NCBI GenBank assembly: GCA_036338635.1
Contig: JAYZBS010000045.1
Coordinates: 4,601 to 68,600 of the forward strand
Direction of reading: 5' to 3'
Origin: Pseudomonadota bacterium
GTDB lineage: Bacteria; Pseudomonadota; Alphaproteobacteria; Rhodobacterales; Rhodobacteraceae
Length of the DNA stretch: 64,000 nucleotides
This document shows, piece by piece, positions 1 through 64,000 of the stretch (position 1 is its first letter; every line of letters begins with the position of its first letter). Under the pieces are notes generated by a model, which did not search any database, was not told where the DNA came from, and was given only the letters and a program-made list of their open reading frames with translations. The position numbers and the translations under genes were made by a program.

Positions 1-645
1 AAGGATCCCGACAGCTACGGCAAGGGCAATCCGGACGGCGTGGCGGCGGCGGAATCGGCAAACTCGTCGTCCGAAGGCGGCTCGATGGTCGGGCTGCTCG
101 CTCTGGGCATCCCCTCAAGCGCGGCAACCGCGATCATGCTCAGCGCTTTCGCGATGCACAATGTCACCGGTGGGCCGCGATTCATCTCGGACAACAAGGG
201 CGTGGTCTATGCCATCATCGCGGGCAACCTTCTTCAGGCGATCCTGCTGGTGGTGGTCGGCATCCTGTTCATCCGGCTCGCGGTCTACCTGGTCCGGGTG
301 CCGTTGGCCTTCCTGCTACCGCCCATCGTGATCTGCACGGTCCTCGGCTCATATGCCCTGACGATGAGCCTGAACGGCCCGGCCACGCTGTTCGTGTTCT
401 CGGTGCTGGGTGTCGTCATGAAGCGTTACGGCTATTCGGTCGTGGCGGTCGTGATCGGCCTGCTGTTGGGATCCATGATGGAGGGCAATCTGGTCCGCAC
501 GTGGCAGCTGGGTCGCAGCAGCCTGATGCCCTTGGTCGAACGCCCCCTGTCGCTGATCATCATGGCGCTGATCGTAACGACTGCCGCGGGGGCCTTCCTT
601 GCAGCCCGCCAGGCAGCCCGGCGCCGTTCCATCACAGGCAAATAG
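1..645 (+). CDS. tctA: Tripartite tricarboxylate transporter permease TctA, C-terminal part (5' end outside window)
   Basis: Frame 1 is open from base 1 and reads KDPDSYGKGNPDGVAAAESANSSSEGGSM..LGIP..., the TctA motif, followed by multiple TM helices. Confidence 0.85.
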   Translation, partial: KDPDSYGKGNPDGVAAAESANSSSEGGSMVGLLALGIPSSAATAIMLSAFAMHNVTGGPRFISDNKGVVYAIIAGNLLQAILLVVVGILFIRLAVYLVRVPLAFLLPPIVICTVLGSYALTMSLNGPATLFVFSVLGVVMKRYGYSVVAVVIGLLLGSMMEGNLVRTWQLGRSSLMPLVERPLSLIIMALIVTTAAGAFLAARQAARRRSITGK

Positions 646-680
646 GCAAGGGAAATAGCTTTTCATGAAGAGGAGACATC

Positions 681-1541
681 ATGGCTGACAAGCGGCTCAA
701 GACGGCCATCGAGGCAAAGGAATTCGTGCTGGCCCCCGGAGTGTTCGACCTGATTTCGGCGCTCGTCGCGGACCGGATGAACTTTCCCGCCCTTTATGTC
801 ACCGGATACGGCACCGTCGCCTCGCATCTGGGCATTCCCGATGCAGGCATCGCGACCTATCGCGACATGCTCGAGCGCATCGCCCAGATCTGCAAGCGCA
901 CCGACCGGCCTGTCATCGCCGATGCCGATACCGGATATGGCGGCTTACTGAACGTGCGCAGCACGGTCGAGGGCTACGAGGCTGCCGGCGTCTCGGCGAT
1001 CCAGCTCGAGGATCAGGAATTTCCCAAGAAATGCGGCCACACGCCCGGCCGCCGGGTCATCCCCGCCGCCGAGATGCAGCGGAAGATCGAGGTTGCGGCA
1101 CAGACCCGGCAGTCCGACGATTTCTTGATCATCGCGCGCACTGACAGCCGAACATCCTTGGGCATTGACGAAGCAATCCGGCGCGGCAAGGCCTATGCCG
1201 AAGTCGGCGCGGATATCATCTTTGTGGAATCGCCGGAAAGCGTCGATGAGATGCGACAGGTCGCGGCCGAGATCAGCACGCCCTTGCTCGCCAACATGGT
1301 CAATGGGGGGCGCACACCGCTCGTTCCGGTCGGCGAGCTTGGGCAGATGGGATATGCCGTAGCCATTCATCCGGCACTGGGCTTTCTCGCCACGGCGCGC
1401 GCTCTCGAGACGGCGTTCTCCGACCTTCTTGCGCATGGCGAGACGACGGACGCGGTCGAACTTTACGATTTCGCCCGCATGAACGAGCTTCTGGGATTTG
1501 AAGAGATCTGGCAGTTCGAACAAAAGTGGCGGGACAAATAG
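681..1541 (+). CDS. Isocitrate lyase/PEP mutase family lyase (2,3-dimethylmalate lyase / oxaloacetate hydrolase-like), copy 1
   Basis: DADTGYGG, QLEDQ, catalytic PKKCGH and IIARTD motifs; RBS GAGGAG upstream. Confidence 0.9.
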   Translation: MADKRLKTAIEAKEFVLAPGVFDLISALVADRMNFPALYVTGYGTVASHLGIPDAGIATYRDMLERIAQICKRTDRPVIADADTGYGGLLNVRSTVEGYEAAGVSAIQLEDQEFPKKCGHTPGRRVIPAAEMQRKIEVAAQTRQSDDFLIIARTDSRTSLGIDEAIRRGKAYAEVGADIIFVESPESVDEMRQVAAEISTPLLANMVNGGRTPLVPVGELGQMGYAVAIHPALGFLATARALETAFSDLLAHGETTDAVELYDFARMNELLGFEEIWQFEQKWRDK

Positions 1542-1668
1542 GACCCTAGCGCGGCGGCGGCTTTTGGGCGGCGAACGGCAATCGTCCGAGTGGGCCTGCG
1601 AACAGGGATCTTCGCCTGCATGATGATGAGGCTGGCTTCCCACTGGCGGCGCCGTGAAGGGTGTCTTC

Positions 1669-1796
1669 TTGATACAACTTGTCCAAAAATGCACTGCAGC
1701 CTTAAGCCTGAGGCAGATTGCATGCGAAAAGTCTGTTACATGTCGCTTTGAAGTTATTTTTGCCGCATATTGCATGCCAATTGCGGTTTGTATAAC
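1669..1796. promoter_or_regulatory. Putative GntR/FCD operator-like sites upstream of gntR
   Basis: TTGATACAA (1669), TTGCATGC (~1718 and ~1770) and TTGTATAAC (1788) resemble TTGTATACAA/TTGCATGCAA-type GntR boxes in an AT-richer spacer. Confidence 0.35.
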
Positions 1797-1821
1797 GCTC
1801 AGATGCGACAACGAGGATGCG

Positions 1822-2481
1822 ATGAAGCGACCTATTTCGATTACAGCGACCGACAAGGTCTATGCTCATGTTCGCGACCAGATCCTCGCAGGTGTGTACG
1901 GCGCCGCGACCCGCCTCGGCGAGGCGGCGCTGGCAGAGGAGCTGGGCATCAGTCGGACACCGGTCCGCGAGGCGCTGCGAAAGCTGTCATCTGATGGTTA
2001 TGTTGATCTTCGGCCCCATGTCGGAGCCGTCGTCAAGCCATGGAACCCTGAGGAGGTGCAATCGAGCTTCCTCATCCGCGCCGATATCGAAAGCCAGGCA
2101 GCCGCGCGTGCGGCAGAGCGGATCGCCCTTGCCGACCTCGCCGCGCTGGAGGATATCTGCGAGCGGATCGAGGCGGCTACCGACACTTCGGGCGAAGCAA
2201 TGCGTAGCGCGCTGAATCGTGAGCTACACGCGCGCATTCTCGAGATTTCAGGATTGTCCCATGCGGAAAAGATCGTGACGCAGCTGATGGATCTTGCGGT
2301 GCTGACCTTCACCTTCGGCAGCTTCACGGCCGAAGAGGTCGCGCGCAGCAATTCTGATCACCGCCTTCTTATGCGCGCCTTTCGCGCCCGCGACGCGCAG
2401 CTGGCCCAGTCCGTCATGCGCACGCATATCCTGACGGCCGCTGTCGTCCACGACGAGCGCCGCGCCGGCCTGCGGCGCTGA
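1822..2481 (+). CDS. GntR family (FCD) transcriptional regulator
   Basis: ATG at 1822 after GAGG; HTH LGISRTPVREALRKL; FCD motifs LNRELH and DHRLL. Confidence 0.9.
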   Translation: MKRPISITATDKVYAHVRDQILAGVYGAATRLGEAALAEELGISRTPVREALRKLSSDGYVDLRPHVGAVVKPWNPEEVQSSFLIRADIESQAAARAAERIALADLAALEDICERIEAATDTSGEAMRSALNRELHARILEISGLSHAEKIVTQLMDLAVLTFTFGSFTAEEVARSNSDHRLLMRAFRARDAQLAQSVMRTHILTAAVVHDERRAGLRR

Positions 2482-2508
2482 CTTCAACAAAGAGGAACTG
2501 GACAGGGA

Positions 2509-3138
2509 ATGACCGACGACCTGGATGAGAACTATGCCCGCGCCTATGGCGGCCGGCTCGGCTTCGGCAAGCGGCCCGCGCTGATCCTGATCGATCTGGT
2601 GCGCGGCTACTTCGACCGCGACTGCGATCTGTGGGCCGATTGCGACGACGCGCTGGCCTCGGCGATCCGGTTGCGCGACGCGGCGCGGGTGGCGGGCATT
2701 CCGGTCATCTACACCAATGTCGTCTATCACCCCAAGGCGCTGGACGGGGGGCGCTTTTATCAAAAGGCACTGCCGCTGCGCCATTTCCTCAAGGGCAGCC
2801 CCTGGGGGGAATGGGCGCCGGGCCTTGAGCCGTCTGAGGACGAGCTGGTCATCTCGAAGCAGTATGCCAGCGTGTTCTTCGGCACATCGCTGTCCTCGAC
2901 GCTGACCGCGCAGGGGATCGACACGGTGATCCTGACCGGGGTGTCGACCTCGGGCTGCGTGCGGGCGTCCTGCGTGGACGCCAATTCCCACGGCTTCATC
3001 CCGATCATCCCGCGCGAGGCGGTGGGCGACCGCCACCCCGCCCCGCACGAGGCCAACCTCTTCGACATGAATGCCAAATACGGCGACGTCGTCTCCGAGG
3101 CTGAAACGCTGACCTATCTTTCAGGATTGAACCGATGA
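2509..3138 (+). CDS. Isochorismatase-family cysteine hydrolase (maleamate amidohydrolase NicF / N-carbamoylsarcosine amidase-like)
   Basis: Asp-Lys-Cys triad in ILIDL, ISKQYAS and TGVSTSGCVRAS. Confidence 0.85.
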   Translation: MTDDLDENYARAYGGRLGFGKRPALILIDLVRGYFDRDCDLWADCDDALASAIRLRDAARVAGIPVIYTNVVYHPKALDGGRFYQKALPLRHFLKGSPWGEWAPGLEPSEDELVISKQYASVFFGTSLSSTLTAQGIDTVILTGVSTSGCVRASCVDANSHGFIPIIPREAVGDRHPAPHEANLFDMNAKYGDVVSEAETLTYLSGLNR

Positions 3139-4004
3139 CCAAAGCCAGTTTGAAAGCCGCCCTCGCCTCGGGCAAATTCGTCGCCGCACCGGGGCTGCAT
3201 GACATGATCACCGCCGCGGTCGCGAACAAGTTCAACCTGCCCTTCGCCTATGCCTCGGGCTACTGGCTGACCGCCTCGACCCATGGCCTGCCCGATGCCG
3301 GGATCGCGACCTATACGCAGATGGTGGACCGCATCGCCACGCTCTGCCGGGTCAGCAATTCCGCCATCATCGCCGATGCGGACACGGGCTATGGCGGACT
3401 TCTGAACGTGCACCATACCGTGCGCGGCTACGAGGAAGCGGGCGTCATCGCCGTTCAGATCGAGGATCAGGAATTTCCCAAGAAATGCGGCCACACGCCC
3501 TTCAAGCGGGTGATTTCGCTGCAGGACATGACCGACAAGATCAAGGTCGCCTGCGAGGCACGCCGCTCGGACGAGACGCTGATCATCGCCCGCACCGACG
3601 CCCGCCAGACCGAGGGGTTCGAAGGCGCGCTGGCCCGCGGTCAGGCCTTCGCCGATGCCGGCGCCGACGTGGTCTTCGTCGAGGCGCTGGAAAGTGTGGA
3701 CGAGATGCGCGAGGCCTGCCGCCGCATCGATGCTCCGATGATGGCCAACATGGCCGATGGGGGCAAGACGCCGATCCTGCCCGCCGCCGAGCTTCAGGCG
3801 ATCGGCTACTCCATGGCCATCTATCCGGCGATGACCGGCCTTGCCGCCGCACAGGCCGCCGAGAACGCTTTGGCTGCCTTCATTCAGCACGGCACCTCGG
3901 TCACCCCCGCCCAGCCCCTGTTCGACTTCGCGGAGTTCAACGGCCTGATCGGCTTCCCGGAAGTCTGGGAGTTCGAACGCAAATGGGCGCGCGAGCGGGC
4001 ATGA
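3135..4004 (+). CDS. Isocitrate lyase/PEP mutase family lyase, copy 2
   Basis: DADTGYGG, IEDQ, PKKCGH, IIARTD; ATGA overlap with the upstream gene. Confidence 0.9.
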   Translation: MTKASLKAALASGKFVAAPGLHDMITAAVANKFNLPFAYASGYWLTASTHGLPDAGIATYTQMVDRIATLCRVSNSAIIADADTGYGGLLNVHHTVRGYEEAGVIAVQIEDQEFPKKCGHTPFKRVISLQDMTDKIKVACEARRSDETLIIARTDARQTEGFEGALARGQAFADAGADVVFVEALESVDEMREACRRIDAPMMANMADGGKTPILPAAELQAIGYSMAIYPAMTGLAAAQAAENALAAFIQHGTSVTPAQPLFDFAEFNGLIGFPEVWEFERKWARERA

Positions 4005-4759
4005 CTGCTACCCTGCCTCGCCGCGTCCTGGTCGCGGGCGGTTGCGGCGGGATCGGCCGCGCTGTGGTCACGGCGCTTCTGGCCCAGGGGGATGAGGTGG
4101 CGATCCTCGATCTGCCCCTGTCGCTGGACCGGCACCCACCGCCGCCGGGCGTGCTGTCCTGGCCCGTCGACGCCTCCGACCCGGCCAGCGTCACGGCGGC
4201 CGTCGGCGCGCTTGGCGGGGAATGGCCCGCGCTGGACGGCATGGTGAACCTAGTCGGCTTCGCGCCGCCGCCGGTGCCGGTCAGCGATCTGGCGCCCGAG
4301 ATCTGGTCCGAGACGATCGCCGGCAACCTCGGCGCCGGCTTCCTGCTGGCGCGTGCCGCGCTGCCGCTTCTGCGCAAGGGCCGGCAGGCGTCGATGGTCA
4401 ACGTCGCTTCGGGCCTCGCACTGAAATCGACGCCGGGCTACGGCGCCTATGCCGCCGCCAAGGCCGGGATGCTGGCCCTGACGCGCGTCCTTGCGCAGGA
4501 AAATGCGCCGGGCGTGCGAGTGAACGCCGTCGCCCCCTCGGCCGTGGACACCGCTTTCCTGTCGGGCGGCACCGGCCGCGGCGGCGAAGATGGTGCGCCT
4601 GTGATGCTGGACACCGAGGCTTATCTTCGCACGATCCCGATGGGCCGGCTGGCCACGCCCGAGGACGTGCTGGGCCCGATCCTCTTTCTTCTTTCCCCTG
4701 CCGCCGGCTACGTGACGGGCCAGACGCTGCACGTCAATGGCGGCACCCTGATGGTGTAG
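4001..4759 (+). CDS. SDR oxidoreductase
   Basis: ATGA-coupled start at 4001; AGGCGGIG nucleotide-binding motif; YAAAK; VTGQTLHVNGG. Confidence 0.85.
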   Translation: MTATLPRRVLVAGGCGGIGRAVVTALLAQGDEVAILDLPLSLDRHPPPPGVLSWPVDASDPASVTAAVGALGGEWPALDGMVNLVGFAPPPVPVSDLAPEIWSETIAGNLGAGFLLARAALPLLRKGRQASMVNVASGLALKSTPGYGAYAAAKAGMLALTRVLAQENAPGVRVNAVAPSAVDTAFLSGGTGRGGEDGAPVMLDTEAYLRTIPMGRLATPEDVLGPILFLLSPAAGYVTGQTLHVNGGTLMV

Positions 4760-4762
4760 GCA

Positions 4763-6274
4763 ATGACCAAGATGACGATCCCCCACGCCCTGCCGCAGCG
4801 CGTCGGCAGCCTGATCGACGGCCGCGACGCCCCCGGCGCGGGCCATGAGATCCCGGTCTTCTATCCCGCGACCGGCCGCCAGATCAGCACCCTGATCGAG
4901 GCGGATGCAGCCGAGGTGGACCGCGCCGTCACTGCCGCCCGCCGCGCCTTCGACCGCACCGACTGGCCGCGCTGGAGCGTCGATCGCCGCCAGGCCCTGC
5001 TGATGCGCATCAACGAGGTGCTGCTGGCCCATGCCGATGAACTGGCGCTGCTGGAATGCTTGAACCTCGGGGTGTCGCTGCGCGAGCTTCGCGAGATCCA
5101 GATGACCCGCGCCGCCTACAACTTCCGCTTCTTCGCCGAGTATATCAGCCAGCGGCAGGGCGAGGTCTATGATCAGGTGACCGGCTACCGCTCGATCGTG
5201 GTGAAGGAACCGGTAGGCGTCGCCGCCCTGATCGCACCTTGGAACGCGCCGACAGCGCTGGCCTCGATGAAGGTCGCCGCCGCGCTGGCTTTCGGCAATA
5301 CCTGTGTGTTGAAACCCTCCGAGCAGACCCCGCTTGCCCTGCGCCGCTTCGTCGAGCTGCTGCACGAGGCCGGTGTGCCTGAGGGTGTCGTGAACCTGGT
5401 GAACGGCCGCGGGCAGGTCACGGGCGAGGCGCTGGTCGCCCATCCCGGCATCGATCTGGTCAGCTTCACCGGCGGGACGGGAACGGGACGACGGATCATG
5501 GCCTCGGCCGCGCAACGCCTCAAGCCCAGCTCGCTGGAGCTGGGGGGCAAAAGCGCCAACGTGATCTTCGCCTCGGCCGATCTGGATCGGGCGCTGGACG
5601 GCGCGCTGCTCAGCATCTTTTCGGGCAACGGGCAGCAATGCTTGGCCGGATCGCGCATCCTTCTGGAAAAGTCGATCAGCGCCGATTTCATCGACCGTTT
5701 CGTCGCGCGCGCCCGCCAGCTGCGGATCGGCGATCCGATGCTGGACGCGACCGAGATGGGGCCGCTTGGCTCGGCGGCGCATCGCGACCGGGTGCTGTCC
5801 TATGTGGACATCGCCAAGGCCGACGGCGCCCAGATCCTGACCGGCGGCGGCCCCGCCGCGCTTGAGGGCGATCTGGCGGGCGGCTACTTCGTGCAGCCGA
5901 CGGCGGTGCTGGCGCCCTCGAATGCCAGCCGCGTCTGCCAGGAGGAGATCTTCGGCCCCTTCGCGACCTTCGTCACTTTCGACGGCTATGATCAGGCGAT
6001 GCAGATCGCCAATGACACCGAGTTCGGCCTGGTGTCCTATGTCTGGTCGGACCACCTGCCGACGGTCGAGGCCGCCTCGCGCGATCTTCAGGCGGGGGTG
6101 GTCTGGGTCAACACGCCGATGACCCGCGATCTGCGCGCGCCCTTCGGCGGCTACAAGAATTCGGGCGTGGGGCGCGAAAGCGGCGCCTCCAGCGAGGCGT
6201 TCTACACCGAGCTGAAGACCGTCACGATCCCCGAGCGTCCCCTGACCCTGCGCCGGATCGGCCTGCCGGAGTAA
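4763..6274 (+). CDS. Aldehyde dehydrogenase, 2-hydroxymuconic-semialdehyde DH-like subfamily
   Basis: PWN, LKPSE, LELGGKS, catalytic GQQCLAGSR, EEIFGP, RDLRAPFGGYKNSGVGRE. Confidence 0.9.
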   Translation: MTKMTIPHALPQRVGSLIDGRDAPGAGHEIPVFYPATGRQISTLIEADAAEVDRAVTAARRAFDRTDWPRWSVDRRQALLMRINEVLLAHADELALLECLNLGVSLRELREIQMTRAAYNFRFFAEYISQRQGEVYDQVTGYRSIVVKEPVGVAALIAPWNAPTALASMKVAAALAFGNTCVLKPSEQTPLALRRFVELLHEAGVPEGVVNLVNGRGQVTGEALVAHPGIDLVSFTGGTGTGRRIMASAAQRLKPSSLELGGKSANVIFASADLDRALDGALLSIFSGNGQQCLAGSRILLEKSISADFIDRFVARARQLRIGDPMLDATEMGPLGSAAHRDRVLSYVDIAKADGAQILTGGGPAALEGDLAGGYFVQPTAVLAPSNASRVCQEEIFGPFATFVTFDGYDQAMQIANDTEFGLVSYVWSDHLPTVEAASRDLQAGVVWVNTPMTRDLRAPFGGYKNSGVGRESGASSEAFYTELKTVTIPERPLTLRRIGLPE

Positions 6275-6283
6275 GGCGCATGA

Positions 6284-6326
6284 GAAAGGGCCGCGCCTGC
6301 CATCCGGCGGGCGCGGCCCTTTTTTC
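6284..6326. terminator. Bidirectional intrinsic terminator
   Basis: AAAGGGCCGCGCCTGC-catcc-GGCGGGCGCGGCCCTTTTTT between convergent genes. Confidence 0.85.
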
Positions 6327-6337
6327 GTGTCCGCGGT

Positions 6338-8323
6338 TCAGGCCGGGGCGGTCGCCGTCCGGCGCGTCAGGCCCAGATGGTGCAGGACCAAACCCAGCCC
6401 GATGGCGGCGATGCCATATTCCAACGCGCGCCCGCCGATCTGCATCAGCGGCAGGATCGTCAGCACGCCGACCGCCACCCAGGCCACTCGCAGCGCCCCG
6501 CGCACCGGCACGAAGCCGTGCCCCATCCAGCCCCCGCAGACCAGCGCTAACGCGATCACCGACGAGACGGCGACATAGACGATCTCGGGCAGGTTGCCCT
6601 CCATCAGAAGCGCCGGCTTGTAGATGAAGAGGAACGGCAGCAGATAGGCGACCCAGCCCACCTTGAAGGATTCCACCGCCGTCTCGACCTGCCCGGCCCC
6701 CGAGATGGTCGCGGCGGCGAACGAGGCCAACGCGATGGGTGGCGTGATCATCGACAGCATGCCGAAGTAGAAGACGAACATATGCGCGGCCAGCGGCGGG
6801 ATGCCCATCTGGACCAAGGCGGGCGCGGCCAACGAGGCCAGCAGCAGATAGACCGCCGTGGTCGGCAGGCCCAGCCCCAGCACGATGGCGACGAAGGCCG
6901 TGACGACCAGCATCCCCAGCAAGCTCGCCCCGCCCAGATCCAGCAGCACCATCGACAGCGAGAAGCCCAGCCCTGTCACCGACAGGATGCCGACGATCAT
7001 CCCGGCGGCGGCGGTGACCAGCAGCACCTCGGCGGTGGCCATGCCGGTGGTGGCCAACGCCTCCCACGCCTTGCGGGGCGAGATCGAGCCGGGCAGCCCC
7101 GGCCGCACCAGATGCGCGATCAGCGCCGCACCCAGCAACACGAAGATCGTCCAGGTCGCCGCCAGCTGCGCCTGCAGGTTCAGCCAGAAGATCCCCGCCA
7201 GCAACGAGATGAACCCCAGGATCGGCGTCCAACCCTGTGCCAGCACGCGGCCCATAGCGACTCGCCGTTCCCCGCGCAGGGTGCCGACACCGTCGCGCCG
7301 GGACAGGAAGTCGATCTGCAGGAAGATCGACAGGTAATACAACAGTGCCGGCAGCAGCGCGGCAACCAGAACGTCGCGATAGGGGACCTGCACGATCTCG
7401 GCCATCAGGAAGGCGGCCGCGCCCATGATCGGCGGCATCAGCTGCCCCCCGGTCGAGGCGACGGCCTCGATCGCGCCCGCCTGCCGCGCGGTGATCCCCG
7501 AGCGGCGCATCATCTGGATCGTGACGACCCCCGTGGACATCACGTTCGACACCGCGCTGCCCGAGACCGAACCGAAGAGCCCCGAGGCCGTCACCGCGAT
7601 CTTCGCCGCCCCGCCCGGCCCCTTGCCGGCGACGCGCATCGACAGCTGGGTGAAGAAATCCCCGCCGCCGACTGCGATCAGAAAGCCCCCGAATAGCACG
7701 AAGACCGCGACCACGAAGGCACCGACCTGCAACGAGGCGCCCCAGGTCGCCGAGCTGTCGCTGCCCAGAAAGCGCAACACCTGCGGCAGCGCGATGGCCC
7801 GGCCCGACAGCGCGCCCGGCACATGGTTGCCCCAGAGCGCATAGGCGAAGAACAACCCGAAGATCACCACCAGCGTCCAGCCGACGACCCGGCGCAGCAC
7901 GTCCATCACCAGCACGACGACGAAGGCGCCCAGGATCAGCGCCTCGGTCGGGTGAAAGGCCGCCATCTCGGACAGGACCTGAAAGCGAGCATAGACCCAA
8001 GCCCCGACGCCAAGGGCGACCAGCGCCAGCCCGATGTCGCAGACGGCGGGAAAGCCCGCCCGGCCCCGCGTGCGCAGATAGATCGCCGCCATGGAAACGG
8101 TCAGCATGACGGCGGCGATCTGCTCGGGGAAGACCAGCATGCTCGCGCGCATAGGCAGGCGCAGGACCCAGACCAAGGCCAGCAGCGGCACCAGCGCGCC
8201 CAGCACGGCCGAGATCCGGTCGGCAAGGCCGTTGCCTGCGGTCGGCATGGCGGGAAGTTCGCCAGCGGGGCTGGCGGCGGGTGGGATCTTGGAGCTCATC
8301 GCATCGCTCACGCTGAGGGGCAT
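6338..8323 (-). CDS. TRAP transporter fused 4TM/12TM permease (TAXI-associated), copy 1; start may be 8299
   Basis: GSVSGSAVSNV, AIEAVASTGGQLMPPIMGAAAFLMAE, LGLGLPTT and MITPPIALA motifs. Confidence 0.92.
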   Translation of the reverse strand: MPLSVSDAMSSKIPPAASPAGELPAMPTAGNGLADRISAVLGALVPLLALVWVLRLPMRASMLVFPEQIAAVMLTVSMAAIYLRTRGRAGFPAVCDIGLALVALGVGAWVYARFQVLSEMAAFHPTEALILGAFVVVLVMDVLRRVVGWTLVVIFGLFFAYALWGNHVPGALSGRAIALPQVLRFLGSDSSATWGASLQVGAFVVAVFVLFGGFLIAVGGGDFFTQLSMRVAGKGPGGAAKIAVTASGLFGSVSGSAVSNVMSTGVVTIQMMRRSGITARQAGAIEAVASTGGQLMPPIMGAAAFLMAEIVQVPYRDVLVAALLPALLYYLSIFLQIDFLSRRDGVGTLRGERRVAMGRVLAQGWTPILGFISLLAGIFWLNLQAQLAATWTIFVLLGAALIAHLVRPGLPGSISPRKAWEALATTGMATAEVLLVTAAAGMIVGILSVTGLGFSLSMVLLDLGGASLLGMLVVTAFVAIVLGLGLPTTAVYLLLASLAAPALVQMGIPPLAAHMFVFYFGMLSMITPPIALASFAAATISGAGQVETAVESFKVGWVAYLLPFLFIYKPALLMEGNLPEIVYVAVSSVIALALVCGGWMGHGFVPVRGALRVAWVAVGVLTILPLMQIGGRALEYGIAAIGLGLVLHHLGLTRRTATAPA

Positions 8324-8360
8324 CGAGGAGCGCCGGCACGGGCAGCACCGGCGGTGTGGA

Positions 8361-9308
8361 TCACTCGGCGACGGGCACGCCCTGCGCCTGATAGAAGGCC
8401 AGCGCGCCGGGGTGATAGGTCATCCCGCCGGCCCGGCCCATCGTTTCGGGATCGAAACTGTTCCACATGGGGCTGGTCGCCAGCAGCGCGTCCTCGCCCT
8501 CGTAGAGGGCCTTGACCATCGCCGTCACGACCTCGTCCGAGACATCGGCATTGGCGAACAGCAGGTATTCATAGCCGAAGACCTTGGTGTCCTCGGTCAC
8601 CGCCGCCTCGCCCGAATCCGAGACGTCGAAGATGCGCGTGCCGGGCAGGATCTCGGCCATCACGGCCTCATCTTCTTCGGACATCGGCAGGTAGCGTACC
8701 TCGCCGACGCTGGCCTGCATGTCCATCACGAAGGCCGAGCCGACGGTCGCGATGGAAGTGTCCAGGATCCCGTCGCGGAAGCCGTCATACATCGACACGA
8801 AGTTGGCCGTGGGGATGGCGCGCACATCGTCATAGCTCATGTCCCCCGTCGCCAGCACCGCCCGCATGACGTAATCGCCAAGCGAGCCGTCGGGGAAGCG
8901 CGGCACGTTGCGGCCGGCCAGATCCTCAAGCTCGCGGATGCCCGAGCTTTCCAGCACCAGCATCCCCGAGGTGAAATCCATCAGCGAGGCGACCAGCCGC
9001 AGGTTGTCACCCGGCTGCCCCTCGGACAGGCCCGTGCCGGTCATGGCGAAATAGGTCTGGGGATAGTTCGCGATGCCGAATTCCAGCTGCCCCTGATCGA
9101 CCAGCGGGATGTATTGCGCGGTGTTCGCCGTCTCTTGCGGGATCACGCGGATCTCGCCGCCCGCGGTCGCCACGCTGGCGATCGCCAGCCCGATCTGCCC
9201 GGTCGCCGCGCCGCTCAGCGTGCCAAGGGCCACGTTCTCGGCGGCCGCAAAAGGCGCGGCTGCCAAGGACAGCAGGGCAGCGGCGGCCGTGTTCCGAATG
9301 AAGGACAT
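8361..9308 (-). CDS. TAXI-family TRAP solute receptor, copy 1
   Basis: ATG at 9308 after AGGAG; signal peptide; GQLEFGIAN; HPGALAFY C-terminus. Confidence 0.85.
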   Translation of the reverse strand: MSFIRNTAAAALLSLAAAPFAAAENVALGTLSGAATGQIGLAIASVATAGGEIRVIPQETANTAQYIPLVDQGQLEFGIANYPQTYFAMTGTGLSEGQPGDNLRLVASLMDFTSGMLVLESSGIRELEDLAGRNVPRFPDGSLGDYVMRAVLATGDMSYDDVRAIPTANFVSMYDGFRDGILDTSIATVGSAFVMDMQASVGEVRYLPMSEEDEAVMAEILPGTRIFDVSDSGEAAVTEDTKVFGYEYLLFANADVSDEVVTAMVKALYEGEDALLATSPMWNSFDPETMGRAGGMTYHPGALAFYQAQGVPVAE

Positions 9309-9350
9309 CTCATCTCTCCTAATGGACCGAAAGGAACTCATGCCCGTCTC

Positions 9351-9561
9351 TTGTGTACGAACTTGTATGCAGGCAGCCACGACCTGCATGCATCTGTCAA
9401 GCGCGACATTCGCCCGTTTGCATAAATTCGACCTGCCGAACTGTCCTGCTACTTAATGCGTATACGCTGCCTTCGACGGCAGCATTACCGGTGCTCCGGC
9501 ATCCGAATCCAAGCAGGACGCAAAAAAACATTTGCAGTATCATCCGTCTCTTTGCATACAA
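9351..9561. promoter_or_regulatory. Divergent promoter region with several GntR-type operator candidates
   Basis: TTGTGTACGA (9351), TTGTATGCAG (9363), perfect palindrome GCGTATACGC (9458) and TTGCATACAA (9552). Confidence 0.5.
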
Positions 9562-9622
9562 TGGGAACAAGAGAGCGCGCACCAACCGCCTTTATGTGCA
9601 CAAGCGCGACGGAGAAAATGCC

Positions 9623-10291
9623 GTGTCCTACATCCGCCTCGAGCAAGACCCCGCGATACGGCCGGCGCTGCGGGCCTATATGGTGATCCGCGACGCGATC
9701 CTGTCCGGCACGCTGCGCTCGGGCACGCATCTGCGCGAAGAGACGCTGGCCGAGATGACCGAGACCAGCCGCACCCCGGTCCGCGAGGCGCTGAGCCGCC
9801 TTGTTGCCGAGGGCCTGGCGATCGAGGAGAACCGCAGCCGCTACGTCGCTGATTTCTCGCCCTCCGAGATCATGGTGATGTTCGACATGCGCGCCCGGCT
9901 GGAGGGCTACGCAGGCCGCTTGGCTGCCGCCCATGTCACGCCGCCCGAATTGGACGAGATGGCGCGGCTGATCGACCAGATCGACGCGCTGGATGTCGAC
10001 AGCAGCCCCACCGCAACCGACGATTTCCTGGCGCTGAACGACCGCTTCCACGCCTGCATCCTGACGGCCGCCCGCTCGGCCCAACTGAAGATTATGATCC
10101 GCCCCGTGATGACCGCGCCCGTGGCGCTGCTCAAGCGTCACGTGATGGCGCAGCCGATCGGCGTGCGCGCCTCGAACGCGCAGCACCGGGAGATCCATCG
10201 AGCGCTGTCCAGCGGCGATCCGGATTGGTCGGAAACGGCGGTGCGGCTGCACGTCCTGTCCACGAAACCCGTCCCCACGGCCCGCGCATGA
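9623..10291 (+). CDS. GntR family (FCD) transcriptional regulator
   Basis: GTG at 9623 after GGAGA; TSRTPVREALSRL HTH; LNDRFH and QHREI. Confidence 0.88.
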   Translation: MSYIRLEQDPAIRPALRAYMVIRDAILSGTLRSGTHLREETLAEMTETSRTPVREALSRLVAEGLAIEENRSRYVADFSPSEIMVMFDMRARLEGYAGRLAAAHVTPPELDEMARLIDQIDALDVDSSPTATDDFLALNDRFHACILTAARSAQLKIMIRPVMTAPVALLKRHVMAQPIGVRASNAQHREIHRALSSGDPDWSETAVRLHVLSTKPVPTARA

Positions 10292-11112
10292 CTGGTCTTA
10301 CGGGTCTGAAGGGGCGCAGCGTCCTGATCACCGGCGGCGGCCGCGGCCTTGGTCGCGCCATGGCGCTGGCGCTGGCGCCCCACGGCGTGCGGCTGGCGCT
10401 GAGCGCCCGCGCGCCCTCCACCGCGCTGGACCAGACGCTGGCCGAGTGCCGCGCGCTCGGCGCCAAGGCGGCCATTGGGATCACGCTGGATGTCGGCGAT
10501 GCGGCCGCCTGCGCCGCTGCCGTGGCTCAGGTCGAGCCAACGATCGGCCTGCTGGACGTGCTGGTGAACAACGCCGGTCAGGGGATGCGGCTCGTCTCCG
10601 AGACGTTCAACACGCGCCCGACCCGATTCTGGGAGACCGCGCCCGAAGCCTGGGCGTCCATCATCGCCAGCAACGTGAACGGTCCCTTCAACATGGCCCG
10701 GGCGGCAGTGCCGGGCATGGTGGCGCGGGGGCGGGGCAAAGTGATCAACATCTCGACCTCGGACCAGACAATGGTGCGGAAGGGCTATGCGCCTTACGGC
10801 CCGTCCAAGGCCGCGCTGGAGGCCGCAAGCCGGATCTGGGCGCAGGATCTGGCCGGCACCGGCGTCACGGTCAACGTCTTCCTGCCCGGCGGGGCGGCCG
10901 ATACCGACCTGCTGCCGCCTGCGCCGGACAAGAAGGGCGCCGACGGCAAGCTGCTGTCTCCGCAGGTTATGGCGCCGGGCATCCGCTGGCTCTGCTCGGA
11001 CGCCTCGGACGGGACCACCGGCGCGCGCTTCATCGCCGCGCTCTGGGGCGATGCCGATGCGCCTGCCCCGGCCGCGATGTCGGCCCATGCGCCCAAGCCG
11101 GCGATCATGTGA
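10288..11112 (+). CDS. SDR oxidoreductase
   Basis: TGGGRGLG, LVNNAG, YGPSK; ATGA-coupled start. Confidence 0.88.
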   Translation: MTGLTGLKGRSVLITGGGRGLGRAMALALAPHGVRLALSARAPSTALDQTLAECRALGAKAAIGITLDVGDAAACAAAVAQVEPTIGLLDVLVNNAGQGMRLVSETFNTRPTRFWETAPEAWASIIASNVNGPFNMARAAVPGMVARGRGKVINISTSDQTMVRKGYAPYGPSKAALEAASRIWAQDLAGTGVTVNVFLPGGAADTDLLPPAPDKKGADGKLLSPQVMAPGIRWLCSDASDGTTGARFIAALWGDADAPAPAAMSAHAPKPAIM

Positions 11113-11121
11113 GGGCCCCAA

Positions 11122-12018
11122 ATGTTCCCCCCAAAGCCCTTGCGCCAGACCGACCTTCTGACACTGGGCGACGCCCGGATCAGCCGGATCACGGACATGG
11201 ACCCTTTCGCCTTGCCGCTGACATTCCTCTTCCCCGGCGCCGTCCCCGAGGCGCTGGAGGCGCATCGCAGCAGCCTTGCCCCATGGCACGTGGATTTCGC
11301 GGCCGGCTCGGTCCTTCTAGGCGTGCACAGCCTGCTGCTGCAGGCGGGCGGGCTGAACATCCTGATCGACACCTGCGTCGGCGCCTGCAAGCCCCGCCCC
11401 GCCCGGCCGGAATGGCACCAGCGCAGGGCCGCCGGTTATCTGGCAGCGCTGTCCCGCGCCGGCCTTGCGCCCGAGGATATCGACATCGTCCTTTGCACGC
11501 ATCTGCACGCCGATCATGTCGGCTGGAACACCCGACTGCAGGACGGGCGGTGGGTGCCCACCTTCCCCCGCGCCCGCTACGTGATCGGCCGGCAAGAGCT
11601 TCAGGACGCAGCCTCCGCGCATCAGGCGGGCCACAACCATGGCGCCTATGCTGACAGCGTCCTGCCGGTGATCGAAGCTGGCCTCGTGCAGCCCGTGGAT
11701 GGCGGGGCGGAGCTCCAGCGCGGCATGACCCTGACGCCGCTGCCGGGGCACACTGCCGGGCAGCTGGGTCTTGCCCTCAGCGTCGCCGGGCGCCGCGTCC
11801 TTTTCTGCGGCGATGCGCTGCATTCGCCCGTGCAGGTCCACCACCCGGACTGGAGCAGCCGCTTCTGCGCCGACCCCGCCCAGGCCGCCCGCACCCGTCG
11901 CACCCTGCTGGAGACCGTGGCCGAGGACGCCGCCCTTCTGGTCCCCGCCCATCTGCGCGGCGATCTGGCCCTGTCTGTCCGCCGCCAAGGCGACGCCTTT
12001 CATCCCGCGCCGGCATGA
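11122..12018 (+). CDS. Metallo-beta-lactamase-fold hydrolase (lactonase/hydrolase-like)
   Basis: THLHADHVGWN, PGHTAG, GDALH. Confidence 0.9.
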   Translation: MFPPKPLRQTDLLTLGDARISRITDMDPFALPLTFLFPGAVPEALEAHRSSLAPWHVDFAAGSVLLGVHSLLLQAGGLNILIDTCVGACKPRPARPEWHQRRAAGYLAALSRAGLAPEDIDIVLCTHLHADHVGWNTRLQDGRWVPTFPRARYVIGRQELQDAASAHQAGHNHGAYADSVLPVIEAGLVQPVDGGAELQRGMTLTPLPGHTAGQLGLALSVAGRRVLFCGDALHSPVQVHHPDWSSRFCADPAQAARTRRTLLETVAEDAALLVPAHLRGDLALSVRRQGDAFHPAPA

Positions 12019-12061
12019 CCTGCTGCCGCGCCTCCCGTTTCGAAGAAGAAGGTAAGAACCG

Positions 12062-13258
12062 ATGAGCCACGAATCCGTCATCATCGTCGGCGCCGGGCCG
12101 GTCGGGCTGGTGTCGGCCCTCAGCCTCGCCGAGGCCGGCATCCCCGTCACCGTGATCGAGGCGCATGGCGAGGTGCCGCGCGACCTGCGCGCTTCGACCT
12201 TTCATCCGCCGACCCTGGACATGCTGGACCGCTTCGGCATCTCGGACGAGCTGGTGGCGCGCGGGCTGATATGCCCCACCTGGCAGTTCCGCGACCGGGC
12301 CGAGGGCGTGGTGGCCGAATTCGATCTTGGCCTTCTGAAGGACGAAACCCGCCACCCCTATCGCCTGCAATGCGAACAGTGGAAGCTGGCCGAGGCGCTG
12401 CGCGACCGCATCGCGAAACTTGACAAGGTCGAGGTCCGCTACCACACCCGCGCGACCGAGGTGGCGCAGGATGACCTGGGCGTCAGCCTTACCGTCGCCG
12501 ACGCGGATGGCCGGACCGAGACCCTTCGCGCCCGCTACCTGATCGCCGCGGACGGCGCACACAGCGTCACACGCAAGGCGCTTGGCATCGCCTTCGACGG
12601 TTTGACCATTCCCGAGATCTTCCTGTCCATGTCCACCAGCTTCGATTTTTCCGAAGCCATCGGCGATTTGGCCCCCATCGCCTATATCACCGACCCGGAC
12701 GAATGGGCCGTCCTGCTGCGCACGCCGACCCTGTGGCGCGTGCTGCTGCCGACCGATCCCACGCTCAGCGACGCCGAGATCAAGGACCCCGCCGTGATGG
12801 AGGCGCGGATGCAGCAGATCTGCCCCAAGGATGGGCCCTATGACATCGTCCACGCCACCGCCTATCGCGTCCATCAGCGGGTGGCCGAGCGCTATGTCGA
12901 GGGGCGCATCTTCCTCGCCGGCGACGCCGCACATCTGAACAACCCGCTTGGCGGGATGGGGATGAACGGCGGCATCCATGATGCCGTGAACCTGACCGAT
13001 AAGCTGGTCCGCATCTGGAACGGCGCCCCCCTGTCCGAGATGGGCCGCTACGAGCGGCAGCGCCGCAAGGTCGCCATCGACACGGTGCAGGAGCAGTCCC
13101 TGCGCAACCGCAAGATCATGGCCGAGAACGACCCCGCCGCCCGCGCCGCCCATCACGACGAGCTGCGTGCCATCGCCGCCGATCCGGTGCGGCACAAGGC
13201 CTATCTGATGCGCTCGTCCATGCTGCAATCGCTGCACGAGCTGGAAGACGTCGCCTGA
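12062..13258 (+). CDS. FAD-dependent monooxygenase (group A aromatic hydroxylase-like)
   Basis: GAGPVG, IAADGAHS, LAGDAAHLNNPLGGMGMNGGIHDA. Confidence 0.9.
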   Translation: MSHESVIIVGAGPVGLVSALSLAEAGIPVTVIEAHGEVPRDLRASTFHPPTLDMLDRFGISDELVARGLICPTWQFRDRAEGVVAEFDLGLLKDETRHPYRLQCEQWKLAEALRDRIAKLDKVEVRYHTRATEVAQDDLGVSLTVADADGRTETLRARYLIAADGAHSVTRKALGIAFDGLTIPEIFLSMSTSFDFSEAIGDLAPIAYITDPDEWAVLLRTPTLWRVLLPTDPTLSDAEIKDPAVMEARMQQICPKDGPYDIVHATAYRVHQRVAERYVEGRIFLAGDAAHLNNPLGGMGMNGGIHDAVNLTDKLVRIWNGAPLSEMGRYERQRRKVAIDTVQEQSLRNRKIMAENDPAARAAHHDELRAIAADPVRHKAYLMRSSMLQSLHELEDVA

Positions 13259-13285
13259 ACGGGCACAAGTGAAAGGAACTGACAT

Positions 13286-14032
13286 ATGACCGACAGCCTG
13301 GGCTATCGCATGAAATTCGGGGTCATCGCGCCCTCGACCAACACCTCGGTGCAGCCGGAGTTCGACGACATGCGCCCGGTGGGGGTGACGAACCACTTCT
13401 CGCGCATCTCGATCCCGGACGATCCCGTCCACAGCGATGACGACTTCAACGAGCTGGTGATGCGCATCCGCGCCGCCACGATGGAGGCGTTCGACGTGGT
13501 CAAGACCTGCTCGCCCGACGCGCTGGTCATGGGCATGTCGGCCGAAACCTTCTGGGACGGCAAATCCCGCGCCGACGAGCTGAAGCGCGAGATCGAGGAC
13601 CGCGCAGGCATGCCCGTCGCCATGGGCTCGGACGCCTGCCAGGCGGCTTTGTCCTGCTATGGGAACATCAAGCGCATCGCGGTCGTCACCCCCTATATGC
13701 CGGTGGGCGACGAACAGGTGCGCCGCTTCTTCGAAGATTGCGGCTACGAGGTCGTCACGATCAAGGGCCTCAAATGCAAAAGCCCGATGCTGATCGCGCA
13801 CGAGACCGAGCAGACTTTGCGCGACGCGATCATCGAGGTGAACGATCCCTCCGTCGACGCCATCGTGCAGGCGGGCACCAACCTTGCGATGGCCCGTGTC
13901 GGCGCCATGGCCGAGTTCTGGCTGGACAAGCCCGTGATCGCCATCAACACCGCGACCTACTGGCACGCGCTGCGGATGAACGGGATCAAGGACAAGGTGC
14001 AGGGCTTCGGCTCGCTTCTGTCCCATCACTGA
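13286..14032 (+). CDS. Asp/Glu racemase superfamily (arylmalonate decarboxylase/maleate isomerase-like) protein lacking both catalytic Cys
   Basis: FGVIAPSTNT and VVTPY motifs present; the catalytic positions read VMGMSAETF and VQAGTNL. Confidence 0.8.
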   Translation: MTDSLGYRMKFGVIAPSTNTSVQPEFDDMRPVGVTNHFSRISIPDDPVHSDDDFNELVMRIRAATMEAFDVVKTCSPDALVMGMSAETFWDGKSRADELKREIEDRAGMPVAMGSDACQAALSCYGNIKRIAVVTPYMPVGDEQVRRFFEDCGYEVVTIKGLKCKSPMLIAHETEQTLRDAIIEVNDPSVDAIVQAGTNLAMARVGAMAEFWLDKPVIAINTATYWHALRMNGIKDKVQGFGSLLSHH

Positions 14033-14051
14033 GCCGGCGGAGCCCCAGCCT

Positions 14052-14798
14052 ATGCGCCACGCATCCGTGTACAGCCATCGCGGCAAGATCGGCCTCGTCA
14101 CCCCCGCGACCAACACCGTCAACGAGGCCGAATGGACCCGCCTGATGCCGGACGGCGTCACCTTCCACGCGCAGCGGATGGTGCTGCGCGGGGGCAGCCA
14201 TTCAGAGGCCGAGGTCCTGGACCAAATTGCGGATGCCGGTGAGGTGCTGGCGCGGGCGGATGTGGACGTGATCGCCTATGCCTGCACCGCAGGCTCGATG
14301 GTGACCCCGGCCGGTGGCTTGGAGCAGGCGGCCTCGGCCCGCGCGGGGCGGCCGGTGGTGACCACCGCCGCCGCCATCGTCGCGGCCCTCGGGGCACTTG
14401 GCGCCACGCGGGTCGCGATCGCAACGCCCTATCACGAGGCGCTGAACGATCACGAACGCGACTTCCTTTCCGGCCATGGCATCCGGACGCTGGCGATCCG
14501 CGGCCTCGGGATCGGGGCGGGCGGGCCGGCGGAATACCCGCAGATTGCCCGCACGCCGCTGGACCGGGTCCGCGCCCTGGCGCTCGAGGTGCATGACCCG
14601 GACGCCGAGGCGCTGCTGCTGACCTGCACCGATTTCCCGACCCTGCCGCTGATCCCCGAGCTGGAGGCCGAGCTTGGGATTCCGGTCGTCAGTTCGAACA
14701 CGGTGACGCTCTGGGCGGCGCTGCGCGCAGCCGGGATCAACGACCGGATCAATGATGCAGGGCGGCTTCTGACCCTGACAAGCGCCCGAAAGGACTGA
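14052..14798 (+). CDS. Maleate cis-trans isomerase-like protein (two-Cys type)
   Basis: IGLVTPATNT, AYACTAGS, ATPY, LLTCTDFP. Confidence 0.85.
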   Translation: MRHASVYSHRGKIGLVTPATNTVNEAEWTRLMPDGVTFHAQRMVLRGGSHSEAEVLDQIADAGEVLARADVDVIAYACTAGSMVTPAGGLEQAASARAGRPVVTTAAAIVAALGALGATRVAIATPYHEALNDHERDFLSGHGIRTLAIRGLGIGAGGPAEYPQIARTPLDRVRALALEVHDPDAEALLLTCTDFPTLPLIPELEAELGIPVVSSNTVTLWAALRAAGINDRINDAGRLLTLTSARKD

Positions 14799-14801
14799 TC
14801 G

Positions 14802-15044
14802 ATGACCCTGCCGCCCCCGACCTGCGCCGCGCTTGCCGAGGACGCTGCGGCGGAGGTGCGCTTCACGTTCGACATCCCGGCGCTGCGCCCGACAATCCGC
14901 CACATCTGCGACTTGCAGCTGAGCTCGGCGCAGCAGGCGCTGCTGAACGGGATCGATGTGATCCTCAACCGCGACCTGCCGGACATCCGCGCCTTCGAGG
15001 CCGAGCGCGCACGCCGCCAGCCATGGTTCTTCGCCGCCGGCTGA
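14802..15044 (+). CDS. 80-aa hypothetical protein
   Basis: Starts just after the previous stop, fills the gap in the operon, GC-rich third codon positions; no motif recognised. Confidence 0.6.
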   Translation: MTLPPPTCAALAEDAAAEVRFTFDIPALRPTIRHICDLQLSSAQQALLNGIDVILNRDLPDIRAFEAERARRQPWFFAAG

Positions 15045-15082
15045 CGGCCCAACACGATAAAAACCAACACGGAGAGAAAAAG

Positions 15083-16024
15083 ATGAACATCCTGACCCCG
15101 ATTGCCGCTTTGGCCCTCAGCGTGGCCGCCGTTCCCGCCTCGGCGCAGATGGTGGGGCTTGCCACCACGACCGGCGGCGCGACCGAACAGATCGGCCTGC
15201 ACCTCGCCACGATCCTGTCCGATCACAGCGGGCTGACCATCCGCCCGCAGGTGATGGCCAACACCTCGCAATACGTGCCGATGGTCAATGCCGGCAGGAT
15301 CGAGTTCGGCATCGCCAACTACCCCCAGATCGCCCATGCGATCGAAGGCATCGGCATGTCCGAAGGCGACGCGAACCCGGACCTGCGCATGGTCGCGACG
15401 ATCCTGCCCTTCAATGCGGGTCTCGTGGTGCCCGTCGACACCGGGATCGAGCAGCTGTCGGATCTGGCCGGCCATGCGGTCCCGCGCTTTCCGGCCAATT
15501 CGCTTGGCGAGTTCTTCTTCACCGCCGCGATGGAGACGGCGGGCGTGAGCTATGACGACGTGCGCCCCGTGCCGACCGCGAATTTCGGCGAGCAGTTCAA
15601 CAACATCAAGGCGGGGCTGACGGACGTGACCATCGGTTCGGTCGGGGCGCAGTCGATCATGGATGTCGAGGCCTCGCGCGGCGAGGTCCGATATCTGTCG
15701 TTCTCCGAGGGCGACGACGAAATCCTGTCGAGGTATCTGCCCGGGACCAGTCTGACCACATGGGGCGACCGCCCCGCAGCGGCGGGGGTGACGCCCGAAA
15801 CGGTAGTGTTGTTCTACGACTACACGCTGTTTGCCCACAAGGACGTGCCCGACGAGGTCGTCACCGCCGCGCTCGAGGCGCTTTACAGCCAGCCCGAGGC
15901 CGCCCGGTCCGGCGGCGCGCTGTGGTCGGAATATGACGAGACGCAGCTGGCCCGCGTGACCACCCTGCCCTATCACCCGGCCGCCGAAGCCTTCTTCCGC
16001 GACCGCGGCATCTGGGCCGACTGA
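15083..16024 (+). CDS. TAXI-family TRAP solute receptor, copy 2
   Basis: ATG at 15083 after GGAGAG; signal peptide; GRIEFGIANYPQ; PYHPAAEAFF. Confidence 0.85.
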   Translation: MNILTPIAALALSVAAVPASAQMVGLATTTGGATEQIGLHLATILSDHSGLTIRPQVMANTSQYVPMVNAGRIEFGIANYPQIAHAIEGIGMSEGDANPDLRMVATILPFNAGLVVPVDTGIEQLSDLAGHAVPRFPANSLGEFFFTAAMETAGVSYDDVRPVPTANFGEQFNNIKAGLTDVTIGSVGAQSIMDVEASRGEVRYLSFSEGDDEILSRYLPGTSLTTWGDRPAAAGVTPETVVLFYDYTLFAHKDVPDEVVTAALEALYSQPEAARSGGALWSEYDETQLARVTTLPYHPAAEAFFRDRGIWAD

Positions 16025-16083
16025 CGCCGCAGCGACGGCGGGCCGCGCCCCGCCGGCTCACCCTCTTGGCGAAGGAGCCCTCG

Positions 16084-18012
16084 ATGTCCGATCTTACGGG
16101 AACCGGGCCGCGCGCGGTCCGGATCGCGGCCGCCGTTCTGGCCGTCGCGGTGCCGCTGCTGGCCATGGCCTGGGTCCTGGCGCTTCCGCAGCGCGCCGGG
16201 TTGATGATCTTTCCACAGCAGACCGTGGCGCTGATGCTGGGCCTGTCGCTGGCGGTCTGCTTCCTGCGCGGCGGGCCGGATCGGGGGCCGAACGCCCTGG
16301 ACATCGCGCTGGCGCTGGCCTCGCTGGCGCTGGCGGCGCATGTCTTCTGGCGCTTTCCACTTCTGTCCGAACGCGCCTGGAGCCATCCGACCGAGGCAAC
16401 GATCCTCGGCATCGCGGTCATCCTTCTGGTGATGGAGGGCCTGCGCCGCGTTATCGGCGCAATGCTGATCGTGATCTTTGCGATTCTGGTTCTTTACGCC
16501 GTCGCCGGCCAGCATGTTCCGGGCGCGCTGCAAGGCCGGGCGCAGCCCATCGGTGACGTGCTGCAATACATCGGCAGCGATTCCTCGGCCACATGGGGGC
16601 AGTCCTTGCAGATCGCCGCCTTCGTCGTAGTGCTGTTCGTCCTGTTCGCGGCGTTCCTGATGGGCACGGGCGGGTCGGACTTCTTCTCCAGCCTGGCGGG
16701 GCGGGTGTCGGGCAAGGGGCCGGGCGGGTCGGCCAAGGTCGCCGTCACGGCCTCGGGGCTGACGGGCATGATCTCGGGCAGCGCGGTCTCAAACGTGATG
16801 ACGACCGGCGTCATCACCATCCCGGTGATGAAACGCGCGGGCTTCAGCCCCGCCAACGCCTCGGCGATCGAGGCCGTCTCGTCGACCGGCGGCCAGCTGA
16901 TGCCGCCGATCATGGGCGCCGCCGCCTTCCTGATGGCCGAGTTCCTGCAGGTCCCCTACCGCGAAATCATCATCGCTGCCGCCCTGCCGGCGCTGCTCTA
17001 TTTCCTGTCGCTTTACATCCAGATCGACTTCCTCGCCCGCCGCGACCGCCTGCCCGCGGGCGAGGACGGCCCGCGCCGCAGCCTAGGCGCGATCCTGCTG
17101 CGCGGTTGGGTCAGCCTGGCCGCCATCGCGGCGCTGATGAGCGGGATCTTCGCCTTCAACCTGCCGGCCGAGATCTCGGTCGTCTATGCCACGCTGGCGG
17201 TGATGGCGCTGGCCTTGGGGGCCTGGGCGCTCCGTCTGCCCTATGGAGGCATGGCCCCGCGCAAGGTGCTGGACGCGCTGATCGAGGCCGGCCGTTCGAC
17301 CTGCGACATCCTGCTGATCTGCGCGGCGGCAGGGATGATCATCGGGCTGATGACGCTGACCGGCCTCGGCTTCACGCTGAGCTACTACCTGATGTCCTTC
17401 GGCTCGGGCAGCCTGTTCCTACTGCTTCTGCTGGCGGCGGCGATCGGGCTGGTGCTGGGGCTGGGCCTGCCGACGACGGCGGTCTATCTGCTGCTGGCGA
17501 CGCTAGCCGCACCCGCGCTGACGCAGCTGGGCGTTCCGGCCATGTCGGCGCATATGTTCCTGCTGTATTTCGGGATGCTTTCGATGATCACCCCGCCCAT
17601 CGCCATCGCCGCCTATGCCGCTGCCAGCATCGGTGGGGCGGACCAGTACCGCACGGCCTTCGCCGCCTTCCGCTTTGGCTGGGCGTCCTACATCCTGCCC
17701 TTCTACTTCATTTACAAGCCGGGGCTGCTGCTGGATACCGGCTGGATGCAATCGGCCTATGTCTTCGTGTCGACCGCCGTGTCGCTGGCCCTGATCGCCG
17801 GCGCGGTGATCGGCTTCGGCCACAGGCGCCTCAGCGCGGCTGAACGCGGCCTTTGGCTCCTGCTGGGCGCCGGCGTTATCGTGCCGCTGCACGGCATCAC
17901 GCCGCTGGCCGAATATGCCGTCGCGCTGCTGGCGGCGATCGTGCTGGGCCATCACCTGATCGCCAGCCGGCCCGCCCCGGCCCTCCGATCCCACCCTCAG
18001 GAGAACACATGA
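16084..18012 (+). CDS. TRAP fused 4TM/12TM permease, copy 2
   Basis: GMISGSAVSNV, STGGQLMPPIMGAAAFLMAE, LGLGLPTT, MITPPIAIA. Confidence 0.92.
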   Translation: MSDLTGTGPRAVRIAAAVLAVAVPLLAMAWVLALPQRAGLMIFPQQTVALMLGLSLAVCFLRGGPDRGPNALDIALALASLALAAHVFWRFPLLSERAWSHPTEATILGIAVILLVMEGLRRVIGAMLIVIFAILVLYAVAGQHVPGALQGRAQPIGDVLQYIGSDSSATWGQSLQIAAFVVVLFVLFAAFLMGTGGSDFFSSLAGRVSGKGPGGSAKVAVTASGLTGMISGSAVSNVMTTGVITIPVMKRAGFSPANASAIEAVSSTGGQLMPPIMGAAAFLMAEFLQVPYREIIIAAALPALLYFLSLYIQIDFLARRDRLPAGEDGPRRSLGAILLRGWVSLAAIAALMSGIFAFNLPAEISVVYATLAVMALALGAWALRLPYGGMAPRKVLDALIEAGRSTCDILLICAAAGMIIGLMTLTGLGFTLSYYLMSFGSGSLFLLLLLAAAIGLVLGLGLPTTAVYLLLATLAAPALTQLGVPAMSAHMFLLYFGMLSMITPPIAIAAYAAASIGGADQYRTAFAAFRFGWASYILPFYFIYKPGLLLDTGWMQSAYVFVSTAVSLALIAGAVIGFGHRRLSAAERGLWLLLGAGVIVPLHGITPLAEYAVALLAAIVLGHHLIASRPAPALRSHPQENT

Positions 18013-19178
18013 CCGACCCCCACCCCACGGCTCAGTTCAGCTTCGACACACCCGGCGCGCTTTTGATGGAATGGGACGGGGCCGCGCGGCTTGGCGAGTT
18101 GATGGCCGGCTGGTTCCCCGAGCGCGAGCTGTTGATCGTCACTGACGCTTTCCTACACGACGCGGGTCTTCTTGAGCCTGCGAAGGCCTCGCTTCTGGCG
18201 GCAGGATTCCGGATCACGGTCTTCGACGCAGTCGCCGCCGACCCGCCCGAGGCGGTGATGCTGGCCTGCGTTGACACTGGCATTGCCGCGGGGGCAAATG
18301 CCGTCCTGGGCCTTGGCGGCGGCTCGTCGATGGATGTCGCAAAACTCGCGGCGTTCCTGATCCGGAACCCGCAGCCGCTGGCGCCACTTTACGGGATCGG
18401 CAAGCTGCAGGGTGCACGCGCGCCGCTGGTGCAGGTGCCGACGACCTCGGGCACCGGATCCGAAGTGACGAACATCACCATCCTGACCACGGGCGAGACG
18501 ACCAAGATGGGGATCGTTGCCCCGCAGCTTTACGCCGATAAGGTGCTGCTGGACGCGGCGCTGACCGTCGGGCTGCCCCCCGCGCAGACCGCCGCCACAG
18601 GCATCGACGCTATGGTCCACGCGATCGAGGCCTTCACCAGCCGCCATCGCAAGAACCCCGTCTCGGACATGCACGCGCGCGAAGCCCTGCGGCTGCTGGC
18701 GGCCAATCTGGTCATCGCCTGCACTGACGGCGCGCACCGACCTGCGCGCGAGGCGATGCTGCTCGGCGCCGCGCTGGCGGGGCAGGCATTCGCCAACAGC
18801 CCTGTCGCGGCGGTCCATGCGCTGGCCTATCCCTTGGGCGGGCATTTCCACTTGGCCCACGGGCTGACGAACGCGCTGATGCTGGGTCCGGTCCTGCGCC
18901 ACAACCTTCCGGCCGCCGCCCCGCTATATGCCCAGTTGGCCGATACGTTGGGCGTAGGCGAAGGGACGGACGCCGACCGCGCGGCCGCCTTCATCGCCCA
19001 TCTGGAAGGGTTGATGGACGCGGCCGGCTTCAAACGGCACCTGCGCGATCACGCCGTGCCCGAAGAGAGCCTGCCGATGCTGGCGCGCGACGCGATGCTG
19101 CAGACGCGGCTTCTGGTCAACAACCCCGTCGAGGTGACCGAGGCGGACGCCCTGTCGCTGTACCGGCAGGCCTACTAG
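18009..19178 (+). CDS. Iron-containing alcohol dehydrogenase
   Basis: GLGGGSSMD, PTTSGTGSE, DAMVHAIE, HALA..HFHLAHG. Confidence 0.92.
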   Translation: MTDPHPTAQFSFDTPGALLMEWDGAARLGELMAGWFPERELLIVTDAFLHDAGLLEPAKASLLAAGFRITVFDAVAADPPEAVMLACVDTGIAAGANAVLGLGGGSSMDVAKLAAFLIRNPQPLAPLYGIGKLQGARAPLVQVPTTSGTGSEVTNITILTTGETTKMGIVAPQLYADKVLLDAALTVGLPPAQTAATGIDAMVHAIEAFTSRHRKNPVSDMHAREALRLLAANLVIACTDGAHRPAREAMLLGAALAGQAFANSPVAAVHALAYPLGGHFHLAHGLTNALMLGPVLRHNLPAAAPLYAQLADTLGVGEGTDADRAAAFIAHLEGLMDAAGFKRHLRDHAVPEESLPMLARDAMLQTRLLVNNPVEVTEADALSLYRQAY

Positions 19179-19207
19179 CGACTACGCGGCACCGATGCAG
19201 GGCGCGC

Positions 19208-19585
19208 TCACCATCGCCTCGTCATCTGGTCGAAGGTCACGACGGGCATTCCGCGCGCCTGCGCGAAGTCCGGCAGATCGCCAAGGCGCACCATGCACCC
19301 GTCATCGGTCATCGCCTCGCACAGAACGCCGGCGGGCCGCAGTCCCGCCAGCGCCATCAGCGCCAGCGTCGCCTCCGTATGGCCGCGGCGGGCGGCCAGT
19401 CCCTCGGGACGGGCGATCAGCGGGAAGACATGCCCTGGCCGCGACAGGTCCGAGGGGACCGCAGCCGGCGCCGTCAGCGCCGCCATCGTCCGGCAGCGGT
19501 CGGCGGCCGAAACGCCGGTGCTGACCCCCGCCGCCGCCTCGACCGAGACGGTGAACAGCGTCAGATAGGGAGAGCCGTTCCGCAC
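19208..19585 (-). pseudogene. ribB: 3,4-dihydroxy-2-butanone-4-phosphate synthase, 5'-truncated by an IS
   Basis: FTVSVEA..GVSTGVSAADR, RPGHVFPL, RRGHTEA, GVLCE; the N-terminus is replaced at the IS inverted repeat at 19586. Confidence 0.85.
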
Positions 19586-20260
19586 GGCTCTATTGCGCAA
19601 AGCGCATAAGAAATTCATGCACTGAATTCAGCGTGGTAGCTGCAATGCAAGAGCAAACCTGCACCAACGACCTACAAGACCAGGAACTGGCCTACCTATA
19701 GCGAAGCGCTCAAGCGCCGGGGCTCGCTGACGATTTGGTTCGATCCCGAGATGAGGTGGGGGGTCGCGGCGACAGGCAAGCGTGGCCGCCGGCAGAGCTA
19801 CAGCGATGCCACCATCCAAACCTGCCTTTTCATGAAGGTGCTGTTCGGAATGGTGGACATCGGAGCGCCATTGGTCCGAGCGACAATGTCGACCAGGCAG
19901 ACGACAGGATTTGTCGAAAGACTGTTGCGTCAGGTCGGCCTTGACTGGTCGGTGCCCGACTTCAGTACCCTGAGCCGCCGCCAGAAGACTGTCGCCGTCA
20001 ACATCCCGTATCGTGGCTGCAAAGGGCTGTTGCACCTGCTGATAGACAGCACCGGCATCAAGGTCGAGGGCGAAGGCGAGTGGCGCATCGTCACCGGTCC
20101 GAGCGTGCCGCGAACGTCCTACCCGACCTGCTCAGCCAGATCCCGGCCGACGAGGAAATCGGCAGGGGTGAGCCCCGCGAACGCTGATGGCGCCTATGGT
20201 TCGCGCAAGTGCTATGATGCGATCGCTGACTGCGGCGCCCACGCGATCATCCCGCCCCAC
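19586..20260 (+). mobile_element. Degenerate IS5-family (IS903 group) element
   Basis: Left IR GGCTCTATTGCGCAAA (14/16 identity to the intact copy at 44505); YKTRNW..LKRRGSLTIWFDP, DSTG, DGAY; internal deletion and frameshifts. Confidence 0.85.
19850..19893. repeat. Palindromic mini-insert, copy 1 (in-frame, in the IS5 transposase)
   Basis: ATGG + 32 nt (TGGACATCGGAGCGCCATTGGTCCGAGCGACA) + ATGT; net +12 codons versus the intact transposase at 44569. Confidence 0.75.
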
Positions 20261-20722
20261 CGTATTGGCAGCTCGCGCACCCGAAAGACCATGGCCGCGC
20301 CTTGGACCTTTCCGCTCTTGACCGGAACAAAGCGCATCGTGGGTTGCATAGCTGCCTCGCAGATGGCCTCCGCATTGGCGGCATCATCCTTCTGGCGCCT
20401 CACATAGGGCTTCACATAAGCAGGCGGGATCAACCGCACGTGATGGCCCAGCTTGCCGATCTCGCGACTCCAAAAATGGGCACCGCCACAGGCCTCCATC
20501 GCCAATGCAAGCGGGCAGCTAGCCGAAAAATTCCAGCACCTGAGCCCGCCGTATCTTCTTGCGCAGGACGGCCCCCCTGCGCCGTCGGCTCCATGCACTC
20601 GGAAAACATTCTCTGCCAGGTCGAGCCCGACCGTGATAATCTTCGACATGACCGCTCCCCTCTGTGGATCGTTGCAGACCCACCTTGGCATACAGATGCC
20701 GTCGGGGGGCGGTCACATCATC
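20261..20722 (-). mobile_element. IS110-family transposase 5' fragment with upstream end
   Basis: MSKIITVGLDLA (ATG 20649), MEACGGAHFW, IPPAYVKPY, DAANAEAICEA (DEDD N-terminal domain); frameshifted and truncated. Confidence 0.85.
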
Positions 20723-20870
20723 AGAGCCGTCTGAAGGCGCGATTTGCGCATCCCTCGAGCCACGACCGGCAGCTAAGGGCCGGTGTGAATGGCTAAAGCG
20801 GGAAGCCCAACTCACGAAATATTAGCCACTCAGGTCTGCCGCCGTTGCTCGTGACGGTCGACCATTCCGA

Positions 20871-21626
20871 TCAGCCCGCTGACCAGCCTCCGTCCAGCAT
20901 CAGTGCGCTGCCGGTCATCAGGTTCGAGGCGTCTGAGGCAAGGAAGATCGCGGCGCCGATGATGTCGTCTACCGTGCCGAGGCGGCCGAGCTTGATCTTT
21001 GACAGAACCTCTTCGCGGAATGCGGTATCTTTGAAATAGGGCCGGGTCAGGGGCGTGTCGATGAAGGTCGGGCAGATGGTGTTGACGCGGATGTTATGCG
21101 GACCTAGTTCGATCGCGGCGGCCTTGGTGAAGCCTTCAAGCCCCCATTTCGACGCGCAGTAGAGCGCGCGGCTTGCGGCGCCGACATGGCCCATCTGGCT
21201 CGACATGTTGATGATCGAGCCGGCAATCCCCTCACCCAGCATGCGACGCGTCACCGCCTGCAGCACGAAGATCGCGGCGCGCAGGTTCAGGCCCATGATG
21301 AGGTCGTAATCCTCGGCTGTCAGTTCGGTCAGTGGGCGGGGACGGTTGGTGCCGGCGTTGTTGACCAGGACGTGGAAGGCTGGCCGCGCCTCGATCAGGG
21401 CGGTGAAGGCGGCGATGTCGGTGACGTCAGCCACCATCGCCTCTGCATCGAGGCCGCGAGCGCGCAGGTTCTCCGCGGCGGCCGTCACCTCGTCCTCGCT
21501 GCGGGCGCAGAGGGTGACGGCGGCACCGCGCTCGGCATAGGCGCGCGCGATCGCAAGCCCGATGCCCCGCCCCGCGCCCGTCACCAACGCGCGCTTGCCG
21601 TAAAGGCGGAAGATGTCGCCGCTCAT
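20871..21626 (-). CDS. SDR oxidoreductase
   Basis: [24 protein letters not shown]. Confidence 0.9.
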
Positions 21627-22933
21627 TCTGCCGCCTCGCCATAGGCCACGTTCTGCCCGCCATAGCGGCGCACGCGGATGTTGCACTGCTCGGCATGGCC
21701 GACGAACCCTTCTAGCACGCACAGGCGAGAGCCGTAGGCGCCGATGCTGGCCGCCGCCTCGTCCGTCGTGATGCGCTGGTAGCTGTGGGTCTTGAGGAAC
21801 TTGCCGACCCAGAGCCCGCCGGTATAGCGCCCCGCCTTCTTCGTCGGCAGCGTGTGGTTCGTGCCGATCACCTTGTCGCCATTCGCGACATTGGTGCGCG
21901 GCCCGAGGAACAGCGCGCCATAGCTGTGCATCTGCTCCAGATACCAGTCGTCGCGGTCGGTCATCACCTGCACATGCTCATATGCCATGTCGTTGGCGAC
22001 CTGCAGCATCTCGTCATGGCTGTCGCAGAGGATCACATCGCCATAGTCGCGCCAGCTCGCCGCCGCCGTCTCGGCCGTCGGCAGGATGGTCAGCAGGCGG
22101 TCCACCTCGGCCAGCGCTTCTTCGGCGAGGCGGCGAGAATTGGTGATGAGGCAGGCGGGCGAGTTGTAGCCATGCTCGGCCTGGCCCAGAAGGTCGGTGG
22201 CCACGAGTTCAGCGTCCACGGTGTCGTCGGCGATCACCATCGTCTCGGTCGGCCCGGCGAAGAGGTCGATGCCGACGCGCCCGTAGAGCTGGCGTTTCGC
22301 CTCGGCCACGAAGGCATTGCCGGGACCGACCAGCATATCGACCGGCGCGATCCTCTCGGTGCCAAGGGCCATGGCGCCGACCGCCTGGATGCCGCCGAGC
22401 ACATAAATCTCGTGCGCGCCGGCCATGTGCATGGCGGCGATGACGGCCGGGTTCGGCGCGCCCTTGAAGGGAGGAGTCGCCGCGATGATCCGCGGCACGC
22501 CCGCGACAGCGGCCGTCAGGACTGACATGTGCGCCGAGGCGACCATCGGGAACTTGCCGCCGGGCACGTAGCAGCCGACCGACTGCACGGGGATATTGCG
22601 GTGGCCAAGGACGACGCCGGGCAGCGTCTCGATCTCGATGTCCTGCATCGAGGCGCGCTGTGCCTCGGCGAAGCGGCGCACCTGAGCCTGTGCGAAGTGG
22701 ATATCCTCCAGATCGTGCGGCGAGACCTGGCCGATCAGCGCCTGGATCTGGTCCTCCGTCAGGCGGAAGCTTTCGGGCGTGTAGCCGTCGAACTTCGCGG
22801 CCATCTCGCGCACGGCGGCATCGCCGCGGGTCTCGATGTCCGCCAGCGCCGCTTCGACACTGGCGCGGACGGCCGCGTCATCCTGACTACGCTCGCCCTC
22901 GGGCTTGCCGGTCTTCAGGTGGTGAGTCGCCAT
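21623..22933 (-). CDS. Histidinol-dehydrogenase-family (HpsN-like) dehydrogenase, probably catabolic
   Basis: [54 protein letters not shown]; outside any his operon. Confidence 0.85.
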
Positions 22934-22959
22934 GGTCTCTCCTTCTTTGCTTGCGGGGC

Positions 22960-23727
22960 TCAGCCCAGCATTCCTGTGTCGCCGCAGACGGACAGTGCTT
23001 GTCCCGATATCGTTCGACCGCGCGGGCTGGCGAGGAAGAGGATCTGGTCCGCGATCTGCTGCGGGCTTACGTAGTCCCGGATCGAGGTATAGGAAAACGC
23101 CTCGGTCTCGGCCTCGGCGAAGCCGATTCCGCGTGCATCGGCGCGGGATTGCAGCACCCGCCGCTGCCGTTCACCTGCCACGAGGCCGGGCAGGACTGCG
23201 TTGACGCGGATGCGGTCATCGCCCAGCTCCGCCGCCATGGATTTGGTCAGGCCGATCACCCCCCATTTCGCCGCCGCATAAGGGCTGCGGAGCCGGAACC
23301 CGAGCCGGCCGGCGAGCGAGGAGATGTTCACGATAGACGGGTTTTCGCTGCGCCGCAGATGCGGCACTGCGCGGCCGATGGTGACGAACTGGCTGGTCAG
23401 GCAGACGGAAAGGCAACGCTCAATCTCGATGAGGTCCAGCTCTTCGATCCGGCCCGTCGGCCCTGCGATACCGGCGTTGTTCACAAGGCAGTCGAGGCCG
23501 CCCAGTTGGTCCGCCGTCCGCGTCACGAAAGCGCCAAGGGCTGCGTGGTCCGAGACATCGACCATCTCACGCAGGACCTCGACCGGCAGGGCGGCCAGTG
23601 CGTCCGCGTCGATGTCGCAGGTGGCGACGCGTGCGCCTTCGGCGAGAAAAGCCTCGACGATGGCGCGGCCGATGCCCCCGGCGCCTGCCGTCACGATCAC
23701 CCGTGCGCCTTGCAATTGCATATCCAT
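22960..23727 (-). CDS. SDR oxidoreductase
   Basis: [29 protein letters not shown]. Confidence 0.9.
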
Positions 23728-23746
23728 GTCGGGTCCTTTCGAAAGG

Positions 23747-25002
23747 TCAGCGGCCGGTCAGCGCCAGCGACAGCCAAGGCACGAAGCTGATGATCACCAA
23801 AAGCCCCAGCATCAGCGCCACGAAGGGCAGCACCACCACGGACAGCCGCGCAATGGGAAACTTGGCCAGGGTGGACGCAATGAAGAAGTTCAGCCCTACC
23901 GGCGGCGTGAACATCCCCATTGCCAAGTTCACCACCATGATAATCCCGAAATGCACCGGGTGGATGCCGAAGTTGATGGCGATGAGCAGAAGGATGGGGG
24001 TGAAGATCAGGATCGCGGCCGCCGCCTCCAGGAACATCCCGACGAAGAGCAGGAGCAGGTTCACCAGGATGATGAAGAGCCAGGGGCTCTCGATGGCGCC
24101 GATTACGAAGTCAGAGATGGCGGCCGGCACCTGCAGCGACAGGATGATGCGGCCGTAGAGGCCGGCCGTCGCGATGATCGACAGCACCACCGCCGAGGTG
24201 ATGGCGCTGTCTCTGAGGATTACTGGCAGGGCGCGCACCGGCAGCTCGCGGTAGATCAGGACGCCGACCAGCAGCGAATAGACGACGGCGATGACGGCTG
24301 CCTCCGTCGGCGTGACGACGCCGCCATAAATGCCGCCCAAGATAAGCGCAGGCATCAGCAGCGCCAGGATGGCCTTGCGACCGGCGCGGCCGATCTCGGC
24401 CAAGCTGGCGCGCTCGTCGCGGACCGCCGGGTGACGAAGGGCATGCAGCCAGGCGAAGATCATCAGCCCGCCGACGACGACGAAGCCGGGCAGAAAGCCC
24501 GCTGCGAACATATCGCCGACGGACTGGTTCGCCGAGATCGCATAAAGGATCAGCGGGATCGAGGGCGGGATGATGACGCCGAGCGCGCCCGAGGCCGCCT
24601 GGTTCGCTGCCGCATAGGAGGCGCTGTAGCCCTGCGCGACCATGGCCGGGATCAGGATCGCGCCCACGGCGGCCGTGGTCGCCGCGCCCGAGCCCGAGAT
24701 GGCGGCGAAGAAGGCCGAGGTGACGATGGCAACCATGGCGAGCCCGCCATTCATGCTGCCGACCAAGGTGCGCGAGAAGGCGACCACCCGCTGCGAGATG
24801 CCGCCCTGTTGCATCAGGTTGCCGGCCAGGATGAAGAACGGGATCGCCAGAAGGGGGAACGAGTTGATCGAGCGGATCATCTCTTGCGGGACGATCAGCA
24901 TGGGCATCAGATCGTCGCGATGGCGGCGAGGCCAAGCGCGAAGGCTACGGGCACGCCCGCGAGCAGCAACACCAGGAGGACGCCAAAGAGGATCGCGGTC
25001 AT
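23747..25002 (-). pseudogene. dctM: TRAP large permease DctM, frameshifted near 24910
   Basis: ATG at 25002 gives MTAILFGV...LAAIATI-stop; the rest (SFPLLAIPFF, SGSGAA, IIPPSI, TPTEAA, TPPVG) continues in another frame. Confidence 0.85.
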
Positions 25003-25499
25003 GCCGTCTGCTCCTGCCGCGTGCGCAGGCTATCCGCGATCACCGCCAGCGCGTTCAGCACGATCATTGCGGCCCCGGCAGGCATGGCGGCATATAGCCA
25101 AGCCATCGAGACGCGGGTGCTTGGGGCGGTTTGCGGCAGCACGCGCTGTGTGATCGCCAGCCCTTCGCGCAGTAGCACCAACGCAAAGAGTGCGGATGCG
25201 AGCGCGACGACGATCCTCAGCACCGTGACCATACGCGGGCCCATCAGGCTGGGCAGCAGCTCGACCGCGATAAGGGCGCCGTAGCGGTAGGCATAGGCTG
25301 CGCCCAGCATTGTCAGCCAGACCGTCGAGAAGCGCGCGACCTCCTCCGAGAAGGTCAGCGAGTTGCCCATCACGTAGCGGGCGAAGACCTGCCAGCTGAT
25401 CAGCACCGTCATCACGGCCATCAGCGCCGCCATGAGCCAGCCGATCACCCAGTTGACCCCGTCAACGCCGCGCACGAAGGCGCCCAGAACAGCCTGCAT
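24999..25499 (-). CDS. dctQ: TRAP small permease DctQ
   Basis: QVFARYV..SLTFSEEVARF; four TM helices. Confidence 0.88.
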   Translation of the reverse strand: MQAVLGAFVRGVDGVNWVIGWLMAALMAVMTVLISWQVFARYVMGNSLTFSEEVARFSTVWLTMLGAAYAYRYGALIAVELLPSLMGPRMVTVLRIVVALASALFALVLLREGLAITQRVLPQTAPSTRVSMAWLYAAMPAGAAMIVLNALAVIADSLRTRQEQTA

Positions 25500-25557
25500 C
25501 GTCACCCCTCTCGTAGTTGTGGGTGTGGCCGGAGCAGGGCGCCCCGGCCGTGCCGCC

Positions 25558-26532
25558 TCAGGACGAGGTCGCTTGCGCCGCTTCGACCAGTTCGGCGCCG
25601 ACCGTGTCCTTCCACTGCTCGATCACGGGCTGCACCCGCTCGCGGAACGGCTCGAGATCGGGGCGGGTCACGGTCATGCCCAAGGTTTCCAGCTCAGCAA
25701 TCAGCTCCTCTTCCATCCGCTACAAGGCTTCGCGCTGGACCGGCACGGCCAGGGCCGCGGCCTCCATCACGATGGCCTTGTCCTCTTCGGACAACGAGTT
25801 GAAGAGCTGCGCGCCCATCATCAGCGGCGCAGGGGAATAGACGTGCTGCGTCAGGTTCAGGTAGCGCTGCACGTCGTAGAACTTGACGTCGTAAATGGTC
25901 GGGATCGGGTTCTCTTGGCTGTCCATCACGCCCTGCTGCAGCGCGGTGAACACCTCGGTCCAGGCCATAGGCGAGGCGTTGGCGCCAAGCGCGGTCCAGG
26001 TGTCCACCTGCACGCGGCTTTCCTGCGTGCGGTGGCGGATGCCGTTCAGATCGTCCGGGCTATTCAGCGGCCGCACGTTGTTTGTGTTATGCCGGAAGCC
26101 GTTCTCCATCCAGCCGAGGATCTTCACGCCGGCATCGTTCTCCAGCTTCTCGGCCAGCGCCTCGCCATGCTCGCCGTCGAGGAAGCCATAAGCCGCCTCG
26201 GCGCTGGTGAAGATATATGGCAGGTCGAACAACAGGAAATCGTTGACGAAGCCACCCATCGGCCCGGTCGAGGTGATGCCCATGTCGATGAGACCGAAAC
26301 CCATTCCCTCGACCACCTCGCGCTCGGCGCCCAAGGCATTGTCGTATTGCGGGCGGATGGTCAGGCGGCCGTCGGAAAGCCGCTCCAGCTCCTCACCAAA
26401 CTTGTGGACGCCCACGGCCTGGTGTGATTCCGGACCGAGGGGCAGGCTGACCTCGAAAGTCCGCGTCTCCTGCGCACCGGCAGCGCCTGCCGCCAGCAAA
26501 AGCACCGGAATGATCGTGGTGAAGTGCCGCAT
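25558..26532 (-). pseudogene. dctP: TRAP solute-binding protein DctP with in-frame TAG at 25720-25722
   Basis: DLNGIRHRT, SPMAWTEVFTALQQGVMDSQEN; the frame continues past TAG (RMEEELIAELETLGMTV...) to TGA at 25558. Confidence 0.88.
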
Positions 26533-26710
26533 GATATCTCCTCTCGTCGATGGACTGGCACCCCCTCCTCAGGGCATTCCGCCAGCAGCTACACCGTGAT
26601 CTCACTTAAGCGTAAGGCTGCCGAATGTAGATCGTCAACAGGTATATTTACCCTATTATTGCTGGAAAAAGCGCTGACTGAAAGACATTATCACCAGAAA
26701 TAAGCAATAA

Positions 26711-27448
26711 GTGAGGTCACGGTTGCAAGACGCAGCGGCGGCAGCGGCGCAGAGCGACGGTTGGTCCCGAATCGGCCCCCTTGCCCTGCGCGAGGGGCAG
26801 ACGGCGCAGGCCCAGATCTACTCCGCGCTGCGTGAGGCGTTGATCAGCGGCTACTTTCGCCCCGGCGAAGAGATCAGCCTGCGCCGCGCCGCCGCCGTTC
26901 TTGGAACCAGCGTCACGCCCGTGCGCGAGGCGCTGCGCCAACTGGAAAGCGACGGCGGGCTCGAGGTCTTCGGCGGCAACCGGGTCCTGCGCGTCCCGGT
27001 GCTCGGCCCGGCCGAGCTGCTGGACATCCGCGACATCCGGATCAACCTCGAGGGCTTTGCCGCCGAAGTGGCAATCGGGGGCATGCGTCCCTCACGGCTT
27101 CGTCTGATCGAGAACGCGTGCCGATTGATGCAGCGTGCTGCGGATGCCGGGGATGCGGACATGTATCTGGAGAACAACTGGCGCTTTCATTCGCTGATCT
27201 ACGAGGCGGCCGAGCGGCCGGTGCTGATGGGACTGATCCGCGGCATGTGGCTGCGCGTCGGTCCGCTGATCCGCACCGCCGTCACGGCACCGCTGCATTT
27301 CGACCGCTCGATGAGCAGCCACGACGCGGCCATGGAGGCGCTGCGTCGGGGCGACGGCGCCGCGCTGCGGGACGCGATCATCCGCGACATCAGTGATGCG
27401 GCCGCCGACCTGACTGCCGCGCCCGCCGGCGCAGCGCGGTCGGCATGA
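26711..27448 (+). CDS. GntR family (FCD) regulator
   Basis: GTSVTPVREALRQL; NWRFH; divergent from dctP. Confidence 0.88.
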   Translation: MRSRLQDAAAAAAQSDGWSRIGPLALREGQTAQAQIYSALREALISGYFRPGEEISLRRAAAVLGTSVTPVREALRQLESDGGLEVFGGNRVLRVPVLGPAELLDIRDIRINLEGFAAEVAIGGMRPSRLRLIENACRLMQRAADAGDADMYLENNWRFHSLIYEAAERPVLMGLIRGMWLRVGPLIRTAVTAPLHFDRSMSSHDAAMEALRRGDGAALRDAIIRDISDAAADLTAAPAGAARSA

Positions 27449-27470
27449 CCGGCAAAGGGAGAGGGAAACC

Positions 27471-28379
27471 ATGTCACGAAGCATCGCCGTCATCGGCTGC
27501 GGCCTGATCGGCCGCGCCTGGAGCATCGTCTTTGCGCGCGCAGGCTGCGACGTCCGCCTGTGGGACCCTGTCCCCGCGGTGCGCGACGCGCTGCCGGGCC
27601 TTCTGGAGGCGACGATTCAGGTCAGCGGTGACGATCCGGATGCCCTGCAGCGAATTCAGATCGTCGACACGCTGCAGGACGCCCTAGCCGGCGCCGAGTG
27701 GGTGCAAGAAAACGGCCCCGAGCAGCTGGACATCAAGCGCGACCTCTACGCGCAGATGGACGCCGTCGCCGCGCCGGACACGATCCTCGCCTCGTCCAGT
27801 TCGGCGCTGGTCGCCTCCAGCTTCGCGGCGGGCCTTGCGGGGCGGAGCAGAATCCTCGTCGCTCATCCCGTCAACCCGCCGCATGTGATCCCCGTGGTTG
27901 AGCTGTGCCCCGCGCCCGACACTGCGCCCGAGGTGGTGGACCGGGCCGAGGCGCTGATGCGCGACGTGGCGCAGGTGCCCGTCCGCATGACCCGCGAGGT
28001 AGACGGCTTCGTGCTGAACCGCCTGCAGGCGGTCGTGCTGGCCGAGGCGCTGTCGCTGATCGAGCAGGGCATCGTCACCCCGCAGGGACTGGACGACACG
28101 ATGGCCCACGGGCTCGGCCGCCGCTGGACGCTGATGGGGCCGATGGCGACGATCAACCTGAATGCACCGGGCGGCGTGGCGGATTATCTGAACCGCTACG
28201 GCCCCACCATGGCGCGCCTTTCCGATAGCGCCGCGCGGGGCGGGGCGTTCACCGCCAGTGCCGCGCAGATGGTGGCCGAGGCGATGCCCAGCCCGGCAGA
28301 GGTGCCGGTCCTCAGCATGGCGCGCGACCGCCGGCTGGCCGCCCTGACCCGCCACCTGAACGCAGAAAAGGAGACGTAA
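27471..28379 (+). CDS. 3-hydroxyacyl-CoA dehydrogenase family (L-gulonate 3-DH / carnitine DH-like)
   Basis: GCGLIG, QENGPE, SSSS, AHPVNPPH, GFVLNRLQ. Confidence 0.88.
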   Translation: MSRSIAVIGCGLIGRAWSIVFARAGCDVRLWDPVPAVRDALPGLLEATIQVSGDDPDALQRIQIVDTLQDALAGAEWVQENGPEQLDIKRDLYAQMDAVAAPDTILASSSSALVASSFAAGLAGRSRILVAHPVNPPHVIPVVELCPAPDTAPEVVDRAEALMRDVAQVPVRMTREVDGFVLNRLQAVVLAEALSLIEQGIVTPQGLDDTMAHGLGRRWTLMGPMATINLNAPGGVADYLNRYGPTMARLSDSAARGGAFTASAAQMVAEAMPSPAEVPVLSMARDRRLAALTRHLNAEKET

Positions 28380-28380
28380 G

Positions 28381-29312
28381 ATGCCCGCAGCCCGCAAGGT
28401 CGTCATCACCTGCGCCGTCACTGGCGCGATCCACACCCCGTCCATGTCCCCGCACCTGCCGGTCAGCGCCAGCGAGATCGCCGAAGCCGCCATCGGAGCG
28501 GCCGAGGCCGGTGCCGCCATCGTCCACCTGCACGCCCGCGACCCCGATGACGGTCGCCCCGACCAGACGCCGGAGGCCTTTGAGCCGTTCCTGCGGGTGA
28601 TCAAGCAACGCTCGGACTGCGTCGTGAATATCACCACGGGCGGGGCGCCAACGATGAGCATCGCCGAGCGCGTCCGTCCTGCCGCCACTTGGAAGCCCGA
28701 GCTCGCCTCGCTGAACATGGGCTCGATGAATTTTGGCCTCTTCCCGATGCTGAAGCGGTTCGAGTCGGACCTGAAGCATGAGTGGGAACGGACCTACCTC
28801 GCCGACAAGGGCATCCTCTTCCGCAACACATTTGCGGACATCGAGCACATCCTGACGACGCTCGGCGCCAATGGCACCCGCTTCGAGTTCGAGTGCTATG
28901 ACACCGCCCATCTCTACAACCTCAAGCATTCGTCGATGCGGGGCTGGTCGAGGGGCCGCTGTTCATCCAGACGGTCTTTGGCCTGATGGGCGGGATCGGC
29001 GCCCATCCCGACGACGTCATGCACATGAAGCGCACGGCGGACCGGCTGTTTGGCGACAACTACCGCTGGTCCGTCCTCGGCGCTGGCCGCAACCAGTTGC
29101 CCCTCGCGGCCATGGCGGCCGCCATCGGTGGTCATGTGCGTGTGGGCCTCGAGGACTCGATCTGGGCCGGGCCGGGCAAGCTTGCAGAGAGCAACGCCCA
29201 GCAGGTCCGCGCGGCGCGTCAGATCATCGAAGGGCTGGGGCTCGAGGTCGCGACCCCCGACGAGGCGCGCGGCCTGCTAGCGCTGATGGGGAGAGACAAG
29301 ACATCCTTTTGA
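28381..29312 (+). pseudogene. Beta-keto acid cleavage enzyme (BKACE/Kce, DUF849), -1 frameshift at ~28930
   Basis: ITCAVTG, IVHLHARD, ECYD, RVGLED; CATTCGTC where CATTTCGTC would restore HFVDAGL..PLFIQTVFG. Confidence 0.88.
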
Positions 29313-29370
29313 GTGAGGCATTCGGATGGCGGCTAGTCGGAGACGACTAGCAGAACTGAAGGAGCTTCAA

Positions 29371-29575
29371 TGTTAATTAGGTGTTTGATCCCATGGTTTG
29401 ATGGTGCGATCCTTTCCGCGGAATGGAAGGAAGCATTATGGGCCAAGTTCGTCACGGAAGCGCCACGACCACGCACGCCGTCAGAGCTGCAATACAGCGA
29501 TCGCAAGCTTCGCTCGCAAGGCTGAGCCGGGAGCTTGGCATCAACCCAAAGACAGTGGCGAAATGGCGCAAGCCC
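29371..29575 (+). mobile_element. IS481-family 5' fragment
   Basis: TGT-starting end; MGQVRHGSATTTHAVRAAIQRSQAS..GINPKTVAKWRK from ATG 29438. Confidence 0.75.
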
Positions 29576-29645
29576 GCAAATCATCGCCTTGTTCTGGATG
29601 GAATTTTCTGGATCGCGCGGACCGGCTCTCCTTGGCGTGACTGTA
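29576..29645 (+). mobile_element. IS5-family (DUF4096-type) N-terminal fragment
   Basis: NHRLVLDGIFWIARTGSPWRD. Confidence 0.65.
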
Positions 29646-29691
29646 TCGACCCAGTGAAACCTGCTCATGCTACAAGGAGTAAAACGTAGCG

Positions 29692-30305
29692 ATGAGTGGA
29701 CCATTGGAAGACGTCGACAAGCGGTGGACGGCCAAGCGTAAGTCGGCGCTGGTCATCGAGATCATTCAGGGCAAGACGACGGTGGCGGAAGCCAGCCGCA
29801 GCTATGACCCTTCTCCATCGGAGATCGAAGGCTGGGTTGGTGATGCCCGTCGGGGCATGGAGAACGCACTGCGGACAAACCCGCTCGATGTTCGCCAGGA
29901 ATACGAGAAGCGGTTCCGGGATCTACAGGAAGCCTATGGCGAGGCTATGCTGGAGCTGCGCGCGCGATAAAGTTGGCGGCCCTCATGGTGAGCCATTGAG
30001 CCGCCATCGGTCCGAGGCCAATGGCGAACGGAGGACGACAATTGATCCGGACGCTTCATGAGGGCCTTCTGGCGGATGGCATCAGAGTGTCGCTGGTGAA
30101 GCTCTGCGCCTGGTTCGGCGTCCCGCGGCGGACGGTGTATTACAAACCCGTCAAGGCCGCGCCGGAGGTCGATCCCCGCTTCGCCGAGCCGATCAAGGCC
30201 ATGATCGAGGAAAACCCGTCGTTCGGCTATCGGACGGTGGCATTTCTGCTGGGCTTCAACAAGAACACCGTGCAGCGGATCTTCCAGCTGAAGAACTTGC
30301 AGTGA
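29692..30305 (+). mobile_element. IS3-family remnant: DUF1153 orfA plus truncated orfB
   Basis: RWTAKRKSALVIEIIQGKTTVAEASR; orfB LCAWFGVPRRTVYY..PSFGYRTVA..NKNTVQRI. Confidence 0.85.
29985..30029. repeat. Palindromic mini-insert, copy 2 (IS3 orfA/orfB junction)
   Basis: ATGG + 32 nt (TGAGCCATTGAGCCGCCATCGGTCCGAGGCCA) + ATGG; GCCATTG/CAATGGC stem. Confidence 0.75.
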
Positions 30306-30397
30306 CCTGCCCCTCGGAACGTCTCTCGGTTTAATGTAGAGTTTGCTTCATCACGAAGGAGCAGATGACATGAGAAAAAGCCGCTTCACCGAGGCGC
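30303..30397 (+). mobile_element. Second IS3-family left end with orfA stub
   Basis: TGACCTGCCCC end; MRKSRFTEA from ATG 30370. Confidence 0.7.
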
Positions 30398-30770
30398 GGC
30401 ATTGTTGCAGAACTCGGCGTTGAGGCGTGATTTTCCCTTACCCATTAAACCCATGCCACGTGCTCAATCTCGGCGGTGCCGAGGGCGTTGAAGCGGTTCA
30501 TGAGTGCGATGCGGATGTGGATCTCGGCCGCTTGTCTGTCGGGGTCTCGCGAAGCAATCCTTTCGCCAAAGGATTTGAGGCAGCGCATCTTCGCCTCGAT
30601 CCGACTTCGCATGTCATAGCCAGCCCAGTGCTTCCAGTTCGTCCGGCCAAAGCGTTTGCTCGCCCGCAGGATGTCGTTGCGGGCGCGGGCAGCAGGGCAG
30701 TCCTCCTTCCAGAGGCGTCCGTTCTTGCGGATCGGGATGACGGCCGTGCCGCCGCCGCGATCCACGATTG
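30398..30770 (-). mobile_element. IS5 (IS903 group) 3' fragment with right IR
   Basis: IPIRKNGRLWKEDC..RSRIEAKMRCLK..GERIASRDPDRQ; IR GGCATTGTTGCAGAA at 30398. Confidence 0.8.
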
Positions 30771-30784
30771 CGCTGCGCCAGCCG

Positions 30785-31033
30785 ATCGGTGCTCTTCTCG
30801 CCGTAGTCCGCGCCGGTCTTGGCGCCGACCTCCAGTTCCATCAGTCGCTCGGCCACGAAGCCGATCATCTCACGAAGCACGTCGGCGTCTGCGCTCTGTT
30901 CGACATGCGCACGCAGGTCCATCATGGGTTTGGTCATCGGGTATTGTCCTTGGTTCAGGTTGGTTCTCACAACCCGACCCTACCGGGAAACCCGATGGCC
31001 ACCGAAAGCTACACCACGTCCGTGGACGTCACC
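30785..31033 (-). mobile_element. IS256-family 5' fragment
   Basis: MTKPMMDLR..DADVLREMIGFVAERLMELEV..RLAQRN from ATG 30937; end sequence CTACACCACGTCCGTGGACG. Confidence 0.8.
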
Positions 31034-31794
31034 TCCCGCAAGGGAGCCACCCGAGCCGATGCGCACTGGGAATTGCACGGGGACGAGCTGCAGGCCAACC
31101 AGAGCCCCGGAACGTTGCGCATGCCACAGGAGGGCAGCTTAGCGATATTCGGACCCACCGCGTGTCGCAGGGGCGGTCAGTTCGACCGCGCGAGATCTTG
31201 GACGCCCGCGATGGCAAGCGCCAAGCTGCTTGCGCGAGCCAACGCCGGAGTGGCGCTGGAGACGTCCAACAACCGGGCGGCGCCACTCGGAACGCACAGA
31301 CAATACAAGCCGCCCGGTTGTTGATTGAGTGATCGCTCAACCATTGCTTCTTGAACAGCTGTCTTAATCGACACCCGCCCGCCGCCGCACTGGATGTGAC
31401 AGGGAAAGCAGCATGGCCAGCGGGCGCTTAAGGCGCAGGATGAGCGCCCGCCGCTGCCGGTCCGCAGAATTGCATCCTACGACGCGTCCTCGGCCTAGAT
31501 GACGTCACCGGGCATACACTTGGCGACCACAAGAAATGGGCCGACGAGCGGAGCTGCAGCCGAAGCCTCCCCGGCCGCATAAGAATTCAGCCCGATGTTG
31601 TCGTCAGGCTCGGTCATTCCGTCTGCCGGTAGCCAAGCCGGAACTGTGCCAGTCCCAGATCGCTGACATGGCCGTGCCTGCTGCCGCTCGTCATCATCTC
31701 CCGCCGACCGGACGGTGGCCGCAAAAGCATACCCTGCTCATTCGGGATCGGCTGTAGATGGGGGCCGTGACGCGGCGCGACTGGCTGTTTTACC

Positions 31795-31925
31795 CATGCG
31801 GATGAATGGATTTTATCCCAATGGATGAACGCACTCCCCCTGCTGCCAATCCTGCGCATGACGAAAACGCCGGCGGCATTTCATTGTGGACGGCCGAACT
31901 AATCATTCTGACTTTTCGCAGGATC
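31795..31925. other. Candidate oriT (RP4/IncP-type nic-like)
   Basis: AATCCTG|C at 31848-31855; inverted ATCCTGCG/CGCAGGAT (31849/31917); direct repeat CCCA..GGATGAA; sits upstream of the mob genes. Confidence 0.4.
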
Positions 31926-31973
31926 TGCATAATTTACCTGTCGGAACATCCCCATGAAGGAGACGCACCGACG

Positions 31974-32375
31974 ATGACCCTGATCACCGAAACCCAGCTG
32001 ACGGCCATGCGCGCGGCGCTCGCGGCGCTCGAGGCGAAGCCGAAGACGCAGTTCACCAATCCCGAGGTGGTGGAGGCACTCGCCCGCGAGATCCGCCACG
32101 CGCAGGACAAGCTCGGCTACAGTCTGACCGACATTGCGCTGCTGCTGCAGAAGCACGGCATGAGCATCCAGCCGACGACGCTGCGCGGCTATCTGCGCAG
32201 GCTGAAGGAGGCGGCGCCGAAGCCGAAGGCGCGCAAGACGCGGACCTCCACGGCAAGGACGATGCCCGCTGCGGCGGGGCCGGCCGTGGTGGTTGACGGG
32301 ACTGCGCCGCTTTCCGGCGAAACGATGGCGGATGATGACGTTGTGCTGGAGGTGGTCGATGGCCAGGGCGGGTGA
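31974..32375 (+). CDS. Mobilisation accessory protein, resembling pTF-FC2/pTC-F14-type MobC
   Basis: EVVEALAREIRHAQDKLGYSLTDIALLL..GMSIQPTTLRGYLRR pattern with a Pro/Lys/Ala tail; RBS AAGGAG. Confidence 0.6.
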   Translation: MTLITETQLTAMRAALAALEAKPKTQFTNPEVVEALAREIRHAQDKLGYSLTDIALLLQKHGMSIQPTTLRGYLRRLKEAAPKPKARKTRTSTARTMPAAAGPAVVVDGTAPLSGETMADDDVVLEVVDGQGG

Positions 32376-32706
32376 CGGGCGGCCCCGCTCGGCGGCGCGT
32401 CAGAGAACGGTGGTCCTGCGGTTTCGCGTCAGCGACGAGGAGCACGGGCGGATCCGCGCGGCCGCTGCTGCGGGCCGTCATGCCAACACGGCTGCCTATC
32501 TGCGCGCCTGCGCGCTGCACGCCGGGCCCCGCCCGGTGCCCGCAGCTCGCCTTGTCGGCGGGCTCGGGCTGATCGCGGGGCGGCTCGCCGCGATCACCCG
32601 GCTGGCCGAGCGGGGCGGGATGGCCGCGATCATCGCGGAGGCGAACGAAGCCGAGGCCGCGCTGGCGGCCTGTCTGCGGGACGTGATGGCGGAGGATGCA
32701 GGATGA
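32359..32706 (+). CDS. Ribbon-helix-helix relaxosome accessory protein (MobC/TraJ-like)
   Basis: RTVVLRFRVSDEEHGRIRAAA..AAYLRACAL; overlaps the relaxase start. Confidence 0.75.
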   Translation: MARAGDGRPRSAARQRTVVLRFRVSDEEHGRIRAAAAAGRHANTAAYLRACALHAGPRPVPAARLVGGLGLIAGRLAAITRLAERGGMAAIIAEANEAEAALAACLRDVMAEDAG

Positions 32707-34517
32707 TCGCGAAGGTGATCCACCCGAAGCGCCGCGCATGTGCCGGCGCCGAGGACCGCTTTGCCGCGCGCCTGCGCTATGCCTGCGGCAAGGCCGCGGC
32801 CATCGAGACGGGCAATCTGGTCGGCACCTGGCCGGCGGCGGCGGTGCAGATGCGCGTGGTTGCGGCGGCAAGCGCGCGGGTGCGCCAGCCCTGCCACCAT
32901 GTCGTCCTGTCTTGGGGCGACGGGGAGGCGCCGTCCGACACGGCGGCCCTCGCCGCGGGCCGGATGGTGGTGCTGCGGATGGGCTGGCAGGACCATCAGC
33001 ATGTGCTGGCCGTGCACCGCGATCGCCCGAACCTGCATGTCCATCTGGTGTTGAACCGGGTCCATCCGCGGACCGGAAGAGCCTGCTCGCTCGGCCATGA
33101 CTATGCCCGGCTCGAGCATGCCTGCCGCAGCACCGAGATGGTCTTCGGCTGGCCCCCGGATCGCGGCCGGTTCCAGACGGAAATGAGTAAGGGCGTGCTG
33201 CGGCTGGTGCCGATGCCGGAGGCGCATTGGCGGGCCCGCCATGCGGCGCGGGAGGCCGGGCTGCGCACCGATCCGCTCAGCGTGCGCGGACCCGAACGGC
33301 GTTCGGGCACGGCACCCCTGCGCGACCGGCTGCCGGCCTCGATCCTGCAGCGCGCGCAACAGCTGCTTGCGGATGTGGCCAGTTGGGCGGGGCTTCATGC
33401 GGGTCTTGCCGCACTCGGCCTGCGCTATCTGCGCCATGGCAGCGGGGCGCGCGTGACGGAGAGGGACGGCAGCGGCGCCATGCCGGCCTGTCATCTGGGC
33501 GCCGCCTTCGGATTGGCCCGCATGGTAGCGCGGCTCGGGCGCTTCCGCCCTGCCCCGACACCAGACGCCGTTCTGCCGGTTGTGGCTCGGCCGGAAGCCG
33601 CAGCGCGCGCGGCGTATGACCGCGCCCGCGCCGAACGTCGGGCGCGGCGGGCCGACCTTGGCCGCGAGCACAAGGCCGAACGCAGTGGGCTGGGCCATGC
33701 GCTGCGCGGGCTCGATCCCGTCATTGCCGACGCCTTTCGGGTGGCGCTGCAGGCCGAGCAGCGCGCGGCGCGGACGGCGTTCCGCGCCATCCCGCTGCCG
33801 CGCCTGGCCGATTACGGGATGACGATCCCGGCCCCGACCTCATGGGCATCCCGCGACAGCCGGCATCGGCATCTGCGGCGCGAGGCGCAATGCTGGCAGG
33901 CGGATCCCACCTTCCCGCGCCCACCGCTCGATCACACCCGCGCCCGCCAATTGTGGCACTTGGCAAGTGCGCAGGCGGGGCCTGACGACCGTCATGTCCA
34001 TGCCGATGATGGGGCGGGTCTGCGGCGCGTCGCCAAGAGCCGGATGCTGCTGGCCCGGCGCAGCCCGGACGAGGCGGTGCTCGGCTATGACTTGATCACC
34101 GAGACGCGCGACGGACGCCTGATCGCCACTCCGATCTCCGGCATGCACCACGCCCTCGGGCTGATCGGCCCGCGCCGGGCGCGGCACTGCCTGGTGACGA
34201 CGGATGCGGGCATGGGCGCGAGGCTCGCGGTCGCAAGGCCGACCGAGCTGGTGATCGTCGCGTCCCCCTCCCCTGCCCCGCGACTGGCCGGCTGGTTGCG
34301 GAAGCTCGTGGGGGGCCGCTCGGCCTCTCTCGACTGCGCAGCAGGTTCGGATGATGCGGCGCAGCTGCGCGCCTGCTTGCCGCAGGCTGTCCTGTCCGAC
34401 GCTGGTGCCCCCGGACCTGTGGCACTACCGCCGCGACAGGACATGCATGCTGCCGAGATAGAGAGCGACGCGCGCGCTGCGACGGACCCCGGGGATGATC
34501 CCCCTGCCCCGGGCTGA
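32703..34517 (+). CDS. MOBP-type relaxase
   Basis: Motif I Tyr (RLRYAC), motif II CHHVVLSW, motif III AVHRDRPNLHVHLVLNRVHP. Confidence 0.88.
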   Translation: MIAKVIHPKRRACAGAEDRFAARLRYACGKAAAIETGNLVGTWPAAAVQMRVVAAASARVRQPCHHVVLSWGDGEAPSDTAALAAGRMVVLRMGWQDHQHVLAVHRDRPNLHVHLVLNRVHPRTGRACSLGHDYARLEHACRSTEMVFGWPPDRGRFQTEMSKGVLRLVPMPEAHWRARHAAREAGLRTDPLSVRGPERRSGTAPLRDRLPASILQRAQQLLADVASWAGLHAGLAALGLRYLRHGSGARVTERDGSGAMPACHLGAAFGLARMVARLGRFRPAPTPDAVLPVVARPEAAARAAYDRARAERRARRADLGREHKAERSGLGHALRGLDPVIADAFRVALQAEQRAARTAFRAIPLPRLADYGMTIPAPTSWASRDSRHRHLRREAQCWQADPTFPRPPLDHTRARQLWHLASAQAGPDDRHVHADDGAGLRRVAKSRMLLARRSPDEAVLGYDLITETRDGRLIATPISGMHHALGLIGPRRARHCLVTTDAGMGARLAVARPTELVIVASPSPAPRLAGWLRKLVGGRSASLDCAAGSDDAAQLRACLPQAVLSDAGAPGPVALPPRQDMHAAEIESDARAATDPGDDPPAPG

Positions 34518-34805
34518 GCCAAGGCAATGGAGATAAGAGGACAGCCGCGAAGCGGTCGCCCGGAGAAAGCTGCGCGGAGCCGAAGCGGCCAAGGGCGCGA
34601 CGCTGCACGGCCGGGGCGCACTTGAGACGCCGTCCCGAGAACGCCCTCGTCGCCGTCCACATAAATCCGACTGACGACAGGCGCAGAGCCCTGCGCATGT
34701 CGACGATCGAGCTTAGACTGTCGCCACCACGGAAAGAATTCCGGCCCCACCTGAGAACCCTTCGACCCCCGGCGCCTGCCCCGCAGGTGCAGACGACGCG
34801 AGGCC

Positions 34806-36824
34806 ATGCCCATGACCATCACCCGGACCATCAACACCAGCGATGGCACGCAGATCTCCGAGAACAGGTCGATGTGCTGCCGGCATGTGTCGAGCCTTCT
34901 GCCCGAACTGACCGACCCGGAGCGTGTCGTCGAGGCCAGTCATGAGGAGACGAGCGCAGCTGCTGTCTCTCCCGTCCATTCGGAGGAACCGTTCAGCAGC
35001 TTGTCCCGCGACAAGGCCTTTGCAGAGGCGGCAGGGCCGACTGTGGAAGACACCGCCCACCCCGACAGGGTGCCCTTGCGGACCTCCGCGGCGTCAGGTG
35101 CGCGAGGCCCGGATGGGCAGGTAGCCGAAGGCGACGCGGACCTGCGCCGCTTCTTCGAGGATATCCATCGCACCCTGCCGACGAACTTTACCCTGAATGA
35201 GAACATCCCATGCATTCTCTACAAGGGCATGAGGTTCTGCGACCCGCTGCGTGTCGTGTCTCACGCCCGTCGCATCGATGGCACGGGCTGGATGCTCGAT
35301 CTGGAGATCCTCGACGGCGACATGACGCCCCGCCGGATGCCGGTGTCGCGGATGGATCTCAAATCCAAGCCGACCATGCTGCTCAGCGCGCTCGCCGATC
35401 GCGGCTTCCGGCTCTTTTGCCTGCGGGAGGACTTTTTCGAGTTCTTGAACATCTGGGACCGCGCGCCGAGAAGTTGGCGCGCGGATCACCCCGGGTGGTT
35501 CGAGGCGCCCTCGGATGCGCCCAGCTATCTGCGCCCCGATGGGACCCGGCACGCCCCGGCCAGGGCGCAGGCAGAGGCCGTTCTGGCCGAACCGCTGCGT
35601 GATCCCTACGGCCGGTCCGGCAGCCTGGCCGGCTGGCAGACGGAGATCGCCCGCCGGGCGATCGACAATCCGGCCCTCGTCTTTGCCATCTCGGCGGCGC
35701 TCGCCGGCCCGCTGCCGCGACTGGTCGGGCTTCAGACCGCGGGCTTCAATTTCTTTGGCACCGCGGCCAGCGGCAAGTCGCTCCTGCTCCATGTGGCAGC
35801 GAGCGTGCTTGGCCACCCGGAGGGGGTCAGCCCCTGGTCGGCAGCCACCACCGGTCTGCATCGGCTGAGCGCGGAGGCGCAGGACAGCCTGCTGGCGCTC
35901 GATGGCTACCCGCTCCGGCCCGACGGCCAGCACCGGCGCGCTCTGCTCGCGATCGGCAATGATGCCGGGGCCGGCCGGGCGCTGTCTGCGCGCGATCCGC
36001 ATGGCAGCAAGCGCTGGCGGCGGGTGATCCTGTCCACTTCGGAGACCCCGCTTCGCAGCAGCCTCGGGCAAGGCAAGCAGGCGCCCCCTGCCCCGCTCTT
36101 GCGCCGCATGATCGATCTGCCGGCTGAAATCCACGCGCACGGAGCTTTTGCGGCTCTTCACGGCGCCGCGGATGGCGCCAGTTTCACGCGCGGGCTGGAA
36201 CGCGCGCTACGCCGGCATCACGGCCATCTTCTTCCGGCATTTCTGGAACGGTTGATTGCAGATCTCGACCGGCATGCCGAGACCCTCGACGCCGATCTTC
36301 AGCGCCTCACCACCCGGATCATGGCGCATGCGCAGCGTGCGGCGCCATCCTCCCCCGCCGCCGACGCCCCCGGCGCCGAGCGCCTCGCCCTTGTCGGCTG
36401 CGCCGGCGAGATGGCCATCCGCTTCGGGTTGCTGCCCTGGCCAGACGGCACGGCAAGCGAGGCCACACATGCGATGGCCAACCTGGCGCAACACTTACCG
36501 ACGGGATCAGGCTGGGACGCCTCACGGGCCCGGGCCGAACTGCGCCGCTATGCCGAGAAGAACGACACCCGGATCGTCGATCTCGACGCGGCCCCGCGGC
36601 CTACCGGCGATGTCCCTCTCGTCGGCTGGCAGGATCGCGATCATCTCTACCTGTCCGGCGATCCGCTGCGGGGCGAAGTCGAGGCGCTCGACGACTTGCT
36701 GGCCGCCGTCGATCATATCCTGAAGCCCGGCGGCGAGGCCCGATCAAAGCAATACCGCATGCCCGCGACGAAGGTCCCCGACCGGCCCCGGGTCTATCGC
36801 TTCGACAAGGCAAAGCTCGGATAG
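34806..36824 (+). CDS. DUF927 (Cch-like) P-loop helicase-family protein
   Basis: GSLAGWQ..LVFAISAALAGPL, Walker A GTAASGKS, WRRVILSTSE, RMIDLP. Confidence 0.82.
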   Translation: MPMTITRTINTSDGTQISENRSMCCRHVSSLLPELTDPERVVEASHEETSAAAVSPVHSEEPFSSLSRDKAFAEAAGPTVEDTAHPDRVPLRTSAASGARGPDGQVAEGDADLRRFFEDIHRTLPTNFTLNENIPCILYKGMRFCDPLRVVSHARRIDGTGWMLDLEILDGDMTPRRMPVSRMDLKSKPTMLLSALADRGFRLFCLREDFFEFLNIWDRAPRSWRADHPGWFEAPSDAPSYLRPDGTRHAPARAQAEAVLAEPLRDPYGRSGSLAGWQTEIARRAIDNPALVFAISAALAGPLPRLVGLQTAGFNFFGTAASGKSLLLHVAASVLGHPEGVSPWSAATTGLHRLSAEAQDSLLALDGYPLRPDGQHRRALLAIGNDAGAGRALSARDPHGSKRWRRVILSTSETPLRSSLGQGKQAPPAPLLRRMIDLPAEIHAHGAFAALHGAADGASFTRGLERALRRHHGHLLPAFLERLIADLDRHAETLDADLQRLTTRIMAHAQRAAPSSPAADAPGAERLALVGCAGEMAIRFGLLPWPDGTASEATHAMANLAQHLPTGSGWDASRARAELRRYAEKNDTRIVDLDAAPRPTGDVPLVGWQDRDHLYLSGDPLRGEVEALDDLLAAVDHILKPGGEARSKQYRMPATKVPDRPRVYRFDKAKLG

Positions 36825-36830
36825 GCCCTC

Positions 36831-36858
36831 AACCGTCCAACCGTCCAACCGTCCAACC
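36831..36858 (+). repeat. Tandem 8-mer (AACCGTCC)x3.5, iteron-like
   Basis: AACCGTCC AACCGTCC AACCGTCC AACC, 6 nt after the DUF927 stop. Confidence 0.9.
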
Positions 36859-37413
36859 ACGACAGCTTCTCGGCCGGTTCTGCAAGAGGTTCTCGGTGCT
36901 AAGGGCCATGATCTCCACTGTGGCGCGGCCCTTTATGTCAGGCAGTCGGGGGGCAGTGTCCATGTCCCATTGTGCCGGCGGAACGGTATCCGGTTCGAGT
37001 CGCAAGGGGCAGTCCAGCAAGCCCACCATGTCTCATCTGGTCCACCGCCTGGACATCTCTATCGCCATTCCAACCTCGACCGGCGCTTCAGTCGCCCACT
37101 CGTCTCGGCGCTCCCGCAGCGCGGCCATCATTCACCGTGGTCAAACCTTCGCCGGGTCGTTTCCAACCGTTGGGCTAGCAATTTGTGGGTCATCCAAAGA
37201 CGTGTGGCGATGTCCATCTTGGCGTATCGTATGTCATCAACTGCCAGCACGTCCGATTTTCCCGCAACGTAGTTTTTTCCTGCTGCGGTGTTGACATGCC
37301 GATTCGCGACCGCCAGAATCACCCCATGTCGCGGCAAATGCCCGACGGGCCTCAGCGGGGCATCCTACCTCCCCGCCGAGACCCTGACCAGCCAATCTGA
37401 TGTGGAGACTGAC

Positions 37414-37917
37414 ATGGCTACCGATACCCCTACCACCGCGCCTAGCGCGGCGAAAGCGCCGTTCTGGTCCGCCAGCTTCTACGGCTTGCAGTTCATTTCT
37501 CTCCTCGACGCATGGGGCGAGCATATCACGGCTCAGCGCATCCTGGAATGGACCGACCCTGCCGATCCCGGTTACGAGCGTGCGGCGGCTTGGGCCGAGA
37601 TGGCGCTGCCGAGCTTTCATCAGACTCTCCTCAACGCGCTCGAGGCCGCGCCGAAGGAGCCGCTCGATCTGCCCCTGCGCCGGATGACGCTTCTCGTCGC
37701 GACGCTGGTCCGGGAGGACCGCGGCTCGGCTTTTATTCGCTACGAAGCGTTGAAGAGCGAGTTTGCGCCGTTCTTCGTCGTCACGGGCGGAGGTCCTGCG
37801 GCGGATGAAGTGCGTGCGATGCTCGCTTCCGCCGAACGGCGTCTGACGTTGATGTCGCGGCTGTCCTGCTATCGCACCGAGAGTGCGGCGTGCGAAGCCG
37901 AGCTGCTCGCAGCCTGA
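37414..37917 (+). CDS. Hypothetical protein (167 aa)
   Basis: RBS GGAGA before ATG 37414; GC-rich third codon positions; no motif recognised. Confidence 0.7.
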   Translation: MATDTPTTAPSAAKAPFWSASFYGLQFISLLDAWGEHITAQRILEWTDPADPGYERAAAWAEMALPSFHQTLLNALEAAPKEPLDLPLRRMTLLVATLVREDRGSAFIRYEALKSEFAPFFVVTGGGPAADEVRAMLASAERRLTLMSRLSCYRTESAACEAELLAA

Positions 37918-38068
37918 CACTTCTCCTGATTCCTGACAGCCTGGGCTGACGCCTTCCGGATCTGCGGGTGGCGCCATCTCGCGCGTCGATGTCCGCGTTT
38001 CGACATCGGTGCCCCCACGCGTGTCCGGCTGTCCCTTTTTTTTCCCATTCCAAACGGGAGGACCACGC

Positions 38069-39115
38069 ATGTCCTTTTATGACCTTGCCCCGGCCGACAC
38101 CAACGGCGGGGAATTCCATCCCATCTACGCGCACCCCATCCCGGATCACTGGCATGATTGGGCTGAGGACAAGGGCTTCGAGATCGTCGAGCGCGTCCTG
38201 GACAAGAACCATCTCCAGCTGCGTTGCGACAGCTGCGGCGGAGACATGGTTTCAAAGGTCTTCGTGTTGCGCTCCGCGACGCCGCGCTGTCCGCACTGTC
38301 TCAATGACCGACGCGAGCGCTTGTGCGCCGAGGCTGGCGTCACCTTTATCGAGGCCGACGGATCGCATGACTTCTGGATCCGCTTGCCATGCGGTCATGA
38401 GACGGGCCGGCAGCAGTCGCTCCTGGAACGCGTCAGGGCGGTCGAGGTCAATATCCGCTGCGAAGACTGCCTCGACGCGCGGCTGGAGGCGGAGGCGGAA
38501 GCCCGCGGGTGGCGGGTCATCGATGGTGATCCCGACGGCGACCATGATTACCTGCTTTATCGGCACGGCTGCGGTCATGAGCAGCGGGCTGCAATCATCA
38601 ACATGCGCACGGGACGCCTGACATGCCATGGCTGCAGCGACGCGTGGACCAGCGCTCCGAGCTACATCTATGCGATGCGTTTCGGTCTTAAGAGCGGGCG
38701 GAATGCAATCAAGGTCGGATATTCCCGTGATCCGTGGTCGCGCCTGCGCCATCAGCTGGTGACCGACCTCGAGCAAGACGCCGAACTGGTTCGGGTCATC
38801 CCGATCCGCACCGGCCATGACGCTATCCGGCGCGAGAAGCGCCTGCATGCCATGCTGCGCGATCTTCATCCCGAGGCCGTGCTGGAGCCGGCTGAGTTCG
38901 CCGGTCAGGTCAAGGTCAGGTCGGAGCTCTACTGCGCCAGCATTGAACCCGAGATCATGGCCCTGCTGGACGACATCGAGCTGCGCGTCAGGTCGCTGGC
39001 GAAGCGTGCCAAAAGGCTCGCCCGCCGCCGCGCGCGGCAGGAGGCTCGGCGCGCCAGGAACCATCAGCGCCGCAAGCGGAACGGTGGCTGCGGCGCCCGC
39101 GCCGCCATCGTCTGA
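38069..39115 (+). CDS. Triple Zn-finger-repeat protein with C-terminal GIY-YIG (T5orf172-like) nuclease
   Basis: RBS GGGAGG; CDSC..CPHC / CGH..CEDC / CGH..CHGC repeats; YIY..IKVGYSRDPWSRL..REKRLH..SELY. Confidence 0.82.
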   Translation: MSFYDLAPADTNGGEFHPIYAHPIPDHWHDWAEDKGFEIVERVLDKNHLQLRCDSCGGDMVSKVFVLRSATPRCPHCLNDRRERLCAEAGVTFIEADGSHDFWIRLPCGHETGRQQSLLERVRAVEVNIRCEDCLDARLEAEAEARGWRVIDGDPDGDHDYLLYRHGCGHEQRAAIINMRTGRLTCHGCSDAWTSAPSYIYAMRFGLKSGRNAIKVGYSRDPWSRLRHQLVTDLEQDAELVRVIPIRTGHDAIRREKRLHAMLRDLHPEAVLEPAEFAGQVKVRSELYCASIEPEIMALLDDIELRVRSLAKRAKRLARRRARQEARRARNHQRRKRNGGCGARAAIV

Positions 39116-39163
39116 CGACGCCCACCGATCACGCAATCCGATCCAATTCATATGGAGGTCCCG

Positions 39164-41293
39164 ATGACCGATCCTGACACGCCGGCAGCCGTTCCGCCTT
39201 GCCCCGAATGGCGCACTTACGCCGCCGAGATCCTCGACCGCGCGCGCGAGGAGGAGAAGCGCAATGACGCCGAGCGGGCAATCCTGCTTCAGGAGCATGG
39301 CGAGGCCGCTGACGACCTGCCCCCGCTGCGCGGCGAAGGCGCGGTGTCGTATACGTCCCGCCGGCAGCAGATGATGATCCTCTGCCTCGCGGCGACCGTC
39401 GGCAGCGAAGCCCGGCTGCGGGAGGAGCTGGAGCGCAAAGCCGTCGTCGCGATCACCGGCCTGCCGGATGATCTCCTCAAAGATGCGCGCCGGCTCCTGC
39501 CGCTCCTCCTCCCGCCTGGCTGGCAGATTGCGCGGACGGAGCACGAGCGCCGACGTCCCGGCGCGGTCGCGGTGATCGAACCCGGACAGAGCTACAGCGG
39601 CTACGCCCGAGAACAAATGGAGAAAAATCTGGTGGAGGCCCTGACGCTGGATGTGCCGCTTATCCTGCTGCTGCCTGACGCGATATCGGCCGGAGAGATC
39701 CTTGGTGCGGCGGAGGTTCCGCGCTGGCCGTATCGCAGAATGGATCGCGAGATCGCCGCGGAGCTGCTTGCGCTGAGCTGGCCGCAATCCGACCCTGCGG
39801 CCCTTCGCGAGGAGCTGCCGTCAGATGATCAGCTCACGGCGACACCGATGCTGGCTCTCATGCTCGCACTGCGCAGCGACAACATCGAAGAGGCCGCAAA
39901 GGTGCTCCGCGACACGCCCCGGGAGCCGAACCCCGGGACCTTCAAGGACAAGTTCAAAGCGATCGCGCCCGACAAGGCGAAGGCGGAGGCGCGGAAACAG
40001 ACCGGCATTCGCCTCGCTGATCTCGCGGGCCTCGGCGCAGCGCGCGATGTGGCTCTCGGCATCGTCGAGGACCTGAAGGCGTGGCAGGCTGGCGAGCTCT
40101 CCTGGGACGCAGTCCATCGCGGCACGCTCGTCGCCGGCCCTCCCGGCGTCGGCAAAACAGAGTTGGCCCGCGCGATGGCACGCGAACGTGGCATCCACCT
40201 TGAGAGCGGCAGCTACGCTCAGTGGCAATCTCGCGGCGCCCTGGGGGATATGCTCAAGGCGATGCGCGCCAGCTTCGCGACGGCGGCCGACCAGGCGCCG
40301 TCGATCCTTTTTTTGGACGAGCTCGACGCCTTCGGGTCGCGGACGAGCGCGCGAACCAGCCAGCATCAGAGCTACGACACCAAAGTGATTGCCGCCTTGC
40401 TGGAGCAGCTCGACGGCGTCGAGGGGCGGGAGGGTGTCGTAGTGCTGGGCGCGTGCAACCATCCGGACCACATCGACCCCGCAATCCTGCGCGCGGGGCG
40501 TTTCGACACGTGCGTCGAGATATCCCGACCCGACGCCGTGGCCCTCGCGATCATCCTGCGCCAACACCTCGAAAATGACCTGCCCGAGGCCGACCTCACC
40601 GCGCTCGGGCAGATGGCCTTCGGCCTCTCGGGCGCGGACTGCGCGGCCGCCGTTCGGGCGGCACGAGGCGTTGCCCGCCGCGCGGGGCGGCCGCTGACGC
40701 CCGACGATCTGCGCACGGCGCTGGTCCCGAACCATCTCGCGCTGCCCCCGGACATGCGCCGCCGCGCGGCTGTTCATGAAGCCGGCCACGCCGTGGTAAT
40801 GACCGCGCTCGGCGTGGGCGAGGTGAAGGTCCTTCGCCTCAGCCCGGACGGCGGCGAAACGCAACTGCGCTGGTTCAACATGGACGTGACGCGGAACATG
40901 CTGCAGCAGCGCTGCGCCGCGCATCTCGCGGGGCGCGCCGCCGAAATCCTGCTGCTGGGAGAGCCAAGCGGCGGCGCTGGTGGCACCGACGACAGCGATC
41001 TGCACGCCGCGACCGTGCTCATGCTGCAGTGCCACTTGAGCCTCGGCTTGGGGGACGTGGGCCATCTCTCGCTTGGCGCGCCACCCGCGGCAACGACGCT
41101 GCTCGCGCTGCCGGGGTTCATGCGGCAGAACATGCAGCGCGACCTCGACCGGGCGCTCACACTGGCACTGGAAGTTCTCCAACGGCATCGGCCGACCTTG
41201 GAAAGCCTCGCGCGGGATCTCGAGATCCGAGGCTTCCTGGTGGAAGCGGATCTGACAGCGGCGCTGGCCCCAATCGGGGAGAAACTGCCATAA
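39164..41293 (+). CDS. Soluble FtsH-like AAA+ ATPase / peptidase M41
   Basis: GGAGG RBS before ATG 39164; GPPGVGKT, FLDELD, ACNH, ILRAGRFD, HEAGH, SDLHAAT; no TM helix. Confidence 0.88.
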   Translation: MTDPDTPAAVPPCPEWRTYAAEILDRAREEEKRNDAERAILLQEHGEAADDLPPLRGEGAVSYTSRRQQMMILCLAATVGSEARLREELERKAVVAITGLPDDLLKDARRLLPLLLPPGWQIARTEHERRRPGAVAVIEPGQSYSGYAREQMEKNLVEALTLDVPLILLLPDAISAGEILGAAEVPRWPYRRMDREIAAELLALSWPQSDPAALREELPSDDQLTATPMLALMLALRSDNIEEAAKVLRDTPREPNPGTFKDKFKAIAPDKAKAEARKQTGIRLADLAGLGAARDVALGIVEDLKAWQAGELSWDAVHRGTLVAGPPGVGKTELARAMARERGIHLESGSYAQWQSRGALGDMLKAMRASFATAADQAPSILFLDELDAFGSRTSARTSQHQSYDTKVIAALLEQLDGVEGREGVVVLGACNHPDHIDPAILRAGRFDTCVEISRPDAVALAIILRQHLENDLPEADLTALGQMAFGLSGADCAAAVRAARGVARRAGRPLTPDDLRTALVPNHLALPPDMRRRAAVHEAGHAVVMTALGVGEVKVLRLSPDGGETQLRWFNMDVTRNMLQQRCAAHLAGRAAEILLLGEPSGGAGGTDDSDLHAATVLMLQCHLSLGLGDVGHLSLGAPPAATTLLALPGFMRQNMQRDLDRALTLALEVLQRHRPTLESLARDLEIRGFLVEADLTAALAPIGEKLP

Positions 41294-41756
41294 ACGTCCT
41301 GATGCCGTCCCGATGAGACGATGATTGGCTACGACGGAGGCTGCATGACCATTGCGGGCTCTCAAGCGGCAAGCCCCGGCCGTCGCCATTGCTCAATCGA
41401 TCAAAGCGAGAGACTGCGCCCCGGAGGGGGTAAATGCTGCGAGATTGCCGGGACGAGACTGCCCGGCGGCGCCCTGCCCGGGATTTCGCCCGCAACACTC
41501 GTATGGCTGCGTGAAGGTCCCGGCGCCGCGTGCTTCTTGCCTTCCCTCACCAAGTCGTTATGTTCTGGCGCGCCCGGCCGGGAAGGCCGGGCCTGTTGCG
41601 CGTGCATCCGCATGCGCCGACGCGCGGCCTTTCGTGGCGCGCCTTCGGCCTGAACGCCGATCCGGATAAAGCCGCGGCCTGCGGCATTCGCAAACAGCGG
41701 TTGCCGCCTGCGGCATCGCCTTGGGCCGCTTTGTGTCAACAACGACGACAGGTGCA

Positions 41757-43394
41757 ATGCAACCCTATACACTTGGAACACCGCTGATCCTTTCGCTGAT
41801 GCTTCTGTTCTTCGGCGGGACCTTTTTTCTTTCGCTTTCCGTCGGCCGCAGACGCGAGAACGCCGACAACTACATGACTGCGGGCAATCAGGTCGGCTTC
41901 GGCATCTCTGCCGCCTCGATGACTGCGACCTGGATCTGGGCCTCATCGCTCTATGCCTCCGCCACATCCGGATACACCTATGGGATTTCCGGCCCGATCC
42001 ATTACGGATTGTGGGGCGCGCTGATGATCCTGTTCATCTATCCCTTCGGCCGTCGTATCCGCAGTCTGGCACCAGAGGCGCATACGCTGGCCGAGATCCT
42101 GCACGCGCGGCATGGCCGGTCCAGCCAGCTGATCCTTGCAGGGTCCAACGTGCTCGGCAGCCTGCTCAGCCTGACATCCAACTTCATCGCCGGCGGCGCG
42201 CTGATCGCGATGCTGTCGCCCTTGTCCTTCAGCGCGGGCATCCTGATGATCGCGAGCGGCGTGCTGCTTTACACGCTGTGGTCGGGGGTGCGGGCGTCGA
42301 TCCTGACCGACTTCATTCAGGTCTGCGCGATGTTGGGGGCCGTCGTGGTGATCGTGCCGGCGGTGTTCTTCGCAGCGGGCGGTCCGGCGATCTTCACCGA
42401 AGGGGCCATGAACCTGACCCCCTCGCAGCAGAACTTCTTTTCTTCCGATGCGTTTTTCAATCAGGGCGCGCCCTATATCGCGGCAGTTCTGGCCTATGCG
42501 ATCGGCAACCAGACCATCGCGCAGCGCCTGTTTGCCGTGCGCGAGGACAAGATCAAGCAGACCTTCGTCACCGCGACAGTCGGTTATGGCGCAACGGTGA
42601 TCGGCGTCGGCGTGCTGGGCGTGCTGGCACTCTATCTGGGCGTCGACCCGGCCGGAGGCGATACGAACAACCTGATCCCGCAGCTTGCCTCGACCTATCT
42701 GGGGCCACTTCTTCTGTGCGTGTTCTTCGTGATGGTCATCGGATCGCTGGCCTCGACGGCGGATTCGGATCTGGCGGCTATGTCGTCGATCGTGATGACC
42801 GACATCTATGGCCGCAACATCGCCAAGGGCGATGCGGACCCGCGCCTGATGCTGCTGATCGGGCGCGTCACGATGATCATCGCCACCGGCGCCGCGCTGT
42901 TCTTTGCCAGCGCGAAGTTCAACATTCTTGAGCTGCTGGTTCTGGTCGGGGCGATCTGGGGGGCACTGGTCTTTCCCGTGATCGCCAGCTTCTATTGGGC
43001 CAAGGTCACCAACCGCGCCTTCACCGTGTCGGTTCTAGCTGCATTGGCGGCGTTCTTTCCCGTGCGCTTCGGGCTGATCCCGCTGGAGGGTGGCTTGGCC
43101 ATCGTCACCGACGTTCTGGCAGTGATCGGCGTCGGCGTGATCGCGGGGCTGATGATCTTCGGCTTTCTGGGCGCCCGCGCCGGCGTCTCGGCCGGGATCA
43201 TGGCGACACTGGTCGTCCTGCCCTTCGGGATCGGTTTTCTGCATCTCTATCCGGTGCTGACGGCCTCGCTGCTGGCCTATGCCATCAGCATGATCCTGTG
43301 CGTCGCCCTGTCCTGGGGCAGTGACGAGCAGTTCGACTTCAAACGCATCAGCCGCAAGACCGGCAGCTTCGACCAAAACAAAGTCACAGCCTGA
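41757..43394 (+). CDS. Sodium:solute symporter family protein (DUR3/urea-transporter-like)
   Basis: YMTAG..SMTATWIWASS, SILTDFIQ, LASTADSDL; many TM helices. Confidence 0.85.
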   Translation: MQPYTLGTPLILSLMLLFFGGTFFLSLSVGRRRENADNYMTAGNQVGFGISAASMTATWIWASSLYASATSGYTYGISGPIHYGLWGALMILFIYPFGRRIRSLAPEAHTLAEILHARHGRSSQLILAGSNVLGSLLSLTSNFIAGGALIAMLSPLSFSAGILMIASGVLLYTLWSGVRASILTDFIQVCAMLGAVVVIVPAVFFAAGGPAIFTEGAMNLTPSQQNFFSSDAFFNQGAPYIAAVLAYAIGNQTIAQRLFAVREDKIKQTFVTATVGYGATVIGVGVLGVLALYLGVDPAGGDTNNLIPQLASTYLGPLLLCVFFVMVIGSLASTADSDLAAMSSIVMTDIYGRNIAKGDADPRLMLLIGRVTMIIATGAALFFASAKFNILELLVLVGAIWGALVFPVIASFYWAKVTNRAFTVSVLAALAAFFPVRFGLIPLEGGLAIVTDVLAVIGVGVIAGLMIFGFLGARAGVSAGIMATLVVLPFGIGFLHLYPVLTASLLAYAISMILCVALSWGSDEQFDFKRISRKTGSFDQNKVTA

Positions 43395-43405
43395 GAGGAG
43401 CCAAG

Positions 43406-43537
43406 ATGACACCGACGTTTCTGACCGCATATGTCCTGATCTGCCCGGTCATCGTGGCAGTCGTCCTGTTCGTACTCGTTCGCGCGTTCTGGAGCGAATG
43501 GCGCAAGGCCAGACGACAGGGCCGAAGCATCATCTAA
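43406..43537 (+). CDS. 43-aa single-TM small protein, probable transporter small subunit (absent from the ORF track)
   Basis: GAGGAG RBS; MTPTFLTAYVLICPVIVAVVLFVLVRAFWSEWRKARRQGRSII; followed by a terminator. Confidence 0.8.
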   Translation: MTPTFLTAYVLICPVIVAVVLFVLVRAFWSEWRKARRQGRSII

Positions 43538-43547
43538 CTACCAAAGG

Positions 43548-43574
43548 GGGCGCCTCAGGGCGCCCATTTTATTT
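43548..43574 (+). terminator. Intrinsic terminator
   Basis: GGGCGCC-tcag-GGCGCCC followed by ATTTTATTT. Confidence 0.75.
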
Positions 43575-43829
43575 CGCGGGGCTCTCCGGGATCCTGCACT
43601 TTCGGAAGGTCGATCCTGCATTTGACAGCTTGCACGACGCAGAAGGTGAGGCTCTTTGAAGGCCTGTCAACGGCTGCTCCGAGCTGGCGGCGCAGGCGCC
43701 ATAATTCCGGTCCGAGCTCTGTCCTTCCAGCAGTTCTGTCGGATCGCCGCCTGAAGGCCGAGGCGGTTGTCGCCCTCCTCCGTCATGTCTTGCGGTCTGC
43801 GACAGATCCTGTCGATCATCCCCCCGGCC

Positions 43830-43892
43830 TAAATTTTAAAGATCTATTATGTATATTTATCAGGTACTTAATATGCTTTAGGTATGATATGA
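43830..43892. other. AT-rich tract (possible unwinding element or promoter relic)
   Basis: AAATTTTAAAGATCTATTATGTATATTTAT..TTAATATGCTTTAGG within otherwise GC-rich DNA. Confidence 0.5.
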
Positions 43893-43998
43893 GGTTCGCG
43901 GTGATCACCCGGCGTACTTGGCAATGCCTTTAACCCGGCCCTCGCCAGCGACCTCCGGCTTGGCGCCGGAAGCCATACGCCTGCCCCCTCGTAAGGGT

Positions 43999-44018
43999 GG
44001 GTAACCCGCGGGTTACCC
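43999..44018. repeat. Perfect 20-bp palindrome, candidate parS
   Basis: GGGTAACCCGCGGGTTACCC overlaps the parB stop; half-site TTAACCCG at 43930. Confidence 0.7.
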
Positions 44019-44504
44019 TTCCCCAAGAACCCTGTGAAAGGCCTCGATCGCGCTTTGCAGTCGCTTCCGGTCGATCGACGAAAAGTCCGTGTCCGAGAGG
44101 ATACGGCATTCCCCTTTGCGGGCAGTCACCTTTGCTGCCCCGACATGAAACTCGTACTTGACCGCCTTTTTCTGATCTGCAGCCCGCCCAGGAGCACCTC
44201 GATCAACTGGGGAGGCGAAGAAGCGCGAAAGCACATCGACCTGCTCGTCCGCCGAGCGCACCGACGCCAATGCGTCCCGAAGGTGTTGGGCGGTTTCCGG
44301 CGACGCCTGAATGCGCCTGGCAACCTCCACCCCAGATTGCGCGAGATGGCCTTGGGATAGGGAAGGACGTCGCCGAGTTCCTGCAGCAGGAAGACGAAGC
44401 TGCGGATATAGGACCGTTTCATCTTGTGAAGCGATGCAAAGATCCGACCGAAAAGGACATCCGGGCCCTGCCCGTCCAGCCCGGAATCCCCCGCCGCGGT
44501 GATG
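44013..44504 (-). pseudogene. Plasmid ParB-like partition protein, C-terminal remnant
   Basis: SLHKMKRSYIRSF..PKAISRNLG|VEVAR..YEFHVGAAKVTARKGECRI; cut by the IS at 44505; -1 in a G-run near 44330. Confidence 0.6.
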
Positions 44505-45555
44505 GGCTTTGTTGCGCAAAGTCTGAAGGGGGATTCAGCTGTCGACTCCAGCGTGGTAACCGTGCTGCATGAGCAGACCCACCCCGCCGAGCTACAAGAC
44601 CAAGAACTGGCCAGCGTATAACGAAGCCCTCAAGCAGCGCGGCTCTCTGACCATCTGGTTCGACCCGGACATGGCGTGGGTGCCGCCACCGACCGGCATG
44701 CGAGGCCGGCAGCCGCAGTATAGCGATGCCGCGATCCAGACGTGCCTGACGATGAAGGTGCTCTTCGGCATGGCGCTCCGTCAGACGAGCGGCTTCGTCG
44801 AGAGCCTGCTGCGCCTGGCCGGCCTCGATTGGACGGTGCCGGATTTCAGCACGCTGAGCAGGCGCCAGAAGACGTTGGCCGTGTCCATTCCCTACCGGGG
44901 CTCACAGGGGCCGCTGAACCTGCTGATCGACAGCACCGGCATCAAGGCGGAGGGCGAAGGCGAGTGGAATGCCCGCAAGCACGGCGGCGCGAAACGCCGC
45001 CTCTGGCGCAAGATCCACATCGGCGTCGATGAACAGACGCTGGAAATTCGAGCCATCGAGGTTACCGGTAGCAGCGTCGGCGATGCGCCCATGCTGCCTG
45101 AACTGCTCAGCCAGATCCCCGCCGGTGTGGAGCTCGGCACGGTCACCGCGGATGGCGCCTACGACACGCGCAAGTGCCATGACGCCGTCGCCGACCGAGG
45201 CGCCCATGCGATCATTCCGCCGCGCAGGAACGCCAGGCCCTGGAAGCCATCGACAGCGGGCGCGATCGCCCGGAACGAAGCACTGCGCGCATCGAAATAC
45301 CTCGGCCGCGCGATTTGGCGAAAGTGGAGCGGTTACCATCGCCGAAGCCGCGCCGAGACGAAGATGCATTGCGTGAAGCTGCTCGGGCAGAGCCTCATGG
45401 CACGCGACTTCGACCGCCAAGTCGCTGAACTCCAAATCCGCGCCGCCGTGCTCAACGGCTACACCGCGCTCGGCATACCTGTCACAGAACTCGTGGGATA
45501 AGCCCGCCAGGGGAAAGGGGAAGCCCGGCCTTCAAGCTCTTTGCGCAACAAAGCC
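44505..45555 (+). mobile_element. Intact IS5-family (IS903 group) element, 1051 bp
   Basis: Perfect 16-bp TIR GGCTTTGTTGCGCAAA at 44505-44520 and 45540-45555; no flanking direct repeat. Confidence 0.95.
44569..45501 (+). CDS. IS5-family DDE transposase
   Basis: IDSTG, ADGAYD, RSRAETKM; uninterrupted 310 aa. Confidence 0.95.
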   Translation: MSRPTPPSYKTKNWPAYNEALKQRGSLTIWFDPDMAWVPPPTGMRGRQPQYSDAAIQTCLTMKVLFGMALRQTSGFVESLLRLAGLDWTVPDFSTLSRRQKTLAVSIPYRGSQGPLNLLIDSTGIKAEGEGEWNARKHGGAKRRLWRKIHIGVDEQTLEIRAIEVTGSSVGDAPMLPELLSQIPAGVELGTVTADGAYDTRKCHDAVADRGAHAIIPPRRNARPWKPSTAGAIARNEALRASKYLGRAIWRKWSGYHRRSRAETKMHCVKLLGQSLMARDFDRQVAELQIRAAVLNGYTALGIPVTELVG

Positions 45556-46042
45556 GCTTGCGGGTCGAGATCGTCGCCCAATCCGTGGCCGCCGCCCGCG
45601 CGATGGCAGTCGAGGATCTGGGCCCGGCCTTGGGGGTGACGGTAGGTGCACGCCCTTTTGGCGCCTACCCGGGGCCGCCGCTTGCGCCGCCATGATTACA
45701 AGTAATCAGACTGTGGTCATTGGTTCTGTCGGAGGATTTGGCTGTCCCACATTTGGATCTGTCCGAATACCAAGAGTGTAGAAAGAAGCGTCGGTATGGT
45801 CTCGGCACAGATACATTCTGGCCGCTGCATCTCAGTTAGGCAGTGTTTTCCCGTAACCAAAGTCCGTTGGCTATAGGAGCATTCTCTGTTCGCCGTATGA
45901 GCATCGGCCCAGTTCGAATTGCGTTTCACCTTGATCGTCAGGCATTCGCGACCGCGCTCATCCAGGCTTTGGCCATGACAGCTGGATGAGGTGTGGCCGC
46001 CTTTGGCAATCGTTTCAGTTTTTGGGTTGACCAAGCCAGCTG

Positions 46043-47047
46043 TCAAAGATCGCTTCGCTCTTCCGATGTGACCGGTGGAGCCCAATAGGCAGCAGAGGTG
46101 ATTTGCTTGCGCGGCAGACCACGTTTCAGAAGAAGGGCGCGCGCGGCGCGGGCCTCAGGCGCGCTGGCAGCGAACCAGACATGCATATCTGCCGCGATCT
46201 CGGTTTCCTCCAGCGCGGCCAAGAGATTGCCGCAGCGGCTGACCCGAGGATCAGCGTCAAGCGCGCCCAGATCGTCTCTGTCACAACGCAGGATCGCGCG
46301 CGCGCAGCCTTGCGTCAGCGACAGGATTCGCGCAACGGCAGGCAGCGCCGTCTGATCGCCCATCAGCAGCAGACTGGGTGCATCGGGGCACCAGCCGCCC
46401 CCCGGCCCCAGAACGCCGACCGTCTGGCCCACCGGGTCGGACGCCACCCAGTCACATGTTGGGCTGGGGGTATGGTGGAAGATGTCGAATTCCAGCCAGT
46501 CAGGGCCATAACCCAAAACAGTATAGACCGGGCGGTGCAGCGCGTCACTCCCCTCGGGCCAGAGGGTGCGGCCCGTGGCGGCGACGCGAGGCCACACCGC
46601 AATGCGGCCAGCCGGGGGCAACAGCAGGCGGAAATGCAGGCCCCCATGGCCAAAGCGTCCGGCGTCCGGGCCTGTCAGCCGCACCCGCCGGAACCCCGTC
46701 ACCGGACGCGTGACGGCGGATACCGTCATCAGCGACAATCCCGGAGCAAGGGCGCCTGCCTGAACGTTTTCCCACGCGACCTGCAGGCCCGCCTCGGCCA
46801 TGATCTCGGTCGCGCTGTCGCGCAGGATGCCGATCAGCCGATCCTCCGGGGCCAGCAGGTCGATGCGCAGTGCGCCCGCATCGGGGATCAACCGCAGCTC
46901 GGCCCCCCAGATGTGCAGGCAAAGACCGTCGGTGGTCTCGGTCAGCGGCACATCCCATGCCGCAGCCCGCGCCTTCAGCGCCGCCACCGCCGCACCCGAC
47001 GCGGGCGCAATCAGGCCGGTTCCGTGATAGTTGCGCAGGTGGGTCAT
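46043..47047 (-). CDS. Siderophore-interacting protein (FAD-binding ferric reductase) with N-terminal DUF2218-like extension
   Basis: GLHFRLLLPP, RPVYTV, GPGGG, GDQTALPA, AAYW. Confidence 0.88.
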   Translation of the reverse strand: MTHLRNYHGTGLIAPASGAAVAALKARAAAWDVPLTETTDGLCLHIWGAELRLIPDAGALRIDLLAPEDRLIGILRDSATEIMAEAGLQVAWENVQAGALAPGLSLMTVSAVTRPVTGFRRVRLTGPDAGRFGHGGLHFRLLLPPAGRIAVWPRVAATGRTLWPEGSDALHRPVYTVLGYGPDWLEFDIFHHTPSPTCDWVASDPVGQTVGVLGPGGGWCPDAPSLLLMGDQTALPAVARILSLTQGCARAILRCDRDDLGALDADPRVSRCGNLLAALEETEIAADMHVWFAASAPEARAARALLLKRGLPRKQITSAAYWAPPVTSEERSDL

Positions 47048-47109
47048 GGGCACCACGTCGGGAAAAGCGGACGGTCGGATTTGAGAATCCGCCGGAGAGA
47101 TTGGCAGAT

Positions 47110-47152
47110 TGACGAATCCGACAGAAAAGATCAGATATGATCAAACGTGTCA
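47110..47152. promoter_or_regulatory. Tandem Iron-Rhodo-box-like sites in the divergent promoter
   Basis: TGAT-N7-GTCA (47138-47152) and CGAC-N7-ATCA (47119-47133) versus the TGAC-N7-GTCA consensus. Confidence 0.4.
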
Positions 47153-47167
47153 ATCCAGCAGGCGATC

Positions 47168-49261
47168 ATGACCTCCCTCCACCCCCGCCCCCTCTTTCTT
47201 GCCGGCGCCAGCGTCTTGGCCCTGTCCTCCGGCGCCGCCTGGTCGCAGCAGGAGGTCCAGCCAATCCTTCTGGACGAGATTGTGCTGACCGCGACCTCGG
47301 ACGTCTCGGTCCAGGCAGACGGCTATGTCGGCACGCAGGCGCAGGTCGCCACCAAGTCGAACACCCCCGTGGCCGAGACGCAGCAGTCAATCTCGGTTGT
47401 GACCAGCCAGCAGATCGAGGATCAGGGCGCCCAGAACCTTGGCCAGGCGCTGAACTATACAGCGGGCGTGCTGGGCCAGCCCTTCGGCGCAGACCCGCGC
47501 TTCGACAGCCCCACAGTACGCGGTTTCGAGGCGCGCGGGTCGCAATACGTCAACGGCCTGCGTCAGCTGCGCGATTTCGGCGCTCCGGCCTATGAGGTCT
47601 ACGGCCTCCAGCAGGTCGAAGTCCTTAAGGGGCCGAACTCGTCGCTCTATGGCGCCGGATCGCCGGCGGGGATCATCAACCAGGTGCAGAAGCGTGCCCA
47701 GGATCGCGATTTCTCGGAGATCGGGGCGGGCTTCGACAGCTTCGGAAGCGCGCAGAGCTTCTTCGACGTGAACCGCGTGGCGGGCCCGGAACTCTCCTGG
47801 CGCCTGACCGGCATCCTGCGCGACAGCCAGACGCAGATCGACGAGTTGACCAACGAACGCGGCTATCTGGGTGCGGCGCTACGCTATGCACCCAGCAACG
47901 AGACGACGCTGGACGTGATCGCCTCCTATACGAAGGATTCGCCCATCTCCCCGCCGGGCGTGCCCTTTGCCCTGACGCAGGCGGGCGATGTCGAGGCGCT
48001 GCGCGAACGTTACTTTGGCGAGCCCTCCTTCGACGACAGCAACCGGGAGATGGCCAATCTGGGCGTCGAGATCAGCCACCAGCTGGACAATGGCTGGACC
48101 CTGTCGCAGGGCTTTCGGGTCGAACGGTTCGACTGGACCTATACCGGCCATTATGTCACCGGCCTGACTGCGGACGGGCAGTCGGTGACGCGCGGCGCGA
48201 ACTTCCAAGACGAATCGACCCAAGGGTTGAACTTGGACACGCGGCTGTCGAACCGCATCACTACGGGCGAGGTCACGCATGACGTGCTGGTCGGACTGGA
48301 CATCCGTCAATACGACGCCGACACGACGACGCAGTTCTTCTTCGGCCAGCCCATCGACGCGTCCGACCCGGTCTATGGTGGCCTGCCCGACGCGGAGGCG
48401 TGGTTCACCAGCTCCAGCGACCTGACCCAGAAGCAGATCGGCATCTATGCCCAGGACGAGATCACGCTCGGCAACTGGCGTGGCAGCCTGGCGTTGCGCC
48501 ATGACTGGACTGAACAGACCGGCACCGAGTTGACCAATTTTGCGGGCGGCAGCACCATCGACCAGTCTGACAGCGCCACGACTGGCCGCGTCGGTCTGGG
48601 CTATGTGATGGCGAACGGCGTGATGCCCTATGCCAGCTATTCGACCTCGTTCGACCCGACTATCGGCACCGATACCACCATCGGCGAGGCGCTGAAGCCC
48701 ACCCAGGGCAAACAGTGGGAGGTCGGCGTCAAATATCAGCCCGCGGGCTTCGACGGGCTGTTCAGCGCCGCGATCTACGACCTGACGCAGGAGAACTTGG
48801 TCCGCAACTTGGGCCAGGGCCAGAACCGCCAGGTGGGCGAGGTCCGCTCCAAGGGGCTGGAACTGGAGGCCACCGGCGCTCTGAGCGCGGATTGGGACCT
48901 GCGCGCCAGCTATGCCTTCAACGAGACCGAGCAGAAGGGCGGCCCCGAGGACGGGCTGGAGATGCCCAATGCCCCGCGCCAACTGGCCAGCCTGTGGCTG
49001 GACCGCGATTTCGGCAACGGGCTGCGCGCTGGCGGCGGCATCCGCCATATCGGCGAGCGCAAGGGCGATTTCGCCAACACCTTCGATCTGGACGCGGTCA
49101 CGCTGGTCGACTTGGCCACGACCTATACCCGCGGCAACATCGAAGCCAGCGTGAACCTGAACAACCTGACCGACGAGGTCTATCTGGCCAATTGCGGCAA
49201 TTTCGGCTGTTATTACGGCGAGGGGCGCAGCATCGCGGCCAAGGTCGCCTACACGTGGTAG
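47168..49261 (+). CDS. TonB-dependent ferric-hydroxamate siderophore receptor (FhuA-like); start may be 47147
   Basis: Signal peptide; TonB box DEIVLTA; EVLKGPNSSLYG; NLNNLTDE; terminal aromatic YTW. Confidence 0.92.
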   Translation: MTSLHPRPLFLAGASVLALSSGAAWSQQEVQPILLDEIVLTATSDVSVQADGYVGTQAQVATKSNTPVAETQQSISVVTSQQIEDQGAQNLGQALNYTAGVLGQPFGADPRFDSPTVRGFEARGSQYVNGLRQLRDFGAPAYEVYGLQQVEVLKGPNSSLYGAGSPAGIINQVQKRAQDRDFSEIGAGFDSFGSAQSFFDVNRVAGPELSWRLTGILRDSQTQIDELTNERGYLGAALRYAPSNETTLDVIASYTKDSPISPPGVPFALTQAGDVEALRERYFGEPSFDDSNREMANLGVEISHQLDNGWTLSQGFRVERFDWTYTGHYVTGLTADGQSVTRGANFQDESTQGLNLDTRLSNRITTGEVTHDVLVGLDIRQYDADTTTQFFFGQPIDASDPVYGGLPDAEAWFTSSSDLTQKQIGIYAQDEITLGNWRGSLALRHDWTEQTGTELTNFAGGSTIDQSDSATTGRVGLGYVMANGVMPYASYSTSFDPTIGTDTTIGEALKPTQGKQWEVGVKYQPAGFDGLFSAAIYDLTQENLVRNLGQGQNRQVGEVRSKGLELEATGALSADWDLRASYAFNETEQKGGPEDGLEMPNAPRQLASLWLDRDFGNGLRAGGGIRHIGERKGDFANTFDLDAVTLVDLATTYTRGNIEASVNLNNLTDEVYLANCGNFGCYYGEGRSIAAKVAYTW

Positions 49262-50142
49262 GGCGCGGAGCCCTATCACCCCGGCCCAACCGCCGCGCCG
49301 TTTTGACGGCCGTCGGCATCCTGCTGGCGGCGGGCCTGCCCCTGCGCGCGGATACGGTCCCGCGCCTGGCCGCCATAGACTGGGCGATGCTGGAAACCGC
49401 GACCGCCCTCGGCCACATGCCGGTGGCCGCGGCCGAACTGATCCGCTTTCGCGCCGACGTGGCGATCCCCGCCATCCCTGACACGGTCACCGATCTGGGC
49501 CTGCGCGGCGCGCCCAATTTCGAACTGCTGCAGCTGGTCCGCCCGACGCTGATCCTCAGCTCTCCGTACTATACCCGCTATCAGGCACGGATGGAGGCGA
49601 TCGCCCCGGTTCTGTCCCTGCCCTTCTACCTGCCCGATGAAGCGCCTCTGCCCAAGGCGATGGAGGCGCTGGACACGCTGGCCCGGCGGATCGGTGATCC
49701 TGCTTCAGGCACGCGCGCACGGGCGCGGGCCGATGCGCATCTGGACCGGCTGGCCGCGCGGGTCGCACGCCATGCGGACCGTCCGCTGGCGCTGGTCGAC
49801 ATCGGCGATGCGCGCCACCTGCGCGCATTCGGGTTCGACAGCTTGTTCGGCAGCACCCTGACCCGTATGGGCCTGCGCAACGCCTGGTCCGACGCGACGG
49901 CTTTCAGCTTCCTGGCCCCGGTGCCCCTGGAACGCTTGGCCGACATGCCCGACGCGCGGCTGGTCATTACCGGTCCCATTCCCCCGCAGGCGCGGGGCGC
50001 GCTGGCCCGCAGCCGGCTGTGGCAGGCCCTGCCGCAGGTGGCGCAGGGCCGCGTGCATCAGCTGTCGCGGATGAACGCCTTTGGCGGAGTGCCCGCCGCC
50101 CTTCATTTTGGCGACCTGCTGGCCGACGCCTTGGACGCATGA
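49255..50142 (+). CDS. fhuD: Ferric-hydroxamate periplasmic binding protein
   Basis: RR-like leader; IDWAMLETATALG; GLRGAPNFELL; start overlaps the receptor stop. Confidence 0.82.
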   Translation: MVGRGALSPRPNRRAVLTAVGILLAAGLPLRADTVPRLAAIDWAMLETATALGHMPVAAAELIRFRADVAIPAIPDTVTDLGLRGAPNFELLQLVRPTLILSSPYYTRYQARMEAIAPVLSLPFYLPDEAPLPKAMEALDTLARRIGDPASGTRARARADAHLDRLAARVARHADRPLALVDIGDARHLRAFGFDSLFGSTLTRMGLRNAWSDATAFSFLAPVPLERLADMPDARLVITGPIPPQARGALARSRLWQALPQVAQGRVHQLSRMNAFGGVPAALHFGDLLADALDA

Positions 50143-50146
50143 AGTG

Positions 50147-52102
50147 ATGACGACCCGGACCCTTGCGCCCTGTGCGGCCCTGATCGCCATGGCGCTGTGG
50201 TGGCTGGCGGCGCGCGCGCTGCCCATGCCCGCCCTGCCCTGGGACCCGCAGACGATGAGCCTGGACCAGATCCGCATGGCCTTTGGTCTGATGCCGCGCG
50301 GGGTCATCGCGCTGCTGGCGGGGGCGATGCTGGGCCTGTCGGGCGCGATCCTGCAGGTGGTGCTGCGCAACCCGGTGGCCGACCCCACGACCTTGGGCAT
50401 CAGCGCGGGCGCGCAGCTGGCGCTGGTGCTGGCCACGATCCTGCAGCCCACCCTGCTGGAAACGGGGCGCTGGCCGGTTGCCATGGCGGGCGCGGGCGCG
50501 GCCGCAGGACTGGTAATGGCCATCGGCGCGCGGCGCGCCTTCCAGCCGGTGACGATGGTCATTGCGGGCATGCTGGTCGGGCTGACAGCCAGCGCCGTCG
50601 CGGGCGCGGTTACGCTGGCGCAGGGACAGTATCTGCTGTCGCTGGTCATCTGGAACGGCGGGTCGCTGGTCCAGCAGGACTGGTCCGGGGTCGCGGCGCT
50701 GGCCGTGGTGCTGGCCCTGGGTGCGCTGGCCGCGGCGGCGCTGGCCCGGCCGCTGCGCCTGCTGTCCCTGGGGGCCGAGGGCGCGCAGGGTCTGGGCCTG
50801 AACGTGGCCGCGATGCGGCTGGCGGCGGTGACCGTCGCGGTGGTGCTGGCGGCGGCTGTGTCGGCGGAACTGGGGCTGATCGGATTCGTCGGGCTGGCCG
50901 CCCCTGCCTTGGTGCGCAGCCTGGGGGTCCGGACCATCGCCGGGCTGCTGGCGTGGTCACCGGTTCTGGGCGCGCTGATCCTGTCGATCTGCGACGGGCT
51001 GATCCTGACCCTGGCGGGCCTTGGGGCCGAAATGTTTCCCACCGGCGCGCTGACCGGCCTGGTGGGCGGGCCGCTGCTGATCTGGTTGCTGCCGCGGCTG
51101 CGCGGGACGACCCCGCCCGGCGCTGAATCGGGCGACCGCCCTGCCCCGCGGCTGACCCGCCCGGGGCCGCTGTTGGCGGCGATGTCGGTGGCCTTGGTCC
51201 TCGCAGGGCTGGTCCTGTTGTGGATCGGGCGGGTGCCGGGGGGCTGGGCGGTGCTGGACCGCGCGAACCTGGCGGCGTTTCTGCCCATGCGCCTGCCCCG
51301 CCTGCTGGCGGCGGCGGCGTCGGGGGCGGCGCTGGCGCTGGCCGGGGCGATCCTGCAGCGGCTGACCGTGAACCCCTTGGCCTCGCCCGAGGTGCTGGGC
51401 GTGTCGGGCGGCGCCTCGCTTGGCTACGCGGCGGTGGTCTTTGGCCTGGCCGCCCCTGGCGCGCTGGCGCTGGCTCTTGGGACGATGGCGGGGGGCGCGC
51501 TGGCGCTGGCGGTGCTGGTGGCCTTCACAGCGCGCCGAGACATGCCGGCGGAACGCGTGCTGCTGGCGGGCATCGCGGTGTCGGCCCTGGCCTCGGCCGT
51601 GCTGTCGGCGATGATGGCGGTGGGCGACGCGCGGGCTTGGGCCATCCTGTCCTGGCTGTCGGGATCGGCCGCCGCCGTGCCGATGGCGGGCGCCGTCGCA
51701 CTGGCCGGGCTAGCCACAGCCGTCTGGCTGGTGGCGTTGGCGCTCAGGCGCTGGCTAGCGCTGCTGCCACTTGGGGCGGGGGTCGCGCGCGGGGTGGGGC
51801 TGGGCCTGCCGCCCGCACGGCTGGCTCTGATCGTGCTGGCGGGGCTGGCCACGGGTGCCGCGACCATGGTCACCGGTCCCTTGTCCTTTGTCGGGCTGAT
51901 GGCCCCGCATCTGGCCCGCCGCGTCGGTCTGGCGCGACCCGGCGACCACTTGACCGGATCGGCGCTGATCGGGGCAGGGCTGATGCTGGCCGCCGATTTC
52001 GGCGCGCGCATGGCCGGCTTCCCCTATGAACTGCCGCTTGGGCTGTTCGCCTCGCTCATCGGGGCGCCTTGGCTGATCTGGCTGATGACGAGGCACCGAT
52101 GA
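50147..52102 (+). CDS. fhuB: Fused ferric-hydroxamate ABC permease
   Basis: Two FecCD halves: NPVADPTTLGISAG and NPLASPEVLGVSGG. Confidence 0.9.
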   Translation: MTTRTLAPCAALIAMALWWLAARALPMPALPWDPQTMSLDQIRMAFGLMPRGVIALLAGAMLGLSGAILQVVLRNPVADPTTLGISAGAQLALVLATILQPTLLETGRWPVAMAGAGAAAGLVMAIGARRAFQPVTMVIAGMLVGLTASAVAGAVTLAQGQYLLSLVIWNGGSLVQQDWSGVAALAVVLALGALAAAALARPLRLLSLGAEGAQGLGLNVAAMRLAAVTVAVVLAAAVSAELGLIGFVGLAAPALVRSLGVRTIAGLLAWSPVLGALILSICDGLILTLAGLGAEMFPTGALTGLVGGPLLIWLLPRLRGTTPPGAESGDRPAPRLTRPGPLLAAMSVALVLAGLVLLWIGRVPGGWAVLDRANLAAFLPMRLPRLLAAAASGAALALAGAILQRLTVNPLASPEVLGVSGGASLGYAAVVFGLAAPGALALALGTMAGGALALAVLVAFTARRDMPAERVLLAGIAVSALASAVLSAMMAVGDARAWAILSWLSGSAAAVPMAGAVALAGLATAVWLVALALRRWLALLPLGAGVARGVGLGLPPARLALIVLAGLATGAATMVTGPLSFVGLMAPHLARRVGLARPGDHLTGSALIGAGLMLAADFGARMAGFPYELPLGLFASLIGAPWLIWLMTRHR

Positions 52103-52866
52103 CCCTCTTCCACCTGTCCGGCCTGTCGGTCGACGTTCCCGGTCGCCGCCTGCTGGACGACATCACGCTGGACCTGCCTGCGGGCCGCACGACCGCGCTG
52201 ATCGGCCATAACGGGTCGGGCAAGTCGACGCTGCTGCGCGCGCTGGCCCGCCAGATCCCCGCCCAGGGCACCGCCACGTTCGAGGGGCGCGCCCTGACCG
52301 CCTGGCCCGCCCGCGATCTGGCCCGCCGCATGGCCTTCCTGCCCCAGACCACCCCCCCGGCCGATGGCATGCTGGTGCGCGAACTGGTGGCGCTTGGCCG
52401 CTATCCTTGGCACGGCGCTCTGGGCCGCTTTGGTCCCCCCGATCACGCCGCCGTCGCCCGCGCTCTGGTCGAATGCGGGGTCGAGGCCTTTGCCGACCGG
52501 CTGGTCGACACCCTGTCGGGCGGTGAACGCCAGCGCGCCTGGCTGGCCATGATGGTCGCGCAACAGGCAGGCACCCTGCTGCTGGACGAACCGATCAGCG
52601 CGCTGGACATCGCCCACCAGGTCGAGGTGCTGGCCCTGGTCGCCGCAATGTGCCACGACCAAGGGCGCAGTGCTGTCATCGTGCTGCATGACGTGAACAT
52701 GGCCGCGCGGTTCTGCGATCATGTCGTGGCGCTGAAAGCCGGGCAGTTGGTCTGGCAGGGCGGCCCGGACACCCTGATGCGCCCCGACACGCTGCACGAC
52801 ATCTATGGCCTGCCGATGCAGGTTTTGACCCGCCCGGACGGACGCCCCGTCGCCATTCCCGCCTGA
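52099..52866 (+). CDS. fhuC: Ferric-hydroxamate ABC ATPase
   Basis: GHNGSGKS, LSGGERQRAW, LLDEP, LHD. Confidence 0.9.
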   Translation: MTLFHLSGLSVDVPGRRLLDDITLDLPAGRTTALIGHNGSGKSTLLRALARQIPAQGTATFEGRALTAWPARDLARRMAFLPQTTPPADGMLVRELVALGRYPWHGALGRFGPPDHAAVARALVECGVEAFADRLVDTLSGGERQRAWLAMMVAQQAGTLLLDEPISALDIAHQVEVLALVAAMCHDQGRSAVIVLHDVNMAARFCDHVVALKAGQLVWQGGPDTLMRPDTLHDIYGLPMQVLTRPDGRPVAIPA

Positions 52867-52874
52867 GAGGCCGC

Positions 52875-54575
52875 ATGCTGAAAGACTTCTTTTCCTACTA
52901 TCGTCCGCATCTGGGCCTCTTCTGGCTGGATTTCGGCTGCGCCGTCATCTCGGGCCTGCTGGAACTGGCCTTTCCGCTGGCCGTCACCGCCTTCATCGAC
53001 CACCTGCTGCCGCAGGGCGACTGGACGCTGACGGTGGCCGCGGCCTGTGGTCTGCTGGCGCTGTATGCAGTCAACACCGGCCTTTTGACAGTGGTGATCT
53101 ACTGGGGGCACAAGCTGGGCATCAACATCGAGACCGCGATGCGGGCCCGCGCCTTCGACCACCTGACGCGGCTGTCCTGGCGCTGGTACGACCGTGCGCG
53201 CACCGGCAAGCTGGTCGCCCGCGTCACCCGCGACCTGGAGGAGATCGGAGAGGTCGCCCATCACGGCCCCGAGGACGCCTTTATCGCGCTGATGACCTTT
53301 GTAGGGGCCTTCGGGCTGATGTACTGGATCAACCCGCAGCTGGCGATCATCGTGGCGCTGATCGTGCCTGCCATGCTGACGCTGGTTATCGTTTATGGCG
53401 GGCGCATGACGCGGACCTGGCGCGCGATCTACTCCCGCGTGGGCGATTTCAACGTGCGCCTGGAGGAGACCTTGGGCGGCGTCCGTGTCGTGCAGGCCTT
53501 CGGCAACGAGGCGCATGAAAGCCACCTCTTCGCCGCTGACAACGCCCGCTATCGCCAGGCGAAGCTGGACGCCTATCGCGTGATGGCTGCATCCTCGGCG
53601 CTGCAATACATGGGCCTGCGGCTGGTGCAGGTGATTGTCATGGTCATGGGCGCGGGGTTCGTGCTGTCGGGCGACCTGACCACAGGCGGCTTCGTTGGGT
53701 TCCTGCTGCTGGTCAGCGTCTTTTACCGCCCGCTGGAAAAAATCGCCGCCGTCATCGAGACCTATCCCCGCGGCATCGCCGGGTTCCGTCGCTATCAGGA
53801 ACTGTTGGCGACCGATCCAGAAATCGCGGATACCCCCGACGCCACCCCCGCCCCCGCCCTGCGCGGGGACATCCGGTTCGAGGGGGTGGGCTTTGCCTAC
53901 GACCCAAACTGCCCAATCCTGTCGGGGATCGACCTGTCGATCCGCGCCGGAGAAACCGTAGCCTTTGTCGGCCCGTCGGGGGCGGGCAAGACCACGCTGC
54001 TGGCGCTGCTGCCGCGATTCTACGAGCCGACCGAGGGGAGGATCGTCGTCGACGGGCTCGCCCTGCCCGCGATGCGGCTGCACAGCCTGCGCCGCCAGAT
54101 CGGGTTGGTCAGCCAGGACGTGTTTTTGTTCGGTGGCACGCTGCGCGAGAACATTGCCTATGGTCGGCTGGATGCGACCGACATGGACATCGCGCAGGCT
54201 GCCGCCAAGGCGCAGCTGTCAGCGATGATCGAAAAATTGCCACAGGGGCTGGACACGATCGTAGGCGAACGCGGGGTGATGCTGTCGGGCGGCCAGAAAC
54301 AGCGTGTCGCAATCGCGCGGGCCTTCCTGAAGAACCCGCCGATCCTGATCCTGGACGAGGCGACCAGCGCCCTGGACAGCCAGACCGAACGTGAGATCCA
54401 GTTGGCGCTGGACGCGCTGTCGGTGGGCCGCACCACGCTGGTGATCGCCCACAGGCTTGGCACGATCCGCAACGCCGACAGGATCGTGGTGATGGACCAA
54501 GGCCGCATTGTAGAAACTGGTACCCATGTCGATCTTGTGTCGCAGGGTGGCATCTATGCCAGTCTTGCCGCCTAA
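52875..54575 (+). CDS. Fused ABC exporter (TMD + ATPase)
   Basis: TM domain followed by GPSGAGKT, LSGGQKQR, ILDEATSALD. Confidence 0.92.
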   Translation: MLKDFFSYYRPHLGLFWLDFGCAVISGLLELAFPLAVTAFIDHLLPQGDWTLTVAAACGLLALYAVNTGLLTVVIYWGHKLGINIETAMRARAFDHLTRLSWRWYDRARTGKLVARVTRDLEEIGEVAHHGPEDAFIALMTFVGAFGLMYWINPQLAIIVALIVPAMLTLVIVYGGRMTRTWRAIYSRVGDFNVRLEETLGGVRVVQAFGNEAHESHLFAADNARYRQAKLDAYRVMAASSALQYMGLRLVQVIVMVMGAGFVLSGDLTTGGFVGFLLLVSVFYRPLEKIAAVIETYPRGIAGFRRYQELLATDPEIADTPDATPAPALRGDIRFEGVGFAYDPNCPILSGIDLSIRAGETVAFVGPSGAGKTTLLALLPRFYEPTEGRIVVDGLALPAMRLHSLRRQIGLVSQDVFLFGGTLRENIAYGRLDATDMDIAQAAAKAQLSAMIEKLPQGLDTIVGERGVMLSGGQKQRVAIARAFLKNPPILILDEATSALDSQTEREIQLALDALSVGRTTLVIAHRLGTIRNADRIVVMDQGRIVETGTHVDLVSQGGIYASLAA

Positions 54576-54956
54576 GCCTTCCGATTAACTAATGGAACGA
54601 CCTTCGCAACAAAGTATCGGCCAGACAATCTGGAGCTCGGACACCGCTTACGAAGTTGCACTGGATCACTTGCCAAATTGTCGACCGGAGAGAGTGGGAG
54701 ACGACACCAGGAGGGAACGTCTCGATCCGCATAAGCCCAAAAATTGTCCGTAACACGGCCTCCGTCAAGGATAATCGCTGGCAACGGCTTTGGTATGCAC
54801 GTGATCTTGCGCGAGTTACAGGCATGCACAAGTCCATGATCCATGCAGCGGACAGCAAAGCACCGCAATCTAGACTTTTTAGTAAGTGTTTCTAACCTGC
54901 AGCCGTAACACCCGAAGCCGCCCATGATTCCGGCGTTGCGGCAGCCGAAGGACACA

Positions 54957-55643
54957 ATGATGGACAACCTCTCGCAGACCCTTTCCAGCCTGCCGCTGTT
55001 CGGTCTAATCCGTGACGGCGGCTGGACGATGTGGCTGATCGCGGCTCTCTCGGTCATCACGCTCACCATCGTCCTGTGGAGGCTCTTCGCGCTGTGGCGG
55101 CTCGGGGTCTGGGGCGGGCGCCATTCGCGCCGGGCGTTGCAGCTCTGGTCCGCCGGTCGCCCGGCCGAGGCCATTGCCAAGGTCCGCGGCCGCCCCTCGG
55201 CTCGCGCTCGCGTCGCGCAGGCGGCCATCGGCACGTCGCTGGACCCGCATTTCGATGAGGCCGCAGCGCGCGAGGAAACTGCACGGGTCGCCCGCAACAC
55301 ACTCTACCGGGCGCGCGGGGGGCTGCGGGCGCTTGAGCTGATCGCAACTATCGCGCCGCTGCTGGGCCTTCTGGGAACGGTTCTGGGGATTATCACTGCC
55401 TTCCAGGTGCTGCAGACCTCGGGCAATCAGGCCGATCCGGCCGATCTTGCGGGCGGTATCTGGGTCGCGCTGCTGACCACGGCGGCCGGCATGGCCGTGG
55501 CGATCCCGGCGGGGGTCGCGCTGTCCTGGTTTGAAAGCATTGCCGACCGCCTGCAGGCCGATCTCGAGGATCTGGCAACCCGCATCTTTGTCGCCGCTTC
55601 CGCACATGACGCCCGTCCCTTCCTGCGCGAGGCCGCGGAATGA
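54957..55643 (+). CDS. exbB: MotA/TolQ/ExbB proton channel
   Basis: IATIAPLLGLLGTVLG, GGIWVALLTTAAG. Confidence 0.9.
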   Translation: MMDNLSQTLSSLPLFGLIRDGGWTMWLIAALSVITLTIVLWRLFALWRLGVWGGRHSRRALQLWSAGRPAEAIAKVRGRPSARARVAQAAIGTSLDPHFDEAAAREETARVARNTLYRARGGLRALELIATIAPLLGLLGTVLGIITAFQVLQTSGNQADPADLAGGIWVALLTTAAGMAVAIPAGVALSWFESIADRLQADLEDLATRIFVAASAHDARPFLREAAE

Positions 55644-56038
55644 GCCTGCAGGTAGGGTTCGATCTCGGCCCGCGCCGACGCCCCCGGCGCATGTCGCTGA
55701 CGCCGATGATCGACGTCGTCTTCCTGCTGCTGATCTTTTTCATGCTTGCCTCGCGCTTTGGCATGGACGCGGTCCTCCCCATCGCGGGCGGCGCCGAAGG
55801 GGCGGGCAGCGATTGGCAGGGCGCTCCGCGCCTCGTGGACATTGCCCCGGTCGAGCTGCGCCTCAACGGCGCTCCGGTGACGCCCGAAACCCTGCCTGAG
55901 GCACTCTCCGACCTGCTGCCCAACCCCGCCGCCGCCGTGATCCTGCGCCCGCAAGAGGGAGCAGACCTCCAGCGCCTCGTCGATGTGATGGACCTGCTGA
56001 CGGCAGCGGGCCTGACGAATCTCATCCTGATCGAGTAG
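55640..56038 (+). CDS. exbD: ExbD/TolR biopolymer transporter
   Basis: SLTPMIDVVFLLLIFFML. Confidence 0.9.
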   Translation: MSLQVGFDLGPRRRPRRMSLTPMIDVVFLLLIFFMLASRFGMDAVLPIAGGAEGAGSDWQGAPRLVDIAPVELRLNGAPVTPETLPEALSDLLPNPAAAVILRPQEGADLQRLVDVMDLLTAAGLTNLILIE

Positions 56039-56042
56039 TTAG

Positions 56043-56427
56043 ATGCGCATCGACATGCCCCCAGGCGCCCGCGCGGCGAGTCCATCATCCCCATGATCAA
56101 CGTGGTCTTCCTGCTGCTGATCTTTTTCCTGCTGACTGCCCAGATCGCCCCCTCGACCCCCTTTCCGCTGACGCCGCCCGACAGCGCCTCGGACCTGCCG
56201 GCCGAGGGGCGCGACGTCCTCTTCGTTTCCGCTGACGGGGAGCTTGCTTGGAACGAGGCGAGGGGCAAGGCAGTCTGGGACGCCATCGCCGCGCGGACGG
56301 GCGAGAGCCCGCTCGAAATCCGCACCGATGCCGCGGCCGATGCCGCTGCCTTGGTCGCCCATCTGAAACGCCTGCGCGAGCTGTCGGAGAGCGGCGCGCG
56401 TCTCGTGGTCAGCGGAGGATGCCATGA
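56043..56427 (+). pseudogene. exbD: Second ExbD, frameshifted near 56060 and near its stop (~56420)
   Basis: MRIDMP|PRRPRGESIIPMINVVFLLLIFF; the C-run is one base short; the ORF reads through its expected stop. Confidence 0.75.
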
Positions 56428-57336
56428 TCTCACGCCGCACGCTGGAAACCGCCGGCTTCTTCACAATCGCTGCCGCCCTGCACGTCTCGACCGCCGCGAT
56501 CATGCTGCCCGAGCAACTGGAACGCGGCGAGCCCGCAGACGCGCCCCCCGCCGCCCTCGCGGCGGGGGGCGTCGAAGTGCAGGCGATGGTCGAGGCTTGG
56601 GAACCGCACCCGAACTAGCCGCACCCGCCGACATGCCCGAACCCATGCCCATGCCCGAGCCGGAACTGTCACCACCCGTACCGGAAGCGCCACCCGAGAT
56701 CGCACTGGCCCTCGCTCCGCCCCCGTCGATGACGCTGCCCGAAGCAGCGCCGACGCGACCCAACCTGCCCGAGCCTCCGGCCCCGCCGCGGATCAACCCG
56801 GCCCATTTGGACCTGCCTAAGCTGCAGGAACTCACCCCGCCGCAGATCGAGCCGCCCCTCGCGCTCGCCGCTTCGAACCGCCCCGAGCGACACCCGGAAC
56901 GCCGCGCCGCCCGATCTGCGCGCGACCCAGAGCCCCGCCGCCAGCAACAGGCCGAGCGCCTGTCCGCACCTGCTCCGGCCCCCTATCAAACCGGCCAAAG
57001 CGGTCAGTCCCAAGCCGCCAGCGCGGGCGGAGGCGGGGGCGGCGTCAGCGCGCCAGCCTGATGTCACAACGGGGCGGCCAGATCCGCAGCTGCATCAATC
57101 GCCGCGCCCGCGCCCCGCGCGGCCTGCGCGAGGGCGGGCAAGTCGTTCTCGCCCTGACCATCGGCCGCGACGGCGCGGTCCGCGGCGTAGGCCTGGCAGC
57201 CTCCTCGGGCCAGCCGGCTCTCGATCAGGCCGCCACCGATGCGGCCCGCCGTGCCGGCCGCTGCCCGGCCGCTCCAACGGGACTGAACGATGCGAGCTAC
57301 AGCTTCGAGCTGCCCCTCAGCCTCAACGTCAGGTGA
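56424..57336 (+). pseudogene. tonB: TonB, split into three pieces
   Basis: TM anchor with ALHVS (56424-56618); Pro-rich linker in another frame; TonB_C domain (GQIRSCI..LTIGRDG..SSGQPALDQAA) at 57061-57336. Confidence 0.82.
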
Positions 57337-57354
57337 CAGCCGCCTGCCCTATCC

Positions 57355-57407
57355 CATCTTCTGTGCCCAAATATCCTACGGGAGTGCGGGGGGTGTGAAA
57401 CCCCTGC
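57355..57407. repeat. REP-like intergenic element with GC hairpin
   Basis: CATCTTCTGTGCCCAAATATCC..GCGGGGGGTGTGAAACCCCTGC; resembles short repeats I recall from Rhodobacteraceae, but only one copy is in this window. Confidence 0.4.
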
Positions 57408-57800
57408 TTCTGCCCAAGCCGCAGGCGTGGTGCAGCACCAAGGGCCGCACCGCGTGCCCGCCCAGCCAGATAAGCGCGTCGTAAAGCGGCGAAGAGGACA
57501 AGCTTGCTTGAGCGTTCCGGTGGGCGTTGATGAGTAACCGCCTCCGACGGCATCTCTGTGCCACTGTGGAGGCGAAAAGTTTGATTTATGTCATGCTTAG
57601 CATGTGATCGACAGAATGGTTGTTTCTTCGCAATCGCTAGCATTCTTGGCCGGTCCTATGCCTGAGCAGCCTCGTGATTAGCTTCATGAACCGCAGCACT
57701 GATACCTATATGGCGAGATCAAGCATCAAGTTCTGTTTGGCGCGCTGACAGCCGGATTATTCGGATGTAGTAGTAGCAGACTCAAAGTGCGGGGGCTCGA

Positions 57801-58370
57801 GTGACGACATCAGATTTACGGACACTGCTGCGTCGCGAGAGTGCTGTTTTGCACGCTACGCTGGACAAGGGCATCGGTCATCTGACCGACGCGGCGGACT
57901 ACCGGCGTTACGTCCTTGGTAGTCACGCCTTTCGCGCCTCACTCGAACCAGCGCTTTCCAACGCCGAAGCCGCGACGGGCTGGCAACCGCTGCTGCTGGA
58001 GGCGGAACTCTACGGTGATCTTGCCGCCCTTGGCCTCTGCGCCATGACGCCTCTCGTGGCGCCGCCGCTGGAGAGCGAGGCCTCGCTGATCGGTGCGCTC
58101 TATGTGCTTGAAGGCTCTTCGCTTGGTGCGGTGCTATTGTCTCGGCAGGCCGCCGTACTGGGGTTTGACGCGACGCGGGGTGCGCTGCATCTGGCACGGC
58201 AGACTCATGATCCGCGTCGCTGGACTGCCTTCCAGCATGTGCTGCAGCAGCCAAATGTTGATCGCGACGAGGCATGTACCGCTGCGCGGGCGGTATTCCG
58301 GCTGGCGCTGGCGGCGTTCAGCGTGTCGGCGCCTGCCACCGTCGAAGTCTGTCTCGACGACTGTCGATAA
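57801..58370 (+). CDS. bphO: Biliverdin-producing heme oxygenase
   Basis: LRRES..LHATLD, LYVLEGSSLG; directly upstream of the phytochrome. Confidence 0.88.
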   Translation: MTTSDLRTLLRRESAVLHATLDKGIGHLTDAADYRRYVLGSHAFRASLEPALSNAEAATGWQPLLLEAELYGDLAALGLCAMTPLVAPPLESEASLIGALYVLEGSSLGAVLLSRQAAVLGFDATRGALHLARQTHDPRRWTAFQHVLQQPNVDRDEACTAARAVFRLALAAFSVSAPATVEVCLDDCR

Positions 58371-58411
58371 GCAATTGAACGTGCTGCTTGCCGCGGCCAT
58401 AGAGCGTTGGA

Positions 58412-60562
58412 ATGACCAAGCCACCTGACACCGAGACCGCCGCCGCCTTTCGCGCCGAACTGACCGCGTGCGACCTGGAGCCGATCCATATCCCTGGATC
58501 GATTCAATCCCACGGCCACTTGCTGATCTTTGGTCACGACCTGACGCTGCACGGCGTCGCCAGCCGGGATGCCGCTTTGGCCGGTGCCGCTTCGGGCATG
58601 CCCCTGAACCAGCTTCTCGACGGGGCATTGGCGCATTTGAAGCTTGAAACCCTTGGTCCGCACGAAGGCACGCAGGTCATGCAGAGCGTTCACGCGCTCG
58701 GGCAGAACTGGGATGTCGTAGCCTATAGAAGTGGCGCCTATATCATGGTCGAGCTTCTGCCCACCGACGCGACGGAGACGCTGGATGCGCGCTTCATCGG
58801 CCGGATGCAGGCGCTGGACGGCGTATTGGAGCGGTCAGCGTCGTTGGTCGATCTCTATCGCAACGCGGCCGAGGTGTTCCGGCAACTGACCGGCTATGCC
58901 CGGGTGATGGTATACCGTTTTCTTGCAGGAGAAGCCGGCGTCGTGGTCGGCGAAAGCCGCGCCGGCGATTCGGGCAGCTTCATGAACCACCACTTCCCAG
59001 CCAGCGACATTCCCGCTCAGGCGCGGGCGCTTTATGTGCGCAACCGAATTCGGGTCATTGCCGATGCGAGGGCGGACGTGCAGCCGATCATCGGGAAGGA
59101 TGCCGGCATCGCCGAGGTCGATCTGAGCGATTCAATGCTCCGCAGCGTGTCTCCCATTCATCTGCAGTATCTACAAAACATGGGGGTCCGGGCGTCGGCC
59201 TCAATGTCGATCGTGCAGAACGGCATGCTGTGGGGGCTGATTGCCTGCCACGATCCCGAACCGCGAAACGTGTCTTTGACCACGCGGCTGGCCTGCGTCA
59301 GCCTTGCAGAAAGCCTCTCGCGCCAGATCCGCCTGCGCGAGGAGACGCTGCTTTACCGCGAACGTATCCGGCTGCGCTCGGCCGAGGATGCCATCATGGC
59401 AAAGCTGGGCAAGGATGAGGGGCTGAACAACTTCTTTGCAGATGCGGCACCCGGGCTGAGGGAGCTGGTGGACGCAACCGGCTTTGCCGCCGTGCAGGGC
59501 AGCGAAATATTCACCCACGGCGAATGCCCGCCGCACGAGGACTTACGCAAGATCGCCGAGCGACTGCGCAACGGGGCAGCGGTCCGTCCCTTCGCCACTG
59601 CACGACTCGGCACCGATCTTCCGGACGCGACCATCCGCCTGGACATCGCCTCTGGTCTTCTGGCGGTGACGATGTCGACCGAAGTGCCGACCGTCCTCAT
59701 CTGGCTACGCGCCGAAGAGCTTCAGGTTCTGACTTGGGCCGGGAACCCACACAAGGACGTGGCGATGCGGCCGGGGGCCGAGTTGGAACCGCGCGCATCT
59801 TTCGAGGCGTGGTCTGAACAGGTGCGTGGCCGCGCACGCCCGTGGAGTACTGCCGAGATCGAGGCGGCGGGCCGGCTGGTGCGGCTGCTGCTGGAAGCGC
59901 GCAACGCGCTTCGCATCCGACGCCTGCACTCGGAGCTGTCGGTTGTGGTGCGCGAGAACGAGAGCCTGCTGCGCCAGAAGGACTTTCTGCTGAAAGAGGT
60001 GAACCATCGCGTCCAGAACAGCCTCTCGCTTGTTGGGTCGTTCCTTCGCATGCAGGCGCGCGGCGCTGAGCCTTCGGTGCGCGCCCAGCTTGAAGAGGCG
60101 CAGGGCCGATTGGCGGCGGTAAGCCTGGTCCATCGCCGTCTCTATCAGGACGACCGCGCCGAAATCGTGGACCTGTCCATCTATCTGGACGATCTGCTGC
60201 GCGACATGCGTGCGGCGCTGGATCCTCGCTGGAGCACGCTGATCGAAGGAGAGTTCGCGCCGATCCTGGTTTCCGCAGATGCGGCGGTGACCATCGGATT
60301 GCTGGTGAATGAGCTGGTCGCCAACGCGATCAAATATGCCTATGGCGGAGAGCCAGGGCCGATTGCCGTGACGCTGGCCGCCTGGCGCGACGGCTTCCGG
60401 CTACAGGTTGCCGATCGCGGGGTCGGATCTGGCGGAGCGGTGCAGGGCACAGGGTTCGGGACACGGATGATCGACGCACTAGTCTCGCAGCTTGGCGGAA
60501 CGGTCCAGTCAGAAGCAAACGAACCGGGTCTACGCATCTCGGTTGTCGGGGTGCTTAGCTGA
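58412..60562 (+). CDS. bphP: Bacteriophytochrome PAS-GAF-PHY-HisKA_2-HATPase
   Basis: Chromophore Cys in CDLEPIHIPGSIQ; HFPASDIP; PIHLQYL; PRASF; KEVNHRVQN; NELVANAIKY; DRGVG; GFG. Confidence 0.95.
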   Translation: MTKPPDTETAAAFRAELTACDLEPIHIPGSIQSHGHLLIFGHDLTLHGVASRDAALAGAASGMPLNQLLDGALAHLKLETLGPHEGTQVMQSVHALGQNWDVVAYRSGAYIMVELLPTDATETLDARFIGRMQALDGVLERSASLVDLYRNAAEVFRQLTGYARVMVYRFLAGEAGVVVGESRAGDSGSFMNHHFPASDIPAQARALYVRNRIRVIADARADVQPIIGKDAGIAEVDLSDSMLRSVSPIHLQYLQNMGVRASASMSIVQNGMLWGLIACHDPEPRNVSLTTRLACVSLAESLSRQIRLREETLLYRERIRLRSAEDAIMAKLGKDEGLNNFFADAAPGLRELVDATGFAAVQGSEIFTHGECPPHEDLRKIAERLRNGAAVRPFATARLGTDLPDATIRLDIASGLLAVTMSTEVPTVLIWLRAEELQVLTWAGNPHKDVAMRPGAELEPRASFEAWSEQVRGRARPWSTAEIEAAGRLVRLLLEARNALRIRRLHSELSVVVRENESLLRQKDFLLKEVNHRVQNSLSLVGSFLRMQARGAEPSVRAQLEEAQGRLAAVSLVHRRLYQDDRAEIVDLSIYLDDLLRDMRAALDPRWSTLIEGEFAPILVSADAAVTIGLLVNELVANAIKYAYGGEPGPIAVTLAAWRDGFRLQVADRGVGSGGAVQGTGFGTRMIDALVSQLGGTVQSEANEPGLRISVVGVLS

Positions 60563-60611
60563 AGCCCCGCCTCGACTTGGAGATACATGCCGGCTGCGCG
60601 CCGATCGTCGT

Positions 60612-61049
60612 TCAGGCCACCCGGGGCACGGGACTGAAACCTGCCGGAACGCTCTGATCGTCAGCTGTGCCTCTGAGCAACTGCTGGATATATTGAAGCG
60701 CCGCCGCGAAGCCGGTTGCCGAAAAGGGTTTCCCGATCACACCGATGGCGCCATCGCAGCCTTCGGGAACCTTTTTCGGATTGGCCGTCACGAAGATGAT
60801 CGCGGTGTCGGGCCAGCGTGCGCGGATCTCGGCACTTGCCTCCAGACCATTCGACCCGCCGGCCAGGTTCATGTCGACAAGAGCCAGATCGGGCGCCGCT
60901 GCCGCGGACAATGCCTTGATGTCATCCAGCGAAGTGCAGGTTGCGACGGGCTGATGGCCGGCGTCCTCGATCATCATTTCGATGTCCATGGCAATGATGA
61001 GCTCGTCCTCGACCACGAGGATGGACAGCGGTGGCGCCTTGTCGTTCAT
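60612..61049 (-). CDS. Single-domain response regulator receiver
   Basis: VVEDE, ALVDMNL (phospho-Asp), IFVTAN, GKPF; ATGA-coupled to the LOV gene. Confidence 0.9.
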   Translation of the reverse strand: MNDKAPPLSILVVEDELIIAMDIEMMIEDAGHQPVATCTSLDDIKALSAAAAPDLALVDMNLAGGSNGLEASAEIRARWPDTAIIFVTANPKKVPEGCDGAIGVIGKPFSATGFAAALQYIQQLLRGTADDQSVPAGFSPVPRVA

Positions 61050-62164
61050 GAATGATCTCTCGCAATGGAAAGTATGACCTCGAGGTCCCCGCCGTCGGCC
61101 TGGGACCACTCGACGCGCGTGCGCGTCTGAGCCGCAAGGCGCGTGATGATCTGTGCGGTGATGCCGCTCGGCGAAAAGCTTGATGGCGATTCTCCTGCGG
61201 CCTGCCCCGAGACCCGGATCCGCAACTCGACCTTCCTGACATCTGCAGAAGAGGAGATATCCAGATAGCCCCCCTCGCGCCCGGCTATCATATGGTTGAG
61301 CACTTCGTTGACCACGAGCCCGCTGGCCGAGGCTTGACCGGCCGGGATCTCCGCGCGGCCAAGATCCGCCCGCACGCGCAGCTCTGCACCGGTCTGGCCT
61401 TGCGCTAGATCCGACGCCAGACCGACAGCGTAGGACCCGATATCGAAGCGTGTCACATCCTCGGCCTGATAGAGATGACGATGCACGCTGGCGATCGCGT
61501 CAATTCTAGACATCATCAGCCGCAGCAGATCTGCGGTCGCGGAATCCTGGGCCACACGCAGCTGCATGCGCAGGATCGAACCGATCATCGTCATGTTGTT
61601 CTTCACGCGGTGGTCAACTTCGTGCAGCAGCAGTCGCTGTGCGTCCAGCGCGTCACGCAGTTCGGCCACGCGCCGGGCGACCTCGGCCTCGACCAGTGCC
61701 TTCTCTCGCATCACGCGGGCCTGCTGATCGATCCGGTCGGTGATATCCACCTGTGACGCGAAGTGAAAACGGATGACCCCCGCGTCGTCCCGAACCGGGC
61801 TGACGTAGAGAGCGTTCCAGAACGGCGTGCCGTCCTTGCGGTAGTTCAGCAGGTCGACCGACGTGTCCTCGCCAGTCGCGATCGCTTGCCGAACCTTCGC
61901 AACGGCCGTGGGATCTGTGTTCGGGCCCTGCAGAAAACGGCAGTTCCGTCCAATCAGTTCTTCGCGCGTGTATCCGGTCAGCTTCTGGAAGGACGCGTTC
62001 GCAAAGACGATCGGGTTGTCGGACTGGTTGGGGTCCGTGATGATCATCGGCATTCGGGTCGCCCGAACAGCTGCAGCAAAGGGATCGCCGCGCCCATGCT
62101 CGTGGTGCAGCGCCTCCGTCAGCGTCCAATCGTCTTGCTGTCTCACCAGTTCATCCCGATTCAA
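61046..62164 (-). CDS. LOV-domain HisKA_2 sensor with degenerate HATPase domain
   Basis: GRNCRFLQ, NYRKDGTPFWN, SQVD; H-box HEVDHRVKNN; N/G1/G2 boxes eroded. Start is TTG 62164 or GTG ~62146. Confidence 0.9.
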   Translation of the reverse strand: MNRDELVRQQDDWTLTEALHHEHGRGDPFAAAVRATRMPMIITDPNQSDNPIVFANASFQKLTGYTREELIGRNCRFLQGPNTDPTAVAKVRQAIATGEDTSVDLLNYRKDGTPFWNALYVSPVRDDAGVIRFHFASQVDITDRIDQQARVMREKALVEAEVARRVAELRDALDAQRLLLHEVDHRVKNNMTMIGSILRMQLRVAQDSATADLLRLMMSRIDAIASVHRHLYQAEDVTRFDIGSYAVGLASDLAQGQTGAELRVRADLGRAEIPAGQASASGLVVNEVLNHMIAGREGGYLDISSSADVRKVELRIRVSGQAAGESPSSFSPSGITAQIITRLAAQTRTRVEWSQADGGDLEVILSIARDHS

Positions 62165-62390
62165 CCACCGCCTTCGTCAAGCCGGCAGGGGCTCTTTAGT
62201 TTCATGCTACGTCCGGTGCAGGCACAAACACCTGCGCCGGCTACAGAACAATTCCGTCAGCGGCAAGAGAGGCGGATCACGATAGACCTGCATCTGCTGA
62301 TCGTCAGGCGGGCGATCTTGACCGCCTCGGCCAAGTCCGTTCCGTCCGATCAGCGAACTGATGTCGTGTTCCGGTCATGTCTCCAGACAA

Positions 62391-64000
62391 TCAATCGGGA
62401 ACGCGCTGACCCAGAATGCTACGAGGCGCTGCAGGCTCCTCTCGCCGGGGTTCTGGGGCCACCGCGTTCTCTTTTGTCATGACAGCGACGACATCAGCTG
62501 CGATCTTGTCGAGCAGGTCCAATTCGGCATCTTCAATCCGGCGCGGCGAACGATCCACGATGGAGAGCGCGCCCAACACATGCCCTTCTAGAGTGCGGAG
62601 TGGTACGCTGGCGTAAAAGCGTCCCTGCCACTGCCGCACCGACTGATTGTCAGAGAAGCGCGGGTCGCGTTCCGTGTCCGGCACAACAAGCGAGTCGTTG
62701 GATGCGACGACATGGCTGCAAAGCGACTCAGCGCGCGGCATGTAGGTCATGCTCGCCTTGGTCGCAGTCCGCTGTCCGGGCAGATCCATACTCTGTCCTA
62801 GGATGTATTCCGCGTCGGCGTCGAGGGCGGAAATGAAGGCGAAGCTGACATCGAAAACATCTGAGGCGCGCGAGGCCAGCTCATCCAGATCCTCGCGCGC
62901 ATGGCCGTCCAGAATGTCGGTGGGGGCCAGTGCTTTCAGTCGCGCAGTCTCGGTTTCAGAGGATGCGGGCAGGCTTGCTGTAGCCATATGCTCGGGCTGC
63001 ATCAGCGACATGCGGCGCACGGCTTCGTCCATCGACAGCACGATCTGATCAACGCCGAGAGCTTCGGCCCGATGAGCAAACTCTGCGCCATCGGGTGCGT
63101 TCCACAACGCCAGAATGATCCGCACGTCGGGCCAGCGACGGCGGATACGGCGCACGAAGCCACGTACTGCCGTGTCGGGATCCCGGCTGAGATAGCCGAT
63201 ATAGACCGTGTCGACGCCCTCCAGCTCCAGCCCGTCGACGTAGCGTGCAGTAACGACGCCAGTCGCCCGCAGTTCTGCGGGGACGCCTGCAAGCGCCAGC
63301 GCGTGGACCAGCATCTCGGCCGCAATGGCAACGACCTGCCACTTGCCGCCGATACAGATCGTAGAGGCGTGACCGGCCTCAGGGGCAGGTGGTCCTCGCG
63401 GATTTTTTCCAGAAGGCGGTCCATGCCGGCGACAACGCGCAGGCGATGCTTCACGCGGGCATGCGAATGATAGCCCTTGCTGGTCTGGCGCAGGACTTCG
63501 AGCTCGATATCGTCATAGAACTCGGTCACTATGCTGGCACTTATTGACTCTGACGCAAGCTCATAGGCCTCTTCGGGATCGCTGGCGATCAGGCGTTGAT
63601 AGATGCGCCTCGGAAGGTTCAGCGCCGGGGCTGAGCCAGGTAGTGTTCCAAAGAACGCCATCTGGGGCACGTTGCGGCCTTGGACCAGCAGGCAAACCGT
63701 CAGCGGCGTGGACAGGATCAGGCCAAGCGGCCCCCAGAGGGCGGTCCAGAAGGTTGCCGCCGCGATCGACGACAGTGCCGACAACCCGGTCGAGGTCCCA
63801 CAAAGAAACGGCTCCACGATGTTGTTGCTGACCAGCTCCAGGAACAGGATCAGCGCTGGTGCCATCAGCACCATCTGCCAGCCCGGATCGACAGCGAAGG
63901 CCAAAGCCAGCAGGAAGGCGGCCGACAGCAACGGTCCAACGTAGGGAATAAACCGCATGATCGCGGCCAAGGTGCCCCACAGAACCCGACCCGGCACGCC
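62391..64000 (-). pseudogene. AI-2E family transporter fused to a C-terminal GAF domain; frameshift near 63390; 5' end outside window
   Basis: RFIPYVGP..EP...TGLS..FWTALWGPLGLILSTPLTVCL; the downstream frame has a GAF domain (CSHVV..VPDTERDPRF..FYASVPL). Confidence 0.75.

What the first reader, a model, noticed from the sequence alone, without database searches (positions are those of the whole stretch)
61046..61500. LOV sensor appears to be a pseudokinase
The H-box His is kept (EVDHRVKNN), but the N-box reads NEVLNHMIA, the G1 DxGxG is replaced by VSGQAAG, and G2 by SGITAQ. The neighbouring BphP has all three boxes intact. It probably cannot bind ATP, so it could be a blue-light-gated phosphatase, a phosphorelay acceptor, or a heterodimeric modulator of BphP. 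That would give red-on/blue-off logic.
Basis: partly seen in the sequence, partly recalled or inferred. Interest (0 to 1): 0.65.

Follow-up and report, generated by a model that had tools for sequence, protein, structure and literature searches.

The report
Blue-light sensor with dead kinase domain
A Paracoccus blue-light (LOV) sensor keeps its phospho-accepting histidine but has lost every ATP-binding motif of its kinase domain, a loss conserved by selection in a whole clade, so it most likely passes on or removes phosphate for its partner receiver protein, often alongside a neighbouring red-light kinase, rather than acting as a kinase.

Summary
The 372-aa LOV protein (window 61046-62164, minus strand) has an intact LOV motif and an intact HisKA_2 H-box. 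Pfam finds no HATPase_c domain. Against about 100 intact homologues, the Mg-chelating N-box Asn is replaced by His and the G1 (DxGxG) and G2 (GxG) boxes are gone.

This is not strain-specific decay. A well-supported clade of 14 homologue clusters, named ones all Paracoccus, shares the loss. The Asn went first; G2 went later in one subclade. The CA-like domain is under purifying selection (dN/dS about 0.2-0.4). It diverges about as fast as intact CA domains and carries its own conserved motifs. More distant Paracoccus orthologues are intact.

The gene always overlaps (ATGA) a single-domain receiver whose nearest relatives are PhyR, LovR and SdrG receivers. The genome encodes PhyR. In 155 Paracoccus species genomes, 15 carry the LOV gene. 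Ten carry the orthologous HisKA_2 bacteriophytochrome; all ten also carry the LOV gene, adjacent wherever contigs allow.

Best reading: a light-gated histidine phosphotransferase/phosphatase, as shown for Caulobacter LovK and as in PhyT and ChpT. BphP or other HWE/HisKA_2 kinases would supply the phosphate. No biochemistry was possible. I rate it a new variant of a known kind, of moderate interest. The scan had already noted this two-colour module in the same window.

The parts
61046..62164 (-). LOV-HisKA_2 protein with degenerate CA domain (372 aa from TTG 62164; alternative GTG start at 62146 matches where orthologues start)
   Evidence: ORF list; Pfam PAS_9 + HisKA_2, no HATPase_c; orthologues
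61730..62089 (-). LOV domain (residues 26-145) with GRNCRFLQG; adduct-forming Cys75 at 61940-61942
   Evidence: Pfam; PDB LOV hits at E down to 1e-44; N74-C75-R76 invariant in 100 homologues
61400..61621 (-). HisKA_2 DHp domain (residues 182-255); phospho-acceptor His185 at 61610-61612; H-box HEVDHRVKNN invariant
   Evidence: Pfam HisKA_2 E=3e-20; H181, E182, D184, H185, R186, V187, K188, N189, N190 invariant in alignment A1
61049..61399 (-). CA-like pseudo-catalytic domain (residues 256-372). N-box Asn is replaced by His291 (61292-61294). The G1 position is 61193-61213 and the G2 position 61151-61168, both degenerate. The helix IITRLAAQT after G2 is conserved
   Evidence: Alignments; AF2 keeps an alpha/beta sandwich with a low-confidence loop at 320-334; dN/dS 0.16-0.39; only 4 hits among 1.84e9 representative proteins
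60612..61049 (-). Single-domain response regulator (145 aa), LovR/PhyR-REC-like. Its start overlaps the LOV stop (ATGA). Acidic pair E15/D16, phospho-acceptor D59 (60873-60875), T88 and K107 are intact
   Evidence: Pfam Response_reg. It is the second-best match in the genome to the PhyR model. Its nearest paralogue is the PhyR REC domain. Top PDB hits are PhyR receivers, 2N9U, SdrG and Sma0114. The -4 overlap is seen in all 11 Paracoccus orthologue loci where it was measured, and called genes overlap by 1-4 nt in the other loci
58412..60562 (+). Bacteriophytochrome BphP (716 aa): PAS_2-GAF-PHY-HisKA_2-HATPase_c with intact N, G1 and G2 boxes. It is convergent with the RR (50-nt gap) and has no receiver gene of its own
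   Evidence: Pfam; boxes; orthologue present only in LOV-bearing Paracoccus genomes and adjacent there
57801..58370 (+). BphO-like heme oxygenase (189 aa) upstream of bphP
   Evidence: Weak Pfam Heme_oxygenase hit, E=0.0012, below the curated cut-off; conserved upstream of bphP in L029, L034 and L047

Best explanation
The protein is a LovK-type blue-light sensor that has become an obligate non-kinase. It keeps a photoactive-looking LOV domain, the Jalpha/DHp helices and the phospho-acceptor His185. Its CA domain can no longer bind Mg-ATP.

I propose it works as a light-gated histidine phosphotransferase and phosphatase for the receiver translated from the same mRNA. It would accept phosphoryl groups on His185 from a phosphorylated receiver, or strip that receiver of phosphate, so that the LOV-RR pair acts as a valve or sink. 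The phosphate would originate from true kinases of the same HWE/HisKA_2 class. Where present, that is the convergent bacteriophytochrome BphP, which has no receiver of its own. Otherwise it is other kinases feeding the PhyR general-stress-response network.

Shown here: loss of the boxes, their clade-wide conservation under selection, the invariant His, the constant RR partner and the BphP linkage. Inferred: no autophosphorylation, the phosphotransfer or phosphatase chemistry, and the direction and light polarity of the flux.
For: (1) There is no HATPase_c hit. The N-box Asn is replaced by His and G1 and G2 are absent. In the related LOV-HK RT-HK, mutating the Mg-chelating Asn (N256A) alone abolishes autophosphorylation (PMC11580852).

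(2) His185 and the whole H-box are invariant in 100 homologues, including every degenerate one.

(3) The loss is clade-wide. A 14-row clade with 99% support, on a tree built only from LOV+DHp columns, is entirely degenerate.

(4) Selection is purifying. CA-like dN/dS is 0.16-0.39, against 0.07-0.25 for LOV and 0.005-0.15 for DHp. CA identity at a given level of sensor divergence is close to that of intact clades: 0.48 vs 0.49, 0.66 vs 0.72, 0.78 vs 0.85. The clade has its own conserved motifs, NEIL.HMI and YSPSGV.EQII.RLAAQT.T.V.W.

(5) The RR is intact, overlaps the LOV stop wherever this was measured, and is PhyR/LovR/SdrG-like. PhyR, an ECF sigma factor and a PhyK-like protein are present in the genome.

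(6) There is biochemical precedent. G1 and G2 mutants of Caulobacter LovK are still phosphorylated via MrrA~P. LovK shuttles phosphate to LovR and dephosphorylates LovR~P (PMC5964349). PhyT has a degenerate ATPase domain and acts as a His phosphotransferase (PMC5898713).

(7) The orthologous BphP is found in 10 of 155 Paracoccus genomes. All ten carry the LOV gene, and BphP is adjacent in 9 of the 9 assemblies where contigs allow. None of the 140 LOV-less genomes has it. The same cassette occurs in Falsirhodobacter and in metagenome loci.
Against: An invariant H-box is also expected for a pure phosphatase or for structural reasons. Four fully degenerate orthologues lie in genomes without this BphP, so the phosphodonor there is unknown. 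No MrrA-like donor was identified. No EcfG-type promoter (GGAAC-N15-18-CGTT) lies upstream, so the link to the general stress response is indirect. The AF2 fold of the CA-like domain is informed by intact homologues in the alignment and does not test ATP binding. The conserved His at the Asn position could in principle ligate a metal.
Confidence: 0.55

Rival explanations
1. It is a dedicated light-gated phosphatase of RR~P. The DHp catalyses hydrolysis without His185 ever carrying phosphate. BphP or other kinases charge the RR and the LOV protein discharges it.
For: The HRVKNN motif is intact, with Asn at H+4. LovK is reported to act as a genuine LovR~P phosphatase (PMC5964349). The RR is intact and coupled, and BphP is convergent without a receiver of its own.
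Against: Sequence cannot separate this from phosphotransfer. PhyT, first assumed to be a phosphatase, showed no phosphatase activity in vitro and turned out to be a phosphotransferase (PMC5898713). Strict invariance of the His itself fits an acceptor role at least as well.
Confidence: 0.2
2. It is a heterodimeric partner or modulator of BphP. The two HisKA_2 DHp domains pair, and the BphP CA domain phosphorylates the LOV protein's His in trans, or the LOV protein poisons BphP. This would give two-colour logic within one complex.
For: The BphP orthologue co-occurs exclusively with the LOV gene and is adjacent to it. The LOV DHp is 42% identical to the BphP DHp, tied for the best match in the genome. 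RT-HK autophosphorylates in trans (PMC11580852). In P. syringae, LOV-HK suppresses BphP1 signalling genetically (PMC3684834).
Against: Four degenerate orthologues persist under selection in genomes lacking this BphP. The DHp is equally similar to the PhyK-like protein. No co-variation or interaction was tested. Some relatives in this family are monomers (EL346, 4R3A; PMC10359499).
Confidence: 0.1
3. It is a phosphorylation-independent scaffold or reverse sensor of the DivL type. The DHp/CA-like surface binds RR~P, and light changes binding rather than chemistry.
For: DivL is a repurposed pseudo-HK that reads the phosphorylation state of a receiver (PMC4211667). PhyT also acts by forming a complex with PhyR. 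The CA-like surface is conserved with its own motifs.
Against: DivL has lost the phospho-acceptor His, whereas here it is invariant. No downstream partner is evident in the conserved neighbourhood.
Confidence: 0.07
4. It is still an autokinase that binds nucleotide in a non-canonical way, for example with His291 ligating the metal.
For: His291 is conserved at the Asn position in the fully degenerate subclade. The domain fold is retained in the model.
Against: The G1 Asp that reads the adenine, and both Gly-rich boxes, are absent. That region varies in both sequence and length among orthologues. Partly degenerate relatives have R, Q, L or T at the Asn position. The Asn-to-Ala change alone kills RT-HK.
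Confidence: 0.05
5. It is a decaying, functionless remnant (pseudogene in progress).
For: Three catalytic motifs are lost and the G1 region is variable.
Against: The reading frame is intact in every orthologue whose C-terminus could be read. dN/dS is well below 1 in the CA-like domain. The divergence rate is like that of intact CA domains and there are clade-specific conserved motifs. Translational coupling to the RR is conserved.
Confidence: 0.03

Closest known systems
Caulobacter crescentus LovK-LovR (LOV-HisKA_2 protein plus single-domain receiver)
   Same: Both have the architecture LOV + HisKA_2 DHp + CA followed directly by a single-domain receiver, in a genome with a PhyR general stress response. 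LovK was shown to act as a phosphotransferase: its G1 and G2 mutants are still phosphorylated via MrrA~P. It also acts as a LovR~P phosphatase, so that LovK and LovR form a phosphate sink (PMC5964349).
   Different: LovK still has intact N, G1 and G2 boxes. Here they are lost naturally and the loss is fixed in a clade. No MrrA-type donor was identified here. A bacteriophytochrome is linked here but not to lovKR.
PhyT (formerly PhyP) of Sphingomonas melonis; ChpT and Spo0B
   Same: These are histidine-kinase-derived proteins with an HRxxN-type DHp His and a degenerate ATPase domain. They act as histidine phosphotransferases between receivers (PMC5898713).
   Different: [quoted passage not shown] It is not a sequence orthologue of PhyT or ChpT.
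Intact short LOV histidine kinases (Erythrobacter EL346/EL368, Rubellimicrobium RT-HK, Brucella LOV-HK)
   Same: They share the family and fold. Foldseek top hits are YF1 (4GCZ), EL346 (4R3A) and Brucella LOV-HK. Identity to intact homologues is 52-60%. Their partners are likewise PhyR and LovR receivers.
   Different: Those proteins autophosphorylate. The Mg-chelating Asn they require (N256 in RT-HK) is missing here, together with G1 and G2. A different natural degeneration, loss of the phospho-acceptor His in a subgroup of EL346-like LOV-HKs, has been noted (PMC10359499).
Pseudomonas syringae LOV-HK / BphP1 network
   Same: A blue-light LOV protein counteracts signalling by a bacteriophytochrome (PMC3684834). 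This is the same two-colour logic proposed here.
   Different: In P. syringae both proteins need their kinase activity and are not reported as a linked cassette sharing one receiver. Here the LOV partner lacks the kinase motifs and the genes form a conserved convergent module.
DivL (Caulobacter pseudo-histidine kinase)
   Same: A histidine-kinase scaffold repurposed for a non-kinase role, with PAS domains (PMC4211667).
   Different: DivL lost the phospho-acceptor His but kept a CA domain. Here it is the reverse: the His is kept and the ATP site is lost.

Membership tests
LOV photoreceptor domain | PAS fold with the GXNCRFLQ motif and the adduct-forming Cys | tested here: met
   GRNCRFLQG at residues 72-80; PAS_9 E=1.7e-22; 50% identity to the Brucella LOV domain structure; N74, C75 and R76 invariant
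LOV photoreceptor domain | Flavin binding and a blue-light photocycle | not testable with these tools
   Requires purified protein and spectroscopy
HWE/HisKA_2 sensor histidine kinase (functional autokinase) | HisKA_2 DHp with the H-box HRxxN | tested here: met
   PF07568 E=3e-20 and PF07536 E=4e-9; HEVDHRVKNN invariant
HWE/HisKA_2 sensor histidine kinase (functional autokinase) | Recognisable HATPase_c (Bergerat-fold ATP-binding) domain | tested here: not met
   No PF02518 or PF13581 hit at E<=0.1, whereas BphP and intact homologues score. The domain alone finds only 4 proteins among 1.84e9
HWE/HisKA_2 sensor histidine kinase (functional autokinase) | N-box Mg-chelating Asn (NE..TNA.KH) | tested here: not met
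   The position is His291 and the Lys is lost. In the EL346 alignment, SEVLTNALQHAF pairs with NEVL-NHMIAG
HWE/HisKA_2 sensor histidine kinase (functional autokinase) | G1 box DxGxG and G2 box GxG | tested here: not met
   RVSGQAAGES stands in place of DDGPG and SGITAQ in place of GLG or SIG. The G1 region varies in sequence and length among orthologues
HWE/HisKA_2 sensor histidine kinase (functional autokinase) | ATP-dependent autophosphorylation | not testable with these tools
   Needs an in vitro assay
HK-derived histidine phosphotransferases (PhyT/ChpT/Spo0B type; LovK in HPt mode) | DHp-like helical hairpin with a conserved phospho-accepting His, plus a retained CA-like domain that is not competent for ATP | tested here: met
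   at the level of sequence and model only
HK-derived histidine phosphotransferases (PhyT/ChpT/Spo0B type; LovK in HPt mode) | Demonstrated phosphotransfer from receiver~P to His to receiver | not testable with these tools
   Biochemical assay needed
PhyT orthologous group | Membrane-anchored, with a periplasmic domain, and encoded at the phyR locus | tested here: not met
   The protein is soluble LOV + DHp + CA-like. phyR lies on contig C25 and this gene on C45
LovK-LovR type pair | LOV-HisKA_2 gene directly followed by a single-domain receiver of the PhyR/LovR/SdrG type, in a genome with PhyR | tested here: met
   The ATGA overlap is conserved. The pair is present in all loci examined. PhyR scores 359 bits, over the curated cut-off
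LovK-LovR type pair | Control by, or of, the EcfG/SigT regulon | tested here: inconclusive
   No GGAAC-N15-18-CGTT anywhere in the window.
DivL-type pseudo-histidine kinase | Phospho-acceptor His replaced (by Tyr) while the CA domain is retained | tested here: not met
   His185 is present and invariant. The CA domain is what has degenerated

The most novel reading that the evidence does not exclude
A horizontally mobile two-colour module in which a red/far-red bacteriophytochrome kinase and a blue-light LOV pseudokinase converge on one single-domain receiver. After the two photoreceptors were joined, the LOV partner gave up its autokinase activity and specialised as a light-gated phosphotransferase/phosphatase. 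A single receiver's phosphorylation level would then compute a red-versus-blue ratio and pass it to the PhyR general stress response. This would be the first natural photoreceptor that is a histidine pseudokinase, and a natural evolutionary confirmation of the LovK-as-phosphotransferase model.
Probability: 0.3. Interest if true: 0.75.

Novelty: new variant of a known kind. Interest (0 to 1): 0.55.

Why it matters
Whether LovK-type LOV 'kinases' act in cells as kinases or as phosphotransferases/phosphatases has been debated since the Caulobacter MrrA work. Here evolution has made the mutant itself: a clade of LOV proteins that discarded all ATP-binding motifs yet stayed under selection with their receiver. 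That argues the non-kinase activities are sufficient for function.

The tight linkage to a receiver-less bacteriophytochrome gives a compact, testable system of four genes for studying how bacteria integrate red and blue light at a single phosphorylation node. It could also supply a natural light-gated phosphatase or phosphotransfer part for optogenetic two-component circuits.

Tried and rejected
1. Strain-specific decay or sequencing error. Rejected: orthologues in 8 other Paracoccus genomes and several metagenome contigs share the same degenerate boxes with open frames.

2. Neutral decay. Rejected by dN/dS and relative divergence.

3. BphP as an obligatory partner. Rejected as a general rule: G002, G006, G022 and G087 have the degenerate LOV-RR pair but no orthologous BphP.

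4. Degeneration as a consequence of losing BphP. Rejected: most degenerate copies still sit next to BphP. One intact copy (G042) also does, so the cassette predates the loss.

5. An EcfG-type promoter upstream. None was found. The sigma-70 and terminator scans gave nothing useful.

6. Searching with the CA-like domain alone for other architectures that carry it. Only 4 hits came back. One is the Paracoccus cluster representative and three are canonical CA fragments.

7. Literature searches for a LOV pseudokinase or for Paracoccus photoreceptors found no description.

9. Foldseek on the whole model confirmed only the LOV-HK architecture. TM-scores were low because of differing domain arrangement.
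Full report
**Anatomy.**
The finding lies in the C-terminal third of an ORF at window 61046..62164 on the minus strand. It is 372 aa from a TTG start. A GTG at 62146 coincides with where orthologues start. Pfam finds a LOV-type PAS domain (PAS_9, residues 40-143) and a HisKA_2 DHp domain (182-255, E=3e-20). It finds no HATPase_c or HATPase_c_2, even at E<=0.1. The last 117 residues are the right size and position for a CA domain.

The LOV motif GRNCRFLQG, with the adduct-forming Cys75, is intact. So is the H-box HEVDHRVKNN with His185. The stop codon overlaps (ATGA) the start of a 145-aa receiver-only protein at 60612..61049 (minus strand). That receiver has an intact acidic pair, D59, T88 and K107.

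Convergent with it, 50 nt away, is a bacteriophytochrome at 58412..60562 (plus strand). Its domains are PAS_2-GAF-PHY-HisKA_2-HATPase_c. It is preceded by a small heme-oxygenase-like gene at 57801..58370.

**Checking the observation.**
A search of 5.8 billion proteins returned more than 6000 LOV-HisKA_2 homologues. Named top hits place the window in Paracoccus. I aligned the 117 full-length sequences among the best 120. About 100 carry the family's boxes: NE(I/V)LTNA(I/V)KHA, DDGxG, and GLG or SIG.

The window protein reads NEVLNHMIAGR. The Mg-chelating Asn is replaced by His291 and the Lys is lost. RVSGQAAGES stands at G1 and SGITAQ at G2.

phmmer against PDB aligns its DHp and N-box helix to EL346 (4R39/4R3A), where the corresponding segment is SEVLTNALQHAF. 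The alignment stops at G1. The neighbouring BphP has NELVANAIKYA, DRGVG and GFG.

**Is it strain-specific decay?**
No. Nine of the closest clusters (P0001-P0009, 66-74% identity) share all three losses. Their common pattern is NEIL.HMI at the N-box, a G1 region that varies in sequence and length, and a conserved YSPSGV.EQII.RLAAQT.T.V.W around the former G2. Four more clusters (P0010, P0013-15) have lost the Asn and most of G1 but keep SGLG at G2. P0063 and a Falsirhodobacter group (P0025/27/29) are also degenerate.

I built a maximum-likelihood tree from the LOV and DHp columns only, so that the trait itself could not drive the topology. It puts 14 degenerate sequences in one clade (SH-aLRT 99). 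Falsirhodobacter falls apart from them. An intact Paracoccus/Cereibacter group (P0012/16/18/19) is nearby. The simplest reading is that the Asn was lost first and G2 decayed later in one subclade.

**Selection.**
For five genome orthologues I computed Nei-Gojobori dN/dS per domain. The CA-like domain gives 0.16-0.39. It is 0.20-0.39 for the three least saturated pairs, with dS of 0.59-0.80. LOV gives 0.07-0.25 and the DHp 0.005-0.15.

The constraint is therefore relaxed, by roughly two to four times in the least saturated pairs, but the domain is clearly under purifying selection. At the protein level, CA identity for a given sensor+DHp identity is almost the same in degenerate pairs as in intact pairs: 0.48 vs 0.49, 0.66 vs 0.72 and 0.78 vs 0.85. 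All frames are open. The domain is retained for a function other than ATP binding.

AlphaFold2, run with the 100-sequence alignment, gives pLDDT 89. The model keeps the alpha/beta sandwich and has a low-confidence loop (residues 320-334) where G1, the ATP lid and G2 would lie. Foldseek returns LOV histidine kinases: YF1 4GCZ, EL346 4R3A and Brucella 6PH4. The model inherits information from intact homologues, so it does not test nucleotide binding. The CA-like domain alone finds only four proteins at E<=1e-3 among 1.84 billion representatives. The best is the cluster representative of this same clade.

**Partners and context.**
The receiver follows the LOV gene in every locus examined, whether degenerate or intact: Paracoccus, Falsirhodobacter, Cereibacter, Sphingomonas and Aliihoeflea. 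In all 11 Paracoccus orthologue loci where I measured the offset, the 4-nt ATGA overlap is conserved. Its nearest paralogue in the genome is the receiver domain of PhyR. It is the second-best match in the genome to the NCBIfam PhyR model. Its best PDB matches are PhyR receivers, then 2N9U, SdrG and Sma0114. That is the receiver class served by HWE/HisKA_2 kinases.

The genome encodes PhyR (359 bits, over the cut-off) beside an ECF sigma factor and a PhyK-like HisKA_2 protein. It also encodes five other HWE/HisKA_2 proteins with intact boxes.

**Linkage to BphP.**
Of 155 Paracoccus species genomes, 15 have the LOV orthologue. Ten have the orthologous HisKA_2-type BphP at 56-77% identity. All ten are LOV-bearing. 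In nine the two genes are adjacent; the tenth assembly is fragmented. None of the 140 LOV-less genomes has this BphP. The seven other phytochrome matches (one of them a second copy in G042) are a different, longer type at 32-35% identity.

The same convergent cassette occurs in P. saliphilus, in Falsirhodobacter and in two metagenome contigs. The CA state could be read in 14 of the 15 Paracoccus orthologues; G120 is cut off by a contig end. They divide as follows:
- Fully degenerate with BphP: 5 (G000, G101, G070, G082, G001).
- Fully degenerate without BphP: 4 (G002, G006, G087, G022).
- Partly degenerate with BphP: 3 (G147, G098, G152).
- Intact with BphP: 1 (G042).
- Intact without BphP: 1 (G076).

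Intact homologues in Cereibacter, Sphingomonas and Aliihoeflea have the RR but no BphP.

So the cassette formed while the LOV protein was still a kinase. The ATP site decayed in the presence of a second kinase of the same class. Some lineages later lost BphP but kept the pseudokinase-RR pair under selection. These tallies are not phylogenetically independent, so I draw no statistics from them.

**Mechanism.**
That the protein cannot autophosphorylate is an inference, but a strong one. In the related RT-HK, changing the Mg-chelating Asn alone (N256A) abolishes 32P incorporation (PMC11580852). Here G1 and G2 are gone as well.

What it does instead is suggested by direct precedent in the same family. 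G1 and G2 mutants of Caulobacter LovK are phosphorylated normally via the receiver MrrA~P. LovK passes phosphate to LovR and dephosphorylates LovR~P, so that LovK and LovR form a phosphate sink that tunes the general stress response (PMC5964349). PhyT of Sphingomonas melonis has a degenerate ATPase domain and is a His phosphotransferase; ChpT and Spo0B are cited there as further degenerated kinases (PMC5898713).

The invariant His185, the intact coupled receiver and the selected CA-like surface all fit a light-gated phosphotransferase/phosphatase. Where BphP is present it has no receiver gene of its own and points at this one, which makes it the obvious phosphodonor. A genetic precedent for LOV counteracting a phytochrome exists in P. 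syringae (PMC3684834). The LOV DHp is equally similar (42%) to the BphP and PhyK-like DHps, more than to the other four compared. This is compatible with shared receiver specificity but does not prove it.

Direction of flux, light polarity and any heterodimerisation remain open.

**Novelty.**
Full-text searches found no description of a LOV photoreceptor with a degenerate CA domain, nor of Paracoccus LOV or BphP signalling. The nearest remark is that a subgroup of EL346-like LOV-HKs lacks the phospho-acceptor His (PMC10359499), which is the opposite kind of degeneration. The kind of protein (HK-derived phosphotransferase or pseudo-HK) and the non-kinase activities of LovK are already known. 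I therefore rate this a new variant of a known kind, of moderate interest. It is a natural G1/G2/N-box knockout of a LovK-type protein, fixed by selection and linked to a phytochrome in a compact, probably mobile, two-colour module.

**Limits.**
There is no biochemistry. dS is partly saturated for the deeper pairs. The sampling of loci outside Paracoccus is small.

Noticed in passing
window 62391-64000 (-): The AI-2E-transporter-like ORF (frame -1, 63392-64000) and the GAF-domain ORF (frame -3, 62469-63356) together match a single 788-aa AI-2E_transport-GAF fusion protein. That fusion lies upstream of the LOV gene in P. laeviglucosivorans (L031). Here the gene is split by a frame change near 63356-63392: a pseudogene, an assembly error or a genuine split.
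   Followed up: partly
own genome G000:C25:6188-8020 (-), outside the window: The PhyK-like HisKA_2 protein next to phyR and the ECF sigma gene keeps the N-box (TNAVKY) and G2 (GTGLG). It has no DxGxG G1 box ('EIVNSAAP'). This recalls the finding that Caulobacter PhyK acts as a phosphotransferase rather than a kinase.
   Followed up: no
window 62146-62164 (-): The start codon of the LOV gene is ambiguous. The longest ORF starts at TTG 62164, but orthologues (e.g. P0010, MEERDDW...) start at the position of the GTG at 62146.
   Followed up: partly
L045 (Falsirhodobacter), L031 (P. laeviglucosivorans); genus scan: The LOV-RR(-BphP) cassette is patchy, found in 15 of 155 Paracoccus species genomes. 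In other genomes it lies beside a Rep3 plasmid replication gene (L045) or an IS110-family transposase (L031). This suggests horizontal mobility, and the window itself carries plasmid-like genes according to earlier notes.
   Followed up: no
window 57801-58370 (+): The BphO-like gene upstream of bphP matches Pfam Heme_oxygenase only weakly (E=0.0012, below the curated cut-off). Even so, it is conserved in the same position in three other cassettes (L029, L034, L047). It is a divergent heme oxygenase subgroup.
   Followed up: no
window 54924-57336 (+): ORFs that, judged from their translations alone (no family search was run), look like ExbB, ExbD, ExbD and a TonB C-terminal domain lie directly upstream of bphO. 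This neighbourhood is not conserved in the other cassettes examined.
   Followed up: no
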